Shown piece after piece: positions 1 through 64,000 of a DNA stretch of 64,000 nucleotides. The notes under the pieces were generated by a model. It did no database searches. It saw nothing but the letters and a program-made list of their open reading frames with translations, and was not told the origin of the DNA. A program made the position numbers and the translations under genes. The stretch is taken from NCBI GenBank assembly GCA_965208325.1, contig OZ242326.1, positions 3,776,001-3,840,000 on the forward strand, read 5' to 3'. This DNA comes from Candidatus Poribacteria bacterium. GTDB taxonomy: Bacteria; Poribacteria; WGA-4E; PCPOR2b. The first letter of the stretch is position 1; every line of letters starts with the position of its first letter.

Positions 1-2013
1 CTGAATTTGGTCGATCTCAAAGAAGGGGACTATGTTGTACATGTATCACATGGTATCGCTGTCTATACAGGGATTCGCCGTCTGGATATTGACGGCAAGC
101 CTCAAGATTTTTTGGTTCTGAACTACGCGGGAGGAGACATACTTTACGTTCCCACTCACCAGATTGATTTCGTACAGAAGTATGTCGGAGGAGATAACGA
201 GGGAAAAGGCCCCCGATTGGACAAACTTGGCGGTACCTCGTGGCAGCGGGTTAAATCCAAGGTGAAAGCGTCCATAGAAGAAATGGCGGAGGAACTGCTT
301 GAGCTCTACGCAATTCGCGAAGCGCGAAAGGGATTTGTTTTTTCGCCGGACACATCGTGGCAGCGTGAATTTGAGGCAATGTTTCCTTATGAAGAGACGC
401 CCGATCAACTACAAGCAGTTGAAGAAGTCAAAGAGGATATGGAGCGGGTACGCCCCATGGATCGGTTAATCTGCGGAGATGTGGGATACGGAAAAACAGA
501 AGTTGCGCTCCGATCGGTGTTTAAGGCGGTGATGGATGGCAAACAGGCCGCTGTTCTTGTGCCGACGACAGTTCTCGCTCTGCAACACTTTAACACGTTT
601 AAAAATCGATTCGAACATTTTCCTGTCAGTGTAGAGATGCTGACACGCTTCCGAGCAACTAATGAAGCGAAATTTGTAAAAGCGGGTTTAGAAAAAGGTG
701 CCGTTGACATCGTCATCGGCACCCATAGTCTGCTGTCGGATACCCTCAAGTTCCACGATTTAGGTCTACTAGTAATTGATGAAGAGCATCGCTTCGGGGT
801 TAAACATAAAGAGAAAATCAAGCAGATTAAGCAAGTGGTTGATGTCATCACCTTGACAGCAACGCCGATTCCGCGTACACTACACATGTCCCTAATTGGA
901 ATCCGCGACTTTAGTGTGATTAACACACCCCCTGAAAATCGACTGCCAATTGAGACCTACGTGATGGAGTATAACCCCGATGTGGCAAAAGACGCAATTT
1001 TGCGTGAGATGGAGCGGGGCGGGCAGGTCTATTTTGTCCACAATCGTGTGCAGAGTATCGCAAGTATTGCTGCGTCAGTTCAAAGACTCGTACCGCAAGC
1101 CCGGGTGAGCATCGCACATGGACAGATGGCCGAACGTCAACTAGAAAAAGTCATGATAGACTTTATTAACCACAAATCCGACGTTTTGGTGTGCACCATG
1201 ATTATCGAATCGGGGCTTGACATACCTAACGTCAACACAATTCTGATTAACCGTGCTGACGCGCTCGGATTGGCGCAGCTTTATCAATTGCGCGGGCGCG
1301 TTGGGCGCGCACAGTATCAGGCATACGGTTACCTTTTCTATCCTCAAGGGCGTGCGATTACTGAGAATGCACAGAAACGGCTTCGAGTTATTGAGGAGTT
1401 TACTGATCTTGGGTCAGGGTTCAAAATTGCGCTTAGAGACCTCGAAATCCGTGGAACCGGCAACATCCTTGGTCCCCAACAACACGGCCATATCGCTGTG
1501 GTGGGTTATGATATGTATTGTCGGTTGCTTGAAGAAACCGTACGCAAACTTAAGGGCGAAAAGATTGAAGAATCAGTCGAAACGCGAATTAGCTTGCCAG
1601 TGGAAGCATATTTGCCTGATGAGTACGTGCCCGACAGTCGGCAGAAGGTTTCGCTCTATAAGAAAATTGCCGCATTGAAGACGGAAGCGGATCGGAAAAG
1701 TCTTTCAGAAGAAATCATCGATCGATATGGCAAAATCCCCGAACCTGTCGAGATGTTGCTTGAAATTGCCGAGCTTAAACAGCTTTGTCAATCATGCGGC
1801 GTTGAAGGGATTGTTTCGGGGGGCGGTAATGTAAAGATTTCGTTGGATGAAGCGAAGTCGAATGTTGACCCTAGTAGGTTTGTTCAGGTAATTCAAGGCG
1901 ATAAAAGACTCTCACTTTCACCGCCTGGCCGCCTGATGGTCAATACAAAAGGGTTGGTTGGCAAATCCCTCTTACTCGCTCTCAAGCGAATCCTCGTCAG
2001 AGCGTTTCGTTGA
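1..2013 (+). CDS. mfd: Transcription-repair coupling factor (5'-partial; starts before the window)
   Basis: CarD/TRCF RID motif (GDYVVHVSHGIA), DRLICGDVGYGKTEVA, DEEHRFGV, TATPIPRTL, QLRGRVGR, DLEIRGTGNILG, and a C-terminal TRCF domain. Confidence 0.97.
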   Translation: MNLVDLKEGDYVVHVSHGIAVYTGIRRLDIDGKPQDFLVLNYAGGDILYVPTHQIDFVQKYVGGDNEGKGPRLDKLGGTSWQRVKSKVKASIEEMAEELLELYAIREARKGFVFSPDTSWQREFEAMFPYEETPDQLQAVEEVKEDMERVRPMDRLICGDVGYGKTEVALRSVFKAVMDGKQAAVLVPTTVLALQHFNTFKNRFEHFPVSVEMLTRFRATNEAKFVKAGLEKGAVDIVIGTHSLLSDTLKFHDLGLLVIDEEHRFGVKHKEKIKQIKQVVDVITLTATPIPRTLHMSLIGIRDFSVINTPPENRLPIETYVMEYNPDVAKDAILREMERGGQVYFVHNRVQSIASIAASVQRLVPQARVSIAHGQMAERQLEKVMIDFINHKSDVLVCTMIIESGLDIPNVNTILINRADALGLAQLYQLRGRVGRAQYQAYGYLFYPQGRAITENAQKRLRVIEEFTDLGSGFKIALRDLEIRGTGNILGPQQHGHIAVVGYDMYCRLLEETVRKLKGEKIEESVETRISLPVEAYLPDEYVPDSRQKVSLYKKIAALKTEADRKSLSEEIIDRYGKIPEPVEMLLEIAELKQLCQSCGVEGIVSGGGNVKISLDEAKSNVDPSRFVQVIQGDKRLSLSPPGRLMVNTKGLVGKSLLLALKRILVRAFR

Positions 2014-2336
2014 TTTTGGAAATGCCGCTAAAAGCCGTCAACACAGTCCTGTCGCAAGAATTGCTGGACAAAACAGCTGGCCCCATCACCATCAATAGAA
2101 TCAAGAGCCGCACGGCTTATGATTCCGCAGCGCGATAGATACTCAGCAGTGAGCACGTTTGTGTTGAGTCGGCATGCCGTTTTTTATGTTTCTAGGCAGA
2201 TGTACATTTTTGCCTAGTTCCTAGTTCCGTCAATGAATGGGACGATGAAGCAGGTGCAGGTCTTTAGCATTTACGAGTTTACCTACACCAAATACACAAC
2301 ACTTAGCATATACAATATAGAAAGGAGTGGCACACA

Positions 2337-3338
2337 ATGAAGTATACCTTGAGCGTGTTAGCTGTGATTGTAGCAATATGTTTTACCGCTTGGCGGGTTG
2401 TTCAATCGCAAGATTTGGATTCATCTACAGAATCTGTAGATGAAAGTCAAATAACAGTAGCGGAATACAACTGGGAGGGTAACGCGAAGCAGATTTCACT
2501 CGCCGATCTGAAGGCGGCGATTGAAAAGTTGCCGCCCCACCGCCAAGAGAAATACGGCGATAGAACTAGTAAGGCGGAGTATTTGGACGAATTGATTGCA
2601 GAAAAACTGAAACTCCTCGCCGCCATTGAAAGGGAATTTGACAAAGACGAGGAATTCCTAAAAAAGGCAGAGGACTATAAACACCAGCTTATGGTTGAGC
2701 GGCTAACCGAAAATGAAGTCGATAACAAAATCTCCTATACTGAGGAAGACATCAAGCAATACTACGAGACGAATAAAAGCGAATATATTGAAGAACCTGA
2801 GGTTCAAGCAACTTGTATTGCCTTGCTGGATGAGGACCGAGCGCAGGAAGTATTGGAGGAGATTAAGGCTGGTAAAGACATCGTCGCAGCGGCGAAGGAA
2901 CTCTGGGAAGTTGGTGAATTAGAAGGGCCCGGCGTCAACGAAGAAGAACCCGGACGTACTCGCTTTTTCTCGCGAGATGAGGCCAATGAATGGAAAGAGT
3001 TAATCGATACCCTCTTTGAAATGGAAATTGGTGAAATGACTCAAGAGGTCTTTGAAACTGACATCCGAGATAAAACTCACTTCATGATTTTCAGTAAAAG
3101 GGATCACAGGCCTGAACGCCAAAAAGAGTTAGATGAAGTCAGAAATCGCGTTGAACGGCAAGTAGAGCGTGAAAAGAAACGCCAACGAATCACAGAGTGG
3201 GTTAAAGCATTTACAACCGAAGGCAAACTCAAGACTTTTCCGGAACGTATTCCCGAGCCTCAACCGGATGAAGAAAGTGAAGAGGAAACCTCGCCGGCGA
3301 CGGAAGAAGCTGCGGAAGAAAAATCTGAGGATATGTAA
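2337..3338 (+). CDS. PrsA/SurA-type foldase with a degenerate parvulin domain
   Basis: Signal or anchor peptide, helical SurA-N-like region (EDIKQYYETNKSEY), parvulin-like core and acidic tail. AGGAG RBS upstream. Confidence 0.75.
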   Translation: MKYTLSVLAVIVAICFTAWRVVQSQDLDSSTESVDESQITVAEYNWEGNAKQISLADLKAAIEKLPPHRQEKYGDRTSKAEYLDELIAEKLKLLAAIEREFDKDEEFLKKAEDYKHQLMVERLTENEVDNKISYTEEDIKQYYETNKSEYIEEPEVQATCIALLDEDRAQEVLEEIKAGKDIVAAAKELWEVGELEGPGVNEEEPGRTRFFSRDEANEWKELIDTLFEMEIGEMTQEVFETDIRDKTHFMIFSKRDHRPERQKELDEVRNRVERQVEREKKRQRITEWVKAFTTEGKLKTFPERIPEPQPDEESEEETSPATEEAAEEKSEDM

Positions 3339-3427
3339 ATCCTAAGAACAAAATTCGCCGCCATAAGCGAGTTTGTTCATTATGGGTGGCGAAAGCCAAC
3401 AAAAAGTATGATTATGGAGGAATTATT

Positions 3428-4435
3428 GTGAAGAAACTGGGAAATATTTGTTGCATTTTGCTTAGCGGGTTTGTACTCAACATCGTTTTCATCGGCTGCG
3501 GCGGAAAAGCAACCGGTGCTGACGGAACAGTGATTGCAGAGTTTGAATGGGATGGCAAACATCACATTACCCTTGAAGAGATGATGGCGGAGATTGACGA
3601 ACTCCCGGACTACAAAAAACGGCAATACAAAGAGAAGCAGGAGCTCGAAGAATATATGACCCTCATGGCAGAGAGTCGGTTGATACTCTGCCTTGCAAAA
3701 GATCAAAAACTCGATGAAGATGCAGAGATTCTGGAAAAAGTGCACGATTATCTGCATGAATTGATGGTTGATAAGCTTACCGAACTCGAAGTTGACCAGC
3801 AGCTAACAACAACTGAAGAGGACTTTAGGCTTTACTTTGAGGAGAATAAAGACAGATTTGTCGAACCTGAACAGGTACGGGGGATTGCCATAGCTGTTGC
3901 AAACAAAGCCCGTGCCGAGGAAGTGCTTCAGCAGATAAAAGACGGCAAAGATATCGTTGAAGTTTCTAAAGAACTAATAGACAGGGGCGAAATGGAAGGC
4001 CCAGGTTCAAACCCGGCGGACCCCGGCGCAACGGGATTCTTTTCGCGCCACTCTTATCCCGAAGAGGCGCAGCCTTTTGTTAAGGTGGCGTTCGATTTGG
4101 AGGTCGGCCAAACAAGCGATGAGATTATTGTTATCGAATTTGGGCGGCCGTATTACATGATTTTCCGCAAAGATGAACATAAACAAGAACGCCAACAAGA
4201 ACTTGAGGAAGAATATGTGCGCCGCAACGTGGAAAGAGCTGTCGAACGCGACAAACGTAAACAACTGATGCAAGCATGGATTGAGCAGCTCCGCGAACGC
4301 GCGAAGGTGAAGACGTACATCGATCGAATTCCGGAGGCACCAAAGGAAGACGATGCCGGCACAGAAACTGAAGCTGCTGAGGATGATTCTTCTTCCGCCG
4401 ACGATCCCATTGAAAGTAAGTCTGAGGAACAGTAA
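3428..4435 (+). CDS. PrsA/SurA-type foldase, probable lipoprotein; paralog of the upstream gene
   Basis: GTG start after GGAGG. Lipobox-like FIGC, YFEENKDRFVEPEQVR, AFDLEVGQTS, WIEQLRERAKVK. Confidence 0.78.
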   Translation: MKKLGNICCILLSGFVLNIVFIGCGGKATGADGTVIAEFEWDGKHHITLEEMMAEIDELPDYKKRQYKEKQELEEYMTLMAESRLILCLAKDQKLDEDAEILEKVHDYLHELMVDKLTELEVDQQLTTTEEDFRLYFEENKDRFVEPEQVRGIAIAVANKARAEEVLQQIKDGKDIVEVSKELIDRGEMEGPGSNPADPGATGFFSRHSYPEEAQPFVKVAFDLEVGQTSDEIIVIEFGRPYYMIFRKDEHKQERQQELEEEYVRRNVERAVERDKRKQLMQAWIEQLRERAKVKTYIDRIPEAPKEDDAGTETEAAEDDSSSADDPIESKSEEQ

Positions 4436-4530
4436 TGTGAGTCGGGTATTTGGCTTTAGGTGAGATCGTAACCTTTAATGCCTATGCCCAACTCAAATTT
4501 CCAATTGGATTTTACGGAGGTACATCCTAT

Positions 4531-5847
4531 ATGCGCTCCGCGAACTTGATTTGCCAAACTCTCCTTATATTGTTTTTTGTGGCAGTCGGGCACAACTCTC
4601 TGTTTGCGCGGACATTTGATGAAATTATCGCTTATGTCAACGACTCCGTAATAACCAAATGGGAACTCGAAAACGTCGTGAAACAACGCGCAATGGAACT
4701 ACAGACCGCGCATCAATTCAGTCCACGTGAAGCTATGGAAAGAGCGGAACAAGAACGCCAAGAGCTGCTTGACCGTCTGATTCGCCAAATGCTCCTCGTA
4801 GAAACTGCATTAAGCTTGAAAATTGAGGTGACGGATGAGGAAGTGGAACAATACATCCAAAACTTTAAGAAAAATGCAAAAATTGAAACAGAAGAGGAGT
4901 TCATAGAACAGCTGAAAAGAGAGGGATATACCCTGAGTGCCTTTCGAGAGCAAGCGAAGCGGAACCTAATGGCGGAGCGGCTTTTAATGCAGCGTGTACT
5001 GCCAAAACTCCAGGTCAGAGATGCGGATGTCATGAAGTTTTTTGAAGAAAACCGGCAGCAATTTACAACGAAAACTGACGAGGTGCATTTGAAGCACATC
5101 TTCATCGCTTTCAAGGCTAGCGACGCCAAGCGGCAAGCCGCGCTTAAAGAGATGGACGCCATTCTTAACGAAATTGAAATGGGCAAGTCATTTGCCGAAC
5201 TTGCCCGCCGCTATTCGGAGGATGAACAGGGTCAGGAGCGCGTTTCATCGAAAGTAGGCGAATTAATTCAGTGGCCGATAGCAGAGATTTCGAATCTCTC
5301 CCAGCCATTCCGAATTGCACTTTCTACACTAAGCGCCGGCGATCTTAGCGAGCCTATTGAAGGGAATGATGGAATTTATCTCTTCAATGTTGAAAGTAAG
5401 ACTAACCAAACGATTTCGTTCCGTTATCTTGTAATCCATCTAACACCAGGTGAAGAAGCTATTGAAAAAGCAAATGAACGCGCCAATCTTGTTCTACAGG
5501 AATTACGCCAGGGCGCGGATTTTAATACGCTCGTTAATCAATATTCGGACGATTTGGAAACGAAATCAGATGGCGGCAATCTTGGTGTGCGTTCACTCAA
5601 CGATTTGAATCCCAATACACGGAAGGTCATTGAGGCACTTGCAGTTGGAGAATATAGTGCACCGCTCAAAACCCCGCATGGACTACACATCTTCACGGTT
5701 GATTCTCGAACTGCCGTCGAACTTACTGAAGCGGAAAAAGAACAAATCCGCCTCGTGTTGCGTGAGCAAAAATTTCAAGAGGGATGGCAGGCTTACACGG
5801 ATACAATTTTGAAGGGTGCATACGTCAAAATCAATCCGATTAAATGA
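4531..5847 (+). CDS. surA: SurA-like chaperone with two parvulin PPIase domains
   Basis: ATG after GGAGG. DEIIAYVNDSVITKWEL (SurA N-terminus), VHLKHIFI, SFAELARRYSED, YSDD..SDGGNLG, PLKTPHGLHIF. Confidence 0.8.
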   Translation: MRSANLICQTLLILFFVAVGHNSLFARTFDEIIAYVNDSVITKWELENVVKQRAMELQTAHQFSPREAMERAEQERQELLDRLIRQMLLVETALSLKIEVTDEEVEQYIQNFKKNAKIETEEEFIEQLKREGYTLSAFREQAKRNLMAERLLMQRVLPKLQVRDADVMKFFEENRQQFTTKTDEVHLKHIFIAFKASDAKRQAALKEMDAILNEIEMGKSFAELARRYSEDEQGQERVSSKVGELIQWPIAEISNLSQPFRIALSTLSAGDLSEPIEGNDGIYLFNVESKTNQTISFRYLVIHLTPGEEAIEKANERANLVLQELRQGADFNTLVNQYSDDLETKSDGGNLGVRSLNDLNPNTRKVIEALAVGEYSAPLKTPHGLHIFTVDSRTAVELTEAEKEQIRLVLREQKFQEGWQAYTDTILKGAYVKINPIK

Positions 5848-8800
5848 AGAGAGAAGACACAGAATGGAAGGGAGGGAAAGAAAGCGACCCAAAACTGGAA
5901 GACCAAATAGCCAAGACTCAAATTGGATTTCATTTCCTAAATCTCCCGCTTTACTGTATTCTCATTACGTTTTGTGTGTTACTGGCTGTGCATTACGTTT
6001 TACATCTCACGCATTATCAATAACTTTTCTCGCCTGTTTCTCGCTTGCATCTGTTTGTTCCTTGGCCGCCCAAGATAATCTCCCACCTGCCGCTGGCGGC
6101 GTTGATACCGCAACGGATGTAAAGAATCAATCCGAACCTTCTCCCGATATCCAAGATACTTCCCTAGAAAACGAGAAAAAGCGCAAGTCCCAACTGGATC
6201 CTGATAATACTACCCCCGAAGAAGGTAAAGTCATAGGTGATGGCGATGAGATATTCGTCCAGGAGAATATAGTCCAGATTCACGGAAATGGGCTAATCAA
6301 ATTTGAGGACGTCGTGCTTCACGCAGACCATATTTGGGCGGATTTTGACGAAAATATCATGCGTGCGGCCGGCAACGTGCGTCTCATTGTTGAAAATGAG
6401 GAAACGCATGCGAACGAATTAGTTTACAACCTCGACAACAAAAAGGGAGTTGTGCGGGAAGGATTTACATACAGCGATCCCTGGTATTACCGTGGTACAG
6501 AAATCTTCAAGGTCGAAGCGGATGAATCCTACATCCGCGGCGGTTCACTTACGACCTGTTCCCTCAAACACCCTCATTTCTACTTTAGCGCCTCTAAAAT
6601 CATCGTCAAAATTAACAAAGAATTAATAGCGAAAAACATTGTGCTGAAGGTGGGTGGCATCCCGCTCTTTTATTTCCCGGTCTACCGCCGTGATTTGCGC
6701 AAGGATAAAGTCGCTAAGGTGATTGTAAAACTTGGAACTGATAGCTATCAGGGGCCGTTTGTCAGCATCATTTTGCCACTCGCACGCCGGCAGCGGTATG
6801 ATGGCGCGCTGCTGTTCGATCAGAGTGCACGCCGAGGCGGCGGTAGGGGATTCGAGGGAAAATATCGTGTCAATGACGTCAAATTTCAAGAGATTCTTGT
6901 ACCCATTCCCGATGATGCAACACCAACTGAACGCGCGAATCTTGAAGAAAAAGCCGAAGAGTTATCAGATCGATTGGAAGGCAAATATGACAATTTTAAG
7001 ATGCGCCAGATATTCTTGGAATACAAGATTAGCGAAGACGATGTCGCACGGGCGCATGAGGAAGCAAACGAAATCTACACACAACTCCAGGCGGAAGACG
7101 GCGATTTTGCCGAGATAGCTCAAAGCAGTTCTGACCATCAAGATACCCGTTATCAAGGCGGAAATATGGGTTTTCTGGTGCACGGAGAGCGGGACGAGGA
7201 CGGCGAACTTAGGCTCAATCCAATTTTGGAAAACGCTGCTTTCCAGCTGCAACCCGGGGACATTAGCCCGATTTTGCAGACCGAAACAGGGTTTCACATT
7301 TTAAAAGTAGAACATGTCATTGAGGTGTACGGTGAACGGGAGATTCAGGTGCGTCGAATTGACATTGTGGTGGAACCAAGTGACGCAACTCGAGAATCTA
7401 TTCAAGCTACCGCGGATGAAATTCAGGAACGTGCAAGCGCCGGTGAGACGTTCGATCAGTTAGCTGCCGAATACGAAGAAGCAGAAGCAGCCAGAGTTAA
7501 TCAAGGCGCGTGGATGCCATTAATTGAAATGGACAATCGTTGGCGGTATTCGGTGCGTCAGTTTGAACACCCTGGTGAAATCACACCGCCAGTAAAGACC
7601 AACCTCGGGGTTTATATCTTCCAATTAATTGAAAAGCAGCCGACGCCTAGTTTTGAAGACATTGCTAGCCAATTTGAAGCAGAATGGGCTGCTCTGCAAG
7701 CGGAAAAAGAGGTAATAGAAGCCCGGGAAGACCCAGAGGAACAAGATGGGGCAGAACCAGAGGAGAACGGCGAACCTCAATCGGATAGTACACATGACGC
7801 AATACAGTATACGGAATCTGATAACACAATAGATTCGCCGGAAGAAGAAAACTTGGACGAGGAAAACGGAGAAGAGGAAGCGAAAGTCTACGAGAAGTAC
7901 GGCTTTCGTGGCAAGTGGGAAATGCCGCGGAATGTCGCTTCACAAACCCAACGGCTTTATCGGGGCGAATCGAGCCGCGTTATCAAAACAAAGAAAGGGT
8001 ACCGCCTCGTCAAAGTTGATAGGAAACGCACTTTCAGGGGCGATTTGCTATTTCTCGCCGAAGACCAATATTCGTCTAATCGCAAAAAACCCTTCAGAAC
8101 CGGACAAAAGTGGACCATGCGGTGGGGGCATAACCATGTCATTTATACGCCTTGGGATAGCCGAGCCAAAGGGCGGCGGCCTGTGAGTTGGGTGAGTCGC
8201 GTGCTGTGGGGCGCACGAACTTACAAAGAAGGATTAGGAGAGAATGAGTCGACCATTGACTCCTTTTCCGTGGTGACTTGGGGTTCCGCATTGTCGGCAC
8301 GGGATACGGACGATTATGACGAGGATGGCAATTTGACTTTTTCTCGGGAGACCATCGGAGAGTTCTTGGGGCGTTTACAGGTGAATCACACCTTAGATCT
8401 CACAGGGGAAGGGACAACAACTCTGCAAAAACTGCCTGCATTCACGGTCTCACTGTCTCGAATGCGCTTCAATCGGCTGCCGTTGTTCAAAACGCTAAAT
8501 TCCGGTCTAACCTGGGTTGCTGATAAATTACGCACTGACCGCCCCATTCTTTCAATGGTTTCTTTCCCTACGCTTGAAAACACCAGCTTTGATTTCGACA
8601 CTGCCTTGGGCAACTTCTACCGCGAACGATATAGGGATGAGGAAGATGTGTTCTTGCAGACGATGGATCTTGGCTTCGATCTCCGGAAACAATCGACCTC
8701 ACAAATTATGCCTAACCGCGAGTTGTTGCTTGATGTTACGCTGCAAAGCAACCTAATTTGGCATTCCAAAGACCGAGCTGGCAACCAAAATATCTTGCGT

Positions 8801-9691
8801 GGTGTGTACAGTACACGAGCGACCGCGAGCAATACGCTCTTTCGAATATATGACATCGGCTTTATTCCTGGCGTACGCCGTATGCGGCATCAAATTGATT
8901 CGAGTCTCAAATTGAATTATCAACCACCTGTTGAAAGGGAGGAAGATGACCTTTACCCGTTTGGCCCCAGCACTCACTTCTTTGAAAGAAAAAGTCTCGC
9001 TTATGTTTTCCGTACGAGCATTGAAGTGAAGACGCGCCGCAGCAAATCTGCGCTCCGGCTTCTAGACTTCACAACTCGATTAAGGGCAGACTTTTCCGAA
9101 CGCGCCAAGGAGAGAAATCGAGAATTCGACCTGATTGAAAGCGATTTAAGGATTACTCCGCTGGCGAGCCGTAAGATGACTATTACAATGCGCACAACCC
9201 ACAATCCTAATGAATCAGAGATTGGCGGGGAACGATTCAAAATGGTCGGTTTTCGTACGAATCTCAGATACCGGCGAACAACGTGGCATTTTTCATTGGG
9301 GAGTTCGTTCAATAAAAGGACAACACGTGCCAGACGGGATTACACGGCGAGTTGGAGTTTCCGTCCGAATAGGCTCGTGGAGTTTGACTTCAACCTAATT
9401 TATGATTGGATTGAACAACAGTTCTATTCGCAAAGTATCGCGGTACGACGGAATCTCCATGACTGGAATCTGACCATACGGTGGAATCGCCGCGGCATCA
9501 GGCGCGGTACAGATTCTGACAATGTCCGCCAAGATTTCATTTTTCAAATTAACCTAATCGAAGAGTCTGCAGCTTCGGTTGGGCTTGGGTACGATGCGAC
9601 AACGGACACGTGGGGCTTCCGAAGTCTGCCCGCAGGCGTGCCCTATAATGCCTTTAGCGCTGGAACGACGCTTGGACGTTCTTATTTTTAA
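5816..9691 (+). CDS. lptD: LptD-like LPS-assembly outer-membrane protein with inserted parvulin domains (start uncertain, possibly 5864)
   Basis: OstA/LptD jellyroll motifs (LHADHI..AAGNV, ELVYNLDNKKG, GSLTTCS..PHFYF, VGGIPLFYFP). Parvulin motifs in the middle. Beta-strand-rich C-terminus with RRNLHDW. Confidence 0.78.
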   Translation: MHTSKSIRLNEERRHRMEGRERKRPKTGRPNSQDSNWISFPKSPALLYSHYVLCVTGCALRFTSHALSITFLACFSLASVCSLAAQDNLPPAAGGVDTATDVKNQSEPSPDIQDTSLENEKKRKSQLDPDNTTPEEGKVIGDGDEIFVQENIVQIHGNGLIKFEDVVLHADHIWADFDENIMRAAGNVRLIVENEETHANELVYNLDNKKGVVREGFTYSDPWYYRGTEIFKVEADESYIRGGSLTTCSLKHPHFYFSASKIIVKINKELIAKNIVLKVGGIPLFYFPVYRRDLRKDKVAKVIVKLGTDSYQGPFVSIILPLARRQRYDGALLFDQSARRGGGRGFEGKYRVNDVKFQEILVPIPDDATPTERANLEEKAEELSDRLEGKYDNFKMRQIFLEYKISEDDVARAHEEANEIYTQLQAEDGDFAEIAQSSSDHQDTRYQGGNMGFLVHGERDEDGELRLNPILENAAFQLQPGDISPILQTETGFHILKVEHVIEVYGEREIQVRRIDIVVEPSDATRESIQATADEIQERASAGETFDQLAAEYEEAEAARVNQGAWMPLIEMDNRWRYSVRQFEHPGEITPPVKTNLGVYIFQLIEKQPTPSFEDIASQFEAEWAALQAEKEVIEAREDPEEQDGAEPEENGEPQSDSTHDAIQYTESDNTIDSPEEENLDEENGEEEAKVYEKYGFRGKWEMPRNVASQTQRLYRGESSRVIKTKKGYRLVKVDRKRTFRGDLLFLAEDQYSSNRKKPFRTGQKWTMRWGHNHVIYTPWDSRAKGRRPVSWVSRVLWGARTYKEGLGENESTIDSFSVVTWGSALSARDTDDYDEDGNLTFSRETIGEFLGRLQVNHTLDLTGEGTTTLQKLPAFTVSLSRMRFNRLPLFKTLNSGLTWVADKLRTDRPILSMVSFPTLENTSFDFDTALGNFYRERYRDEEDVFLQTMDLGFDLRKQSTSQIMPNRELLLDVTLQSNLIWHSKDRAGNQNILRGVYSTRATASNTLFRIYDIGFIPGVRRMRHQIDSSLKLNYQPPVEREEDDLYPFGPSTHFFERKSLAYVFRTSIEVKTRRSKSALRLLDFTTRLRADFSERAKERNREFDLIESDLRITPLASRKMTITMRTTHNPNESEIGGERFKMVGFRTNLRYRRTTWHFSLGSSFNKRTTRARRDYTASWSFRPNRLVEFDFNLIYDWIEQQFYSQSIAVRRNLHDWNLTIRWNRRGIRRGTDSDNVRQDFIFQINLIEESAASVGLGYDATTDTWGFRSLPAGVPYNAFSAGTTLGRSYF

Positions 9692-9897
9692 GGGCAAAGA
9701 ACCTCAGCAATTCCTTCTTACCCTCTATTCCATGTGCTTAATCACGTCCCATAATTTACCTTTCTAGTCTTTATTGTTTGAATTTTCAAATCAGTCAAGG
9801 CTACTTGTTGTTACCCTAGAACTTGTGATATAATCCCACCCGGTAAAACCAAGCTGCCGTATTCAAGTCAGATTTATGTAGTGAGGAGAAATCAACG

Positions 9898-10521
9898 ATG
9901 ATTAATACACTCGTATTTGCCGGCGGGTCTTTGCATGACTGGCAAGGTTGTAGTGAAGCAATCATTGAAATCTTATCCCGGCGTGATGAATTTAAAATCA
10001 CCAAAATCGAAGAGGATCTTGATGCCCTCACCGCTCCTCGGTTGGCTCCTTACGACCTCATCGTTTTCTATTATACCCTTGGCGAAATGTCGGACGCCCA
10101 GAAAAACGGGTTGTTAAACCACATTGCTTCGGGAAAAGGCTTCGCGGGTGTGCATTGTGCCGCCGATTCGTTCAGAGAGTGCCCGGAGTATCGGGCGATG
10201 ATTGGAGGGCATTTCGTCACGCATCCCCGTTACCGGGAGTACCAGGTGAACGTCTCAGATACTGCGCACCCGATTACAGCGGGCATTGAAGAGTTCATGG
10301 TCACGGATGAGCAGTATATTTTAGACTACGATTCCCGCGTTAATGTACTCGCCACGGGGTTGAGTAAGGGCGGCACGATGCCTGTGGTTTGGACCAAAAA
10401 TTGGGGCGCAGGGCGTGTCTTCTATCTTGCTCTGGGGCATGACGCCAAAGCTTGTAGTCAAGAGATATTCGGAACGCTTCTACTGCGCGGCGCGCTCTGG
10501 GCAGCCGAACCGAGCGAATAA
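9898..10521 (+). CDS. ThuA domain-containing protein (class I glutamine amidotransferase-like fold)
   Basis: GKGFAGVHCAADSF, HPITAGI, DEQY, WGAGRVFYLALGHD. Confidence 0.88.
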   Translation: MINTLVFAGGSLHDWQGCSEAIIEILSRRDEFKITKIEEDLDALTAPRLAPYDLIVFYYTLGEMSDAQKNGLLNHIASGKGFAGVHCAADSFRECPEYRAMIGGHFVTHPRYREYQVNVSDTAHPITAGIEEFMVTDEQYILDYDSRVNVLATGLSKGGTMPVVWTKNWGAGRVFYLALGHDAKACSQEIFGTLLLRGALWAAEPSE

Positions 10522-11151
10522 ATGAAAAAGCAGATTACCGATATCCAGATTGATGAAAAAAACCCTGACCGATGCGCGCTTTTTCTCGATTGTCATCAGT
10601 TTGGAGTCGTCGATTCAAGTTTAATTGCTGTACTCGGTTTGCGAATAGGCCTGGAAATTGAGGCGGAGGTGCTTCAAAAATTAATTGAAGCGGACGGAGT
10701 CACAAAGACCAAGAACTTCATTCTTAATCTATTGCGAAATCAAACCTATAGCAAACAGCAGTTAATTGATTTGCTCGGACGAAGGGGATGCGGCGAAAGA
10801 ACTATTGATACCGCGCTGGCGGAACTGGAGGAGCTGGGCGTCGTTAAGGGCGAGAACTATGCACGGAGCTGGGTTAATCGTCGTCTGCGCCTTAAGCCGC
10901 GCGGAAAAAGGGTACTGAAGCGCGAATTGGTAAGCAAAGGAATTGACCAATCGACCGCTGACTGTGTCCTTGACACGATAGATGATAAGGACGAATCTGG
11001 GATGGCGTTAAAAGCCGCACGAAAACAGGCGGTGCATTACAAGTCCCTTTTACCGCATGTAGCCAAACGACGCATGCACGATTTTTTACTAAGGCGTGGA
11101 TTTGACGTTGATACAATTCAGCCAGTTATCGATCAAGTGTTAAAAAACTAG
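10522..11151 (+). CDS. recX: Regulatory protein RecX
   Basis: N-terminal ITDIQI..RCALFLD extension, PRGKRVLKRELVSKGI, FLLRRGF. Confidence 0.85.
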   Translation: MKKQITDIQIDEKNPDRCALFLDCHQFGVVDSSLIAVLGLRIGLEIEAEVLQKLIEADGVTKTKNFILNLLRNQTYSKQQLIDLLGRRGCGERTIDTALAELEELGVVKGENYARSWVNRRLRLKPRGKRVLKRELVSKGIDQSTADCVLDTIDDKDESGMALKAARKQAVHYKSLLPHVAKRRMHDFLLRRGFDVDTIQPVIDQVLKN

Positions 11152-11270
11152 TATTGGACACGTAGCATAGAACCGATGCCTGCAATGCCGACTCATCTCT
11201 GCATAGTCCGCTCCTTCACTCGAGCGGCATCGGAGTGAGATTTTCCGGCTACTGAATATCCCGAAACCGC

Positions 11271-12905
11271 TTAAAACATAGAAAAATCTATCTCTTTGGC
11301 GGTTATGAATTCCAGCAAGGCTGGAACACCTTCCTTAGTTTTCTGAATTCCTCGTTTGATTGCGGGGACAATTTCATCAGGTGTAGTTACCCGTTCCCCA
11401 TATCCGCCGAAGCACCTCGCCATATCTGCATAATGACCGGAAATATCCGTGCTGCGGAATTTCTCCGTAGAAACCGGCATCACCGGCAATTCAATCGCCA
11501 TTGAGAAGTTATTGAACAGCAGCGAAAGGATGGGAATCTGCTCCCTGACTGCGGTTTCGAAGTCCATCCCTGTAAAACCGATGGCAGCATCGCCCCAGAC
11601 GTTGATGCACAGTTTGTCTGGGCTGGCTAGCTTGGTACCCATTGCTAGTCCGAGGCCGTAACCCAGTTGGGTGGTTTTGCCCCAGCCGATATAGGAAAGC
11701 GGGGTAACCGGTTTCCAGAAGGGGGAGAGCTGATCACGGGGGCTTCCCGCGTCGTGTGTGATAATGGTATTTGCCGCATCTACGGTGTGCATCAAGTCCC
11801 AGATTACTCGATAAGGCGAAATCGGAATTTCGTTAGCGGTAAGCTTGTGTTTCCATTGCGCTAGCCATTCTGCTTTGATGGAATTTATCTGTTGCGCTAC
11901 TCGATTGAAATGGCCGCGGGGCTTACCGCCCAAGCGCTCATGGATTTCGGCAACCAATGCTTCCAGGACCAGACGGGCGTCCCCCACTAAAGCGTGTTTC
12001 ACAGCCAGATCTTTGTTGATGTCCGCAGGGTCCAGCGTCGCATGAATAATGGTCTTGTCCGTCGGTATGCGCACACCATAACTGGTGGCGGCGAAGCTGC
12101 ATCCGATACCGAAAATTACATCGGCGTTATGCAAAAAGTCATGCACGGTTTTTGGGATAGAACGCCCGCCAGAACCTAGTGATAAGGGATGAGATTCTGG
12201 GAAGGCGCTCTTGCCGGCAAGGCTGGTGGTCACCGGCGCTTCCAAGATTTCCGATAATGCTCGTAAAGCTTTCCAACCTTTAGCATAATGGACGCCTTGT
12301 CCTGCGTAGATTACCGGATGATTCGCATCCAGCAATGCGCTGGCTACGTCACTTATCACATGCGGGTCTGGGCCAGAACGCAAAATTGGTGTAGGAAAAT
12401 ATTGTAAGGGACCAGAGAGCCCTTCCTGAAACACATCGCTGGGGATTTCCACCACCGCTGGACGAGGACGCCCATTTCGCACCTGGGTAAAGGCTCGCCG
12501 CAATGCTCCCGGTACGGCCTGAGGCAGAGTAACTTGTTCGCAGGATTTGGTGATGTGCCGGTAGTTGATGAAGGAGTTGAAGTTGGGCGGTGTGTTAGTC
12601 AGGGCACGCGAGTAGCCCATCGGTATGACGACGATTGGGACGGAATCCCCATACGCCTGGGCAATACCGCCAAAAGCATTCTCCGATCCTGGCCCGCTTT
12701 GCATGCAGAATACGCCAATCTGTTCACCCGAGGTTACCCGGCTGAAGCCATCAGCCATATGCAGGCCAACCCGTTCTTGGCGAACGATGATTGGGCGAAT
12801 ACCTATCTTCGCCGCGGCTTCAATAGTTGGGTTGACCGGGTAGGCAAATAGATACTTCACACCTTCCCGCTTTAAAATTTCAGCAATAGCATCAGCGACG
12901 TTCAT
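11271..12905 (-). CDS. Thiamine pyrophosphate-requiring enzyme (acetolactate synthase-like superfamily)
   Basis: VRQERVGLHMADGFSR, GPGSEN, and the TPP motif GDAA...NN. Start chosen at the ATG following a GGAG RBS. Confidence 0.9.
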   Translation of the reverse strand: MNVADAIAEILKREGVKYLFAYPVNPTIEAAAKIGIRPIIVRQERVGLHMADGFSRVTSGEQIGVFCMQSGPGSENAFGGIAQAYGDSVPIVVIPMGYSRALTNTPPNFNSFINYRHITKSCEQVTLPQAVPGALRRAFTQVRNGRPRPAVVEIPSDVFQEGLSGPLQYFPTPILRSGPDPHVISDVASALLDANHPVIYAGQGVHYAKGWKALRALSEILEAPVTTSLAGKSAFPESHPLSLGSGGRSIPKTVHDFLHNADVIFGIGCSFAATSYGVRIPTDKTIIHATLDPADINKDLAVKHALVGDARLVLEALVAEIHERLGGKPRGHFNRVAQQINSIKAEWLAQWKHKLTANEIPISPYRVIWDLMHTVDAANTIITHDAGSPRDQLSPFWKPVTPLSYIGWGKTTQLGYGLGLAMGTKLASPDKLCINVWGDAAIGFTGMDFETAVREQIPILSLLFNNFSMAIELPVMPVSTEKFRSTDISGHYADMARCFGGYGERVTTPDEIVPAIKRGIQKTKEGVPALLEFITAKEIDFSMF

Positions 12906-12993
12906 TCCGTTTCTCCCATTTTGGGATATGAACCGCCCTTCATACAATTTTTGGCATTTTCTAGAGTTTCATAACCGCCTCATTCAAATATAC

Positions 12994-13195
12994 TAGGTCG
13001 TGTTGATTTTTTGGTTTGGCTAATGCAACATACGACCGTGTAATTCGCCAAAAACCCAAGTCGGGGCGATGTCTGACGTAAAAGGGCAACCGAAAGGGTT
13101 GCCCCTACAAGGATTATGTAGGGGCAGGTCTTGTGCCTGCCCAATTACTCGCGGCATGGAAATGGATTCAAATTGCCAAATGTCAACAAATCCTA
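12994..13195. mobile_element. Putative MITE-like element with imperfect terminal inverted repeats enclosing two REP-like palindromes
   Basis: Left end TAGGTCGTGTTGATTTTTTGG; reverse complement of the right end TAGGATTTGTTGACATTTGG. Internal GTAGGGGCA palindromes at 13083-13108 (-) and 13118-13142 (+). Confidence 0.5.
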
Positions 13196-13203
13196 ATCAA
13201 TGA

Positions 13204-14040
13204 TTATAGGCTGACGAAAAAAGGGTTATGTTTTTTTTCTTCTCCTACAGTTGTGGGAGGGCCGTGTCCGGGGAAGAGTTTCACATCATCGGGAAGCGAG
13301 AGAAGATGATTTTGAACGCTTGAAATTTCTTGCCTATACGAAATATTTGGACCGCCTACCGAACCCGCAAAAATTGCGTCGCCGACAATCGCCGTGGTGC
13401 GCGTGTAAAAACTGCAACCGCCAGGCGTGTGTCCTGGTGTGTCGAGCGTTTCCACCGTGAGATTGCCGACGCTCACTACATCGCCATGCTTCAGCAACCT
13501 GAGTTGCTGGCTGCTTTGAGGTTTCGGCTCATCCGCGTGGATATAAGTTGGGCAACCCGTTGCGTTTTCAATTGACGGCAACCCGTCCGCGTGATCGCTG
13601 TGCGCGTGCGTCAACAAGATTACAGTCGGGGTAACCCCAATGTCCTGGATTTTTTGGAGGATGACATCTGGATGCGCAGCCGTATCGATTATTGCTGCGT
13701 TATTAGTATCGTTGCAAACCAAAATATAAGCGTTAACCGGATAACCGCCAACATTTGCGCTGACGGTGACTACTTCCAAAGCATCGTCGTATCCCGGTTG
13801 AACAGGTTCTGGTGCCCAGCGTTCCATCGCAATGTCAACCAATTTTGCGCCGTCAAGATTTAACGCTCGAGCGATTATATGAGTTTGATTTTCTGTTGGC
13901 TTTAGGGTGTAGTCTTCCATCTGTGACAATTGTGCCTCGGTCAGGCCAGTTGCGTCTGCGATTTGAGCGGTGCTTAAACCTAGGCCGCGCCTCGCTTTCC
14001 CGATGATATCTCCAAATTCATCTTCAAGTGCATAAGCCAT
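13204..14040 (-). CDS. MBL-fold metallo-hydrolase with an N-terminal Cro/C1-type HTH
   Basis: GDIIGKARRGLGLSTAQIADATGL (HTH), THAHSDHADG, TPGHTPG, GDAIFAGSVG, PGHGP. ATG after AGGAG. Confidence 0.88.
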   Translation of the reverse strand: MAYALEDEFGDIIGKARRGLGLSTAQIADATGLTEAQLSQMEDYTLKPTENQTHIIARALNLDGAKLVDIAMERWAPEPVQPGYDDALEVVTVSANVGGYPVNAYILVCNDTNNAAIIDTAAHPDVILQKIQDIGVTPTVILLTHAHSDHADGLPSIENATGCPTYIHADEPKPQSSQQLRLLKHGDVVSVGNLTVETLDTPGHTPGGCSFYTRTTAIVGDAIFAGSVGGPNISYRQEISSVQNHLLSLPDDVKLFPGHGPPTTVGEEKKHNPFFVSL

Positions 14041-14203
14041 AACGAGTTCTTCTCCTTCTTGATAATTTGGAAAAGTAGTGTAACACGAAACTAAATGATG
14101 AACAACTTCAAAATTCCGCTTTTCGGGATAACAACAAGCCGTGCTTTCCAAACCGGTGGTAATGTCTCTTCCCACACGTCGCTATGCCCGTTTGCAAATC
14201 TGC

Positions 14204-14232
14204 TTGACACGCAAAATACCGACAGTTAAAAT
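14204..14232 (+). promoter_or_regulatory. Sigma70-type promoter
   Basis: TTGACA-17 nt-TAAAAT upstream of the FmdB-family gene. Confidence 0.65.
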
Positions 14233-14295
14233 ATATCGGCTTGCCGGAGTTTTGCAAGATTCACGGTAGAGGCAGTGCACGGAGGAAATTAGCGT

Positions 14296-14685
14296 ATGCC
14301 GACATACGAATACAAATGTTTTGATTGCGGCACACGATTTGAGCGTTTTCAAAGCATGACCGAAGAAGCAATTCAAGATTGCCCGGAGTGCGAAGGCAAG
14401 GTCAAACGGTTGATTGGCGCAGGAGCAGGATTGATTTTTAAGGGATCGGGGTTCTACTCGACGGATTACCGGGATGGAAGCTACAAGGAGGCTGAAAAGA
14501 AAGATCGGGATGCTTCATCTAGCGGCACCGACGCCAGCAAGAGCAGCGATGGTAAGAAAAGTGATAGTAAGAGCAGCGAAACGAAAAGCAGTGACACCAA
14601 GAACGCCGATACAAAAAGCAGTGATACAAAAAGCAGTGATACAAAGAGCCCTGACACCGCTAAAACAGCTTCAGACGAGGCTTGA
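14296..14685 (+). CDS. FmdB-family zinc-ribbon protein with a low-complexity SSDTK-repeat tail
   Basis: MPTYEYKCFDCG..CPECEG..IFKGSGFYSTDY. Confidence 0.92.
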   Translation: MPTYEYKCFDCGTRFERFQSMTEEAIQDCPECEGKVKRLIGAGAGLIFKGSGFYSTDYRDGSYKEAEKKDRDASSSGTDASKSSDGKKSDSKSSETKSSDTKNADTKSSDTKSSDTKSPDTAKTASDEA

Positions 14686-14787
14686 AACTGTAAAAATGAT
14701 ACCCGTCCGAAAAAGTCTGACAGCATACCAGAGTCCAGGGATATTCTGCCGGTTCAAAACTGGGCTATCGATTGATTCACCGTTCTT

Positions 14788-15744
14788 TTGAAGGACAAGA
14801 GGCATGGCATGCATCAACCTCTAGCTGTTGAAGAGAACACAAACGACCACCGCCATCAACACCATCTTCAGCGTAAATTCCGATTCGCGCTTCTGTTCAC
14901 GGGTGTTGTGTTTCTCGTGGAGGTGGTGGGCGGGATTCTGTCGAACAGCCTAGCGTTATTGAGCGATGCGGCGCATGTGTTTTCAGATGTGCTCGCATTG
15001 TCAATAAGCTGGCTGGCAATCTATCTGTCAACACGTCCCGCAACGCACTCTCGGACTTATGGGTTCCACCGAACGGAAGTCTTCGCTGCATTCATCAATG
15101 GGGTTTCACTGTTTGTAATTTCAGGATGGATCATTTATGAAGCCGTACAGCGATTTAAACAACCGGAGCCTGTCGAGAGTCTGGCTATGCTTGTGGTTGC
15201 ATGTATTGGCTTTACCGCCAATGTGCTCATCGTGTGGCTCTTTCACGGGGAAGGGCGTAGAAACCTTAATGTACGGAGTGCTATGCTTCATGTCATCGGA
15301 GACACACTCTCCTCTTTCGCAGTAATCGCTGGCGGGGCGCTCATGTACTGGACGAACTGGTACGTGGTCGATCCGATTTTGAGTTGTATCATAGCTCTGG
15401 TTATTCTTATTGGAGCTTGGCGGGTCGCAAAAGAATCCACTCACATTCTCTTGGAGGCTTCGCCGAAACACGCGGACGCCCAAACCGTAGCCAAGCATAT
15501 CTGCAGTATCTATCCCATAAAAGATATACACGATATGCACATCTGGTCTTTGTGTTCCAACTATTATGCACTCAGTGCACATGTCGTTTTGGAGGACCAC
15601 ACCGAAGAATCCGCAAATGAGTTCCGACAGCAAATTACTCGTGAACTCCAAACACAATTTGGTATCTTCCATACGACGATTCAGATTGAGCGCATCGCTT
15701 GCGCCCAGCAAGGGAACCTCCTATGTAATTTGTCCCATCACTGA
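14788..15744 (+). CDS. Cation diffusion facilitator transporter (CzcD/ZitB-like)
   Basis: SNSLALLSDAAHVFSD, TYGFHRTEV, NVRSAMLHVIGD, HDMHIWSL, HTTIQIE. Confidence 0.93.
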   Translation: MKDKRHGMHQPLAVEENTNDHRHQHHLQRKFRFALLFTGVVFLVEVVGGILSNSLALLSDAAHVFSDVLALSISWLAIYLSTRPATHSRTYGFHRTEVFAAFINGVSLFVISGWIIYEAVQRFKQPEPVESLAMLVVACIGFTANVLIVWLFHGEGRRNLNVRSAMLHVIGDTLSSFAVIAGGALMYWTNWYVVDPILSCIIALVILIGAWRVAKESTHILLEASPKHADAQTVAKHICSIYPIKDIHDMHIWSLCSNYYALSAHVVLEDHTEESANEFRQQITRELQTQFGIFHTTIQIERIACAQQGNLLCNLSHH

Positions 15745-15855
15745 TGGAAAATGGGAGAGAAGGATTTCCAGCCTGCCCTAGTCCGGCATCGCGCAAATGA
15801 CATATCTTCCCAACAATGCACCTGAATTTGAAAGTTTCAGTGCCAAGGAGAATCA

Positions 15856-17454
15856 ATGCCGCCAAAGAAATCCAAAATCACCGGCTATGCGACCCGCGAA
15901 GCTACCTTGACGTTCGCCAACCGGATGCGAACACGATATCCATCTTTCGAGCAAAGTGCGTACCGTTCCCTCGCTGGTACCAATCTAATGACGTCTAAGG
16001 TCGGCTACGGTTGCTACCGCGTTCACAATCAATCTGAAGAACATTTCACGACGCTAACGAATGCGATTGAAGCAGGTTGTAACCTGATTGATACGTCGAG
16101 TAACTACACTGACGGCGGCAGCGAAACATTGATTGGAAATGTCCTCCGCAACCTTATCGCGGCTGAAAAAATTCGGCGTGAGGAAATCATTGTTGTCTCC
16201 AAGGTCGGTTATATGCAGGGGAAGAATTTGGATGATGCGATGCGGCGGGAACGCGCGGGACAGCCTTACCCAGAGGTCGTCAAGTATATGGATGGCTGCT
16301 GGCACTGTATCCACCCTGATTTCTTGATTGATCAGTGGAACCATAGTGCCAACCGGTTAGGGCTTGAGTCAATTGATGTTTATCTCCTGCATAACCCGGA
16401 GTATTTTCTATCTGACGCCCAAAAACACACCAGGAGTTCTGCTGACTTCAACGATAGCCAAGAGGCGTATTACAATCGCGTTTATCGTGCTTTCGTACAA
16501 ATGGAGCAGCTCGCGCTCGACGGTAAAATTCGCTGCTACGGCATTTCGTCGAACACGTTTCCAGCGCCGAGAACTGATTTTGAGCATACCTCGATAGACC
16601 GTGTCTATGAGGCTGCTTGCAACGCGGGCGCGGCCGTGCATGGGAATAGCCGCGCAAATCACTTCAAGGTGATTCAACTCCCGTATAACCTTTTTGAACA
16701 CGGAGCGTTGACGACGGTAAACAGTGAGATTGACGGAAAAGACGTCTCCGTGCTTGAACGTGCACAGTCTCTTGAAATTGGCGTCCTCGTGAATCGCCCG
16801 CTCAACGCCATTGTGAATAATCACATGACCCGTTTGGCGCAACCTCCTTACGATCCAAACCTGGATTATCCCGCAGAGATTTCCAACGCAGAACGCCAGT
16901 TCAGTCAAATTGAAACAAAGTTTGAAGGTGTGTTAAAAAGTTGGGGAATTTTTGATTCCGTGCGTAATCAGGTAAAATTCAACCTCTTTTATGACGTTTC
17001 GCAGCAGCTTCCCCAACTTCTCCCGCATGTCCAAAGTCGAGACCATTGGGAACAAATCTTATACAGAAGTCTCATCCCCGAGATTAATGGATACTTAAAA
17101 AAGACCGCCGAGGTTTGTTCACACGAAGTGCACGCCCAATGGAAGGTATTGCTGCAACAGTACGTAGAGGCGCTCAACGCGCTGTTCGCCATTCTGACGG
17201 ACATCTTTAATCGCAGGGAGGCTGAAAAAGTTGAACCCATTCAGCACGCGGTGGATAGACGTCTCTCAGATGAGGAGAAAATGTTCACACTTTCTCAAAA
17301 GGCGCTGAATTTTGTGACTTCATCCCCGGGCGTCTCTGTTGTGTTAAACGGCATGAAACGAAAAGAGTATGTTCAGGACGCAATGGGTATTATGAGCGCA
17401 CCTGATTTTAAGCAGCCGCCCGCATTGATTGAAAGTGTGGCGCGTGCGGTGTAA
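15856..17454 (+). CDS. Aldo/keto reductase family protein with a long C-terminal helical insertion
   Basis: VGYGCYR, NLIDTSSNY, VSKVGY, IDVYLLHNPE, QLPYNL. Confidence 0.85.
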   Translation: MPPKKSKITGYATREATLTFANRMRTRYPSFEQSAYRSLAGTNLMTSKVGYGCYRVHNQSEEHFTTLTNAIEAGCNLIDTSSNYTDGGSETLIGNVLRNLIAAEKIRREEIIVVSKVGYMQGKNLDDAMRRERAGQPYPEVVKYMDGCWHCIHPDFLIDQWNHSANRLGLESIDVYLLHNPEYFLSDAQKHTRSSADFNDSQEAYYNRVYRAFVQMEQLALDGKIRCYGISSNTFPAPRTDFEHTSIDRVYEAACNAGAAVHGNSRANHFKVIQLPYNLFEHGALTTVNSEIDGKDVSVLERAQSLEIGVLVNRPLNAIVNNHMTRLAQPPYDPNLDYPAEISNAERQFSQIETKFEGVLKSWGIFDSVRNQVKFNLFYDVSQQLPQLLPHVQSRDHWEQILYRSLIPEINGYLKKTAEVCSHEVHAQWKVLLQQYVEALNALFAILTDIFNRREAEKVEPIQHAVDRRLSDEEKMFTLSQKALNFVTSSPGVSVVLNGMKRKEYVQDAMGIMSAPDFKQPPALIESVARAV

Positions 17455-17506
17455 AATTCCTGCCCAATCGTTAGAATCGTCACACCGGCGAGATTCACAG
17501 GAAGCC

Positions 17507-18277
17507 TCACGAATCCCTTTTTGCGATGAGTCGGTTCAATATCCAGAACAACATGGCGGACAGTATGGCGTAAAATCCTGTCATCCAGACCCAAATCGGT
17601 GCGATTCCCGTTGAAGTGTGCGTTTCAGATTTGACGACAGCAATTAGGACGCACAGGGGACTTAACAACCTCAGCACCTCCTCAAAGCGCGGAGCGGTAA
17701 TTGGCATCTGCGATACAATCAACGGCACAAAAATAATCGATAACACCACGGCGTAACTTCGCGAAATTGCGGTAATGTGGGTGCCGAACAGGGTCAAGAT
17801 AAAGCCGATTAAGTAGAACAACGTAATCGCAGCGGTAAACACTAGGGCGCATTGCAGGAGTTGCCGAAGCCCCAATCCGCCTGTGTAAACCGAAAGCCAA
17901 AATAGCGGGACGGTGAGCCAGATTATCCACAGCGTTCCGAGGATTGCCCCAATTAACTTCCCCAGCAGAATCCGCCATGTGCGCAGCGGCGTGGTTTTGA
18001 GCAGATCCCAGTTGGTGGATAACCGTTCGGATTGAAACGTCTCTATGGCTAGATGCGGAACAGCAAGAGCAATGATGGTGAGGAAGAGGACAAGTACAGA
18101 TGTTGCATATACACCTTCACCCATGCGAGTCTGGGGCTGTGTTTGGCTTGCCGCGAATAGCTCAAATGCCGCTGCAAATAACGAAAGCGCAAGCACGCAT
18201 AAGATGACGAACTGAATGCGGCGAAATTTAGGCTGATGAAAATAAAAACGCAACTCCTTAAGAATGAGTGCAATCAT
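17507..18277 (-). CDS. ABC-2 type transporter permease
   Basis: MIALILKELR, ERLSTNWDLLKTTPL..ILLGKL, about six transmembrane segments. Confidence 0.8.
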   Translation of the reverse strand: MIALILKELRFYFHQPKFRRIQFVILCVLALSLFAAAFELFAASQTQPQTRMGEGVYATSVLVLFLTIIALAVPHLAIETFQSERLSTNWDLLKTTPLRTWRILLGKLIGAILGTLWIIWLTVPLFWLSVYTGGLGLRQLLQCALVFTAAITLFYLIGFILTLFGTHITAISRSYAVVLSIIFVPLIVSQMPITAPRFEEVLRLLSPLCVLIAVVKSETHTSTGIAPIWVWMTGFYAILSAMLFWILNRLIAKRDS

Positions 18278-18591
18278 TGTATGCGTTCTCTCGGTAACAC
18301 TTGATATCTTGAGCATTATACCATATCCCCCTTCAAACACCGCATAAACTTTTTCTGATTGCCGGTCGTCAAGAAGAACAGTTTTCGAGAAAACTTGAAG
18401 CGTGGATTGCGGCTGTACCCAAGCAAGATTCATCGCCGTTTTGCATTGCTAAACTTAGATTTGCCCTGTAGGATTAGCATCAAAAATGCTTGTACACGGT
18501 AGCGGAAATATGATAATCTATCGCTGTTATCATTTATTACAGATACGTCCTACAACAACTAATGTGGATTTTTATCGATAGGAGAGCAAAA

Positions 18592-19560
18592 ATGCTGAAG
18601 AACTTCTTAAAGACTTCGTTGATTACCACAATAATCGTATTGTTAATCGTTGTTTCATTGATTGACAACCTTCATGCCGAATACAACGGGGAATGTTGGG
18701 TGGTCAGTAATGGTGATACCGTTCGCAAACTCTATCCGGATGGAAAAGCAGACCAAAGAGAAATTCCCAATCTTACTCAGGCGCAAACTGCAGAGGTCAA
18801 TCCCAGAGATGGTACAGTGTGGATTGCCGTATCGGCTGCAAATACGGTCTACAAGTTTAACCCTTCCAGCGGCGAGTTCATTGCAATACCGAACATCAAA
18901 CGGCCGCACTCAGTATCAATTAACCCAGTTGATGGCACGGTATGGATTGGTGGGCTTGACGTGGTCGTCAAGGTGTCGTCGGCTGGTCTGGTCCTCGCCA
19001 CCATCTCCGGCGTGTACGAACCAGAAGTTGCGGTCAATCTAACCGATGGGAGTTGCTGGGTAACCGACTCCAGAGGGAAAATCGCTCGTTATGATTCCAG
19101 CGGGGCGCTTGTGGTAACCTCTCCGGCGAAGCTAACCGAACCAAAATACGTTACTGTTAATTCGAAAACGGGCGATGCATGGGTGGCGGATATGCAGGCG
19201 AATATTCTTGTTAAACTAGACGCTAATGGTCACGAACTTGTGCGTCTCACCGATATCCCTTTGCCGACTTCACCGCAGGTTAATTCTCAAGATGGCAGCC
19301 TTTGGGTTGTCGCCGATTCCTCCTCGTTGATTAAGCTCTCCGCCAACGGTCAGAGGATTAAGGAAATCCAAAACGTTGGGCTGGCAATCCTGGCAATTAG
19401 TCTTGATCCGAAAGACGGCAGTCTTTGGATTGCGGATCAGCTTGGATCGACCTTTCAAGGCGAGGTCAGCAAATTCTCGGCGGACGGGCGTAAGTTGTTT
19501 GGAACCAGCGAAATTCAAATGCCATCCTACGTTTCCGTGGGTTATTGGCCAGGCGAATAA
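18592..19560 (+). CDS. Secreted NHL/YVTN-like beta-propeller protein
   Basis: Signal peptide followed by repeated VNPxDGxxW(V/I) blades. GGAG RBS. Confidence 0.8.
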   Translation: MLKNFLKTSLITTIIVLLIVVSLIDNLHAEYNGECWVVSNGDTVRKLYPDGKADQREIPNLTQAQTAEVNPRDGTVWIAVSAANTVYKFNPSSGEFIAIPNIKRPHSVSINPVDGTVWIGGLDVVVKVSSAGLVLATISGVYEPEVAVNLTDGSCWVTDSRGKIARYDSSGALVVTSPAKLTEPKYVTVNSKTGDAWVADMQANILVKLDANGHELVRLTDIPLPTSPQVNSQDGSLWVVADSSSLIKLSANGQRIKEIQNVGLAILAISLDPKDGSLWIADQLGSTFQGEVSKFSADGRKLFGTSEIQMPSYVSVGYWPGE

Positions 19561-19767
19561 GACACGTGTCCATATTTCAGCAATTGAACCAGTGAATTGG
19601 GTTCGTGACCCGCCATGTTTGCACTGCTTTAAGATTAATCCTCCCGGAATACTATTTGAGTTGCACACCAAGTATGTAGATAACAAGTCCAAACCTGTAC
19701 AGAAAGCCTGCATGGATTTTCTACCTCAATTCTCTCGTGCAGCTTTTACACCATTTTTCGGTTAGAT

Positions 19768-22287
19768 TTGAGGACTATTGTGTGTAAAGTATTTTCCTTT
19801 TTTCTCCTATTTGCGCTCTTTCTCTTCGCTGTTGGTACCCTAGCACTAGCAGCAGCGATGCCGGATTTTTCGGTAGATGCGGCGAGTATCACATTTTCCA
19901 ATCCGTCGCCGCTCGAAGGCGAGGAAATAACAATCCGTGTCACGGTGAAGAACATCGGAGAGGCAGCGTCAACGCGCAATGAAGACCTTGTTGTAAATCT
20001 TTACGAAGGCAATCCTAACGTGGATAATCCGGCGAAAAAGCCCCTTCGTATTCTTTGCAGAGATGCAATCTTTGGGCTAGCTCCCGGCAAATCTGACAGC
20101 GTAAAGACACAATGGCGGCCTCCGCCTGGTACGGTTGAGGTTTATGCTGTCGTTAACCCACCCGGCGATGACAAAGAGATTAAAGAGGTAAACCGGGAAA
20201 ACAACACAGCCCACACATCTATTACAGCAACGCCGCGTACATACCCTAGAGCAACACCGGCACAGATTCAAACCGCAATTCAGAAAGGTGTGAAATGGGT
20301 CAAAGCCCAACAAGGAAAGCACAGCCGAACTTGTGTGCAATGTGGAACTGAGAATCAGCTTATCTCTATCTGTATCATCTGCGGTGCAAACCTGAAAGGG
20401 CTGCCAGAAAATCTTCTGCATGGTCCTGCATGGGATTTTGGAGAAGACAGTCGGCAAGAAACCGCGATTGCTTTACTGACGTTGCTTTCGGCGGGTGTCA
20501 CCGTCTCAGATCCTGTTGTACAAGAAGGGTTGGAATTTTTAACGCATCAGGATATGAACAGTTTGCAAGTTTATCAACTCGCAATCATACTGCCGGCGCT
20601 TGTCGCTGCGAATGATTCGACATACCGTCAGCGCGCCCAGGTTGCGGTAAATCAGCTTGTCAGAAACCAATTGCCGGTTAAAGGTGATGAATTCCGGGAC
20701 CCAAGAGACGATGGCGGTTGGGGGTATGGGACAACTGCGGATGGAGCACATATGCACATGGTGATTTATGCACTCTACGCTGCGAAACAGTGGGGGCTTG
20801 ACATTCCGCGGGATACATGGGAGCGCGCCGAAAAGTGGATTCGACGTAATCAGATGGAAAGCGGCGGCTGGGTCTACAATCTTGTTGATGGTGGATCGCC
20901 TTGGGCGGAGGGAGTCTACGGCAGTATGACTGGAACCGGTCTGTGGGCGCTTCGGGCTTGCGGCGTCCCAGCGGAAGACCCGCAAATCCGGAAAGGGCAG
21001 GCGTGGGTTAAGGAGAATTGGTCGCTCACTCGCAATCCTGGATCGATTTCATGGCACTATTACTATCTTGTTTCGCTGCAGCGATTCTGCGACATCCCTC
21101 CCAAGTTGGAGACGCTTGCCGGGCATGATTGGTACCAGGAAATATCGAACATGCTCGTCGCCGTGCAGCAACCTGATGGACGCTGGATTGATCACGAAGA
21201 CTATTTCCCAACGACCTGTTTCGCATTGATGTTTTTGGCTCGCGCCCTACCGCGCCCCACCTCGCCTAACTTCGGCGCTGTTCATAGGAGCCTTCGCTTT
21301 TCTCCGCCTGCTCCGCGTGTCGGTGAGCCGGTCCGAATTAGCGTAACCCTGACAAATACGGGTATTCAACCCGATGAGTCTATCGTGAAGGTAGATTTCT
21401 ACGATGGAAATCCGGAACGGGATGGCAAAAAAATCGCCGATCAGGAGGTCATCTTTCATCGGGATCTTTACGAGACCACCACCACGGTTAACTGGGTGCC
21501 TACCGAGAAGGGAAGCCGTGAAATCTATGTTCTTGTTGATCCGGATAAACGGATTGACGATTTAGATCTCGAGAATAATACCGTGTCACAGGGGTTGGAT
21601 ATTCGCCCCCAGTCCGCTGCTGCCATTGATATGACGCCAGTCCCTCACGAGATTAGCGATGGCGTCCACCGTATGGGAGATGTGACAGTTGATTTCAACA
21701 AACGCGAAGTCACAGTACCGGGCGAAATAAATATAATTAGCGGAGATACCATCCTCGAATTTTTCGCCGTTGGCAAATTTGGCAAGACACATGAAAGTCT
21801 CATTATGGTCCATGCCGAACCCTCCCACATTTGGCTTGCACTCATAGAACTAGACATGACTCCGGGCATGAACCTCACAATCGAAGGCGATCCCCGCCAA
21901 CCTCAGGGCGATTCAGCCGAGGTTTGGGTCGAATGGGAGCGAGGAACCGAAGTTGTGCGCCATCGCGCTGATGAATTGGTGTGGAATGCCATGAAAGAAC
22001 ATCCGATGCAACAGACCCATTGGGTATTCACCGGTGCACGTATCGAAAATAATCAATTCACCGCGCAGAAATACCACAATATTATTGCGGTGTACCGCGA
22101 CCCGGATTCAATCTTTAATCACCCCTTGCCGGGTGGCAAGGACGATCGTACATACCGCGTCAATACGGATGCCGTGCCGTCAAAAGGTACCCCTGTGAAG
22201 GTCATCATTCGCCCAATTTCTGGCGAGGATAGTGAAAAAAAGTCAATGAATCGGCTTAAAGGTAGCTTAATTGAGGCATGGTCATGA
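19768..22287 (+). CDS. Secreted multidomain protein: CARDB, zinc ribbon, prenyltransferase/squalene-cyclase-like repeats, CARDB, YdjY-like domain
   Basis: VTVKNIG..EVNRENN (CARDB), CVQC..CIIC, QxxDGGWGY/QMESGGW/QQPDGRW repeats, second CARDB (DLDLENN), KTHESL..WVFTG. Confidence 0.7.
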   Translation: MRTIVCKVFSFFLLFALFLFAVGTLALAAAMPDFSVDAASITFSNPSPLEGEEITIRVTVKNIGEAASTRNEDLVVNLYEGNPNVDNPAKKPLRILCRDAIFGLAPGKSDSVKTQWRPPPGTVEVYAVVNPPGDDKEIKEVNRENNTAHTSITATPRTYPRATPAQIQTAIQKGVKWVKAQQGKHSRTCVQCGTENQLISICIICGANLKGLPENLLHGPAWDFGEDSRQETAIALLTLLSAGVTVSDPVVQEGLEFLTHQDMNSLQVYQLAIILPALVAANDSTYRQRAQVAVNQLVRNQLPVKGDEFRDPRDDGGWGYGTTADGAHMHMVIYALYAAKQWGLDIPRDTWERAEKWIRRNQMESGGWVYNLVDGGSPWAEGVYGSMTGTGLWALRACGVPAEDPQIRKGQAWVKENWSLTRNPGSISWHYYYLVSLQRFCDIPPKLETLAGHDWYQEISNMLVAVQQPDGRWIDHEDYFPTTCFALMFLARALPRPTSPNFGAVHRSLRFSPPAPRVGEPVRISVTLTNTGIQPDESIVKVDFYDGNPERDGKKIADQEVIFHRDLYETTTTVNWVPTEKGSREIYVLVDPDKRIDDLDLENNTVSQGLDIRPQSAAAIDMTPVPHEISDGVHRMGDVTVDFNKREVTVPGEINIISGDTILEFFAVGKFGKTHESLIMVHAEPSHIWLALIELDMTPGMNLTIEGDPRQPQGDSAEVWVEWERGTEVVRHRADELVWNAMKEHPMQQTHWVFTGARIENNQFTAQKYHNIIAVYRDPDSIFNHPLPGGKDDRTYRVNTDAVPSKGTPVKVIIRPISGEDSEKKSMNRLKGSLIEAWS

Positions 22288-22326
22288 TTTTCACCGGGCA
22301 TCGGGGAAGGATAATCGTAACAACAA

Positions 22327-23703
22327 ATGAACTTTATTGAGAAACTAAGAGATGTCCAAATCCTGGTTATGGACGTTGACGGGGTGTTGACAGACGGAAA
22401 ACTCTACTATTCAGATTCGCGTGAGGAGATAAAGGCTTACAATGTTCGTGACGGACAGGGACTGAAGCTCATCAAAAGTCATGGTATTAAGCTGGCTGTC
22501 ATCTCAGGACGTACAGGCGAGGCTGTTTGGAGGCGTGTGGAGGAACTGCATGTGGACGAGATTCGTCTGGGTGTGAGCGACAAACTTCCCGTTCTGCAGG
22601 ACATTTTGCGGCGGCATAACATATCGTCGGACCAGGCGCTTTACATCGGAGACGATCTCGGCGATATTGGCGTTTTGAACTTCGTTGGGTTGCCCGTTGC
22701 GGTCGCTGACGCCCACGATACCGCGAAGCGCAGCGCCGATTACATAACGCGCAACATTGGTGGAGGCGGCGCCGTAAGAGAGATCTGCGACATGATAATT
22801 TCTCAGAAAGAAGAACGTCCACAGAGTCCAGATGCTGTCGTGAAGCCAATGGACAACCGCCAAGACCGTTATCCCAAGACAAATGTCGTTGCGATAAACG
22901 GTGTTCAGATTGGCGGAGGGCGCCCAATTGCGCTTATCGCGGGACCCTGCGTCATTGAAAGTCGGGATCACACGTTCAAGATGGCTGAAGCAATTAAAGG
23001 CATTTCGGGAAAATTGGGAGTCCCGTTTGTCTTCAAATCCTCGTATGACAAGGCGAACCGGTCCGCCATAAGCTCCTATCGAGGTCCCGGGCTTGTGAAT
23101 GGGCTTTCCATCTTAGCGGAGGTCCAAAAAGAGGTTGGCGTGCCGGTGCTTTCAGATGTACACCGCGTCAATCAGGTTAATCCTGCTTCCTCTGTGCTTG
23201 ACGCGATACAGGTCCCCGCATTCCTTTGCAGACAGACAGATCTGCTCGTTTCGGCTGGAAGCACCGGGAAACCAATCAACGTAAAGAAGGCGCAGTTCAT
23301 GTCGCCGCAGGACATGAGCAATGTTGTTGACAAGATCAAATCCACGGGAAACCAAAATATCCTGCTCACCGAAAGAGGCAGTTGTTTCGGTTACAACAAT
23401 TTGGTCGTTGATATGAGTTCGATTCCTATCATGCAGTCCTCCGGATGTCCGGTTGTGTTCGACGCGACGCACAGCACTCAGTTGCCGGGCGGCTTGGGGA
23501 GAAGCTCCGGTGGACGAAGAGAGTTCGCGGCACATTTAGCGCGCGCAGCTACTGCAGTCGGGATAGACGCACTGTTTATGGAGGTGCACGACCGTCCGGA
23601 TGAAGCGCTTTGCGACGGGGAAAACATGATAAATCTGGAAATGTTGGAATCCATCCTGGCAGCCGTTGTGCAGATAGACAAGGTTGCGAAACATATCCAA
23701 TGA
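22327..23703 (+). CDS. kdsA: Fused KdsC (KDO-8-P phosphatase, HAD) and KdsA (KDO-8-P synthase)
   Basis: N-terminus has MDVDGVLTDG, GDDLGD, GGGGAVREI. C-terminus has IAGPCVIES, KSSYDKANRS, PAFLCRQTDL, DATHS. One continuous ORF. Confidence 0.93.
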   Translation: MNFIEKLRDVQILVMDVDGVLTDGKLYYSDSREEIKAYNVRDGQGLKLIKSHGIKLAVISGRTGEAVWRRVEELHVDEIRLGVSDKLPVLQDILRRHNISSDQALYIGDDLGDIGVLNFVGLPVAVADAHDTAKRSADYITRNIGGGGAVREICDMIISQKEERPQSPDAVVKPMDNRQDRYPKTNVVAINGVQIGGGRPIALIAGPCVIESRDHTFKMAEAIKGISGKLGVPFVFKSSYDKANRSAISSYRGPGLVNGLSILAEVQKEVGVPVLSDVHRVNQVNPASSVLDAIQVPAFLCRQTDLLVSAGSTGKPINVKKAQFMSPQDMSNVVDKIKSTGNQNILLTERGSCFGYNNLVVDMSSIPIMQSSGCPVVFDATHSTQLPGGLGRSSGGRREFAAHLARAATAVGIDALFMEVHDRPDEALCDGENMINLEMLESILAAVVQIDKVAKHIQ

Positions 23704-23910
23704 CCGCCGGTGTTCCGTTCAGCGTTGCCTGTCGAAGCTGAGCAGCTTAGTCGGACAGGTCCTGCCATCTTCTTCAATTCAGACGTAGTTGACAATGGAA
23801 TGCAAAGTGTGCGTCGATGCAGCGGTGGAACAGAGATGTATCTACCTCATGCATACATATATATGGTTTCATTCTTGTGATAGAGGAGAATCCGCACCCG
23901 TATAAATGTT

Positions 23911-24987
23911 ATGGAACGGCGATTAAATCCTAAAGCCCATGAAATCGCCATACTCGCTGAAGGTTCGTTCGGCATTCTGGAATCAAAAGCAGCCGCCGTT
24001 TTGGTGCGATACCTGACGGACAACGTCGTCGCCGTAATTGATAGCACGAAAGCGGGAAAAGATGCCGGTGAAATCATTGGCGTTGGCACTGGCATCCCAA
24101 TCGTTGGAAGCCTTGCCGAGGCAATGAAACTGAATCCGACAATGTTGGCAGTCGGAATCGCCCCGCCCGGCGGCGAGTTGCTTCCGAAATGGAAATCCAT
24201 GCTGCGTGAAGCAATCGAATCTGGACTGCACATTATGAGCGGGCTTCATTGGTTTCTGAGCAACGACCCGGAACTGGCAGAACTGGCAGCCCGCCGAGAC
24301 GTTATTCTATGGGATGTGCGCAAACCTCCGGCAAATCTCCCGATTGCAACCTGCAAAGCAGCCGATGTCGATGCAACCGTTGTTTTAACCGTCGGATCAG
24401 ATTGCCGCGTTGGAAAAATGGTTGTCGGAATCGAGCTTGCGAATGCGGCAAGAAGACGCGGTTTGAATGCTGCATTCTGTCCAACCGGACAAAATGGAAT
24501 GATGGTCTCTGGATGGGGAATCGCTGTTGACGCCGTGGTGTCCGACTTTTCCGCTGGAGCGGCGGAGCAGATAGTCATTGAAGGCGCCCAAAATCACGAC
24601 CTCCTCATTGTCGAGGGGCAGGGATCGCTAGTTCATCCGGGCTACTCCGGTGTCACGTTGAGCCTGCTGCACGGTTCGATGCCTGACGCGATGATATTTT
24701 GCCATCAACCCTCCCGAAAAGGGATCGCACGTTACACTGTCCCGTTGCCGTCATTAGGAGAGATGATCGCACAGTACGAGATTCTTGCCAATCCCGTTAA
24801 ACCCGCCAATGTCATCGGAATCGCTCTCAACTGTTTTGACCTCGCCGAAAATCAAGCCCGTGAAGCCATCGAATTAGCGGAGCGGGAAGCAGGCTTGCCC
24901 GCCACAGATGTCATCCGCTTCGGACCGCACAAATTGGTTGATGCGATTGTCAGTATGCAAAATCAACGCGCAAAATCCTCTGTGTGA
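23911..24987 (+). CDS. DUF1611 family protein (DgcN-like, putative D-glutamate N-acetyltransferase)
   Basis: GIAPPGG, SGLH, VGSDCRVGKM, TGQNG, DAVVSDF, VEGQGSLVHPGYS. Confidence 0.9.
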   Translation: MERRLNPKAHEIAILAEGSFGILESKAAAVLVRYLTDNVVAVIDSTKAGKDAGEIIGVGTGIPIVGSLAEAMKLNPTMLAVGIAPPGGELLPKWKSMLREAIESGLHIMSGLHWFLSNDPELAELAARRDVILWDVRKPPANLPIATCKAADVDATVVLTVGSDCRVGKMVVGIELANAARRRGLNAAFCPTGQNGMMVSGWGIAVDAVVSDFSAGAAEQIVIEGAQNHDLLIVEGQGSLVHPGYSGVTLSLLHGSMPDAMIFCHQPSRKGIARYTVPLPSLGEMIAQYEILANPVKPANVIGIALNCFDLAENQAREAIELAEREAGLPATDVIRFGPHKLVDAIVSMQNQRAKSSV

Positions 24988-25107
24988 CTTTGAAGGCAAT
25001 CTGTGCGCTTTAAACTGGACAAGAGTATAGTCGTCAGAGTGTCAGTCGTGACAATCTCAATATCATTGGAAAAGCGCCGAAGTAATGCAGTTGATGTGCT
25101 CTATGTG

Positions 25108-26871
25108 TCAACTAATGTCTGGATTCAATTCTGACGCTTTCGTGGTGTCTTTAAGACGAAATGGTGCTGCAGTTCGCCCGCCTTTGGGAAGCCCAAGCGG
25201 CAGATGCACATTTAGGAGGAATGGACGCCCCTCTCCTTCGACGACGTCAAGTCCATGGGCGATCGCATCGGGAAGGTAGGATTCATCCTGTACGTGCATG
25301 CCGTCTATTCCAAATCCGTCCGCAAGCTTTACCGGATCCGCCCCATCTAAAACTACACCGGCATATTCGCCGGACCGCTGCATAGTGGTTCCATCCGTTT
25401 TCGAAAAGAGGTTAGCGACAACGCCATAGCATCGGTTGTTCGGTACAATGTAAAGCACAGGAATGCCGTGATGCGCTGCTGTCCACATCCCTGAATCCGC
25501 ATAGAACATCGATCCATCGCCGACTAACCCGACTACAGGCTTATCCGGCGCTGCGAGCTTCACGCCGATTGTCCCGCCGACGCCGTAACCCTCCGAACCA
25601 CCTGCGGGCCGAATATATACGGTGTTGTTGGCTTTATGCACCGCGCCTATATTATCCAAGGGCACCGCAAACTGCTCAATCATGACGTGTCCGCCGCCCA
25701 TGCGTTCCAACGCTGCGTCCAATGCGTCGGCTAGTATCCACGGGCGTACTTTACCGGCCTGAGGTGCTACGCGTTGTGCAGCCTGCATCCGTTGTGCACG
25801 GAGTGCAGTGGCTTGCTCATGCGCCATATTACGGCGTTCATCAAAGCGGTTCGGTGCAAATTCCTTCGTCGCCAGTTCTTTGAGACGTTCCAGCGTTCGG
25901 CACTCGTCCGCCAAAATTGCCAAATCAAGCGTTTGGGTATTTTTCAGATGTTCATTGTCCGAGCCGATAGCGATAATCTCTTGCGCTGCGGAAAATGTGA
26001 CGAAATCCCGGGGATGCCCGGTCCCGGTATGCCGTACTCCGATGCAAACAATGACATCCGGATTGAGCAGCTTTCCCGCTTGATCGAACCGTCCGCAATG
26101 CAGCTTATGCTTAATCGAAACGCCTCGCATATCGCCGGCTATGGGAATGCCGAAATGCTCTGCAATTGCGGCGGCATGAAATCCTGCACCGCTTTTCCAT
26201 ACGCCGTCACCGATATAAAGCAGCGGACGCTCCGCGTCGCACAGCGATCGTGCAACCGCTTCTACGTCATTGTCATCCGGATAGCCTGCACGGAGGTTGG
26301 GGATGTCTCCCTCTATAATGTTCGTGGTTACCTGCTGGTCATGCAGCAGCCGATCGTAAACGGCGAGATGTACGGGTCCGACCGGCGGCGTTTTTGCCAC
26401 CCGTAGGGCGCGGTGGATGGCTTGCGGAAGGCCGTCTGGCTCAATCACCGTCCAATTCGCTTTGGTGAAGGGCGCGGAGATGGAGGTTGGCCCAAAGCTA
26501 TGATCAAAATCCAGTTCGATTTTATCCAAATAGCTGCCGGTGTCGCCCGCAAACGTGATGACGACAACCGGAAATTTACCGCTCCAGATGTTGATAAGCT
26601 GACCCAAGCATTGCGCCAACCCGGCGCCAAGATGAACCAACATGACCGCCGCATCGAGTTTGACTTGGGTGTAACCTCCAGCCATAGCCGCAACGCCTCC
26701 CTCGTGGAGTGCTAAGATGCCGTGTATATCAGGGTGCGCATGTAATGCATCGAAAAAGCGCGCCTCGCGCGAGCCGGAGTTATTGAAAACATACTTCACC
26801 CCTGACGCCGCGAGCTGTTCAATCATAATCTGAGATGGATTTGCTGAGATGGGATTTGTTTGCACCGACAC
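25108..26871 (-). CDS. Thiamine pyrophosphate-binding protein (benzoylformate decarboxylase-like)
   Basis: FNNSGSRE, LALHEGGVAAMAGGY, PPVGPVHL, GDGSMFY..NNRCY. Confidence 0.85.
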   Translation of the reverse strand: MSVQTNPISANPSQIMIEQLAASGVKYVFNNSGSREARFFDALHAHPDIHGILALHEGGVAAMAGGYTQVKLDAAVMLVHLGAGLAQCLGQLINIWSGKFPVVVITFAGDTGSYLDKIELDFDHSFGPTSISAPFTKANWTVIEPDGLPQAIHRALRVAKTPPVGPVHLAVYDRLLHDQQVTTNIIEGDIPNLRAGYPDDNDVEAVARSLCDAERPLLYIGDGVWKSGAGFHAAAIAEHFGIPIAGDMRGVSIKHKLHCGRFDQAGKLLNPDVIVCIGVRHTGTGHPRDFVTFSAAQEIIAIGSDNEHLKNTQTLDLAILADECRTLERLKELATKEFAPNRFDERRNMAHEQATALRAQRMQAAQRVAPQAGKVRPWILADALDAALERMGGGHVMIEQFAVPLDNIGAVHKANNTVYIRPAGGSEGYGVGGTIGVKLAAPDKPVVGLVGDGSMFYADSGMWTAAHHGIPVLYIVPNNRCYGVVANLFSKTDGTTMQRSGEYAGVVLDGADPVKLADGFGIDGMHVQDESYLPDAIAHGLDVVEGEGRPFLLNVHLPLGLPKGGRTAAPFRLKDTTKASELNPDIS

Positions 26872-26923
26872 ACTCCTAAATCGAAAGTTAGTTTACTGAG
26901 GGAGAGTCAATGAAATCACTCTT

Positions 26924-26951
26924 ATTTTATGTATATGCGCATCAGTGTCAA
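26924..26951 (-). promoter_or_regulatory. Sigma70-type promoter
   Basis: TTGACA-16 nt-TAAAAT on the minus strand, upstream of the TPP gene. Confidence 0.5.
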
Positions 26952-27038
26952 GCAAAAACTTGAAGATGCGCTTGCCAACTGCACCACATTATTATCTTGC
27001 ATTTTTGGGCAGAAGCGATAAACTATAGTAAAGTCTTT

Positions 27039-27300
27039 GTAGGTTGGGTTGAGCAGAGATTATGAAAAGCGCGCAAATTTTGTAAGCGATTCGTGTGTTT
27101 AAATTGTTTCATAAGCGTAATGATGCAGCGTAACCCAACGCTTTTGGTTTATCGCGAGGTGTTCAATTTATTGAAACCGGATCGGATTCACGAAGAACGT
27201 CGGGTTGCGCTGCGTGTGTATTGCGAACTGCATGGTTCGGTATTCGGAACGGTAGTTGCCGCGTGCACAGCCTTGCGAAAACCCGCTTAAGCCAACCTAC
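27039..27300. repeat. REP-doublet-like palindromic element (GTAGGTTGGGTTGAGC type)
   Basis: Outer pair GTAGGTTGGGTTGAGC and GCTTAAGCCAACCTAC; inner pair GCAGCGTAACCCAACG and CGTCGGGTTGCGCTGC. A half copy lies at 30346-30361. Confidence 0.7.
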
Positions 27301-27368
27301 GGAAGCTATATTTCCGTTCCACCGGCCGGGGATTGGGTAGACGCAAGACCTCACTCGGTTTAATCCCC

Positions 27369-27394
27369 GTAGGGGCAGTCCTTGTGATTGCCCT
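27369..27394 (+). repeat. REP-like palindrome (GTAGGGGCA type)
   Basis: GTAGGGGCAGTCCTTGTGATTGCCCT, similar to the copies at 13083-13142. Confidence 0.65.
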
Positions 27395-27461
27395 TGATGC
27401 TGAAGTGCGTAACTCCTAACAGTATTGAATTATGCCCATTCAAACGCGAGAGGAATAAAAG

Positions 27462-29303
27462 ATGACAATCTTAGCAAAAAAAGGCCGACTACCCGATTTC
27501 CCAGTTTTTCGGCATAGTGTTTTGTCGTGGATGGGGGTTGGTGTGCTCACCGCCATACTTGCATTTAATGTAATGGGTGAGCAAGTTGTGTTGAATTCCG
27601 ACTCCACTCAGAACGAGGTACTGATTGTGCAAGAGGAGATTAGACACACTAACCAAGGGAATGAAAAGGGGGTCATAGCAGCCGATACGCTCGACTTAGC
27701 TGATCATGCGAAACTCGCTTTGAACTATCTAAAAGGCAACATGGACCTCAGGGGGCTTGGGCGGTACAAAGGTGCTCCCGGGGCGATTTTCCCCGTTGTC
27801 AAGGGACAGCCTTACCACAACGTGATTCTTAATGCCGACCACCCTCTCATGGAACACGTGGTCGGGGACGATGTGGCTTCAATCGGCATGGGCGCCATCA
27901 TACAAGCTCGCAGTATGCTCGGTATTGAGGAGTATCTTGAAGAGGAGAACATCTTAAAGGAATTGATGATGGGGTTTATCCAACCGAACGGAGCCATAGT
28001 GGCTCATGGAACACATCCGGCTTATGCCTTGGATAGCTTCATCACCTGGTATGCAGTTTCAGAAGATGAAGCTGTCAAGGATATGATTGAAAGGGATATT
28101 GAAGCCCTTCAGGGTTCGAACGACCACTATCTAATAGACCCGCTCGCCAGATGGTACGAGATAACAGAAAGCGATTCGGCGCGAGTCCTTGCCGACCGTC
28201 TGACAAGCCGGTTTGTAAACGAATCGTCACGGGTTCGGAGCGATGGAAGTTTCATCCCCACCCCTCAAGGAGAAATCCCTCCGGGTTTTGAAACCGGATG
28301 GGATCCAAATGGTCATGTGGAGTCGAAGATAAGGCCTGGGGCAGGCGTCCTTAGGTTTGCCATAGCGACGGGGAATGTGGAACTGATTGAATGGAGCAAG
28401 AAGTTATTTGACTATGTCGAAAGCTTCAGCGGCGGCATCGGTTGGTACCCTGAAAGCCTCTTCTTTAGGGGTTATTCGGGAGTCTCGGGTTGTGAGACCT
28501 GTTGCATCAGAAGTATGCTGTTGATGGGAATACTTCTGGCAAAGGCCGGCTACCCAGCATATTGGAATAACGTGGAACGCGCTGCAAGAAATCACCTTGT
28601 TGAAAGCCAGTTGCAGGACACAAGTTGGGTAAATCGCCGCGGGCCCAGCCCCGATGAGACGCCGAGAATGACATATCGCGAGGTTCCCGAACGCGTACTG
28701 GGCGGATTTGCCGGATGGAGCGACCCAAACGACTGGGTCGGGAAGCGGATGAGCCGCAAAGGCAGCGTACAGATCATGCACTGCTGTATCTCCGGGACTG
28801 AAGCCCTTTACATCGTTTGGCACAATATCGTGACGCAAGACGAGAGCGGTGTGAGCGTGAACCTTCTTTTGAATCGGGATTCAAACTGGGTTCGAGTCAA
28901 TAGCCACATGCCGTACGAAGGGAAAGTGGAACTTTTTGTCCACAATGCGCCGGCTCTCTCGGTCCGTGTACCTGACTGGGTGAGCATACACGATGTGCAC
29001 GTTTTTGTCGATGACCGGGAGGTTGACGTGTTAGCCGAAGACTGGCACGGCGGTTATGTGCGGCTTACAGGTCTAAAACCCGGCCAGAAGGTCACGATTA
29101 CCTTTCCACAACGAGAGATTGCCGAAGAAAAGTTCTTTGCGGGGCGCACCTACACGCTTTCTTGGCGGGGTGATACAGTGGTGAACATCTCCCCCAACGG
29201 CGTCATCTCTCCCACCTACCAGCGCGGGGACATGCAGCACGGCAGAAGTGCGCCTTTGAAGCGCGTTGTCTACCACGTACCCGACAAAGAGGTGCCTTGG
29301 TAA
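27462..29303 (+). CDS. GH127/GH146-like (beta-L-arabinofuranosidase-like) exported protein
   Basis: N-terminal hydrophobic segment, CETCC and HCC motifs, ERAARNHL, then PYEGKV and VRVPDW beta-sandwich motifs. Confidence 0.65.
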   Translation: MTILAKKGRLPDFPVFRHSVLSWMGVGVLTAILAFNVMGEQVVLNSDSTQNEVLIVQEEIRHTNQGNEKGVIAADTLDLADHAKLALNYLKGNMDLRGLGRYKGAPGAIFPVVKGQPYHNVILNADHPLMEHVVGDDVASIGMGAIIQARSMLGIEEYLEEENILKELMMGFIQPNGAIVAHGTHPAYALDSFITWYAVSEDEAVKDMIERDIEALQGSNDHYLIDPLARWYEITESDSARVLADRLTSRFVNESSRVRSDGSFIPTPQGEIPPGFETGWDPNGHVESKIRPGAGVLRFAIATGNVELIEWSKKLFDYVESFSGGIGWYPESLFFRGYSGVSGCETCCIRSMLLMGILLAKAGYPAYWNNVERAARNHLVESQLQDTSWVNRRGPSPDETPRMTYREVPERVLGGFAGWSDPNDWVGKRMSRKGSVQIMHCCISGTEALYIVWHNIVTQDESGVSVNLLLNRDSNWVRVNSHMPYEGKVELFVHNAPALSVRVPDWVSIHDVHVFVDDREVDVLAEDWHGGYVRLTGLKPGQKVTITFPQREIAEEKFFAGRTYTLSWRGDTVVNISPNGVISPTYQRGDMQHGRSAPLKRVVYHVPDKEVPW

Positions 29304-29357
29304 GGGCTATCGAATGACCAAGGAAATGAAAAGGTCGATAGTGCTAACCTCCCGTAA

Positions 29358-29378
29358 CCCCTCCTTGGTAAGGAGGGG
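29358..29378. terminator. Palindrome between convergent genes (terminator or small repeat)
   Basis: CCCCTCCTT-GGT-AAGGAGGGG, a 9-bp stem. Confidence 0.45.
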
Positions 29379-29455
29379 AATGAAACCATCCCTCATTCGT
29401 TCCGACGATTCCTCTTTTACGCGTAGGTTCGAGTATTGAATCTTGGAGGCTCCAA

Positions 29456-30250
29456 TTACACCTCGTTCAGTGCGCGAAGCTCCTCATCGCTATTGAACTG
29501 AAGTGGTCGCAGATGCAGCCCGCCGTCAACAACCAACTGACTCCCGGTGGTGTAGGCGCTCAATCTGTCGGAGAGCAATAACACCGCTGCAGGTCCCAAC
29601 TCCTCCGGTTTTCCGAACCGGCGCAGCGGAATTTCGCGTTTCAGAATCTGCTCCTGTGTCTCGGTAATTCCTGCCGTAAGGCGTGTGGGATAGTGGCCGG
29701 GCACCAGAAGATTGACGCGGATGCCGAAGGGAGCCATTTCGGTGGCGAGGCTCTCCATCAATACCCGAATTCCGGTCTTTGAGATATGGTAGGAAGTTTC
29801 TGTGAACGATCGATTAAATTGAGCCGTCGATCCAACGATTAAAATGCACCCCTGTCTGCGGGCAATCATATGCTTCCCGACTTCACGCGTTGCCCAAATG
29901 CAGGCTGAAAGGTTAGTATTAATCGTCTGCATCCACGATTCCGTCGTAATTCGGGTAATCGGTTGGTGCCATGCCCAAGCGGCGTTGTTGACGTAGAGAT
30001 CTAAATGTCCGAAGTTGTCGATGACCTGCGCCACGGTATCAACTACCTGATCTTCTTGGCTCACGTCTGCCCGGATGGAAATCCCCCTAACACCGCACGC
30101 TTCAATTTCTTTCTGCGTTTCCAATGGCGGGTTTCGGCTGGCAATCGCTACATCGACACCTTCCTGAGCCAGTGCCAGCGCGATTGCGCGTCCGATTCCC
30201 GTACCGCCGCCCGTAACAAGGGCGGTCTTCCCTTTAAGTCCGCTGTCCAC
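29456..30250 (-). CDS. SDR family NAD(P)-dependent oxidoreductase
   Basis: TGGGTGIG, VNNA, YHISK (YxxxK), VVDGG. Confidence 0.93.
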   Translation of the reverse strand: MDSGLKGKTALVTGGGTGIGRAIALALAQEGVDVAIASRNPPLETQKEIEACGVRGISIRADVSQEDQVVDTVAQVIDNFGHLDLYVNNAAWAWHQPITRITTESWMQTINTNLSACIWATREVGKHMIARRQGCILIVGSTAQFNRSFTETSYHISKTGIRVLMESLATEMAPFGIRVNLLVPGHYPTRLTAGITETQEQILKREIPLRRFGKPEELGPAAVLLLSDRLSAYTTGSQLVVDGGLHLRPLQFNSDEELRALNEV

Positions 30251-30409
30251 ACTATCCTCCTACTATTTTTTGGGGGTAAAAAAAATTGTCTGTTACCGCC
30301 TCTCCGGTGAAATCCAGGGCTCCCGCGCTCCTTACTCTGGTCCTTGTAGGTTGCGTTGAGCCAACGGTTAAACGTCACGGTCAACCTGAATCGAAGAAAA
30401 TCGCGGCCG

Positions 30410-31204
30410 TTATTCACTCTCTTGATCAGTCATGATTTCGAGGTAATCACTTTCCCATGTAAACTCGTTGACTTCAAAAAATGTCTCCGGCATCACGAAA
30501 TCACTGAGCTTATGTATCGCCCGTTTGATGTGTTTCTGCCCGCCCCTGACTACAAATACGCCGTGCCCCGGCAATAACACATCAACTTCTAGATTGGCTA
30601 GTTTGTGGATATCGCGCCGATAGTCAGCCATGCTAAATCCATCCAGATTCAATAAACCCAGCTTGCCGGCGTAAAAAACTGTATCGCCCGTGCATAGTGC
30701 GCGCTTCCCATTATCGCTGAATGAAAAACAGGTGGCGTCCTTCGTATGGCCCTGCACCAGTATAGCTTCAACCTCAATGTCCCCGATCTGTATCCGTTCT
30801 CCATCGGCAAATGTGGAAACATTTGGGCAGGCGCGCGGCTTAAACTCGGACGGATAGCGGCCATACTTAAAGTTGAGTTCAATCGCAGGGTCGCCGTCAA
30901 CACTTTCCATTAAACTCGCACCTAGTGTATGCACCCATACCTCGGCGCCTGTGTGTTGGCGAAGTGCATCGGCGCCGCCCCAATGCCCTAAATGCGAGTG
31001 GGTGATTAGTATGTGCTTTAATAGCTCTGGGTCGAAGCCATCGGAGATAATGTTTGCCATAATATCATCCACGCCCATGCCCAACCCCGTATCCACCAAT
31101 CCTAACGCCGTTCCGCCGTCAATTAGAAAACAGTTGCAGTCAAGGGGATAACTTAGCGCAAATTGGTCACTTCCTACCATGTAAACATGGTCACTAATAC
31201 GCAT
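30410..31204 (-). CDS. MBL-fold metallo-hydrolase
   Basis: LVDTG, THSHLGHWGG, GHT, TGD, PGHG. Confidence 0.88.
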   Translation of the reverse strand: MRISDHVYMVGSDQFALSYPLDCNCFLIDGGTALGLVDTGLGMGVDDIMANIISDGFDPELLKHILITHSHLGHWGGADALRQHTGAEVWVHTLGASLMESVDGDPAIELNFKYGRYPSEFKPRACPNVSTFADGERIQIGDIEVEAILVQGHTKDATCFSFSDNGKRALCTGDTVFYAGKLGLLNLDGFSMADYRRDIHKLANLEVDVLLPGHGVFVVRGGQKHIKRAIHKLSDFVMPETFFEVNEFTWESDYLEIMTDQESE

Positions 31205-31460
31205 GATACTTACCTCCGTTGCTCCTTTGATATATATTCTTACCTAGCCTTAACGTCTTTTCAAAGTTTGTTCTAATCTATTTGAATACTTCAGTATTGT
31301 TTTGTAGACGAGTTATTGATACACAGCGGAATCGATATGCCGACATTTTCCTATTCCCGGTACGTGTTCCTACAACGTCGGACACCGTCTGTTTGCATCT
31401 CTCGTTTTGCGGCTTTGAGTAGCACACGCATTTCACAATAACACTGTTACTGTATTAGCA

Positions 31461-31877
31461 TCAAACTTCAGGTACAAGATTCTTCTTGATTTCGATAAAC
31501 TCAACGATCCAGCCGCTGGGCGAAATCATAAACGCTACCCTTCGCTCGCCGAAACCCGCTGAAACTTCGGCTATATCCCGCATCATTTCGGCGCCGCCGG
31601 CGAGCGCTTTGTCAACATCTTGATCCAAACTGCTCGACATATAGACCAAATGTGTCATACCGTACGGCAACGTTTTCCCAAGCCAATCCTCGTAGACCAT
31701 CTTCTCCGCCAAGTGCAGATATTTGTCGCCCATCTTGACTAACGGCACGCGGAAAAATTCGCCATCTATTTCGAGTGTCTCGTCTAGCACAATTTCGTTT
31801 CCGATTTGGCGGTGAAATTCCAACTCACGCTCAAGATCCGGAACCTTGATACCGATAGTCCACAAACCGGTTAACAT
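31461..31877 (-). CDS. VOC family protein (glyoxalase/methylmalonyl-CoA epimerase-like)
   Basis: IGIKVPDLE, GMTHLVY, RVAFMISPSGWIVEFIE. Confidence 0.85.
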   Translation of the reverse strand: MLTGLWTIGIKVPDLERELEFHRQIGNEIVLDETLEIDGEFFRVPLVKMGDKYLHLAEKMVYEDWLGKTLPYGMTHLVYMSSSLDQDVDKALAGGAEMMRDIAEVSAGFGERRVAFMISPSGWIVEFIEIKKNLVPEV

Positions 31878-32051
31878 TATCAACCCCCTTTCAAGATTGT
31901 GTGAATCATCGCTTATTGCCTAAACGATGCCGCAGCGTGTTTTGATTCGCTTCCTTCAGGAACAGTACGAACCTTAACTCAGATGATCTAAGCCGCCAAT
32001 GAGCGTACTATTATTTCCCTTGTCAAAACAAATGTCCCTGTGCCAGTTTTT

Positions 32052-33005
32052 TCATTTCCCTTCCGGCTTCATGCCCGACGGCAGTTCTGCCTGTCCGTAC
32101 GACTCTCGAATCCTGCGCACTTCGGACACGTTCATCCACGATTCTAGTAAATTATAGAGGTTGCCGTGTTGTTCGGCCACACTACTAATCCGCCCGGTCT
32201 GCTTTTCAAGTTCCATGGCTTTGACCATCGCGTTAACGGCAACACCTAGCATGGTCGTCGGTTCAATTTGGAGTTGATAGCCCAATTCGTAAAGTTCATC
32301 CACGCTCAATTGCATCATGTCAGACGTATATTGGACGCGATCCGCGTCGATTTCGGTGCCTAGGGTACGGATGGTCATCATTGGTCCATCCACCTGGCTG
32401 CGGAAAAAGCGGGCATGTTCAACCGACCAACAGATTGCCATAAGGGCATCCGATCCGGCCTCTTGGTAGGCGTTGGCGCGCCGTAACCAATCCTCGCGCC
32501 GCGATTCCTCGTCAGGGTGAACTCTTGCGACATAAGTACCCGGTCGCCCGATTACCATGAATTCAGGGTTGAGTTTTTCACCCGCCATTGCCCGAATCTT
32601 GTCTGCGGTCTGATCCATCGGCTCAATCGCCATGACGTGTGGTGGAATAAACGGGCATTTATACGGCAAACCGTAATCGTCAATGTGTACGCCCGCAACG
32701 CCGGCGCGCTCAAACTCGTGCATCCAATACACTGAAGCATAAGGTTCACCGAATCCCTGCTCGAAGTCCACGACAATTGGCAAATTAACTGAACGGCGAA
32801 TTTTGCGGCACACCTCGACAGTCTCATCAGGCGTAATTACGCCGATGTCCGGTTGGCCATTTACAAAAGCGATTTGCAGTGACTGTACCCCCACAGCGTC
32901 AAAGCCCGCCCGTTCAGCAATCTTGGCGGATACCACATCGTGTACCCCCATAATCCAGATTGGACGGTCTTTTTTGAGCAATGGTGTTAAATATGGCGTA
33001 TCCAT
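32052..33005 (-). CDS. Isocitrate lyase/PEP mutase family protein
   Basis: GVHDVVSAKIAERAGFDAV, GQPDIG, PIVVDFEQGFG, AGVHIDD, RANAYQEAGSD. ATG after AGGAG. Confidence 0.88.
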   Translation of the reverse strand: MDTPYLTPLLKKDRPIWIMGVHDVVSAKIAERAGFDAVGVQSLQIAFVNGQPDIGVITPDETVEVCRKIRRSVNLPIVVDFEQGFGEPYASVYWMHEFERAGVAGVHIDDYGLPYKCPFIPPHVMAIEPMDQTADKIRAMAGEKLNPEFMVIGRPGTYVARVHPDEESRREDWLRRANAYQEAGSDALMAICWSVEHARFFRSQVDGPMMTIRTLGTEIDADRVQYTSDMMQLSVDELYELGYQLQIEPTTMLGVAVNAMVKAMELEKQTGRISSVAEQHGNLYNLLESWMNVSEVRRIRESYGQAELPSGMKPEGK

Positions 33006-33155
33006 GGTAATTCTCCTTCTGTTTGCGGCAAGCGTTATGGCAAGATTTTCCAACGCTAGATGATTCTGATTATTACCTGCCCGCTTTTTGATAATGCACT
33101 GCGCATTCCACCTGCACAGATATCAATGTACGTCTGTAATTTTATAATCTCCAAA

Positions 33156-34328
33156 TTACGGTTTAATCTGCAATTTCTGTCCGGTTCGATGGGATTCGTA
33201 CGCCGCTTCGACTACAGCCAAGGTAGCGCGGCCGTCGCGCCCTCCGACTAACGGCTGGGTATCGTTCATAATAGATTGAACAAAGTTGTCTATTTGGCGT
33301 CGGAACATATACTGTTCGTTGGTACTAGGAGACAATGGCCCGCCTGGGGCGCGAGTTGGCTCGGGCATTTCCACCTGATACCAACCGCGGTCGCTTTGAT
33401 GCTTGTTCTCCAGCGACCATATCATTACACGGCCATGTTCAGGTGAATCCCACGGCGGCAAATCGAATGTGAGATGTCCCCGTGTGCCATGGATGTAGCC
33501 AAATTCCGACCATTCACCTAAACCAGAGCCAATGTGCAAGATTGGAGATAAGCTGCGCCCTACCGTGCCGGTGTCAAAGACGCCCACGGTGCCGTTTTTG
33601 AACCGCATTAGAACAACGCCGAAATCCTCCCAGACGCCAATCTCCGGATTGCCCAAGTAATCGCGTGTAACATTTTGGATTTCGGCGGATACAGTCTCGA
33701 CTTCAGATCCGGTCCACCAACGCCACAAATCCACATAATGCGGCAAATGGTCAAGAATGATGCCGCCGCCAACCCTTTCATCCTTCCACCGCCAGTCATA
33801 GTTTTCACGATAGCCTTCCGGGATGAGCTCGTCCGGCGCAAGCTTGACCGCTGCACCCCAGTGCACAACGAGGTAAAACACTTCGCCCAGCGTGCCGTTA
33901 TCAATGATTTGCTTAATGCGTTCCAACCCAAAGTTGAAGCGTTTTTCATGCCCGAGCATCAGGCGAATTTCATTGTGCTCAGCCGCCGCGATGATATCAT
34001 CGCACTCCTGCACATTGCGCGCCATCGGCTTCTCTAGCAAGACGTGTTTTTTATGTTCGGCGGCAGCCACCGCCATTTCGTGGTGGTAGGCAGGTGGAGT
34101 ACATATCGACACGGCGTCAACGTCATCTCGCTTCAGTACGTCTTGGTAGCTCGTCGAAACAGCGCGGGCGTTATATCGCTGTCTCGCCTGAATAGCACGC
34201 TCAATGTCTGTATCGCAAACGACGACTAGCTCGGCATTTGGGTGTTCCCAAATCCAAGTTAGGTGTCCCATCCAAGCGGCTACACCGCAGCCGATGACCC
34301 CAAACCTTACCTTGTCTTTCATCTTCAT
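33156..34328 (-). CDS. Gfo/Idh/MocA family oxidoreductase
   Basis: GVIGCG, ICTP..H, KHVLLEKPMA, GGGIILDHLPHYVD. Confidence 0.93.
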   Translation of the reverse strand: MKMKDKVRFGVIGCGVAAWMGHLTWIWEHPNAELVVVCDTDIERAIQARQRYNARAVSTSYQDVLKRDDVDAVSICTPPAYHHEMAVAAAEHKKHVLLEKPMARNVQECDDIIAAAEHNEIRLMLGHEKRFNFGLERIKQIIDNGTLGEVFYLVVHWGAAVKLAPDELIPEGYRENYDWRWKDERVGGGIILDHLPHYVDLWRWWTGSEVETVSAEIQNVTRDYLGNPEIGVWEDFGVVLMRFKNGTVGVFDTGTVGRSLSPILHIGSGLGEWSEFGYIHGTRGHLTFDLPPWDSPEHGRVMIWSLENKHQSDRGWYQVEMPEPTRAPGGPLSPSTNEQYMFRRQIDNFVQSIMNDTQPLVGGRDGRATLAVVEAAYESHRTGQKLQIKP

Positions 34329-34572
34329 GAGTTTAAGTAGCTACAAGTTAGTTTCCGAGTCCATCGTTCCAAACGAAAACTCCCTGTATTAATACACTCG
34401 TACCGGCATCAACCACGCGATGCTCGAAATTAAAACACGCCAGTAGACAATCGTAGTCGTCCCTTTAGTCGCGCTTAGTTGAAATGCGGATCGGCAATAG
34501 TTCTATAGTTGGAATGTTGGGCAGACGTGGGATTTAACGTACAGCGTCAATACTAGAATGATATCAATATGG

Positions 34573-34639
34573 TTGACAATACGCAGAAAACAATTATAAT
34601 TATGCGGCATATTATAATGTAGATAAGAAATATTCTCAA
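34573..34639. promoter_or_regulatory. Overlapping divergent sigma70-type promoters
   Basis: Plus strand TTGACA-16-TATAAT (34573-34600); minus strand TTGAGA-17-TATAAT (34639-34611). Confidence 0.5.
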
Positions 34640-34842
34640 GCATAAAAGGGCTTCCGTCCGTTACTAAATCGAGCTATTACGCCGCCAGGCATTGAGTCCG
34701 CCCGCAACACAAAAAACTCAAGGCAAACACGCTAGGCAATGTTTTTAGCCAAACCCGGAGAAACATTTATGTACATTTTCCCTTTAACAACATGTGATCG
34801 AAAGACAGCGTATCGAAGATTGCAGTTTTTTGGTAACCACCC

Positions 34843-35760
34843 ATGAATGTTCATGAATCCACCGGCCGTTGGCGTCTTGGGCTTGCGCTATCATTTGTCA
34901 CGGCGTGTTTCTGGGGTTTGGCGCCCATCGCACTAAAGCGGCTGCTGGACAGCATGGATGTATACACGATTACCTGGTATCGTTTCCTTTTCGCTGGCGG
35001 AGTATTATTGATTCCGGTTGTTCGCAGATATGAACTCCTTTCTGTGTTGAAACTTCAAGGAACACGTAGATTACTGCTGTTCGTTACGATTCTGAGTTTA
35101 TGCTCAAACCACATTCTGTATCTCCTCGGTCTGGATTACGTCTCTCCTAGTACGGTACAGGTTGTTTTCCAATTGGCACCTATATTCATGCTGTTAGGTA
35201 GTCTAGTTTTCTTTAATGAGCGTCTTGTCCGCTTGCAATGGATCGGATTTGCAGTATTGGTCGTAGGTTTACTGCTGTTCTTCAATCGTCGGCTTAATGA
35301 GCTAATGTTTGGATTCACTGATCTTACGGGCGGCGTCATTTTAATCCTCGCTGCCGTGTTAACGTGGACGATGTACGCACTTGCGCAAAAACAACTGCTT
35401 AAAACGCTCCCTTCAGCAACAATTGCACTTCTTATTTATCTCACTGCCATCCTGATTTTTCTGCCGATTGCACGCCCTGCTCAACTGTTCAACCTGAATC
35501 GCACCGAGGGATTGCTGCTTGCATTTTGTGCGTTCAGTACATTAATTTCATGGTGCAGCTTTGCCGAAGCACTAAACCATCTTGAAGCGTCGAGAGTTAG
35601 CATGATTTTGGCCTTGATTCCGCTAATTACTGTTACCGCCATGGCGTTCGGCGGCAGCCTGTTTCCAGACGTCATACAACATGAACAACTCAATTTCTTG
35701 AGTATTTTAGGCACAATCTTAGTCGTTGTTGGCTCTATGGTCGTTGCCTTGCGGCAATAA
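34843..35760 (+). CDS. DMT/EamA family transporter
   Basis: Two EamA repeats with about 10 transmembrane segments; TITWYRF, FAEALNHLEASRVS. Confidence 0.92.
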   Translation: MNVHESTGRWRLGLALSFVTACFWGLAPIALKRLLDSMDVYTITWYRFLFAGGVLLIPVVRRYELLSVLKLQGTRRLLLFVTILSLCSNHILYLLGLDYVSPSTVQVVFQLAPIFMLLGSLVFFNERLVRLQWIGFAVLVVGLLLFFNRRLNELMFGFTDLTGGVILILAAVLTWTMYALAQKQLLKTLPSATIALLIYLTAILIFLPIARPAQLFNLNRTEGLLLAFCAFSTLISWCSFAEALNHLEASRVSMILALIPLITVTAMAFGGSLFPDVIQHEQLNFLSILGTILVVVGSMVVALRQ

Positions 35761-36143
35761 ACCTAATTTTCCCCTGAAGGCGATAATTTATTCTCGAACA
35801 TGAATGTCCGATTTATGATTTACTTGACTAACCGTTGAGGTGGACTCGCTAGAAGCTAGTTTGAGGTTTTAGTTATCGGGTAAGACGGAATTTCTACCAG
35901 AAAGGTGGTATTGCTGTGATTTACTGTTTAGTCACCCACTGGAATTCAACGCCGCGATTTAACTTGGGATTTGGAATGTTCAATTTTTCGCAACTTGTAC
36001 ATCGGATATTGCGTTCATGGAATACCAAATGTTTACAATAACGCTTTGTGTCGTACCTGTGCAGCCATGATTTAAGCCAACCCTTGACTCAGTAATCCAA
36101 CTCAAAAATCATAGTCACTGTTCAAGATCGATGTCGACGGAGG

Positions 36144-36917
36144 GTGTCCATGTTCATGAAGATACCTAAATTTGACGGTCTCGTTTCAGTCTTTCGAATC
36201 AGTCTGAGTTGCGTGATATTACTCATATTGCTGAAATTTGTTGGATTGAGCCCAAGAACCGCCGATGTTGCCAAGACTACGCCAATAAACGGGCCTGATC
36301 GCGATGATATTTTGAGATTTATCCTGAAGCATGAAGCCGGGCTGAATATCCATGAACCCGCACATGTTGGAGGGGTGTCTTACGCGGGCATTACGGCTGT
36401 CGCATGGTCAGAATGGCGGAATAAACAAGGCGATAAAGCGAACCTCCCCGCAAATGTAATCCGCTTAGGGGGCGCAAACACGAGTCAAGATGCGTTGACT
36501 TCGCCCGATGCAAATATTGTGGTGATAAAAAGGTTCTACCACGATTATTTTGAACGATATCGTTGCTGGGATGTTCATCCGTGCTTGCAAGCTGGATATG
36601 CGGACTTTGCTACGCTTGCAGGTAAAAATGCGACACGGGTTATTCAGAAACTGGCAAATGTGGAACCGGACGGAATCTGGAAAACACATACCACCTTGGC
36701 AGTCAAGAAATTCAACGATAACATTGACGTGGCATTGAAAGAGGATCCAGATTATGCGTGGAGGGTTTTTCTAAAGTTTGATGACCGTAAGCGCAAATTC
36801 CTAAAAACTCTTGCAAAACAGGAGTCATTTTATGCGAGCGCCCTCACCGGTTGGCTTAAAAGATCCAACAACCTCAAAGCGCTTATGAAACCGTACCTAT
36901 TAAATAATGAAGATTGA
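36144..36917 (+). CDS. Glycoside hydrolase family 108-like muramidase with a peptidoglycan-binding C-terminus and N-terminal membrane anchor
   Basis: ILKHEAG..GGVSYAGIT resembles the EGG..GGxTxxGIT motif. Also DFATLAG, IQKLANVEPDG and GWLKR. Confidence 0.7.
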   Translation: MSMFMKIPKFDGLVSVFRISLSCVILLILLKFVGLSPRTADVAKTTPINGPDRDDILRFILKHEAGLNIHEPAHVGGVSYAGITAVAWSEWRNKQGDKANLPANVIRLGGANTSQDALTSPDANIVVIKRFYHDYFERYRCWDVHPCLQAGYADFATLAGKNATRVIQKLANVEPDGIWKTHTTLAVKKFNDNIDVALKEDPDYAWRVFLKFDDRKRKFLKTLAKQESFYASALTGWLKRSNNLKALMKPYLLNNED

Positions 36918-37091
36918 AGCACGCATGGATAGAAAAAGCGCTTCTCATCTTTCTACATCAAAAATTGCGCGAAAATAATAGATATTTGAGTACATAGTTT
37001 TGCGTTTTAGTCAAGTAAACCCCAATCGAATTGCCGCGATTGAGAAACTGATACAACCATTGAAAATTACAAAATTCGCATAAGCGGAATA

Positions 37092-39413
37092 TCAAATTCC
37101 AACATCCATTTTACCCTTCGCCCAGTCACAGCGTTCAATCCATTCCCTTGCGTTGTAAATAATGCCAAGCGGCACGTTGTCCTTCGCCGCAATCCGCTGA
37201 AATTGTTCGATTGCTAAATCGTAGTGTCCGAGGCGGTACGAGTTTACACCAATCAACCGCACATTTTCGATTTCTAAACTCTGGTGTGGCAGTCCTAAAG
37301 TGATTGCTTTGAAACAGTAGCGGTTTGAGGCAACGTACTTTTGGGCTAGTTCGAGTTGTCTTCCCATCAGATAGTGTGGCAGCCCCCACGCCGGCAGTTC
37401 GTTAATAACTTCGTGAAGTAGTGCCTCCTTGAGTTGGGGCGATGACTGCGAGATTAGAACCTGCCTCAGTTTGTCCTTGACCCCAACAAAATCCAACGCT
37501 AGTATAGCCAGCTTGGTTTGAACATCCCGAATGCGGGCATCCGAAGCGTGAAGCGCAAACACTTGTTGGTAATGTGAAATAGCTTGATTACGCCTTCCTT
37601 GCTGCCAGCGAACATTCCCCTCGACATTTTTCGCTTCTGCAATCTGCTTGACACTCGCGTCGGGATGTGTACTGATCTTCGTTGTTAATTCCAACGTCGC
37701 ACGGTAATCGCCCGTATGATAGTGTGTATTCATCAACGCCAGCAGATTTGACAGGTCATCGGAATCTAATTTAAAAATTTCCTTGAACAACGGTAATGCA
37801 GCGGCAAAATTGGATTCACGGTACGCTGTCTGTGCGCGTATAGATAATTCGGCAATCTTGTGCGCACACACTTTTTGGAAAATGCTCGGAAAATTGAATT
37901 GTCCCTTCGCAACCGCAAAATCGTTTTCAGTTAAAGGGACACTCTCTAGAAAGCCTTTCCATTCTTCAACTAGATTGTCCAAAGTTTTTCCGTAGGTTTG
38001 CTCAAAATTGCCTGTTGGAAAGACGTCCTTGAATTTTCCCATCCCGTAAGTATCGGTAAGAAAACGAACGAAAGAACCAGCCAAGGTATAGCTTTTTGAT
38101 GATGCTTCTTTCCAGAACCCCAGTCCCATTATGTGTTTTATCTCTGGGGCATTCTTTAACTGGTGCATGGCTTTGCTGCGTTGGTGCGGCGAAAGCCGCT
38201 CAGTATTCCAAGCTGCAGCGACAGCGATTCCCTCATGCAAGCCCGGCTTGAGGCTAACTTTTAGCAGCGGATGCCAATCTGCGGTAAAAGCATGGGCCAA
38301 TTCATGTTTCATTACTGGATGAGGGAATTCCTCATAGTTTATATGGAAACCGCCTCCATATGGGTCTTCAATTGATGTCTCCCGTGCGCCAATGAGTTGT
38401 TTTTTCTGGTCAGGCGACGTGTAGATATAAGATCGGATTTTTTTTGAGGGTTGAATCTGGAAGTATGCCGACAGTTGCGCATGGCGAAACTCATGATCGT
38501 GAGCAATCCACTCAATGTCCTTTTCAACTCTAGTACCTTTTTCGTAATACAGCTTGAAGTGTTCAGTCTCCTTCATACCACCCAGCCTTTTTTCGATGTA
38601 ACTCCGTGTTGGACGAAGACCGAGTTCACTGTGGTGTAGATAGATTGACACAAATGCCGCAATCATCGCGGCTAGACAAAAGCGGCTCATCAGGCTGCTA
38701 AACCTAATCTCGAAACGATAGAGATTTCGGAGGCGCAGCCTCACCGGAGATTCAAGGCCTTCTTTGACTGATAACATGCCCACTGCCAATAGCAAATAGA
38801 TTCCAGTCAACAGAAGCGCTGTGCCGCGGGCTAAAATGAGCGTTCCGGAAATTGGAATGTATTCATCGTAGATTGGTCCCGGGAAATAACCGAAAGTCGA
38901 ATGATAACCAAAGACAGGGGGATGAAAAACAAGATTGTGAAGCAGTGGCAGGAGGGTAGCGAAGACATATACGTGATATATGAGATAGGCGGTCCAACGC
39001 TTCTTAAACCACAATCCGAAAAACACGCCTGCGCCGGTCGAATACGCGCAACTAATAACAGGCAGGAGAAAAAAGAAAATACCACCGTCTAAAAAATCGC
39101 AGTTTTTGATATGGAGTGCATTCACCAAGACAATAGCTAACGGAGGGATTAGCATCAATACATTGGCGCAGAACGATTTCCCGAATAGCCTAACTACAAC
39201 TCGGAAGGAAGTTGCCTTGAGATTTGTGGATTCATTTCGGAGTTGCTTCACGCATGTTGCGGCGATGTGTGCCCCCGCAAGCGAGATGGCTATTGCGAGG
39301 ATGGCGCAAAACTCGAAAGCCAACACATTCAGCAGCGGTATTCGCGTTAAAACTAACCCTAACATAACGAATAACGCAAACCAGATCCAATAAGTAATGG
39401 ATTTGAAAATCAT
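37092..39413 (-). CDS. Membrane protein with a zincin (HExxH) peptidase-like domain and C-terminal TPRs
   Basis: About seven N-terminal transmembrane segments, ETEHFKLYY, HELAH..LHEGIAVA, YTLAGSFVRFL, then TPR-like helices. Confidence 0.7.
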   Translation of the reverse strand: MIFKSITYWIWFALFVMLGLVLTRIPLLNVLAFEFCAILAIAISLAGAHIAATCVKQLRNESTNLKATSFRVVVRLFGKSFCANVLMLIPPLAIVLVNALHIKNCDFLDGGIFFFLLPVISCAYSTGAGVFFGLWFKKRWTAYLIYHVYVFATLLPLLHNLVFHPPVFGYHSTFGYFPGPIYDEYIPISGTLILARGTALLLTGIYLLLAVGMLSVKEGLESPVRLRLRNLYRFEIRFSSLMSRFCLAAMIAAFVSIYLHHSELGLRPTRSYIEKRLGGMKETEHFKLYYEKGTRVEKDIEWIAHDHEFRHAQLSAYFQIQPSKKIRSYIYTSPDQKKQLIGARETSIEDPYGGGFHINYEEFPHPVMKHELAHAFTADWHPLLKVSLKPGLHEGIAVAAAWNTERLSPHQRSKAMHQLKNAPEIKHIMGLGFWKEASSKSYTLAGSFVRFLTDTYGMGKFKDVFPTGNFEQTYGKTLDNLVEEWKGFLESVPLTENDFAVAKGQFNFPSIFQKVCAHKIAELSIRAQTAYRESNFAAALPLFKEIFKLDSDDLSNLLALMNTHYHTGDYRATLELTTKISTHPDASVKQIAEAKNVEGNVRWQQGRRNQAISHYQQVFALHASDARIRDVQTKLAILALDFVGVKDKLRQVLISQSSPQLKEALLHEVINELPAWGLPHYLMGRQLELAQKYVASNRYCFKAITLGLPHQSLEIENVRLIGVNSYRLGHYDLAIEQFQRIAAKDNVPLGIIYNAREWIERCDWAKGKMDVGI

Positions 39414-39560
39414 AGATGGGTGCCAATGTATCGACAGCTACGATTTCGTTATGGCCGATTCAAATCATGGTTAAAATTCACCTAGTAGTGTACTCCACTC
39501 CAAAATTTTATTATACTCCAATCAGACATAAAAATCTAGTAGAATTGACCTCTAGAATAA

Positions 39561-39589
39561 TTGACTCAGAGGAATGAGGGTGGTATAAT
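39561..39589 (+). promoter_or_regulatory. Sigma70 promoter (extended -10) for trpB
   Basis: TTGACT-17 nt-TATAAT with TG before the -10 box. Confidence 0.7.
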
Positions 39590-39730
39590 ACCGCTTAGGG
39601 TCAGTAAGGAAAAATGGCGGTAACAGATTTAGCATTGATCGGTATCATCCGGGAAAGTCCTTTTGTCTGATGGTCGTGAAGGCTTGCTTATAGGCTTCTA
39701 AAGGGAATTGAACATTAAGGAGAAATTACA

Positions 39731-40918
39731 TTGGTTCGAAACTTACCTGATGTCGCGGGGCATTTTGGTGAATTTGGCGGCAGATTTGTCCCGGAAACAT
39801 TGATGTCAGCATTGTTGGAACTTGAAGACGCCTACGCAAATTTAAAAGAAAATGAGGATTTTCAGAAGGAGTTTGAATATCATCTCCGTGAATATGTCGG
39901 CCGGCCAAACCCTCTCTATTACGCTGAGCGTTTGACGGAAGAACTAGGCGGCGCCAAAATCTATCTTAAGCGTGAAGATCTCAATCACACCGGTGCACAC
40001 AAAATCAACAACACCGTTGGGCAAATTTTGCTTGCGCGGCGGATGGGCAAGAAACGGATTATCGCTGAGACGGGGGCTGGACAACATGGCGTTGCAACGG
40101 CGACAGTTACAGCCAAGTTCAAGATTGAATGCGAAATTTTTATGGGCGAAGAGGACATCGAACGGCAAGCCCTGAATGTTTTTCGCATGCAGCTTTTGGG
40201 GGCAACCGTTACACCTGTTTCTTCCGGTTCGCGCACCCTCAAAGATGCCATCAACGCCGCGTTCAGAGATTGGGTGACCAATGTCAGAACAACCCATCTT
40301 CTGATAGGTTCCGTAGTGGGTGCGCATCCATACCCCATGATTGTTCGAGATTTTCAGTCTGTGATTGGCAATGAAACCAGATCCCAAATTCTTGAGAAAG
40401 AGGGGCGGCTGCCAGATTGTATAGTCGCTTGTGTCGGCGGCGGGAGTAACTCAATTGGCATGTTTCATCCGTTTTACGCAGATTCCTCCGTAAACCTAGT
40501 CGGTGTTGAAGCCGCAGGTGAAAGCATCCTCAGCGGAAAGCACGCCGCTCCGCTCTGCGCGGGCAGCATAGGCGTGTTTCATGGCGCCAAATGCTATCTG
40601 TTACAGGAAGACGACGGTCAAATTACGCCCGCACACTCAATTTCAGCTGGACTAGATTATCCGGGTGTTGGTCCCGAACATAGCTACTACCGAGCTACCG
40701 GACGCGCCCAATATGTCTCCATTTCGGATGAGGAGGCAGTGGAAGGCTTTAAACTGCTATCGGAATCGGAAGGCATCATTCCCGCGCTTGAAGCCGCCCA
40801 CGCCATCGCTTACTTGCGCAAACTTGCGCCAACAATGGATCGAGATGAAATTATCGTTTTGTGCCTTTCAGGACGTGGTGATAAAGATGTATACACCGTT
40901 AATTCTAACCCATTGTAG
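39731..40918 (+). CDS. trpB: Tryptophan synthase beta chain
   Basis: [55 protein letters not shown]. Confidence 0.98.
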
Positions 40919-41195
40919 GCGTGGCATCTTGCGCTTTCTGCCCAAAGTAGCTTACTATCACCCACAAGTCTCAGGAGGCAGACGCCGTCTGTGTTGGGGC
41001 TAGCAACCATTGATCATTTCGGTATGGTGTAAACTGTGGGAGGGACATCCCTGACCCGATAATCAGGGCTAGGAAGCCCTTCCCACAGGTGCTTCACAGC
41101 ATGGTTACCTCAACAATGAGGTGAGAACATCCGTACCCCATCCGGCTTTGCGGACTTGTTGGTAATATTAAACCATTGTAGGCGTGGCATCTTGC
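40910..41195. repeat. Cluster of REP-like repeats between trpB and trpA
   Basis: Identical 23-bp direct repeat CCATTGTAGGCGTGGCATCTTGC at 40910-40932 and 41173-41195. Inverted pair TGTGGGAGGG and CCCTTCCCACA at about 41036-41087. Confidence 0.75.
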
Positions 41196-41277
41196 CCCGC
41201 ATTCGCTATGAAACGTCAATAAAAAAATTACGTCGTTCAACTGTGTACGTCTTATCAAGTTAAAGGAAAATCAAATT

Positions 41278-42084
41278 TTGAATCGAATTAAGGCGAAGTT
41301 TGAGGAATTACGCCAGCTTGGCAAAAGTGCCTTCATGCCTTTTATTTGTGCCGGGGATCCAACACCTGAATTAAGTCGTAAGCTCTTCAAAGCACTTGAA
41401 GAAGCAGGAGCCGATCTCATCGAGTTTGGCGTGCCGTTTTCTGACCCAATCGCCGACGGACCGACAATTCAGAAGGCGAGCGAACGTGCTTTAGCCCACC
41501 GTATTTCGCTGCGGCAAATCCTCGATCTCGTACGTGAACTCCGTGCGGAATCACAAATTCCAATCGCGCTTATGACTTATTACAACCCAATCTTTCGCAT
41601 GGGAGAAAGTAAATTTTGTGCTGCAGCAGCGGAGGCCGGGATAGATGGAGTCATAATTCCGGATCTTCCGCTGGAAGAGGCGGAATCCCTATTGGAATTG
41701 GCGCCAAAACACAATCTCGCCACAATTCTCCTTGTGACACCGACTAGTCCGCCGGAACGAATTCGCCGCATTGCGTCGGTGAGCACAGGCTTCATCTACT
41801 GTGTCTCAGTGACCGGTGTAACCGGTGCACGGGAGGCACTCTCAGAGGAAATTCGACCCGTTTTGACGAAACTGCGAAAACACACCGACAAACCCGTTTG
41901 CGTCGGATTTGGCATTTCGACGAATGAACAAGCGCATACAGTTGCGCAGATGGCGGATGGTGTTATCGTTGCTAGCGCTATCATTAACGTCATTGAGAGC
42001 CATCTGGGCCATGAGGCGAATATCGTGTCCAACGCGCGGAAATTTGCGGAAGAATTAGCAAAAGGGGTGAAAGGAGAAATTTGA
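41278..42084 (+). CDS. trpA: Tryptophan synthase alpha chain
   Basis: AGDP, EFGVPFSDPIADGPTIQ, MTYYNP, PDLP, GVTG, VGFGIS. Confidence 0.98.
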   Translation: MNRIKAKFEELRQLGKSAFMPFICAGDPTPELSRKLFKALEEAGADLIEFGVPFSDPIADGPTIQKASERALAHRISLRQILDLVRELRAESQIPIALMTYYNPIFRMGESKFCAAAAEAGIDGVIIPDLPLEEAESLLELAPKHNLATILLVTPTSPPERIRRIASVSTGFIYCVSVTGVTGAREALSEEIRPVLTKLRKHTDKPVCVGFGISTNEQAHTVAQMADGVIVASAIINVIESHLGHEANIVSNARKFAEELAKGVKGEI

Positions 42085-42201
42085 AGCAAAAAATGGTTTT
42101 TCCAGACATATTGATGAGAGACGGTTTTTAAACCCTTTAAAATCTAAAGGTTGTGCGCAAAAACATGGCTCAACGCGCCAAAATCAAGAGGAAATTATAC
42201 A

Positions 42202-42663
42202 ATGAAAATCGAAAAACGCCTTGAAGAACTTGGCATTACATTGCCTCCGCCTGCAACGCCCGTGGCAAATTACATCATGGCTACGCAGACGGGAAACATA
42301 ATGTTTACCTCAGGGCACGGTCCCGGCGAAGGTGAAGGCAAAATTTATAAAGGTCAACTTGGAACCGACTTGACGGTTGAGTTTGGATATCAATCTGCAA
42401 GGCAAGTCGGGCTAGGCATCATCAGCACACTCAAACACACGCTCGGAGATCTGGATCGGGTTAAACAAATTTTGAAAGTCCTAGGATTTGTCAATTCAGC
42501 AAGCACGTTTACCGATCAGCCCGCGGTCATCAACGGCGCATCAGATCTGTTCGTAGAGGTATTTGCCGATAAGGGAAAACATGCCCGTTCAGCGGTCGGA
42601 ATGGTACAGTTGCCTGGCGGCATCCCCGTTGAAATCGAGATGGTTGTGGAGATTGAAGGATAG
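42202..42663 (+). CDS. RidA/YjgF/YER057c family protein
   Basis: PVANY, FTSGHG, GFVNS, VINGASDL, HARSAVG..LP..PVEIE. Confidence 0.92.
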   Translation: MKIEKRLEELGITLPPPATPVANYIMATQTGNIMFTSGHGPGEGEGKIYKGQLGTDLTVEFGYQSARQVGLGIISTLKHTLGDLDRVKQILKVLGFVNSASTFTDQPAVINGASDLFVEVFADKGKHARSAVGMVQLPGGIPVEIEMVVEIEG

Positions 42664-42700
42664 GAATTCATTGGACGCGTATCCGTGGCCGCTGCGATTT

Positions 42701-44050
42701 TTATGCCCGAATGATCGCGAGTACGTCGTCTCGCTTCTGCTCCATTAACGTCTTTGTTTTGGCTTCTAGGTTAAGGCGTAACAGTGGTTCAGTGTTGGAT
42801 GGGCGCACGTTACAGTGCCAGTCGTCAAAGGAAATTGAAACGCCGTCCAACCATTCGACTTTGCCGCCATTCCCAAATACCCGAACAATCTCCTTTAATT
42901 TCTCCTTTGCATCGCTTGAAATGCCAGAGTTGATTTCGCCAGAGATGAAATAGGTTGATTCTAGGGGATTGAGTAGTTTGGAGAGTTTCGTCCCCTTTTT
43001 CGAGAGCATCTCTAAAATTACGAGAGAGGGTAAAATGCCGGAATCGGCGCAAAAGAAATCTCTAAAGTAATAATGGCCCGTCACCTCTCCGCCAAAGATG
43101 GCATTTTCTTTTGCCATTCGGTTTTTCATGAATGCGTGTCCTACGCGCTCCATTAAGGGGGTCCCCCCAGCTGCAGTGATGAGGTCGGGTACTGCCCATG
43201 AAGAGCGGACATCATAAAGAATTTTGCCTCCCGCGTATTTGTCCAAAAGGTATTGCCCCATTAGTGCAGTTATGAAGTCACCGGGCACAAAGGCGCCACG
43301 TTCATCAATAGCGAAAAATCGGTCACCGTCTCCATCAAAGGCAAAACCCGCATCAGCACCCTCCGCAACAACAAGCTGTTGTAATTCCGCCCGATTTTCG
43401 GGTTGGAGCGGATCGAGCCCATGATTCGGCAAACTGCCGTCAGGTTCCAGATACATCCCAATTAAGTTGATTGAAGGAAGGCATCGGTAAATCTGCTTGA
43501 GAATCGGTCCGACAACACCGTTGCCGGTATCAGCGATGACCTTGAGCCGTGAGATTGCATCCACATCAATTAAACTCAAAACCTTTTCCACAAATTCTTC
43601 TCTCAAGTCCTCGTAAGTCATTCTGCCTCGGTGAGTCGGTTTAGGAAACTGCTCCGCTGCAATGATTCGCCGTATTGCTTGAATCCCTTCATCGCCGCTC
43701 AGAAGCTGGGGCATCTTTTTCACCATTTTGAAACCGTTATACTGGGCGGGGTTATGAGATGCTGTTACCACGATGCCTGGGAGTCCTAGTGTTGCGCAGG
43801 CATGGTAATATTCGTCTGTGCTGACCAGGCCAATGTTTATAACATCTGCCCCCTGATCCATCAAACCGCTTGCTAATGCTTCAGACAGTTGCGGGCTTGA
43901 AAGACGCATATCCCGCCCAACGATAACTTTGCCAACTTTGAGGTAACTCACAAAGGCGCGGCCAATCGAATAGGCGATGTCTTCATTTAGGTCAACAGGG
44001 TAAATTCCCCGGATATCATACGCTTTGAAAATGTCAGGATTCGCTCGCAT
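42701..44050 (-). CDS. Phosphomannomutase/phosphoglucomutase
   Basis: FKAYDIRG, TASHNP, FDGDGDR, GGEVTGH, VRPSNTEP. Confidence 0.95.
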   Translation of the reverse strand: MRANPDIFKAYDIRGIYPVDLNEDIAYSIGRAFVSYLKVGKVIVGRDMRLSSPQLSEALASGLMDQGADVINIGLVSTDEYYHACATLGLPGIVVTASHNPAQYNGFKMVKKMPQLLSGDEGIQAIRRIIAAEQFPKPTHRGRMTYEDLREEFVEKVLSLIDVDAISRLKVIADTGNGVVGPILKQIYRCLPSINLIGMYLEPDGSLPNHGLDPLQPENRAELQQLVVAEGADAGFAFDGDGDRFFAIDERGAFVPGDFITALMGQYLLDKYAGGKILYDVRSSWAVPDLITAAGGTPLMERVGHAFMKNRMAKENAIFGGEVTGHYYFRDFFCADSGILPSLVILEMLSKKGTKLSKLLNPLESTYFISGEINSGISSDAKEKLKEIVRVFGNGGKVEWLDGVSISFDDWHCNVRPSNTEPLLRLNLEAKTKTLMEQKRDDVLAIIRA

Positions 44051-44179
44051 TTTAACGGCTTTTACGTTCTTGTCGGTATGGGGCAAAATTCCTCCTTCGA
44101 ACTGCTATGGCACATCTGCAATACAATTACCAGTGAATTTTTGCTCCGAGAAATCTCACGCAAATTAGAGAGGAAATCA

Positions 44180-45373
44180 ATGACAATTCAGGTTGTTAAA
44201 CCCCGAATTCGAGGTTTTATTGGCACCAACGCACACCCTATCGGGTGCAGAAAAAATGTACAGAATCAAATTGACTATATCAAAGAAAGCGTTTCGCCAA
44301 AACAATTGGATCTCAACGTGCTCATTGTCGGCGCGACGGGTGGATACGGTTTAGCCTCCCGCATTGCATTAACGTGGAGCTATGGCGCAAAAACGGTTGG
44401 CGTTTTCTTTGAACGTCCACCTGATGAGAAGCGGACTGCGACTGCGGGCTACTATGACTCGGCTGCCTTCCATCAACTGGCACGGGCGAACGGCATCTTC
44501 GCCGAAAGCATCAATGGCGATGCATTCTCCAATGACATCAAACGAGACACAATACATCGCATCAAGCGCAATATGGGCAAAGTTGATTTACTGGTTTATA
44601 GCATCGCGGCGCCGAGGCGTATCCACCCGAGCACAGGTATCGAACATCGGTCAGTCCTAAAACCAATCGGTCGCTCTTACGTGGGTAAAACTATAGATTT
44701 GCAGCGTGAAACCGTCACCCAAGTCACCGTGGAGCCCGCAAATGAGCAGGAGATTTCAGATACCACGGCTGTAATGGGCGGCGCGGATTTGGAGTTATGG
44801 GTTGAGGCGCTTCTCACCGAGAATCTTCTTGCATCGGAATCTACAGTTGTGGCTTATTCCTACATTGGCCCCGAACTCACATGGCCAATCTATCGCAGTG
44901 GAACAATTGGTAGGGCAAAAGAGGATCTCGCCAACTCCATCAATAATCTGAATCGCCAACTCAGCAACAAACTGGGCGGCCATGCCTACATATCGGTCAA
45001 TAAAGCCGTAGTTACCCAAGCGTCAGCGGCTATTCCAGTGGTGCCGCTGTACATCAGTGTGCTCTACGATATCATGAATGCTAAGGGGATTAACGAAGCC
45101 CCGGTTGCTCAGATGGATCGGCTTTTCAACCAACACCTAGGTCCTAATCAGACTCCGACGCTCGACGCCGAGCGGCTAATCCGACTCGATGATCGGGAAC
45201 TGCGTCCGGACGTAACCGAAGAGGTAATGCGTCGATGGGAGATGATAAACACAGACAATTTCCGAAATCTCTCTGACTACGGCGGCTTTAAGCGCGGCTT
45301 ACGCAACCTGTTCGGTTTTGATGTCGAAGGTGTAAAATACGATGAAGCCGTGGAAACTGACGTTAAGTTATAA
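44180..45373 (+). CDS. fabV: Enoyl-ACP / trans-2-enoyl-CoA reductase FabV
   Basis: AHPIGC, GYGLASRI, INGDAFS, YSYIGPELTWPIY..GTIGRAK, VTQASAAIP, LFGF. Confidence 0.95.
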   Translation: MTIQVVKPRIRGFIGTNAHPIGCRKNVQNQIDYIKESVSPKQLDLNVLIVGATGGYGLASRIALTWSYGAKTVGVFFERPPDEKRTATAGYYDSAAFHQLARANGIFAESINGDAFSNDIKRDTIHRIKRNMGKVDLLVYSIAAPRRIHPSTGIEHRSVLKPIGRSYVGKTIDLQRETVTQVTVEPANEQEISDTTAVMGGADLELWVEALLTENLLASESTVVAYSYIGPELTWPIYRSGTIGRAKEDLANSINNLNRQLSNKLGGHAYISVNKAVVTQASAAIPVVPLYISVLYDIMNAKGINEAPVAQMDRLFNQHLGPNQTPTLDAERLIRLDDRELRPDVTEEVMRRWEMINTDNFRNLSDYGGFKRGLRNLFGFDVEGVKYDEAVETDVKL

Positions 45374-45649
45374 CATAAGCCAAACAGGCTTCAGAATCAC
45401 AATGCATTAATTCCTAACGAGCACAGTCCGTATCCACTGCATAGGCTCAGTTGCAACAGAAATGCGAAGGAGTGGGGTTTCACTCGACTGCAAGTAGGCC
45501 GAGGCGGGGAATTGGTTAGCAGGGTTAAATCTGAAATCTTATAGACTGTCTTTAATTGTGAAGGAGTTAGCAACAAAGACTATTGCCTCGCCGCATGTTC
45601 CGGCCGCTTCGTTCATTCTATAAATGCGGTACGGTCATGCTCAAGGCAT

Positions 45650-46672
45650 TTAGCCCTTAATGTCAATAACAATCCGCGCATCCGCACCGCCGCTTCTCAT
45701 AAATTCAAGTGCTTCATTCGCTTCGTCAAGCGGAAAGGTTCTCGTAATAGGTGGTTCGATGATACCTTCTGCAAGCATCTCTATGGAGTCGGCGATGTCT
45801 TGTTTAGATCCGTTCCGGCTTCCAATAATCTCTAATTCTCGCTGCGCAATTTGAATCGTGTCAATCGCAGGAAATTCAGGCTCTTCTCCAATGACGATAA
45901 TTTGTCCCTGCCGCATGAGGTAGTCCGCACTCTGTTTCATGGTTGAAGCAGTGCCAACACAATCGAAAACGCACTGGGCGCCAGTGCCGCCCGCGAACTC
46001 CCGAATTTTGTCCGTTGTGTCGGGTGCGTTAGCATTGAGAGCAAGTTGAGCGCCAAGTTGCATCGCGAGGTCGAGTTTCCCTTGAGAACGGCTCGTCGCG
46101 ACTGTTTTCACTCCTGCCTTGACAAGGATCGGGATTAAACTCTGCGCAACCCCTCCCGCGCCTATCACTACAGCGGTGTCATTGGGTCCCAATCGTGCAC
46201 GCCGAAATCCGTGCACCGCCGTAATGACAGCGCAACTGATTAAGCCGCCCGTCTCGAAAGGCACATTATCGGGCAGCGTGAACAGGTTTTCTGCGGGCAC
46301 CACAAAATACTCCGCAAAGGCGCCGTTCACAAGCACACCTACTAGCCCTTGCAAGTCCGCGCACTGGGCGTCCTGACCAATCCGGCAATAATAGCATTCC
46401 CGACAGGTGATAAATAGATGGGGTACGACGCGTTGTCCCACCTCCAAACCGGTTACGTTTTCACCCACTGCTGCCACAGTCCCTGCAGGTTCATGGCCCG
46501 GTATGTGCGGGAGTTCAGGGATGTACGCCAATCCGTCATATACATGTAGGTCTGTGCGGCAAATCCCGCAAGATTTGGTTTCCACCAATACTTCGTCCGG
46601 ACCAATCTCCGGTGTTGGAACTTCTTCGATTCGCAATGGTTTTCCAATTTCGTGTAATACTGCCGCTTTCAT
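45650..46672 (-). CDS. Zinc-dependent alcohol dehydrogenase family protein
   Basis: CGICRTDLH, GHE, CRECYYC..C, GAGG. Confidence 0.93.
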   Translation of the reverse strand: MKAAVLHEIGKPLRIEEVPTPEIGPDEVLVETKSCGICRTDLHVYDGLAYIPELPHIPGHEPAGTVAAVGENVTGLEVGQRVVPHLFITCRECYYCRIGQDAQCADLQGLVGVLVNGAFAEYFVVPAENLFTLPDNVPFETGGLISCAVITAVHGFRRARLGPNDTAVVIGAGGVAQSLIPILVKAGVKTVATSRSQGKLDLAMQLGAQLALNANAPDTTDKIREFAGGTGAQCVFDCVGTASTMKQSADYLMRQGQIIVIGEEPEFPAIDTIQIAQRELEIIGSRNGSKQDIADSIEMLAEGIIEPPITRTFPLDEANEALEFMRSGGADARIVIDIKG

Positions 46673-46988
46673 GTAGTCTCCATTTATAAAATCTAGTGGT
46701 CTCTCTCGCCAATTTGAGAAAGGGAACGAATAAAATTGTGTGGGTAACTGATTTGGATGTGGTCCTACCTGTTGAGAACCGTTACAGAGTGCAACTATCC
46801 GGTTTGCTTAGGTCATGAGACAAAAGTGGTGGGGTGAAACAGCTGCCAGCAGAGGAATCGGTAGGAGCATCGGGGCACGAGGTTTTTACGGCAAATGGCT
46901 GTGAAAAATGCTGGTATACTTCTCGGACGAAGGAAAGGACCCGCCGCCTAACTCATAGTTCTGTACACCATTGAATTTCGTAACTTGC

Positions 46989-47025
46989 AATTAAGGGGGC
47001 ACGATGTACAGGCGCCCCCTTAATT
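46989..47025 (-). terminator. Stem-loop downstream of the LamG triplet
   Basis: AATTAAGGGGGC pairs with GCCCCCTTAATT (12-bp stem). Confidence 0.55.
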
Positions 47026-47057
47026 ACAAAAATGGTGAAACACCTTAGAACTGCAAA

Positions 47058-47852
47058 CTATTTCAGAGCTTTAAGTTGCGCCCAAGTTGTAGCCGCTTTA
47101 CCTGATGCTTCGACAGCAGTGGGTCCGCCGCCAATGTGCGCCATCAGCCCATCGTTCATCAGCGCCATAATCTCATCGTCGCCGAGGACAGTGTTGAAGA
47201 TTGCGAAATCATCAATGGCACCGGCGAAAGAGCTGCCTGGCCTGCCGCCAATGTGAAATGTGCCATCACCGTGTATGAAGGTACCCGACATCTCAGCCAT
47301 GCCTGATTGTTCGCCGTTTCTCAGTACTCTCATATAGTTTCCGGCGGCGCTGTGGATAAATGCCCAGTGCTCCCATAAGCCGATATGGGAGTCATCAATA
47401 CCGCCGGCGCCAATCCCGTTCGGTCCAAATTGCCAAATCACCGCTGAACCAGCGTCAACCCAAGGTAAGTGGGCTGTGATACGTCCGCCATTAATCTCAA
47501 GCGGATCAAAACTGAAAAGGTCTTGATTTTGAACAACGTCTACTCGCGCCCACACTATAATCGTTATTTCTTCCGTCGGCACATGGTTGGCAAAGTCGGT
47601 AATCTGGATTGTATCACCGAGGTTCGAAAAAACCACAGCCATACCGTGCATTCCAGACATCCATTCTCCGCCGCTGGTTAGCTCGCCATCATAGCCGTTC
47701 CCCGATGAGTCAGAGGCATCTCCATCCAGCATCCAAGCCGCAACAAGTGAATCAGGGTTCTTTAGGGCATCACTTTGCCCAACCAAAATCAACCCAAAAA
47801 GGAAGAAACTAACAACAAATGCAAAGCCAAGTTTTGCTTTGATGTCAAACAT
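47058..47852 (-). CDS. Secreted LamG/concanavalin-like jellyroll protein (paralog 3)
   Basis: Signal peptide, DSSGNGYDG, FAGAIDDFAIFN, C-terminal AVEASGKAATTWAQLK. Confidence 0.9.
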   Translation of the reverse strand: MFDIKAKLGFAFVVSFFLFGLILVGQSDALKNPDSLVAAWMLDGDASDSSGNGYDGELTSGGEWMSGMHGMAVVFSNLGDTIQITDFANHVPTEEITIIVWARVDVVQNQDLFSFDPLEINGGRITAHLPWVDAGSAVIWQFGPNGIGAGGIDDSHIGLWEHWAFIHSAAGNYMRVLRNGEQSGMAEMSGTFIHGDGTFHIGGRPGSSFAGAIDDFAIFNTVLGDDEIMALMNDGLMAHIGGGPTAVEASGKAATTWAQLKALK

Positions 47853-47960
47853 TTTCTACAGCCTCCATTACTGTTTTCCGTTCTCTTCAGAACGTCAGTT
47901 CTGAAGAGAACGGGCTAACATCAACAATGCGACTTTGTTGATATTAATAAAGGCTACAGA

Positions 47961-48752
47961 CTATTTCAAAGCCTTAAGGTGCCCCCAAGTCGTAGCCGCT
48001 TTTCCAGACCGATCGACAGCGGTTGCGCCGCCGATGTGCGCCATGATTCCATCGTTCATCAGCGCGCTAATTTCATCGGCGCCGAGGACTGCGTTGAATA
48101 TTGCGAACTCATCAACGGCACCAGCGAACGAGTTGCCAAGTCTGCCGCCAATGTGAAAATTCGCTTCCGCGTTCTCAAAGGCGGCCGAGTCGTCGTTACT
48201 GCTCGCTTCCTCACCGTTCCTAAATATCGCCATTCGGTTTTCAGCTACGCTGTGGGTAAATGCCCAATGTTCCCATGAGCCGACTATCGAGTCGTCGATT
48301 CCAGCTGGTGGAGTCCCCGTAAAAGGCGATCCAAATTGCCAATGGACCGCATTATCCCAGGGCATATGCGATGTAACGCGGCCGCGGTTGCCTACTTCAA
48401 GCGGCTCAAGACTGAAGTAGTCTTGGTTCACCAGCTCGTCTATACGCGCCCAACCCAAAATCGTTATTTCCTCTGACGGAATAATATTTCCGAATCCGGT
48501 AATCTGGACGGTATCACCGAGGCCTGGAAAATCGACAGCCATGCCGTGCTTACCGGCAATCCATTCGGCACCGCCGGATAGTTCGCCGTGGTGGTCATTT
48601 CCCGATGCGTCATTGGTGTCTCCATCAAGCAGCCACGCGCCAACTAGCGAATCGGGGTTCTTAAGGGCATCACCGTGCCCAATCAATATCAACCCAAAAA
48701 CAACCAAACTAATAACACACCCGAAGGTGAGTTTTGTTTTGATGCTATACAT
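47961..48752 (-). CDS. Secreted LamG/concanavalin-like jellyroll protein (paralog 2)
   Basis: DASGNDHHG, FAGAVDEFAIFN, C-terminal AVDRSGKAATTWGHLK. Confidence 0.9.
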   Translation of the reverse strand: MYSIKTKLTFGCVISLVVFGLILIGHGDALKNPDSLVGAWLLDGDTNDASGNDHHGELSGGAEWIAGKHGMAVDFPGLGDTVQITGFGNIIPSEEITILGWARIDELVNQDYFSLEPLEVGNRGRVTSHMPWDNAVHWQFGSPFTGTPPAGIDDSIVGSWEHWAFTHSVAENRMAIFRNGEEASSNDDSAAFENAEANFHIGGRLGNSFAGAVDEFAIFNAVLGADEISALMNDGIMAHIGGATAVDRSGKAATTWGHLKALK

Positions 48753-48889
48753 TAGGTAAAACCTCCATATCTGTTTTCCATTAACGTCAGAAGGCTAGTT
48801 CTGACGATAACAGAATTTCAAATTAAGTTAAAAAACGCTGGAACTTTATTTCTAAACAACAACTATGGCAGCCTACCTCGAGTCAAAAC

Positions 48890-49717
48890 CTATTTCAGAA
48901 CTTTCAGGTTTGCCCATTTTGTAGCCGCCTTTCCAGACGGTTCAACAGCAATACCGCCATTTCCGCCTGCGATGTGCGCCATGATTCCATCGTTCATTAG
49001 CGCGTTAATTTCTTCGCCATCAAGGACCGCACTGAAAATTGCGAAATCGTCAATGGCGCCCGCGAAAGAAATATGTTCATCCGCATGCGTACCTAGTCTG
49101 CCGCCGATGTGAAAATTTGCCTCACCCGGTATAAACGCCTTAAAGGCCTGCTGGTTGAGTACTTCCTCGCCGTTTTTATAAACTGCCATGTATTTTCCAG
49201 CGACGCTGTGGATGAATGCCCAGTGGTTCCATTCGCCGACAGCAGAATCGTCGATACTTACGTCAGCCGTGGGGAATATACCTGTAAAAGGCGTTCCGAA
49301 TTGCCAATGGACTTTGTTATCCCAAGGCATGTGCGTTGTTACACGGCCTTGGTCGCCAACATGAAGCGGCTCAAAACTGAAAAAGTCTTGATTCCTTATC
49401 TTGTCAATTCGCGCCCACGAAATAATCGTTATCTCCTCTGTAGGCATGACGGTTCCAAATCCGGTAATTTGGATTGTATCCCCATCGCCTGGAAGACCGG
49501 CAGCCATTCCGAACTTTCCGGCAATCCATTCGGGCGCTCCGGTTAATTCTCCGTGATAATCATTCCCCGATGAATCGTTGGCGTCGCCGTCAAGAAACCA
49601 GGCCCCCAAAACAGAATCGGGGTCTTTGAGGGCATCACTTTGCCCTACAAGTATCAATCCGAAAACAACGAAGCTGAAAATACACCCGAAGGTGAATTTT
49701 GCTTTGATGTTATACAT
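48890..49717 (-). CDS. Secreted LamG/concanavalin-like jellyroll protein (paralog 1)
   Basis: DSSGNDYHG, FAGAIDDFAIFS, C-terminal AVEPSGKAATKWANLK. Confidence 0.9.
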   Translation of the reverse strand: MYNIKAKFTFGCIFSFVVFGLILVGQSDALKDPDSVLGAWFLDGDANDSSGNDYHGELTGAPEWIAGKFGMAAGLPGDGDTIQITGFGTVMPTEEITIISWARIDKIRNQDFFSFEPLHVGDQGRVTTHMPWDNKVHWQFGTPFTGIFPTADVSIDDSAVGEWNHWAFIHSVAGKYMAVYKNGEEVLNQQAFKAFIPGEANFHIGGRLGTHADEHISFAGAIDDFAIFSAVLDGEEINALMNDGIMAHIAGGNGGIAVEPSGKAATKWANLKVLK

Positions 49718-49893
49718 CTAAACTACCTCCATCATCGTTTTCCGCTCTCATTGGTCAGTCAGTTCTGACCAAAAACGGAAATTACCTTAAGACCAACAAT
49801 GTTAGAATCTATATTATTCACAATTATTCGCAGCGGCACAGCAAATGCGCCCTACGGAAATGTAGATATACTCACTCGGATTATACAAGACAC

Positions 49894-49922
49894 AGTATAA
49901 ATGAAAAAGAAAAAATTGTCAA
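49894..49922 (-). promoter_or_regulatory. Sigma70 promoter for the LamG triplet
   Basis: TTGACA-17 nt-TATACT on the minus strand. Confidence 0.7.
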
Positions 49923-50354
49923 CAGGAATTATTTTCCTTCACTACAAAAATTCTCGTGGTTCTTTAGGTGCTTAAATCGAAATCTACTATCAACACTTTG
50001 TTTTCAGGAATGACGCATCTTCTACAAGTTTCTGAATTTACAAATGTCTTATCCACGGTACATTTGCCATTATACCTGTTAAAATCTAACTGTTCGTTCT
50101 AGCAATCTACTGAAGACAAATTCCATTTGACGCCGCTTGTAAGATTTAAAATGGAAAAGTAGTCAGTCGCTGTCAAATAAACGTCCGAATCCCATCATCG
50201 TTTCGTAGATATTCATTAATCATTACAGAAATGCCCCGTAGTCGATTTTCCAGTCCATCGCGGCGGCCGGGACAATATATAACCGATCGACCGGAAAACG
50301 GGTCCGTGTCCGAACCTGCCGGAACAAGTCCGCCGCCAATTTCATTCCACACCT

Positions 50355-51391
50355 TTATCCGGTCTCTACCATGACGGGGGTTTTGGAGACTGGAATCTGC
50401 CGGGAATAGTTGACAAGAGGGGCACCCATACCATCAAAACTGATTTCAATGCGATCGCCGGTTTGGAACGTCGGCCGATTGGGGAAGGCGAGTTTCATCG
50501 TCCAAAGAAATGAATATGGACATCCCCGGGGCGGCGAAAGTGCGAATACTTGAAATGATGGTCCTCAAGGTTAGCAAGGCTGTGGCTCATATGACTCTCG
50601 CCCGTAAGCAATTTACCCGAATGGTAAAGTAACTCTTCACCCCGTGTGATTCGGCAGCTGCCTTCGATGTCATTGAAATCTTTATCCGTGATTAACTCAG
50701 GTCCGACAGCGCAGACGCGCATTTTGGACGGCGCCAACCAAAGGTAATTCACTCGTTCCATTGGGTGATCCGCCCATTCATTCCCGATCGCAAACCCTAT
50801 CCGGCAAGGAATGCCATCGTCGTCAATCACATAGCAGCCGACGATTTCAGGTTCTTCGCCGCCATCCCCAGTAAAGTCTGGGATATCAAGAAAGTCGTTG
50901 TGGCCCCGCAGGAAGACGCCGGTCCCCTTATAAAACCATTCCGGCTGAACGCCGCGGACCCCCGCATCGGGCTTGCCGCCCTTTAATCCCATCTCGAACA
51001 TCTTTTCCGAATCGGTCTTATCGGACTCAGTCTCTTCATGGTCAGCGATATGCATCTCGGCGCGTTTTTCCATGCTTCCCATGTGCGTTAAACCCGTACC
51101 CGAAATCAAACAGTGGCTTGGGTCTGGATGGTCAAGCGGTGGTAGTATCCATCCATTTGCGTCCCCTTTACGGGCTTTTAGCAGCTCACTGTATGGCACC
51201 ACATCAGCGTTGCGCGTAGAGACATCCGCCAGGTACGCACTAATGGTCCTGCGGTGCCGTCGAGCTTCCTGGAAGAGCGTGTGAATGTACCTCCATTTCT
51301 TGTTGACGCTGGTCAAGTCAACAATCTTATCATCTTCAATATACCCGATCCGCCTTCCCTTTGCACCTAAGCTAAATTGAATAAGTCTCAT
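50355..51391 (-). pseudogene. AraD1-family (FAH-superfamily) dehydratase, frameshifted near the 3' end
   Basis: SGTGLTH, QPEWFYKG, GGEEPE, SHSLANLEDHHFKY, DVHIHFFG. The frame stops at 50495, but an alternate frame continues TMKLAFPNRPTFQTGDRIEISFDGMGAPLVN to a TAA ending at 50355. Confidence 0.8.
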
Positions 51392-51559
51392 GTCAATCTT
51401 CCTTTTTGCTAATTCACTTGACGCGTTTATTTTAGTCTTTCTTTATTTTCTTACCTAAAAACTTCCAAGGCTCTAATTTTAACCGGATGGCGGCGGTGCA
51501 ATGCATGAAATTACATCCGCTCTTGTATGACAAAGTGTCAACCTAGCGAAGGTCGGCTG

Positions 51560-52711
51560 TCAAGACAAGATTTCCTTGATTGTGTAAATAACAGCGATGA
51601 TGTCCTCTTCCGTCAATCCGGGATGCATCGGCAAACTGACGACACGCTTGAAGGCTGCCTCGGCGTGGGGAAAATCACCTTTCTGATACCCGTATCTTTG
51701 CTGGTAAAATGGAAAAAGATGTAGAGGGATGTAATGGACGCCGCATTCGATTTTAGCCTCGTGCATTGCATCAATGAATTCATCACGGCAAATCTTCAAT
51801 CTTGATGTACGCAACTGAATTATGTAAAGATGCCAAGCATGGCGGCTTGCTGCCTGTGCCTTGGGCGTAATGATGCTAGGAAGTTCTCGAAGTTCCGAAG
51901 TATAAATTTCGGCGTACCGGCTGCGAATTTCACGTTGCTTCTCAATCTTTAGGAGTTGGCACAATCCCATCGCCGCTTGAATATCGGTCATATTATATTT
52001 ATATCCTTGAGAGACAACTTCGTAATACCAAGTGCGCTGTTCCCGCCGCCGCGCCCACGAATCTTTACTCATTCCGTGATAGAAACTCCGCTTAATGGCT
52101 GTCGCGAATCGATCGCTGTTCGTGGTAATCATGCCGCCTTCGCCGGTTGTTAAATTCTTGTTGGCGTAAAAACTAAAGGTTGACACATTACCAATGGATC
52201 CGATTCGATGCCCATTATAGTCTGCCGGGAAGGCATGCGCGGCGTCGTCAATAAGCACGAGGTCGTGTTTTCGGCAAATTTGCAGAAGCCCGTCCATGTC
52301 GCAGGGCAATCCAGCGATATGCACGGGAATAATTGCTTTTGTCTGCCGTGTGATAGACGCCTCAATTGCGCCAACATCAATGTTCAACGTTTCTGGGTCG
52401 ATATCAACGAAGACGGGTTTCGCACGTGTATAACCGATTGCTTCTGCCGTCGCGGTAAAGGTGTATGGCGTTGTAATCACTTCATCCCCCTCACCGACGC
52501 CTGCTGCAATTAGCGAAAGGTGTAATCCGGCAGTGCAAGAACTCACCGCCAACGCATGCTTTACACCGATGTATTCAGCAAACCGCTGTTCAAACTCCGC
52601 GGTTTTTGGTCCCGTGCTGATCCATTTGGAAGCAAGTACTTCGCTCACTGCTTCGATTTCGGTTTCATCAATCCATGGACGGCATAACGGTATGAATTGG
52701 TCCGATGCCAT
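51560..52711 (-). CDS. DegT/DnrJ/EryC1/StrS family PLP-dependent aminotransferase
   Basis: VSSCTAGLHL, DDAAHA, FSFYANKNLTTGEGG, GYKYNMTDIQAA. Confidence 0.95.
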   Translation of the reverse strand: MASDQFIPLCRPWIDETEIEAVSEVLASKWISTGPKTAEFEQRFAEYIGVKHALAVSSCTAGLHLSLIAAGVGEGDEVITTPYTFTATAEAIGYTRAKPVFVDIDPETLNIDVGAIEASITRQTKAIIPVHIAGLPCDMDGLLQICRKHDLVLIDDAAHAFPADYNGHRIGSIGNVSTFSFYANKNLTTGEGGMITTNSDRFATAIKRSFYHGMSKDSWARRREQRTWYYEVVSQGYKYNMTDIQAAMGLCQLLKIEKQREIRSRYAEIYTSELRELPSIITPKAQAASRHAWHLYIIQLRTSRLKICRDEFIDAMHEAKIECGVHYIPLHLFPFYQQRYGYQKGDFPHAEAAFKRVVSLPMHPGLTEEDIIAVIYTIKEILS

Positions 52712-52795
52712 AGCGCTTCCTCTTTGGGAATAGTAAAATATCTGTGATTGCAGGCAATGGAAGGAGAGGAATAAACATCTTCTGGTTAATCTGTT

Positions 52796-53509
52796 TCACG
52801 GTTTACTAATGCACATTCGTAGGCGTTTTTTCAACTTTTCCAACGCCTTTGCCCGGTGGCTAATCCGATTTTTAACATCCACTCCCAACTCGGCGAAGGT
52901 TTTGTCAAAACCAGCCGGTACGAAAATGGGGTCATATCCAAATCCTTGCTGTCCGCGCGGAGAATGAATAAGCTTTCCCTCACAAACGCCGACGACAACT
53001 TGTGTCTGGCCGGTTGGAGCGGCAATCGCGATTGCACATTTAAAACGCGCAGTTCGTTGACCATCGGACACATCTTTAAGGGCGTCAAGCAGCTTACTGA
53101 TTCTTGCTGAATCAGAAGCATGTTCCCCGGCATATCGTGCGGAATGGATGCCGGGTGCGCCGCGGAGAGCGTCAGCCTCCAGCCCCGAATCGTCGGCTAG
53201 AGCAAAATACCCCGTATGTTCGGCAAGCGCAGTGGCTTTCTTTACGGCATTTTCCTGATACGTCTCGCCATCCTCAACCACTTCGGGCGCATCAGGAACA
53301 TCATCAAGCGACAGAACATCAATCACATTCTGATTGTTCGGCCCAGTACAGCCGCCCTGCGCTAACTGAGGTGGCCGTTTCGTCCGATTTACATCTGAAT
53401 CGAAAATCGACACTGTTCCCGCCGCATCACCGGGGGAATTCATGTCGGTAAACATAGCTTGGAGTTCTCTTACTTTGCCGCGATTATGGGTCGCCAAGAC
53501 TAACTTCAT
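52796..53509 (-). CDS. rdgB: XTP/dITP diphosphatase (Ham1 family) with an N-terminal insertion
   Basis: [46 protein letters not shown]. Confidence 0.95.
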
Positions 53510-54242
53510 TTAACTTTTCTACCATCAACCGGTTTTGTAACCGGATGAGTTTTTGAATGCCATCCGTGGCAAGATCCAACATCTGATTCGATTCTTCCCT
53601 AGAGAAAGGTGTTTCCTCTGCTGTTCCTTGGATTTCAACAAATTTCCCTTTCCCGGTCATGACAATGTTCATATCAACTGCAGCCATTGCGTCCTCGGTA
53701 TAACGAAGATCCAGCATCGGCGTGCCTTCAATAATTCCAACGCTAATTGCTGCCACATTTTCACGGATTGGAAGTGACTTTATCATTTTTCGATTTACCA
53801 GTTTCTGGCAAGCATCCCACAGCGCGATAAATGCGCCGGTAATTGAGGCGGTGCGCGTCCCGCCATCGGCTTGAATCACATCGCAATCAACCCAGATTGT
53901 GCGCTCGCCAAGTGCGCGCAAATCTACAACTGCTCGTAAGGAGCGTCCAATCAGCCGTTGAATCTCATGAGTACGCCCGCCAACCGATCCGCGGGTAACC
54001 TCACGCTGGGAACGGTCGGACGTCGAACGCGGCAGCATTGCATATTCTGCCGTGACCCAGCCTTTCCCCTGCATCTGCTGTTCGCGCATGAAGCGGGGTT
54101 GTCGTTCGTCCACCGACGCCGTGCAAATCACTTTCGTATCTCCAATCGATATTAAGACAGATCCTTCCGGATGTTTAATGTAATCACGATTTATGGTAAC
54201 AGGACGCATTTGATTGGGGCTGCGCGAATCTACTCTTGTCAT
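53484..54242 (-). CDS. rph: Ribonuclease PH
   Basis: [49 protein letters not shown]. Confidence 0.98.
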
Positions 54243-54556
54243 TTAAATCCCTCTTTCGAACTGGGAATTTTCAATCAACATTGCACAATTATTGTTGTAA
54301 GGGTGTTCGACCTGTTCACACTATTTCCTGTGCTTGCATGACAAAAAGAAAATACGGCGGTAGCAAACAAAGGTGGGATGAAACTGCAGTCGGTTGGCGG
54401 CGCGGCATTATGGACTAGTCTGCTTTCAGATTCGGTCAGTGCAGGACAGTTAAAGAACAACTGAATGGCAAAAATTCAATTTGTGTGTTGGCAGACTTTT
54501 GATGGTATGCAGGTGCGCGTCAACCCAATCGGCTCAATTTTGAAATCAAAATGATG

Positions 54557-57007
54557 CTATTTGAGCAAAATCATCCGCCTCAACGCGGTATAATCCCCGG
54601 CATCGAGTTGGTATGGATAGACGCCGCTAGTGACTATTTCCCCATTTTCATTGCGGCCGTCCCAATATACCGCCTTTTCTCGACTGTCGTATCTGCCCGA
54701 TATCTGGTGTCCAATTTCCATCGTACGCACTACACGTCCGCTTTGGTCATAAATGGTTAGCGTGACGAAGGCGTCTTCCAACAACTGGTACGGTATCCAT
54801 GTTTCAGGGTTGAATGGATTGGGATAATTTTGAAGCAAGGCGGTTTGCTTAATGTCGCCTAGCGTCGTCAGGCGCTGGCCCAATGGTTCAACGGAAACGC
54901 CTTCGGGAATAATGGCGGAAGGGAGTTCCCACAGGAATACTGTACCGTCGGAACTCCCACTTGCGAGTGTGTTGCCATCGGGACTGAAAGCGATACTACG
55001 CACTGCGCCCGCATGCCCCGTAAGTGTTGCTTTCTGCTCCCCTGTTCTTGCATCCCAAAGCCGCACTGTCGACTCGTCGGTGCTTGCAGTAGCGAGCGTG
55101 TTGCCGTCGGGACTGAACGCCACACTATAAACTGAAGTCGTGTGCTTCGAAAGTTTGACTTTCTGATTCCCTGTTCTTGCATCCCAAAGCCGAACCGACT
55201 CGTTCCAACTCCCTGTGGCGAGCGTGTTGCCGTCGGGACTGAAGGCAATGCTATAAATTGCGGACGTGTGGTTCGTAAACGTGCGCTTGAATTCGCCAGT
55301 TCTTGCATCCCAAAGCCGCACGGTTCGGTCTGTACTCCCCGTAGCGAGCGTGTTGCCGTCAGGACTGAACGCAATGCTATAAACTGAGGCCCTGTGACTC
55401 CTAAGTGTAGCTTTATGTTCCTTTGTGTTGACATTCCAAAGCCGCACCGTCGTGTCGGTACCCCCTGTAGCGAGCGTTTTGCCGTCGGGACTGAAGGCGA
55501 TGCTATTGACCGGGCCGGTATGTTCCGTGAGTGTGGCTATGTCATCCCCTGTTCTTGCATCCCAAAGCTTCACGGTACGGTCTGAACTCCCTGTAGCGAG
55601 AATGTTACCATCGGGACTGAACGCAACAATATAAACCGCGTAAGTGTCACCCTTGAATATGGTTTTGTGTTTCCCAGTTCTGACGTTCCACAGCCGCATG
55701 GAACGGCCCGAACTCCCGGTGGCGAGCGTGTTACCATCGGGGCTGAATGCAACGCTGTAGATTGGAGCAGTAAACCCCGTGATTGAAACTTTGTGCTGGC
55801 CGGTTCGTGCATCCCAAAGCCGCACAGTGCGGTCGGGACTCTCTGTAGCTAGAGTGTTGCCATTTGGATTGAACCTGACTCTATAGAACGGGCTGGTAAA
55901 CCCCGTGATTGTTGCTATGTGTTGTCCTGTGTTTACATTCCACAGCCGTGCGGTATCGTCGTTACTTTCAGTTGCGAGGGTATTGCCATCCGGACTGAAT
56001 TCTACGCGGCGGACTGTATGTTCATGTCCGGTCAGAGTTCCTACGTGCTGACCTGTGTTTACATTCCATAGCCGTGCGGTATCGTCCTTACTTGCCGTGG
56101 CTAGGGTGTTGCTATCGGGGCTGAACGCAACATCAAGGACCGAGTGTGCATGCCCCGTAAGCGTCGCTAAGTGTTGTCCTGTGTTTACATTCCACAGCCG
56201 TGCAGTATCGTCGTCACTTCCGGTTGCGAGAGTGTTGCCATCAGGGCTGAATGCCACGCTAAGGACTGGCTGTGCATGCCCCGTGAGCGTTGCTAAGTGT
56301 TGACCCGTGTTTACATTCCACAGCCGCACTGCGGGATCGGCACCCCTGGTAGCGACGGTATTGCCATTGCGGTTGAACGCGAAATATGCCCGGCCGGTAT
56401 GTCCCGCGAGAGTAGCAATGGGTTGTCTTGTGTTTACATTCCATAACCGCACTGTGCGATCTGAACTGCTAGTAACGAGGGAGTTCCCATTGGGACTAAA
56501 TGCAACAGACACTGCCTGGCTATGCCCTGTGAGAGTTGCAATGTGTTGTCCTGTTTTTGCGTCCCACAGCCGCGCTGTATTATCCCTGCTTCCTGTAGCC
56601 AGCGTATTGCCATCAGGGCTGAATGCGGCATTGAAGACCCAACCCGTATGTCCCGCGAGAGTAGCAATGTGTTGCCCTGTGTTGGCATTCCACAACCGGG
56701 CTGTTTTGTCCCAACTCGCACTAGCAACAGTGTTGCCATCGGGACTGAACGCTGCACCAAAAACTCTAGATTTATGCCCAGTGAGGAGAGCGGTCTCTTG
56801 ATACGTTGCCGTATCGTAGAGCCATATTCCATGGCCGCTAACAACCGCAAGCCGGGTTCCATCTGGAGAATACGAGAAATTAGAAATCCACCCTTTTCCG
56901 AGGCGTGCTTTGGCACCTTCAGGCAAGTTCAATTGCTGGAAACCTTGGGCGGAGGCATTCGTTGAAAACAGGGTTATAGCAATAAACAACGTCAAGGTGC
57001 TTTTCAT
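54557..57007 (-). CDS. Secreted WD40-repeat protein (16 repeats) with a C-terminal FlgD/T9SS-sorting-like Ig domain
   Basis: LPEGAKARLGKG, 16 xFSPDG-type repeats, LLQNYPNPFNPETWIPYQL..WDGRN..SGVY. Confidence 0.92.
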   Translation of the reverse strand: MKSTLTLFIAITLFSTNASAQGFQQLNLPEGAKARLGKGWISNFSYSPDGTRLAVVSGHGIWLYDTATYQETALLTGHKSRVFGAAFSPDGNTVASASWDKTARLWNANTGQHIATLAGHTGWVFNAAFSPDGNTLATGSRDNTARLWDAKTGQHIATLTGHSQAVSVAFSPNGNSLVTSSSDRTVRLWNVNTRQPIATLAGHTGRAYFAFNRNGNTVATRGADPAVRLWNVNTGQHLATLTGHAQPVLSVAFSPDGNTLATGSDDDTARLWNVNTGQHLATLTGHAHSVLDVAFSPDSNTLATASKDDTARLWNVNTGQHVGTLTGHEHTVRRVEFSPDGNTLATESNDDTARLWNVNTGQHIATITGFTSPFYRVRFNPNGNTLATESPDRTVRLWDARTGQHKVSITGFTAPIYSVAFSPDGNTLATGSSGRSMRLWNVRTGKHKTIFKGDTYAVYIVAFSPDGNILATGSSDRTVKLWDARTGDDIATLTEHTGPVNSIAFSPDGKTLATGGTDTTVRLWNVNTKEHKATLRSHRASVYSIAFSPDGNTLATGSTDRTVRLWDARTGEFKRTFTNHTSAIYSIAFSPDGNTLATGSWNESVRLWDARTGNQKVKLSKHTTSVYSVAFSPDGNTLATASTDESTVRLWDARTGEQKATLTGHAGAVRSIAFSPDGNTLASGSSDGTVFLWELPSAIIPEGVSVEPLGQRLTTLGDIKQTALLQNYPNPFNPETWIPYQLLEDAFVTLTIYDQSGRVVRTMEIGHQISGRYDSREKAVYWDGRNENGEIVTSGVYPYQLDAGDYTALRRMILLK

Positions 57008-57316
57008 GGACAGTTCTCCTATTTGGGAAGTCGGCTGCCATCAGTTGCATGTAGACTTTCTGCAGAAAAATCCGCAAAGACAGTTGGAAATGAAAATCCT
57101 ACCTCGACATAACCTCCCTAATATAACCCTCCAATATTGCGGTGTGTGATGCATTGCAGGATTAAAAACGGGCGCTGACTTTGTGATTCAGCGCAAACGG
57201 GAATTGCTATGGGCGGCTGTAATCTACCAACCCACAAAAAAACTTGTCACAAAATTTCAAAGAGTAACGTACAATTCTCCCGTTTCTCGGAGATAACCAA
57301 TGTAGCAAACCCCCAA

Positions 57317-57958
57317 TTACCGGCTTCTAACCATAACTTGGGAGGCGTGAGTTGCGGAGAGGTATTTTGACAAAACGGAACGCACCTTTACGTCTGTATA
57401 CGCTAACCCCGGTGCAACTAGTAAACATTTACCAGATGCCCACTTACTTTCGAAATCAGAATAGTCTTCCCGCCTTAGCCTGAGACGCTTTGGATCCGTT
57501 GTGCCTGAGGGCGCGTTTGCTATATTTGTCAGTTGAATCTCCTCAACACCATCGTCGTAACCAACAAGTACCCACGGCTGTCGTTCACTTCGTAACAACA
57601 CCACCGGTGTCCAGTCAGCCGCAACAAAGCCCTTCAAAATATCCAAATCGCAATTGGATACCAGACTCAGGTTATCAACTTGCCTTTTTGCCCTTGCAAA
57701 GAGATCGTCAATGCGGGAAGTGGCAGGTGGGTTCCTGAATACAGTTTTTAACAACGGCATCCGAACAAGTTCCACTACTGCCGTCCGAGGCAATGATGTA
57801 CTTGACGCCGTCTGTGAACTTTTTGATGCGGAGGTTTTCGGCGCCGTAGGCGATGCGGTCGGAACATACCGGGCGTCTTTCTGCGGTGCTGGGCCGCACC
57901 CGGCTAGCAAGATACTTAACGCAAGAATTGACGTAAGGTAAACAATTTGAATTTTCAT
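57317..57958 (-). CDS. Putative lipoprotein with a C-terminal peptidase C39-like fold
   Basis: Lipobox LAGC and a Ser/Thr linker, then LKGFVAADWTPVVLL..VLVGYD..FESKW. Confidence 0.6.
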   Translation of the reverse strand: MKIQIVYLTSILALSILLAGCGPAPQKDARYVPTASPTAPKTSASKSSQTASSTSLPRTAVVELVRMPLLKTVFRNPPATSRIDDLFARAKRQVDNLSLVSNCDLDILKGFVAADWTPVVLLRSERQPWVLVGYDDGVEEIQLTNIANAPSGTTDPKRLRLRREDYSDFESKWASGKCLLVAPGLAYTDVKVRSVLSKYLSATHASQVMVRSR

Positions 57959-58585
57959 GATTCTCTCCCCTCGGTATTGGTTGCCCGGCATCGCCGCGAT
58001 TGAGAATAATACGCAGCAAGCCGGTGCGTGAACTTTTCAATTTGCACAATTCACTTTCCGATTGGTTTTCCACGCTGGTGGGGTAAAACCGCCAACTCTT
58101 CCCCCATATTCCAATGCTGGATTTGCCGCCAACATGCAGTGGAAAACGTGTACAGAGCAACATGAAACAGACAAAGCGGTTTTGGCGACGTGTCATCGTT
58201 TACAATAGATGGCCATGCCGTAAAATCGAAACCAACCTAGTCGCCGTGCTTCACGCTAAAATTTCTAAGCTTCATTAGGGTTCTATCAACTTTCGGCTTC
58301 CCAAGAATGATGACCCTCCCAATAAATATATCACCCTGTGGATGACGATGTCAACCCAAAACCCGACGCCGATGTGGGTTAGGATCGTTTTCTGTGATAC
58401 CATTGAATATTCGGTGTCCTGAATTGTCGACGCATCCAGTATTCTAAGGATCAAACCCTAACAAATCTTCGGCTGACCGTCATGACAATAGTGGGTCTTT
58501 TTCACGAAGATATGCGAATTTAATTGGAACTGTCGGGGTGGATAATACAAAGTTTAAATTCAATCTGGTGGGATGTGTGGTGAAT

Positions 58586-59734
58586 TCATTCAGGGTCTTC
58601 GACATAAACACGACGCACGCGGTTGCCAATTCCCGTAAAAATCTCATAAGCAATTGTCCCTGCCCGCACGGCGACTTGGTCGGCGGTTATCTCTTCAGTC
58701 CCTTGCATTCCAATCAGAACCGCTTCATCTCCGATAGACACATTACCGGGGGAATCAATTTCAAACACGGTTTCATCCATGCAGATTTCCCCCGCACTTC
58801 GTCTGCGGATGCCGCCGATTAGGGCTTCTCCTTGGTTGGACAATGACCGCGTATACCCATCGGCGTATCCAACTCGTAAAGTCGCCAGCCGCATCGGCCG
58901 GTTGGTTTTGTAAGTACGTCCATAGCCTACACTTTCACCTGGGCCCGCCTCATGCACGTAGATGACACGCGACTTCCAGCTAAGCGACGGTCTCAGGCGA
59001 GTCGCGCGCGGCGCACCTGTAGCGCTGTGGTCAGGTATGGGATGAATTCCAAATAAACTCAAACCGACGCGCACAGCGTCGAAATGAGCTTCTGGAAGCG
59101 TGAGTGTAGCCGCGCTGTTGGCGGTATGTACCATCGGCGGACGAAGATTGAGCTGAGAGAGTTCGGAAATCACTGACTTAAAGCGGTCCAATTGCGAGTG
59201 TGCGTAGCTTTTGTCCGTTTCGCCGGCTGTCGCAAAGTGTGTGAAGAGTCCCTCAACCACAATGCCGCATAGCGATGTTATCCATTGGACAAAACGGGCG
59301 GCGTCCGTATATCGTACCCCGCCGCGATTCATGCCCGTGTCCACATCGACATGCACCCTAACGTTCTGGTTCAATGTTCGTGCAACATAAGACAATTTTT
59401 TGCAAAGAGTAGATTCACACACGGAAGGCACAAGTTGATATCGGACAATTTCTTCAGCTTCATCGGCGGCAGCGTTGAAAAGAACGAGTATCGGTTTCTC
59501 AATGCCGGCATCACGCAACTCAATCGCCTCTTCAACCGTTGCAACGGCAAACATCTCTGTTACGTCCCGTAACGTTTGAGCAACAGGAATTGCACCGTGT
59601 CCATATGCATCCGCTTTGAGCACGGCAATTAAGTTTACCGGGCAAAAATTTTCGCCGCTGCGCCGGATGAATTTTTGAATTGCCCGCGCATTCGATTTAA
59701 TCGCTGTGAGATTTACTTCAGCCCATGTTGTCAT
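58586..59734 (-). CDS. alr: Alanine racemase
   Basis: AVLKADAYGHG, VDTGMNRGG, THFA, HTANSA, GESVGYG, GYADG, CMD, GTIAYE. Confidence 0.96.
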   Translation of the reverse strand: MTTWAEVNLTAIKSNARAIQKFIRRSGENFCPVNLIAVLKADAYGHGAIPVAQTLRDVTEMFAVATVEEAIELRDAGIEKPILVLFNAAADEAEEIVRYQLVPSVCESTLCKKLSYVARTLNQNVRVHVDVDTGMNRGGVRYTDAARFVQWITSLCGIVVEGLFTHFATAGETDKSYAHSQLDRFKSVISELSQLNLRPPMVHTANSAATLTLPEAHFDAVRVGLSLFGIHPIPDHSATGAPRATRLRPSLSWKSRVIYVHEAGPGESVGYGRTYKTNRPMRLATLRVGYADGYTRSLSNQGEALIGGIRRRSAGEICMDETVFEIDSPGNVSIGDEAVLIGMQGTEEITADQVAVRAGTIAYEIFTGIGNRVRRVYVEDPE

Positions 59735-60208
59735 TGGCGGGAATTCAAATTCGCAATCAAAGGGTGGAGTGTGGACGATTGTGGTCGCAGTGGCCTCGCT
59801 CGCTATTGTGGCGCGCAGTGCAAGTCTATCACGCGCCGACGGAACCGGTCAACCGTTTATTCAATGTGTAACTAGTTTACGCGCCGGACGGCAACTCTCC
59901 TAAATGCCGGTTACAGCGGCAACTGTTGATACTCGTAACAGGCCGTCAACTTCACCCGTGTTTCAAATTATAAAACCTGTTTCAATAGGTACGTCAAATC
60001 TTTCCCACAATTCCAAGGAATCCCTTTATGGTTTTTCATTGAATCCTCATACAATTTTACATACAATCATAACGAACGAATTTTCTAAGAGAATTTGCAG
60101 AAATAGGCTTTAATTTTTAAACTGCGTGGTTTACAGTTCCGGCGCAGTCGTCAATGGTTATCCGCGCCGCGATAAATTACAACTTACCGGCTTCACGGGA
60201 ATTTCATT

Positions 60209-61042
60209 ATGTCGCTATTTCTAATCTCCGTCTGTATTATTTTCCTCGGTTGCCAGCCCGCTGATGAAGGTACACAGAATATAGAGAAACTGAAGCGTGA
60301 GGCGGTACAGATTCAGTTAGGGCTGAAACTTACGCCGGAAGATGTACACGGGCACCTTCAGCTCGGTGCTGTCTATCACAAGATGGGCGAACACGAGAAA
60401 GCCATTGAGGAATACCAAAACGCGCTGCGGTTTGACGAGCAGAACGCGCAAGCCCAGAATAATTTAGCCTTGGTTTACATGGACATGTCCTTGACAGAGG
60501 CTGCTATCGAAGCATTTCGGAAAGCTATCGAATTGGAGGGGGATAACCCCGCATTTTACAACAACCTCGGTTACGCTCATGATGCCGACAATCGCTTTGA
60601 AATGGCGGTTGAGGCGTATAAAATGGCAATCGAGTTGGAACCGAAATTCCAAGATGCCTATTATAACCTAGCATGGGCTTACCACGCCGAAGCGCAATTT
60701 GACGAGGCAATAAGATATTATCAAGGCGCAATCAAGTTGGACACGGGTGATTCGGATGCTCGCTACAATCTCGCTGAAATTTACCACGAAACCGGACAAC
60801 TGAATTTGGCAATGCGTGAGTATGAGCACGCGTTGTCGTTCAGTCCTGATGATCCGGAAATCCATTATCAACTGGCGGCGGTGTATCAGAAAAATGGTGA
60901 CATCCCGAAAATGAAAGAATATTTGAATCTTTTTTTAGAATATACTGTAGGAATGCCGAAATATGAAGAAAAAATCCAGAACGCTATACAGATGAAAGAA
61001 GCACTAGAGGCAGATAACACCGAAATACAAGTCAATGAGTAA
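60209..61042 (+). CDS. Tetratricopeptide repeat protein, probable lipoprotein
   Basis: FLGC lipobox-like signal followed by about six TPRs (xxNLG/NLA). Confidence 0.9.
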   Translation: MSLFLISVCIIFLGCQPADEGTQNIEKLKREAVQIQLGLKLTPEDVHGHLQLGAVYHKMGEHEKAIEEYQNALRFDEQNAQAQNNLALVYMDMSLTEAAIEAFRKAIELEGDNPAFYNNLGYAHDADNRFEMAVEAYKMAIELEPKFQDAYYNLAWAYHAEAQFDEAIRYYQGAIKLDTGDSDARYNLAEIYHETGQLNLAMREYEHALSFSPDDPEIHYQLAAVYQKNGDIPKMKEYLNLFLEYTVGMPKYEEKIQNAIQMKEALEADNTEIQVNE

Positions 61043-61087
61043 TTCGAGATTTTTCAATCAGCGTTTCGAATTTTAGAAGGCGGGAGG

Positions 61088-61116
61088 TTGACAGGAATTC
61101 AACCCCGTGATATAAT
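61088..61116 (+). promoter_or_regulatory. Consensus sigma70 promoter (extended -10)
   Basis: TTGACA-17 nt-TATAAT with TG before the -10 box. Confidence 0.75.
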
Positions 61117-61186
61117 TTTCTTGTCAATTTGGAATATCCTTCGACGGTTAGCCGATGAAGTCATCTTTCAAATTACGTGAGGTGAT

Positions 61187-61711
61187 ATGTCTCAAAAAAA
61201 ACCTATCTTTCTGACCATAAGCCAAATTGTGTTGGGTAGTGCCATCGGTTTAGCAAGCGGTTGGGTCTGCCGATTCATTGTAGAATCATTAATCTGGGAA
61301 GGGCTGATTCGCGATGGCGTGCAGCACGGTTTCTGGGTCGGGTTGCTCCTGCTAATCTCCTTTGGGCTTACTTATGGGTCCACTATCGCCGGGGTGACTG
61401 AAGGTGTTCGTATAGCCGGCCGCTGGTTTGATGTTCTCATAGATCGCAAAAACGCATATCAAGGGGCGTTTCTCGGGGCGCCTGCAATCGTGGCGTTAAT
61501 GTTGTTGCTTGATATCCATTGGGATATGTTAATCGCTCCAAATTTCCTTGTCTCCCTCCTTTTCGCTGTGGCAAGGGTACTTGTGTTCATAATATCCCTT
61601 CCGATTTACGTATTGCTCGAATGGGTGAAATGTCCCCCGGAACTGCTTTACATCTTGGCGCCGCCAATTGGGGCAATTCTAGGTTACCGTCTCGATTGGA
61701 AACGCACATAA
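61187..61711 (+). CDS. Hypothetical membrane protein
   Basis: GAGGTG RBS, four to five hydrophobic segments, downstream of a strong promoter. Confidence 0.75.
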   Translation: MSQKKPIFLTISQIVLGSAIGLASGWVCRFIVESLIWEGLIRDGVQHGFWVGLLLLISFGLTYGSTIAGVTEGVRIAGRWFDVLIDRKNAYQGAFLGAPAIVALMLLLDIHWDMLIAPNFLVSLLFAVARVLVFIISLPIYVLLEWVKCPPELLYILAPPIGAILGYRLDWKRT

Positions 61712-61805
61712 ACAACGATGTTAATAGCAGAACCAACATAAACTATTCGGTTTGGTTACGATTCAATATTTGAGTCCCCGTTATGGGGCTGGAGTATGCC
61801 AAAGT

Positions 61806-63287
61806 ATGCAACATTTGGACGCCTTTGATGAAGATAAGGCAAGGGATGAGTGTGGCATTTTTGGAATTTTTGGGCATCCTAAAGCGGCCGAATTAACCTA
61901 TTTGGGATTACGCGCCCTTCAACATCGCGGGCAGGAAAGCTCCGGAATTGTCACTTCAGACGATTACTCGTTCTCTTCTTACCGTAACATGGGGCTCGTT
62001 GAGAACGTCTTTGATGCCGAGACGTTGGCGAAGTTGACTGGACACATCGCTGTCGGGCACAACCGCTATTCAACCGCGGGCGCAAGCCATCTTGGAAACA
62101 CACAACCCCTCACCTGCGAATATAAGCATGGCCCCCTTGCAATTTCACACAATGGCAACCTCGTAAACGCACAGAGGATACGCAAAGAACTGGAAAACCG
62201 CGGCGCAATCTTCAGTTCAACTTCCGACACGGAAGTAATTGCTCACCTCATCGCCCGATCGGAACAAAGCACGTTGCAAGACCGCATCCTAGATGCGATT
62301 GGAGGGATCGATGGCGCATATTCGCTCGCCTTTATGGGGAAATCCAGCCTCATCGGCGTTCGAGATCCCTACGGCTTTCGCCCGCTGTGGTTGGGGCGCA
62401 TAGACGATGCGTATATCCTCTCTTCCGAAACTTGCGCCTTTGATGTTATTGAAGCTGAACCAGTCCGTGAGCTTATCCCCGGCGAGATGCTTGTCATCAC
62501 GGCGACAAATCGGGAACCCCAATCGTTCCATTTTGGACAGGATTTAAATAATCTGTCACAATGTATCTTTGAATATATTTACCTCTCGCGTCCCGACAGT
62601 GTCGTATTCGGTGAGCTTGTTAACCGTCCGCGGCGTGAGTTGGGGAGACAACTTGCGCGTGAATGCCCCGCGGAAGCAGACATCGTAATCGGTGTGCCGG
62701 ATTCAGCGACGCTCGCCGCGCTCGGGTACTCGGAGGAATCGGGAATTCCGTTTGATGTAGGCCTGCATCGAAACTCTTATGTCGGACGCGCGTTTATGAA
62801 TCCCTCTCAAGATATCCGTGAGCTTATGGTCAAAGTGAAACTCAATCCGATTCGAGATGTACTCCAAGGAAAACGGATTGTGGTGGTTGATGATTCAATC
62901 ATGCGCGGTACCGAGAGTCGCAAATTTGTCAAACTAATCCGCCAAGGGGGGGCAGCTGAAGTTCACGTTCGTATATCCTCCCCGCCAAATAAATTCCCAT
63001 GTTTCTACGGCGTCGATACACCTACCCGAGGGGAACTCATCGCAAGCTCACACACCATTGATGATATTCGAAAATATATCCGCGCCGACAGCTTGGGATA
63101 CCTCAGCATTGAAGGAATGCTCAAGTGTGTGAAATCGCCTCAAGATTTTTGCACGGCCTGTTTTGATGGAAGCTATCCAGTGGAATTCGGCGAACAACCG
63201 ACTAAACAACTGCCCATTGATTTTGCCAGTGTAAAAGCCTCAAATCAACTCAGTCTTGCGCACAAACCAACCGCACAGAATCAGTAG
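61806..63287 (+). CDS. purF: Amidophosphoribosyltransferase (Fe-S type with propeptide)
   Basis: ECGIFG, LQHRGQES, GHNRYST, HNGNL, CIFEYIY, VDDSIMRGT, PCFYGVD, CTAC. Confidence 0.98.
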   Translation: MQHLDAFDEDKARDECGIFGIFGHPKAAELTYLGLRALQHRGQESSGIVTSDDYSFSSYRNMGLVENVFDAETLAKLTGHIAVGHNRYSTAGASHLGNTQPLTCEYKHGPLAISHNGNLVNAQRIRKELENRGAIFSSTSDTEVIAHLIARSEQSTLQDRILDAIGGIDGAYSLAFMGKSSLIGVRDPYGFRPLWLGRIDDAYILSSETCAFDVIEAEPVRELIPGEMLVITATNREPQSFHFGQDLNNLSQCIFEYIYLSRPDSVVFGELVNRPRRELGRQLARECPAEADIVIGVPDSATLAALGYSEESGIPFDVGLHRNSYVGRAFMNPSQDIRELMVKVKLNPIRDVLQGKRIVVVDDSIMRGTESRKFVKLIRQGGAAEVHVRISSPPNKFPCFYGVDTPTRGELIASSHTIDDIRKYIRADSLGYLSIEGMLKCVKSPQDFCTACFDGSYPVEFGEQPTKQLPIDFASVKASNQLSLAHKPTAQNQ

Positions 63288-63358
63288 AATCATATGAGGT
63301 ATTGAGTCTCAACAATCTCGCGAGCAGTGCTTAAAGCCGAGTTCCCGCATGGAAATCC

Positions 63359-63946
63359 TTGATGCAAGACAGGCGTAGATCGAGAAAAAACCAAGCCGGT
63401 TTGTCCCTTCCGCTACACGCGATGTTCGTTAAGAATGTGTCCACTTTCCAGGGAAAGTATACACTCTATGCGGTTGTCATCTGCGCATTCATCGGTATAA
63501 TCTCGCACAAACCTGTAATTTTCCTAATTCAACATTTCAATCCGCCCGCCGCGCTGTTTAGCTTGAATCTAAAATTTCAAAGTGAATTGAACAATGGCGC
63601 GGAGATTAAGAATTTACGGTCGGAATTTAGGAAAAACCGGATTTTGCTGTCCCATAACGCCTCCGCTTCGACAAAGAAGAAAGATAAATCGTGGGTCATC
63701 GCCGACCCTCAGAATAAGCGGAAATACATAGTAAGGAAAGCGGAGAAATTGGACATCTACGCTGCCGCGCCCACCCGCGATGTCGCAAACCTGGCAAGCG
63801 CCATTTCGTTTGGAGTATGCGCAGTGCTTTTGATTGCCTCGCTGCTAAAAATGCAGTCGATCGCTTCAGCGATTGAAGAACGGCGCCTCGTAGCATTTAA
63901 TCGGCGATTGAAAAATCGAAAGAAATCGGATATTTCAGATGGCTAA
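63359..63946 (+). CDS. Hypothetical membrane protein with two transmembrane segments flanking a soluble domain (start uncertain)
   Basis: 195-codon ORF co-oriented with purF, with two hydrophobic helices. Confidence 0.55.
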   Translation: MMQDRRRSRKNQAGLSLPLHAMFVKNVSTFQGKYTLYAVVICAFIGIISHKPVIFLIQHFNPPAALFSLNLKFQSELNNGAEIKNLRSEFRKNRILLSHNASASTKKKDKSWVIADPQNKRKYIVRKAEKLDIYAAAPTRDVANLASAISFGVCAVLLIASLLKMQSIASAIEERRLVAFNRRLKNRKKSDISDG

Positions 63947-64000
63947 ACAGCGATTGACCTATGCCGACGCGGGGGTTTCATTTGAGGCAAAAGCAGAAGC

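Follow-up and report, generated by a model that had tools for sequence, protein, structure and literature searches.

In the window (the whole 64,000-nucleotide stretch of Candidatus Poribacteria DNA that was analysed), mfd is followed by two PPIase genes, a complete surA and an ORF of 1291 aa that runs from a GTG at 5816 to a stop at 9689-9691 (Table 1). Translation of the latter probably starts at the ATG at 5864 (M17), as a homologue of 98% identity (P0002) is 1275 aa long. The peptides quoted in the original prediction were found in their places, with LLFDQSARRGGGRGFEGKYR at ORF 332-351, VKFQEILVP at 355-363, DFAEIAQSSSD at 430-440, GFHILKV at 492-498, TFDQLAAEY at 545-553, GVYIFQL at 598-604, SFEDIASQF at 612-620 and GESSRVIKTKKGYRLVKV at 717-734.

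Table 1. Genes and protein features at the lptD locus (window positions; ORF residues are counted from the GTG at 5816).
Feature	Position	Strand	Basis or remark
mfd	1-2013
Two more PPIase genes, Rotamase_2	2337-3338, 3386-4435	+	downstream of mfd
Complete SurA (SurA_N and two parvulins), upstream neighbour	4450..5847	+	stop 17 nt before the probable LptD start
Whole ORF, LptD with parvulin insert	5816..9691	+	probable start 5864
N-terminal leader with hydrophobic, signal-peptide-like end (...ITFLACFSLASVCSLAAQ), ORF 17-86	5864..6073	+	read from sequence
Linker of low confidence and poor conservation, ORF 87-135	6074..6220	+	pLDDT 26-51 (model blocks 1-40); majority fraction 0.40
Periplasmic beta-jellyroll (LptA/OstA-like), ORF 139-293	6230..6694	+	model strands E48-202; LptA, 7omm and NCBIfam matches
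Barrel strands beta1-beta4, ORF 303-353	6722..6874	+	model strands E212-218, 222-233, 237-246, 250-272; aligned with the first strands of canonical LptD barrels
Parvulin A, N-terminal stretch (helix 1, and strand 1 running on from barrel beta4), ORF 354-388	6875..6979	+	models, fold and hhalign
Parvulin B, contiguous, ORF 389-504	6980..7327	+	Rotamase 69.7 bits, E 4.2e-19
Parvulin C, contiguous, motif degenerate, ORF 505-608	7328..7639	+	Rotamase_3 43.2 bits, Rotamase 38.9 bits
Parvulin A, long helix after B-C (SFEDIASQF...), ORF 609-638	7640..7729	+	insert model H269-294; hhalign
Acidic disordered loop within parvulin A, ORF 639-687	7730..7876	+	pLDDT <50; length varies
Parvulin A, C-terminal part (strand 2, helix 4, strands 3-4), ORF 688-736	7877..8023	+	Rotamase 20.9 bits; hhalign
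Barrel beta5 to C-terminus, ORF 737-1291, end ...GRSYF	8024..9688	+	phmmer, model, Foldseek, VIA-align
Helical excursion, beta10-beta11 connection (T5 by parity), ORF 885-922	8468..8581	+	model H798-813, H822-825

The protein had been taken for an LptD-like one with a jellyroll and a large barrel, and structure comparison bore this out. The best 15 Foldseek matches of the full-protein model (pLDDT 78.8) in the PDB were all LptD (E 3.1e-20 to 7.1e-15), and VIA-align of the model with full-length LptDs gave Z of 16.2-20.5 with 594-639 residues aligned. The C-terminal half was modelled as an LptD-type beta-barrel with 26-28 strand elements by DSSP. The jellyroll, which harbours a conserved TTCS motif (C248; Cys in 39 of 41 sequences), matched the folds of LptA (2r1a_H, Z 13.0, rmsd 2.0, 112 residues aligned, model 44..156) and LptH (4uu4, Z 12.9); by sequence it was matched weakly to LptD 7omm (E 0.0025) and to the NCBIfam LptD model PRK04423 (E 1.8e-4).

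Sequence profiles gave a mixed result: the HMM scans proposed in the original prediction returned Rotamase (E 8.2e-35), while Pfam LptD (PF04453), LptD_2 (PF19838; 10.9 bits) and LptD_N all stayed below their cut-offs, with no hit at E<=1 in the Pfam scan of the protein, and the jellyroll and barrel pieces scanned separately against Pfam matched no family at E<=1. The missed cut-offs reflect divergence of this branch, since other members of the family pass (35.9 bits for LptD_2 in the LptD of the deep-branch genome G004; a precomputed PF19838 match in P0108). A phmmer search of 1.84 billion representatives with only the barrel as query, which, though exhaustive, reaches relatives of this barrel only, matched 30 proteins; among the 16 that were scanned, 10 were canonical LptD_2/LptD proteins without Rotamase (E 1.3e-9 to 6.9e-4 for the canonical matches) and six carried Rotamase. 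When the family profile was compared with PDB sequences, the best 60 of 63 matches were exclusively parvulin proteins. In the ESM Atlas the two clusters of the protein itself (0.99) were followed by canonical LptD clusters (0.81-0.82, to be taken as a lead), and LptD and Rotamase occurred together in no cluster besides those two. Databases call these proteins "peptidylprolyl isomerase" or "hypothetical protein", names that conceal the LptD identity of the phylum's protein.

In the model, four barrel strands precede an insert of ~385 residues (ORF 354-736), which separates strand 4 from strand 5 and spans 6875-8023, close to the bounds of about 6875-8030 given originally. Canonical LptDs indeed have no such domains, as they pass straight over the site in a MAFFT alignment (...EGKYRV / 385 aa / FRGDLLF...); by VIA-align, residues 225-229 of E. 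coli/Shigella LptD correspond to model 208-211 and E. coli residue 277 to model 649. Two model strands, E250-272 and E637-661, belong partly to the barrel and partly to parvulin A without a break in between, and strand 4 of A is continuous with barrel beta5. Whether the insert faces the periplasm or the outside had been left for a structure prediction to decide, and strand parity in the predicted model together with the alignment argues for the periplasm. Under the nomenclature of the LptD barrel (26 strands, L1-13, T1-12 and a beta1C/beta26C gate; PMC4353691), the insert would occupy periplasmic turn T2, three strands away from the lateral gate between beta1 and beta26. A control-free complex prediction of the jellyroll (model 40-210) with the insert (256-655) scored 0.00 and gave no answer.

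The Pfam Rotamase match falls into three stretches, all within ORF 356-739. The two whole parvulins that had been predicted in the insert were recovered as units B and C (69.7 and 38.9-43.2 bits), and the C-terminal part of unit A, which follows the acidic linker, scored 20.9 bits over positions 49-96 of the 97-residue Rotamase profile (cut-off 21.7). A model of the insert alone reached pLDDT 83.3 and matched parvulin structures throughout: the B-C pair aligned with 8hm3_B (Z 16.8 over 228 residues), and units B and C with SurA P1 2pv1 (Z 14.1, rmsd 2.0, 99/103 residues), 3gpk (Z 12.2) and 4g2p (Z 10.7). Single-domain parvulins aligned across split unit A, namely 8sot_B (Z 11.1, 104/114, model 7..399), Par10 1jnt (Z 9.5, 90/92, model 8..394) and 2n87 (Z 8.8), with model ranges of 7/8..392-399 and unrelated rows at Z <=5.4; as VIA-align gives no more than the two end residues of an alignment, these matches bear on the split indirectly. 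Thus all three units have the parvulin fold (a four-stranded sheet plus helices) by fold comparison, A by this indirect route.

The third parvulin had been proposed to be split around the other two, and several lines converge on that arrangement. In addition to the order of elements in the model and the single-domain parvulins aligned across the split, hhalign placed the C-terminal part of A on unit B (probability 89.6, E 1.9e-6) and the long helix of A on TFDQLAAEY of unit C (E 2.2e-3), the matches being colinear. Moreover, in a relative where the acidic loop is absent (P0122), B and C are followed by a half-parvulin directly before the barrel. The nesting of B and C in split parvulin A, between its first and second helices, is therefore strongly supported, as far as predicted models and alignments go.

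A barrel match was found in all 121 sampled Poribacteria genomes (19 of 19 genera), in 120 of them within an open frame of 1113-1450 aa and in the remaining one within 778 aa that run off the contig. At least 120 homologues, among those listed, showed 97-100% query coverage and Rotamase in all cases, so the search for the same architecture across the phylum suggested by the original prediction was positive. The majority fraction was 0.70-0.77 in the parvulin units and 0.72-0.79 in the barrel, which puts parvulins and barrel at the same level of conservation by this measure; in the acidic loop it was 0.29, with 30% gaps.

The source genome (one contig, 95.62% complete) was searched for another, canonical lptD, and none was found: PF04453 had no match, PF19838 had sub-threshold matches only, one of them inside this gene, and the barrel query matched once (genome G000). 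The genome also encodes lptE, lptF, lptG and lpxC, and lipid A acyltransferase, lptC, lptA and lptB lie in a row. Very probably, then, the gene is the sole LptD of its genome, with T2 expanded into a ~385-residue module in which parvulin A grows out of the beta4-beta5 hairpin, the tandem B-C pair sits inside A and an acidic loop is added.

The functional implication of the module was examined at the catalytic histidine pair of parvulins, whose positions we take to be in strands 1 and 4. Across 41 sequences, these were E (39) or Q (2) and R (38) or H (3) in unit A; Q (36) or E (5) and H (41) in unit B; and D (40) or G (1) and Y (35) or H (6) in unit C. Five of the six assumed positions are thus replaced in the protein itself. 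Unit B keeps GGNMGF and the strand-4 histidine (H494, invariant in 41/41), while D516 and Y600 replace the pair in unit C. Judged from these residues, B would at most be the possible catalytic unit of the three, and binding is likelier than catalysis because the assumed histidine positions are mostly replaced.

The neighbouring SurA matches SurA_N, SurA_N_2 and SurA_N_3, none of which has a match in the LptD protein by Pfam. Unit B is closest to P2 of this SurA (29% identity) and unit C to P1, in a comparison with a tiny database where the relative scores are what counts. Because the order is reversed, B-C is unlikely to have arisen as a simple en-bloc copy of SurA P1-P2.

Our best explanation of the whole, a sole LptD whose T2 parvulin module is a binding device, is given a probability of about 0.5. 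Within it, the claim that the module binds rather than catalyses, most likely acting like SurA P1/P2, is put forward tentatively, at a little under even odds. The module would grip unfolded, aromatic-rich OMP segments or a partner (BAM, the SurA core or LptE) where the translocon opens to the periplasm, and its grip could help the delivery and assembly of the very large barrel, perhaps also of other envelope proteins. The original prediction had read a chaperone built into its own client, or a docking platform, into the same architecture; the architecture itself held (an LptD with two parvulins nested in a split third, absent from canonical LptDs), and the role cuts both ways. What makes it plausible is that LptD of E. 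coli, described in that prediction as a major SurA client, does depend strongly on SurA and is one of few such OMPs (PMC3747590). It is weakened because the insert is devoid of the SurA N-terminal core, which in E. coli holds most of the chaperone activity, the parvulins being largely dispensable (PMC3747590), so the parvulins alone may chaperone nothing.

Among the alternatives, a self-chaperone acting purely in cis, whose parvulins keep hold of the jellyroll or of strands 1-4 of the nascent LptD while BAM has yet to close the barrel, and have no later role, is unlikely. The SurA dependence of E. coli LptD (PMC3747590) and the position of the insert between strands 4 and 5, adjoining the seam strands, speak for it, yet a complete surA lies directly upstream, so that a free chaperone is still there. 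Furthermore, deep-branch LptDs (G002 and G004) carry a fourth parvulin-like unit in another turn, T5 (by blastp and a local HMM), which fits a lasting role in the periplasm no less well.

E. coli LptD requires two native disulfides (PMC10567701). The mature Poribacteria chain holds a single cysteine, C248, and an intramolecular disulfide is therefore impossible. This would fit a rigid module that braces or regulates LPS flow by fixing or gating the jellyroll-barrel junction, and that replaces the disulfides which connect the two domains of E. coli LptD, or spaces the translocon from the cell wall; the strands unbroken from barrel into parvulin A and the conserved E/R pair at the histidine positions of A point the same way. 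A brace, however, would not require three domains that each retain the parvulin fold, nor the closeness of B and C to the peptide-binding SurA P1 (Z 14.1, rmsd 2.0), and we consider it just as unlikely as the cis reading.

Returning to the module as a binding device, a bolder form would have LptD and SurA share one chaperone system, in which the parvulins of LptD serve as the functional P1/P2 arm and the SurA core or its clients dock on the translocon. In one Poribacteria family, all four genomes examined have an lptD-adjacent surA that encodes just the N-terminal core, without parvulins, and keep the parvulins of LptD. This form is a long shot; if true, OMP delivery would be physically coupled to the LPS insertion site. 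A link between the OMP and LPS assembly pathways has, to our knowledge, been sought and never seen.

Very doubtful is a tethered active enzyme, in which unit B would be a prolyl isomerase at the outer membrane serving envelope-protein prolines, with A and C as scaffolds. Although B exceeds the Rotamase cut-off (69.7 bits), keeps GGNMGF and the invariant strand-4 histidine, and is nearest to P2 of the neighbouring SurA, the one domain from which SurA of E. coli draws significant PPIase activity (PMC3747590), its strand-1 histidine is Q or E in every one of the 41 sequences, and E. coli seems able to do without that activity of SurA (same source). Finally, an artefact of chimeric assembly, or of two or three genes read as one, is practically negligible and was rejected, because the long open frame recurs, free of stops, in all 121 sampled genomes (many single-contig), all 120 listed homologues combine nearly full coverage with Rotamase, and GC is even along the gene (0.45-0.50).

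Among outer-membrane proteins, LptD is both essential and a drug target. SurA-type parvulins welded into a periplasmic LptD turn throughout an uncultured phylum amount to a natural experiment on the outer-membrane role of poorly understood domains, and ORF 354-736 is a defined construct that can be expressed to look for binding of the parvulins to BAM, to LptE, to the SurA core or to unfolded stretches of barrel. An LptD with a parvulin-bearing turn appears unreported, as no paper on this architecture was found in the full-text literature (coverage outside subscription journals). As far as we know, the periplasmic turns of other outer-membrane barrels hold no inserted folded domains, and no other case of a parvulin within a parvulin has been described.

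The protein can be compared with three known groups. With the canonical LptD of LptDE (E. coli, Shigella, Klebsiella and Neisseria: 4q35, 4rhb, 5iv9, 8h1r, 7omm, 9kn3) it shares the jellyroll, the large barrel, TTC(S) where the two meet and the presence of lptE and the remaining Lpt pathway in the genome, whereas it adds in T2 the ~385 residues of three parvulins plus acidic loop, has one cysteine in the mature chain and is too diverged in sequence for the Pfam LptD models. With SurA (1m5y) and the two-parvulin SurA-like PPIase 8hm3/8hm4 it shares a tandem parvulin pair: NCBIfam SurA 181-383 aligns with LptD ORF 399-607, and in both one domain bears the motif and one is degenerate. Unlike SurA, the insert has no SurA_N core, its B and C stand in the opposite order to their counterparts in the adjacent SurA, and the pair sits inside a third parvulin, covalently part of an outer-membrane barrel. 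In PrsA, PpiD and trigger-factor-type chaperones, a PPIase domain is likewise inserted in another domain (PpiD 8zht and several PrsA are among the fold matches), and a parvulin can be inserted as a cassette because its N- and C-termini are adjacent. Their host is a helical chaperone domain, whereas here the host of B-C is itself a parvulin and that of A is the turn of a membrane barrel.

The plus-strand ORF at 5816-9691 is a single long frame of 1291 residues (ORF positions are numbered from nt 5816), in which all peptides quoted in the original prediction were found where they had been placed. The start of lptD is probably nt 5864, since a 98%-identical database homologue has 1275 aa and an ATG is present there, at residue 17 and 17 nt past the stop of the upstream gene.

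Sequence evidence for the product as an LptD was weak but consistent. The Pfam scan reported no LptD family in the protein, all such matches failing the cut-offs; NCBIfam LptD matched ORF 142-367 (E 1.8e-4), and the jellyroll piece matched Neisseria LptD 7omm among PDB sequences (E 0.0025), with the TTCS motif aligned. The barrel alone (ORF 740-1291) retrieved by phmmer only 30 proteins among 1.84 billion representatives. Pfam was run on 16 of these: six carried Rotamase, and ten were canonical LptD_2/LptD proteins or fragments without it, five of them near-full-length (669-1014 aa; phmmer E 1.3e-9 to 6.9e-4). Against LptD identity, the best 60 of 63 matches of the family profile to PDB sequences were parvulin proteins only; in its favour, a deep-branch member of the family clears Pfam LptD_2 (35.9 bits). 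Fold evidence was strong: for the AlphaFold2 model of ORF 92-1291 (54-row alignment; pLDDT 78.8; pTM 0.61), the best 15 Foldseek matches in the PDB were all LptD (E 3.1e-20 to 7.1e-15), as expected from the LptD-type jellyroll and barrel originally proposed. By VIA-align, 594-639 residues of the model aligned with full-length LptDs (Z 16.2-20.5), and the jellyroll aligned with LptA/LptH (Z 12.6-13.0). The mature chain holds a sole Cys, C248 (6557-6559), within TTCS and with no partner Cys; at this position, 41 aligned homologues have Cys (39) or Ser (2).

The genome assembly, one contig of 4,707,648 bases (95.62% complete), yielded no match to PF04453, two sub-threshold matches to PF19838 (one inside the window lptD) and one match to the barrel query. 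By these searches no other, canonical lptD, for which a check had been proposed, was found, and the window gene is the only LptD in an LPS-making genome, which also encodes lptE, lptF, lptG and lpxC. Only a 304-aa LptA was matched by PF03968; this protein (L001:1261-2175; G000:C1:56556-57470) shows LptD_N in two stretches, roughly double the usual single jellyroll, and its gene belongs to the row lipid A acyltransferase-lptC-lptA-lptB.

The insert comprises ~385 residues (ORF 354-736). Pfam PpiC-type Rotamase matched the protein at E 8.2e-35 in three stretches, all within ORF 356-739. Scanned alone, unit B (ORF 389-504) scored 69.7 bits and unit C (ORF 505-608) 38.9-43.2 bits, and the piece past the acidic linker reached 20.9 bits over profile positions 49-96 of 97, slightly below the 21.7 cut-off. 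In an insert-only model (ORF 345-750; pLDDT 83.3), a long strand and helix (the N-terminal part of unit A) are followed by full parvulins B and C, a helix of 26 residues, ~48 residues of disordered acidic loop and the C-terminal part of A (strand, helix, two strands), whose last strand is continuous with barrel strand 5. The top structural hits were 8hm3_B, a PPIase with two parvulin domains (Z 16.8; 228 residues aligned), and SurA P1 (2pv1; Z 14.1; rmsd 2.0; 99 of 103 residues); unrelated structures reached Z <=5.4.

The placement of B and C inside a split parvulin A, as in the original prediction, is supported by three lines of evidence besides the element order of the model. First, and indirectly, single-domain parvulins aligned almost in full over ranges that span the split of A: 8sot_B (Z 11.1; 104 of 114; model 7..399), Par10 1jnt (Z 9.5; rmsd 2.6; 90 of 92; model 8..394), both ranges giving the first and last aligned residues only, and 2n87 (Z 8.8). 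Second, hhalign matched the end of A (VASQ...VKVDRK) to the helix 4-strand 4 segment of B (probability 89.6; E 1.9e-6), SFEDIASQF of A to TFDQLAAEY of C (E 2.2e-3) and the first helix of A to that of B (E 1.8e-3), all three colinearly. Third, P0122, a relative without the acidic loop, has B and C followed by a half-parvulin (profile 40-114) that abuts the barrel. Full-text literature searches, with subscription journals outside their coverage, found no published description of an LptD with nested parvulins.

In the full model, jellyroll strands (48-202) are followed by four barrel strands (212-218, 222-233, 237-246 and 250-272) and, after the insert, by a strand at 637-661 and the remaining barrel. 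Canonical LptDs align without a break over the insert site (...EGKYRV / insert / FRGDLLF...). By VIA-align, E. coli/Shigella LptD residues 225-229 correspond to model 208-211 and E. coli 277 to model 649; thus, in each protein, the insert site comes after four strands. Passages of PMC4353691 describe the LptD barrel as 26 strands with loops L1-13, turns T1-12 and a lateral gate at beta1C/beta26C. As the jellyroll is periplasmic, even-numbered strands lead into periplasmic turns, and parity would place the insert in turn T2, between strands 4 and 5 and three strands from the gate.

All 120 homologues listed, of 329 at E<=0.001, were 1143-1370 aa with 97-100% query coverage and carried Rotamase; their source names, where given, were Candidatus Poribacteria. 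The barrel was matched in each of 121 genomes sampled from the phylum (8 families, 19 genera), with an open frame of 1113-1450 aa in 120 and one of 778 aa, running off the contig end, in the remaining one; Rotamase was present in all seven deep-branch LptDs scanned. Among 41 aligned sequences, the majority fraction was 0.70-0.77 in the parvulin units, which were without gaps, versus 0.72-0.79 in the barrel, and the acidic loop (0.29; 30% gaps) was not conserved. From this conservation and range, the insert is under selection and dates back to the ancestor of the sampled phylum. A chimeric assembly, a possibility that had been raised, is ruled out by the barrel in 121 of 121 genomes and by parvulin conservation equal to that of the barrel. 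A much shorter relative, P0145 (856 aa; its cluster also has P0164, of 865 aa), carries two Rotamase stretches; it lies on a 159-kb contig of a MAG labelled Candidatus Poribacteria. The window barrel matched only its residues 631-753, and its own barrel may be truncated or strongly diverged.

Genes around lptD and fourth parvulin-like units at the second insertion site
Feature	Position	Strand	Remark
mfd	1-2013	+	first of same-strand row ending in lptD
PPIase gene, Rotamase_2	2337-3338	+	Pfam
PPIase gene, Rotamase_2	3386-4435	+	Pfam
surA, complete	4450-5847	+	directly upstream of lptD
ThuA-like	9898-10521	+	downstream of lptD
RecX	10522-11151	+	downstream of lptD
Fourth unit, G002 LptD (L017:1896-5834)	residues ~776-913		
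Fourth unit, G004 LptD (L021:1-3786)	residues ~745-875		

Three parvulin-protein genes directly precede lptD (within 1-5847), which closes the row; the ThuA-like and RecX genes are apparently not related to it. The window genome shares the order mfd, PPIase(s), surA, lptD with four others (G008, G013, G100 and G104). PPIase, surA and lptD are present in G004, where the row was read from PPIase onward; surA-lptD is kept in G002, with the PPIase gene farther upstream, and a sigma-70 gene lies upstream of lptD instead in G045. Within family f5, a SurA without parvulins adjoins the parvulin-bearing lptD in all four genomes examined, either as a SurA_N-only gene of 223-225 aa (L015:5368-6042 in G008, L019:4347-5024 in G013 and L020:4470-5141 in G100) or as a SurA_N domain forming a C-terminal fusion with the upstream PPIase (L016:3440-6424 in G104). 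The LptDs of G002 and G004, both deep-branch, carry ~110 extra residues, with a fourth Rotamase stretch, at the site of window ORF 915; by parity this site would be turn T5 (beta10-beta11), and the window equivalent (8468-8581) is modelled as two short helices only.

The strand-1 and strand-4 positions scored here are what we take to be the parvulin histidine pair. Among 41 sequences they are E (39) or Q (2) and R (38) or H (3) in unit A, D (40) or G (1) and Y (35) or H (6) in unit C, and Q (36) or E (5) and an invariant His in unit B. Given these residues, catalysis is unlikely for A and C and possible for B. According to passages of PMC3747590, E. coli LptD is among the few strongly SurA-dependent proteins, significant PPIase activity of SurA resides in P2 only and seems dispensable, and the SurA parvulins modulate the core chaperone and are not themselves the chaperone. 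The PDB title of 2pv1 describes SurA P1 with bound peptide. Because of the replaced histidine pair, this SurA background and the peptide-bound P1, the reading favoured, tentatively and at a probability of about 0.45, is that the insert would be a putative module for binding or docking, sited at the translocon's periplasmic mouth. The main alternatives, each rather unlikely, are a purely cis-acting folding aid and a structural brace or regulator. Two features speak for the brace: parvulin A is modelled as a rigid extension of the beta4-beta5 hairpin, and the mature chain has a single Cys, so that jellyroll and barrel cannot be joined by an intramolecular disulfide.

Similarity to the neighbouring SurA was highest with P2 for unit B (29% over 103 residues) and with P1 for unit C (26% over 105 residues), in a three-sequence database in which only relative scores are meaningful. 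The B-C order (6980-7639) is P2-like then P1-like, the reverse of that in the neighbouring SurA.
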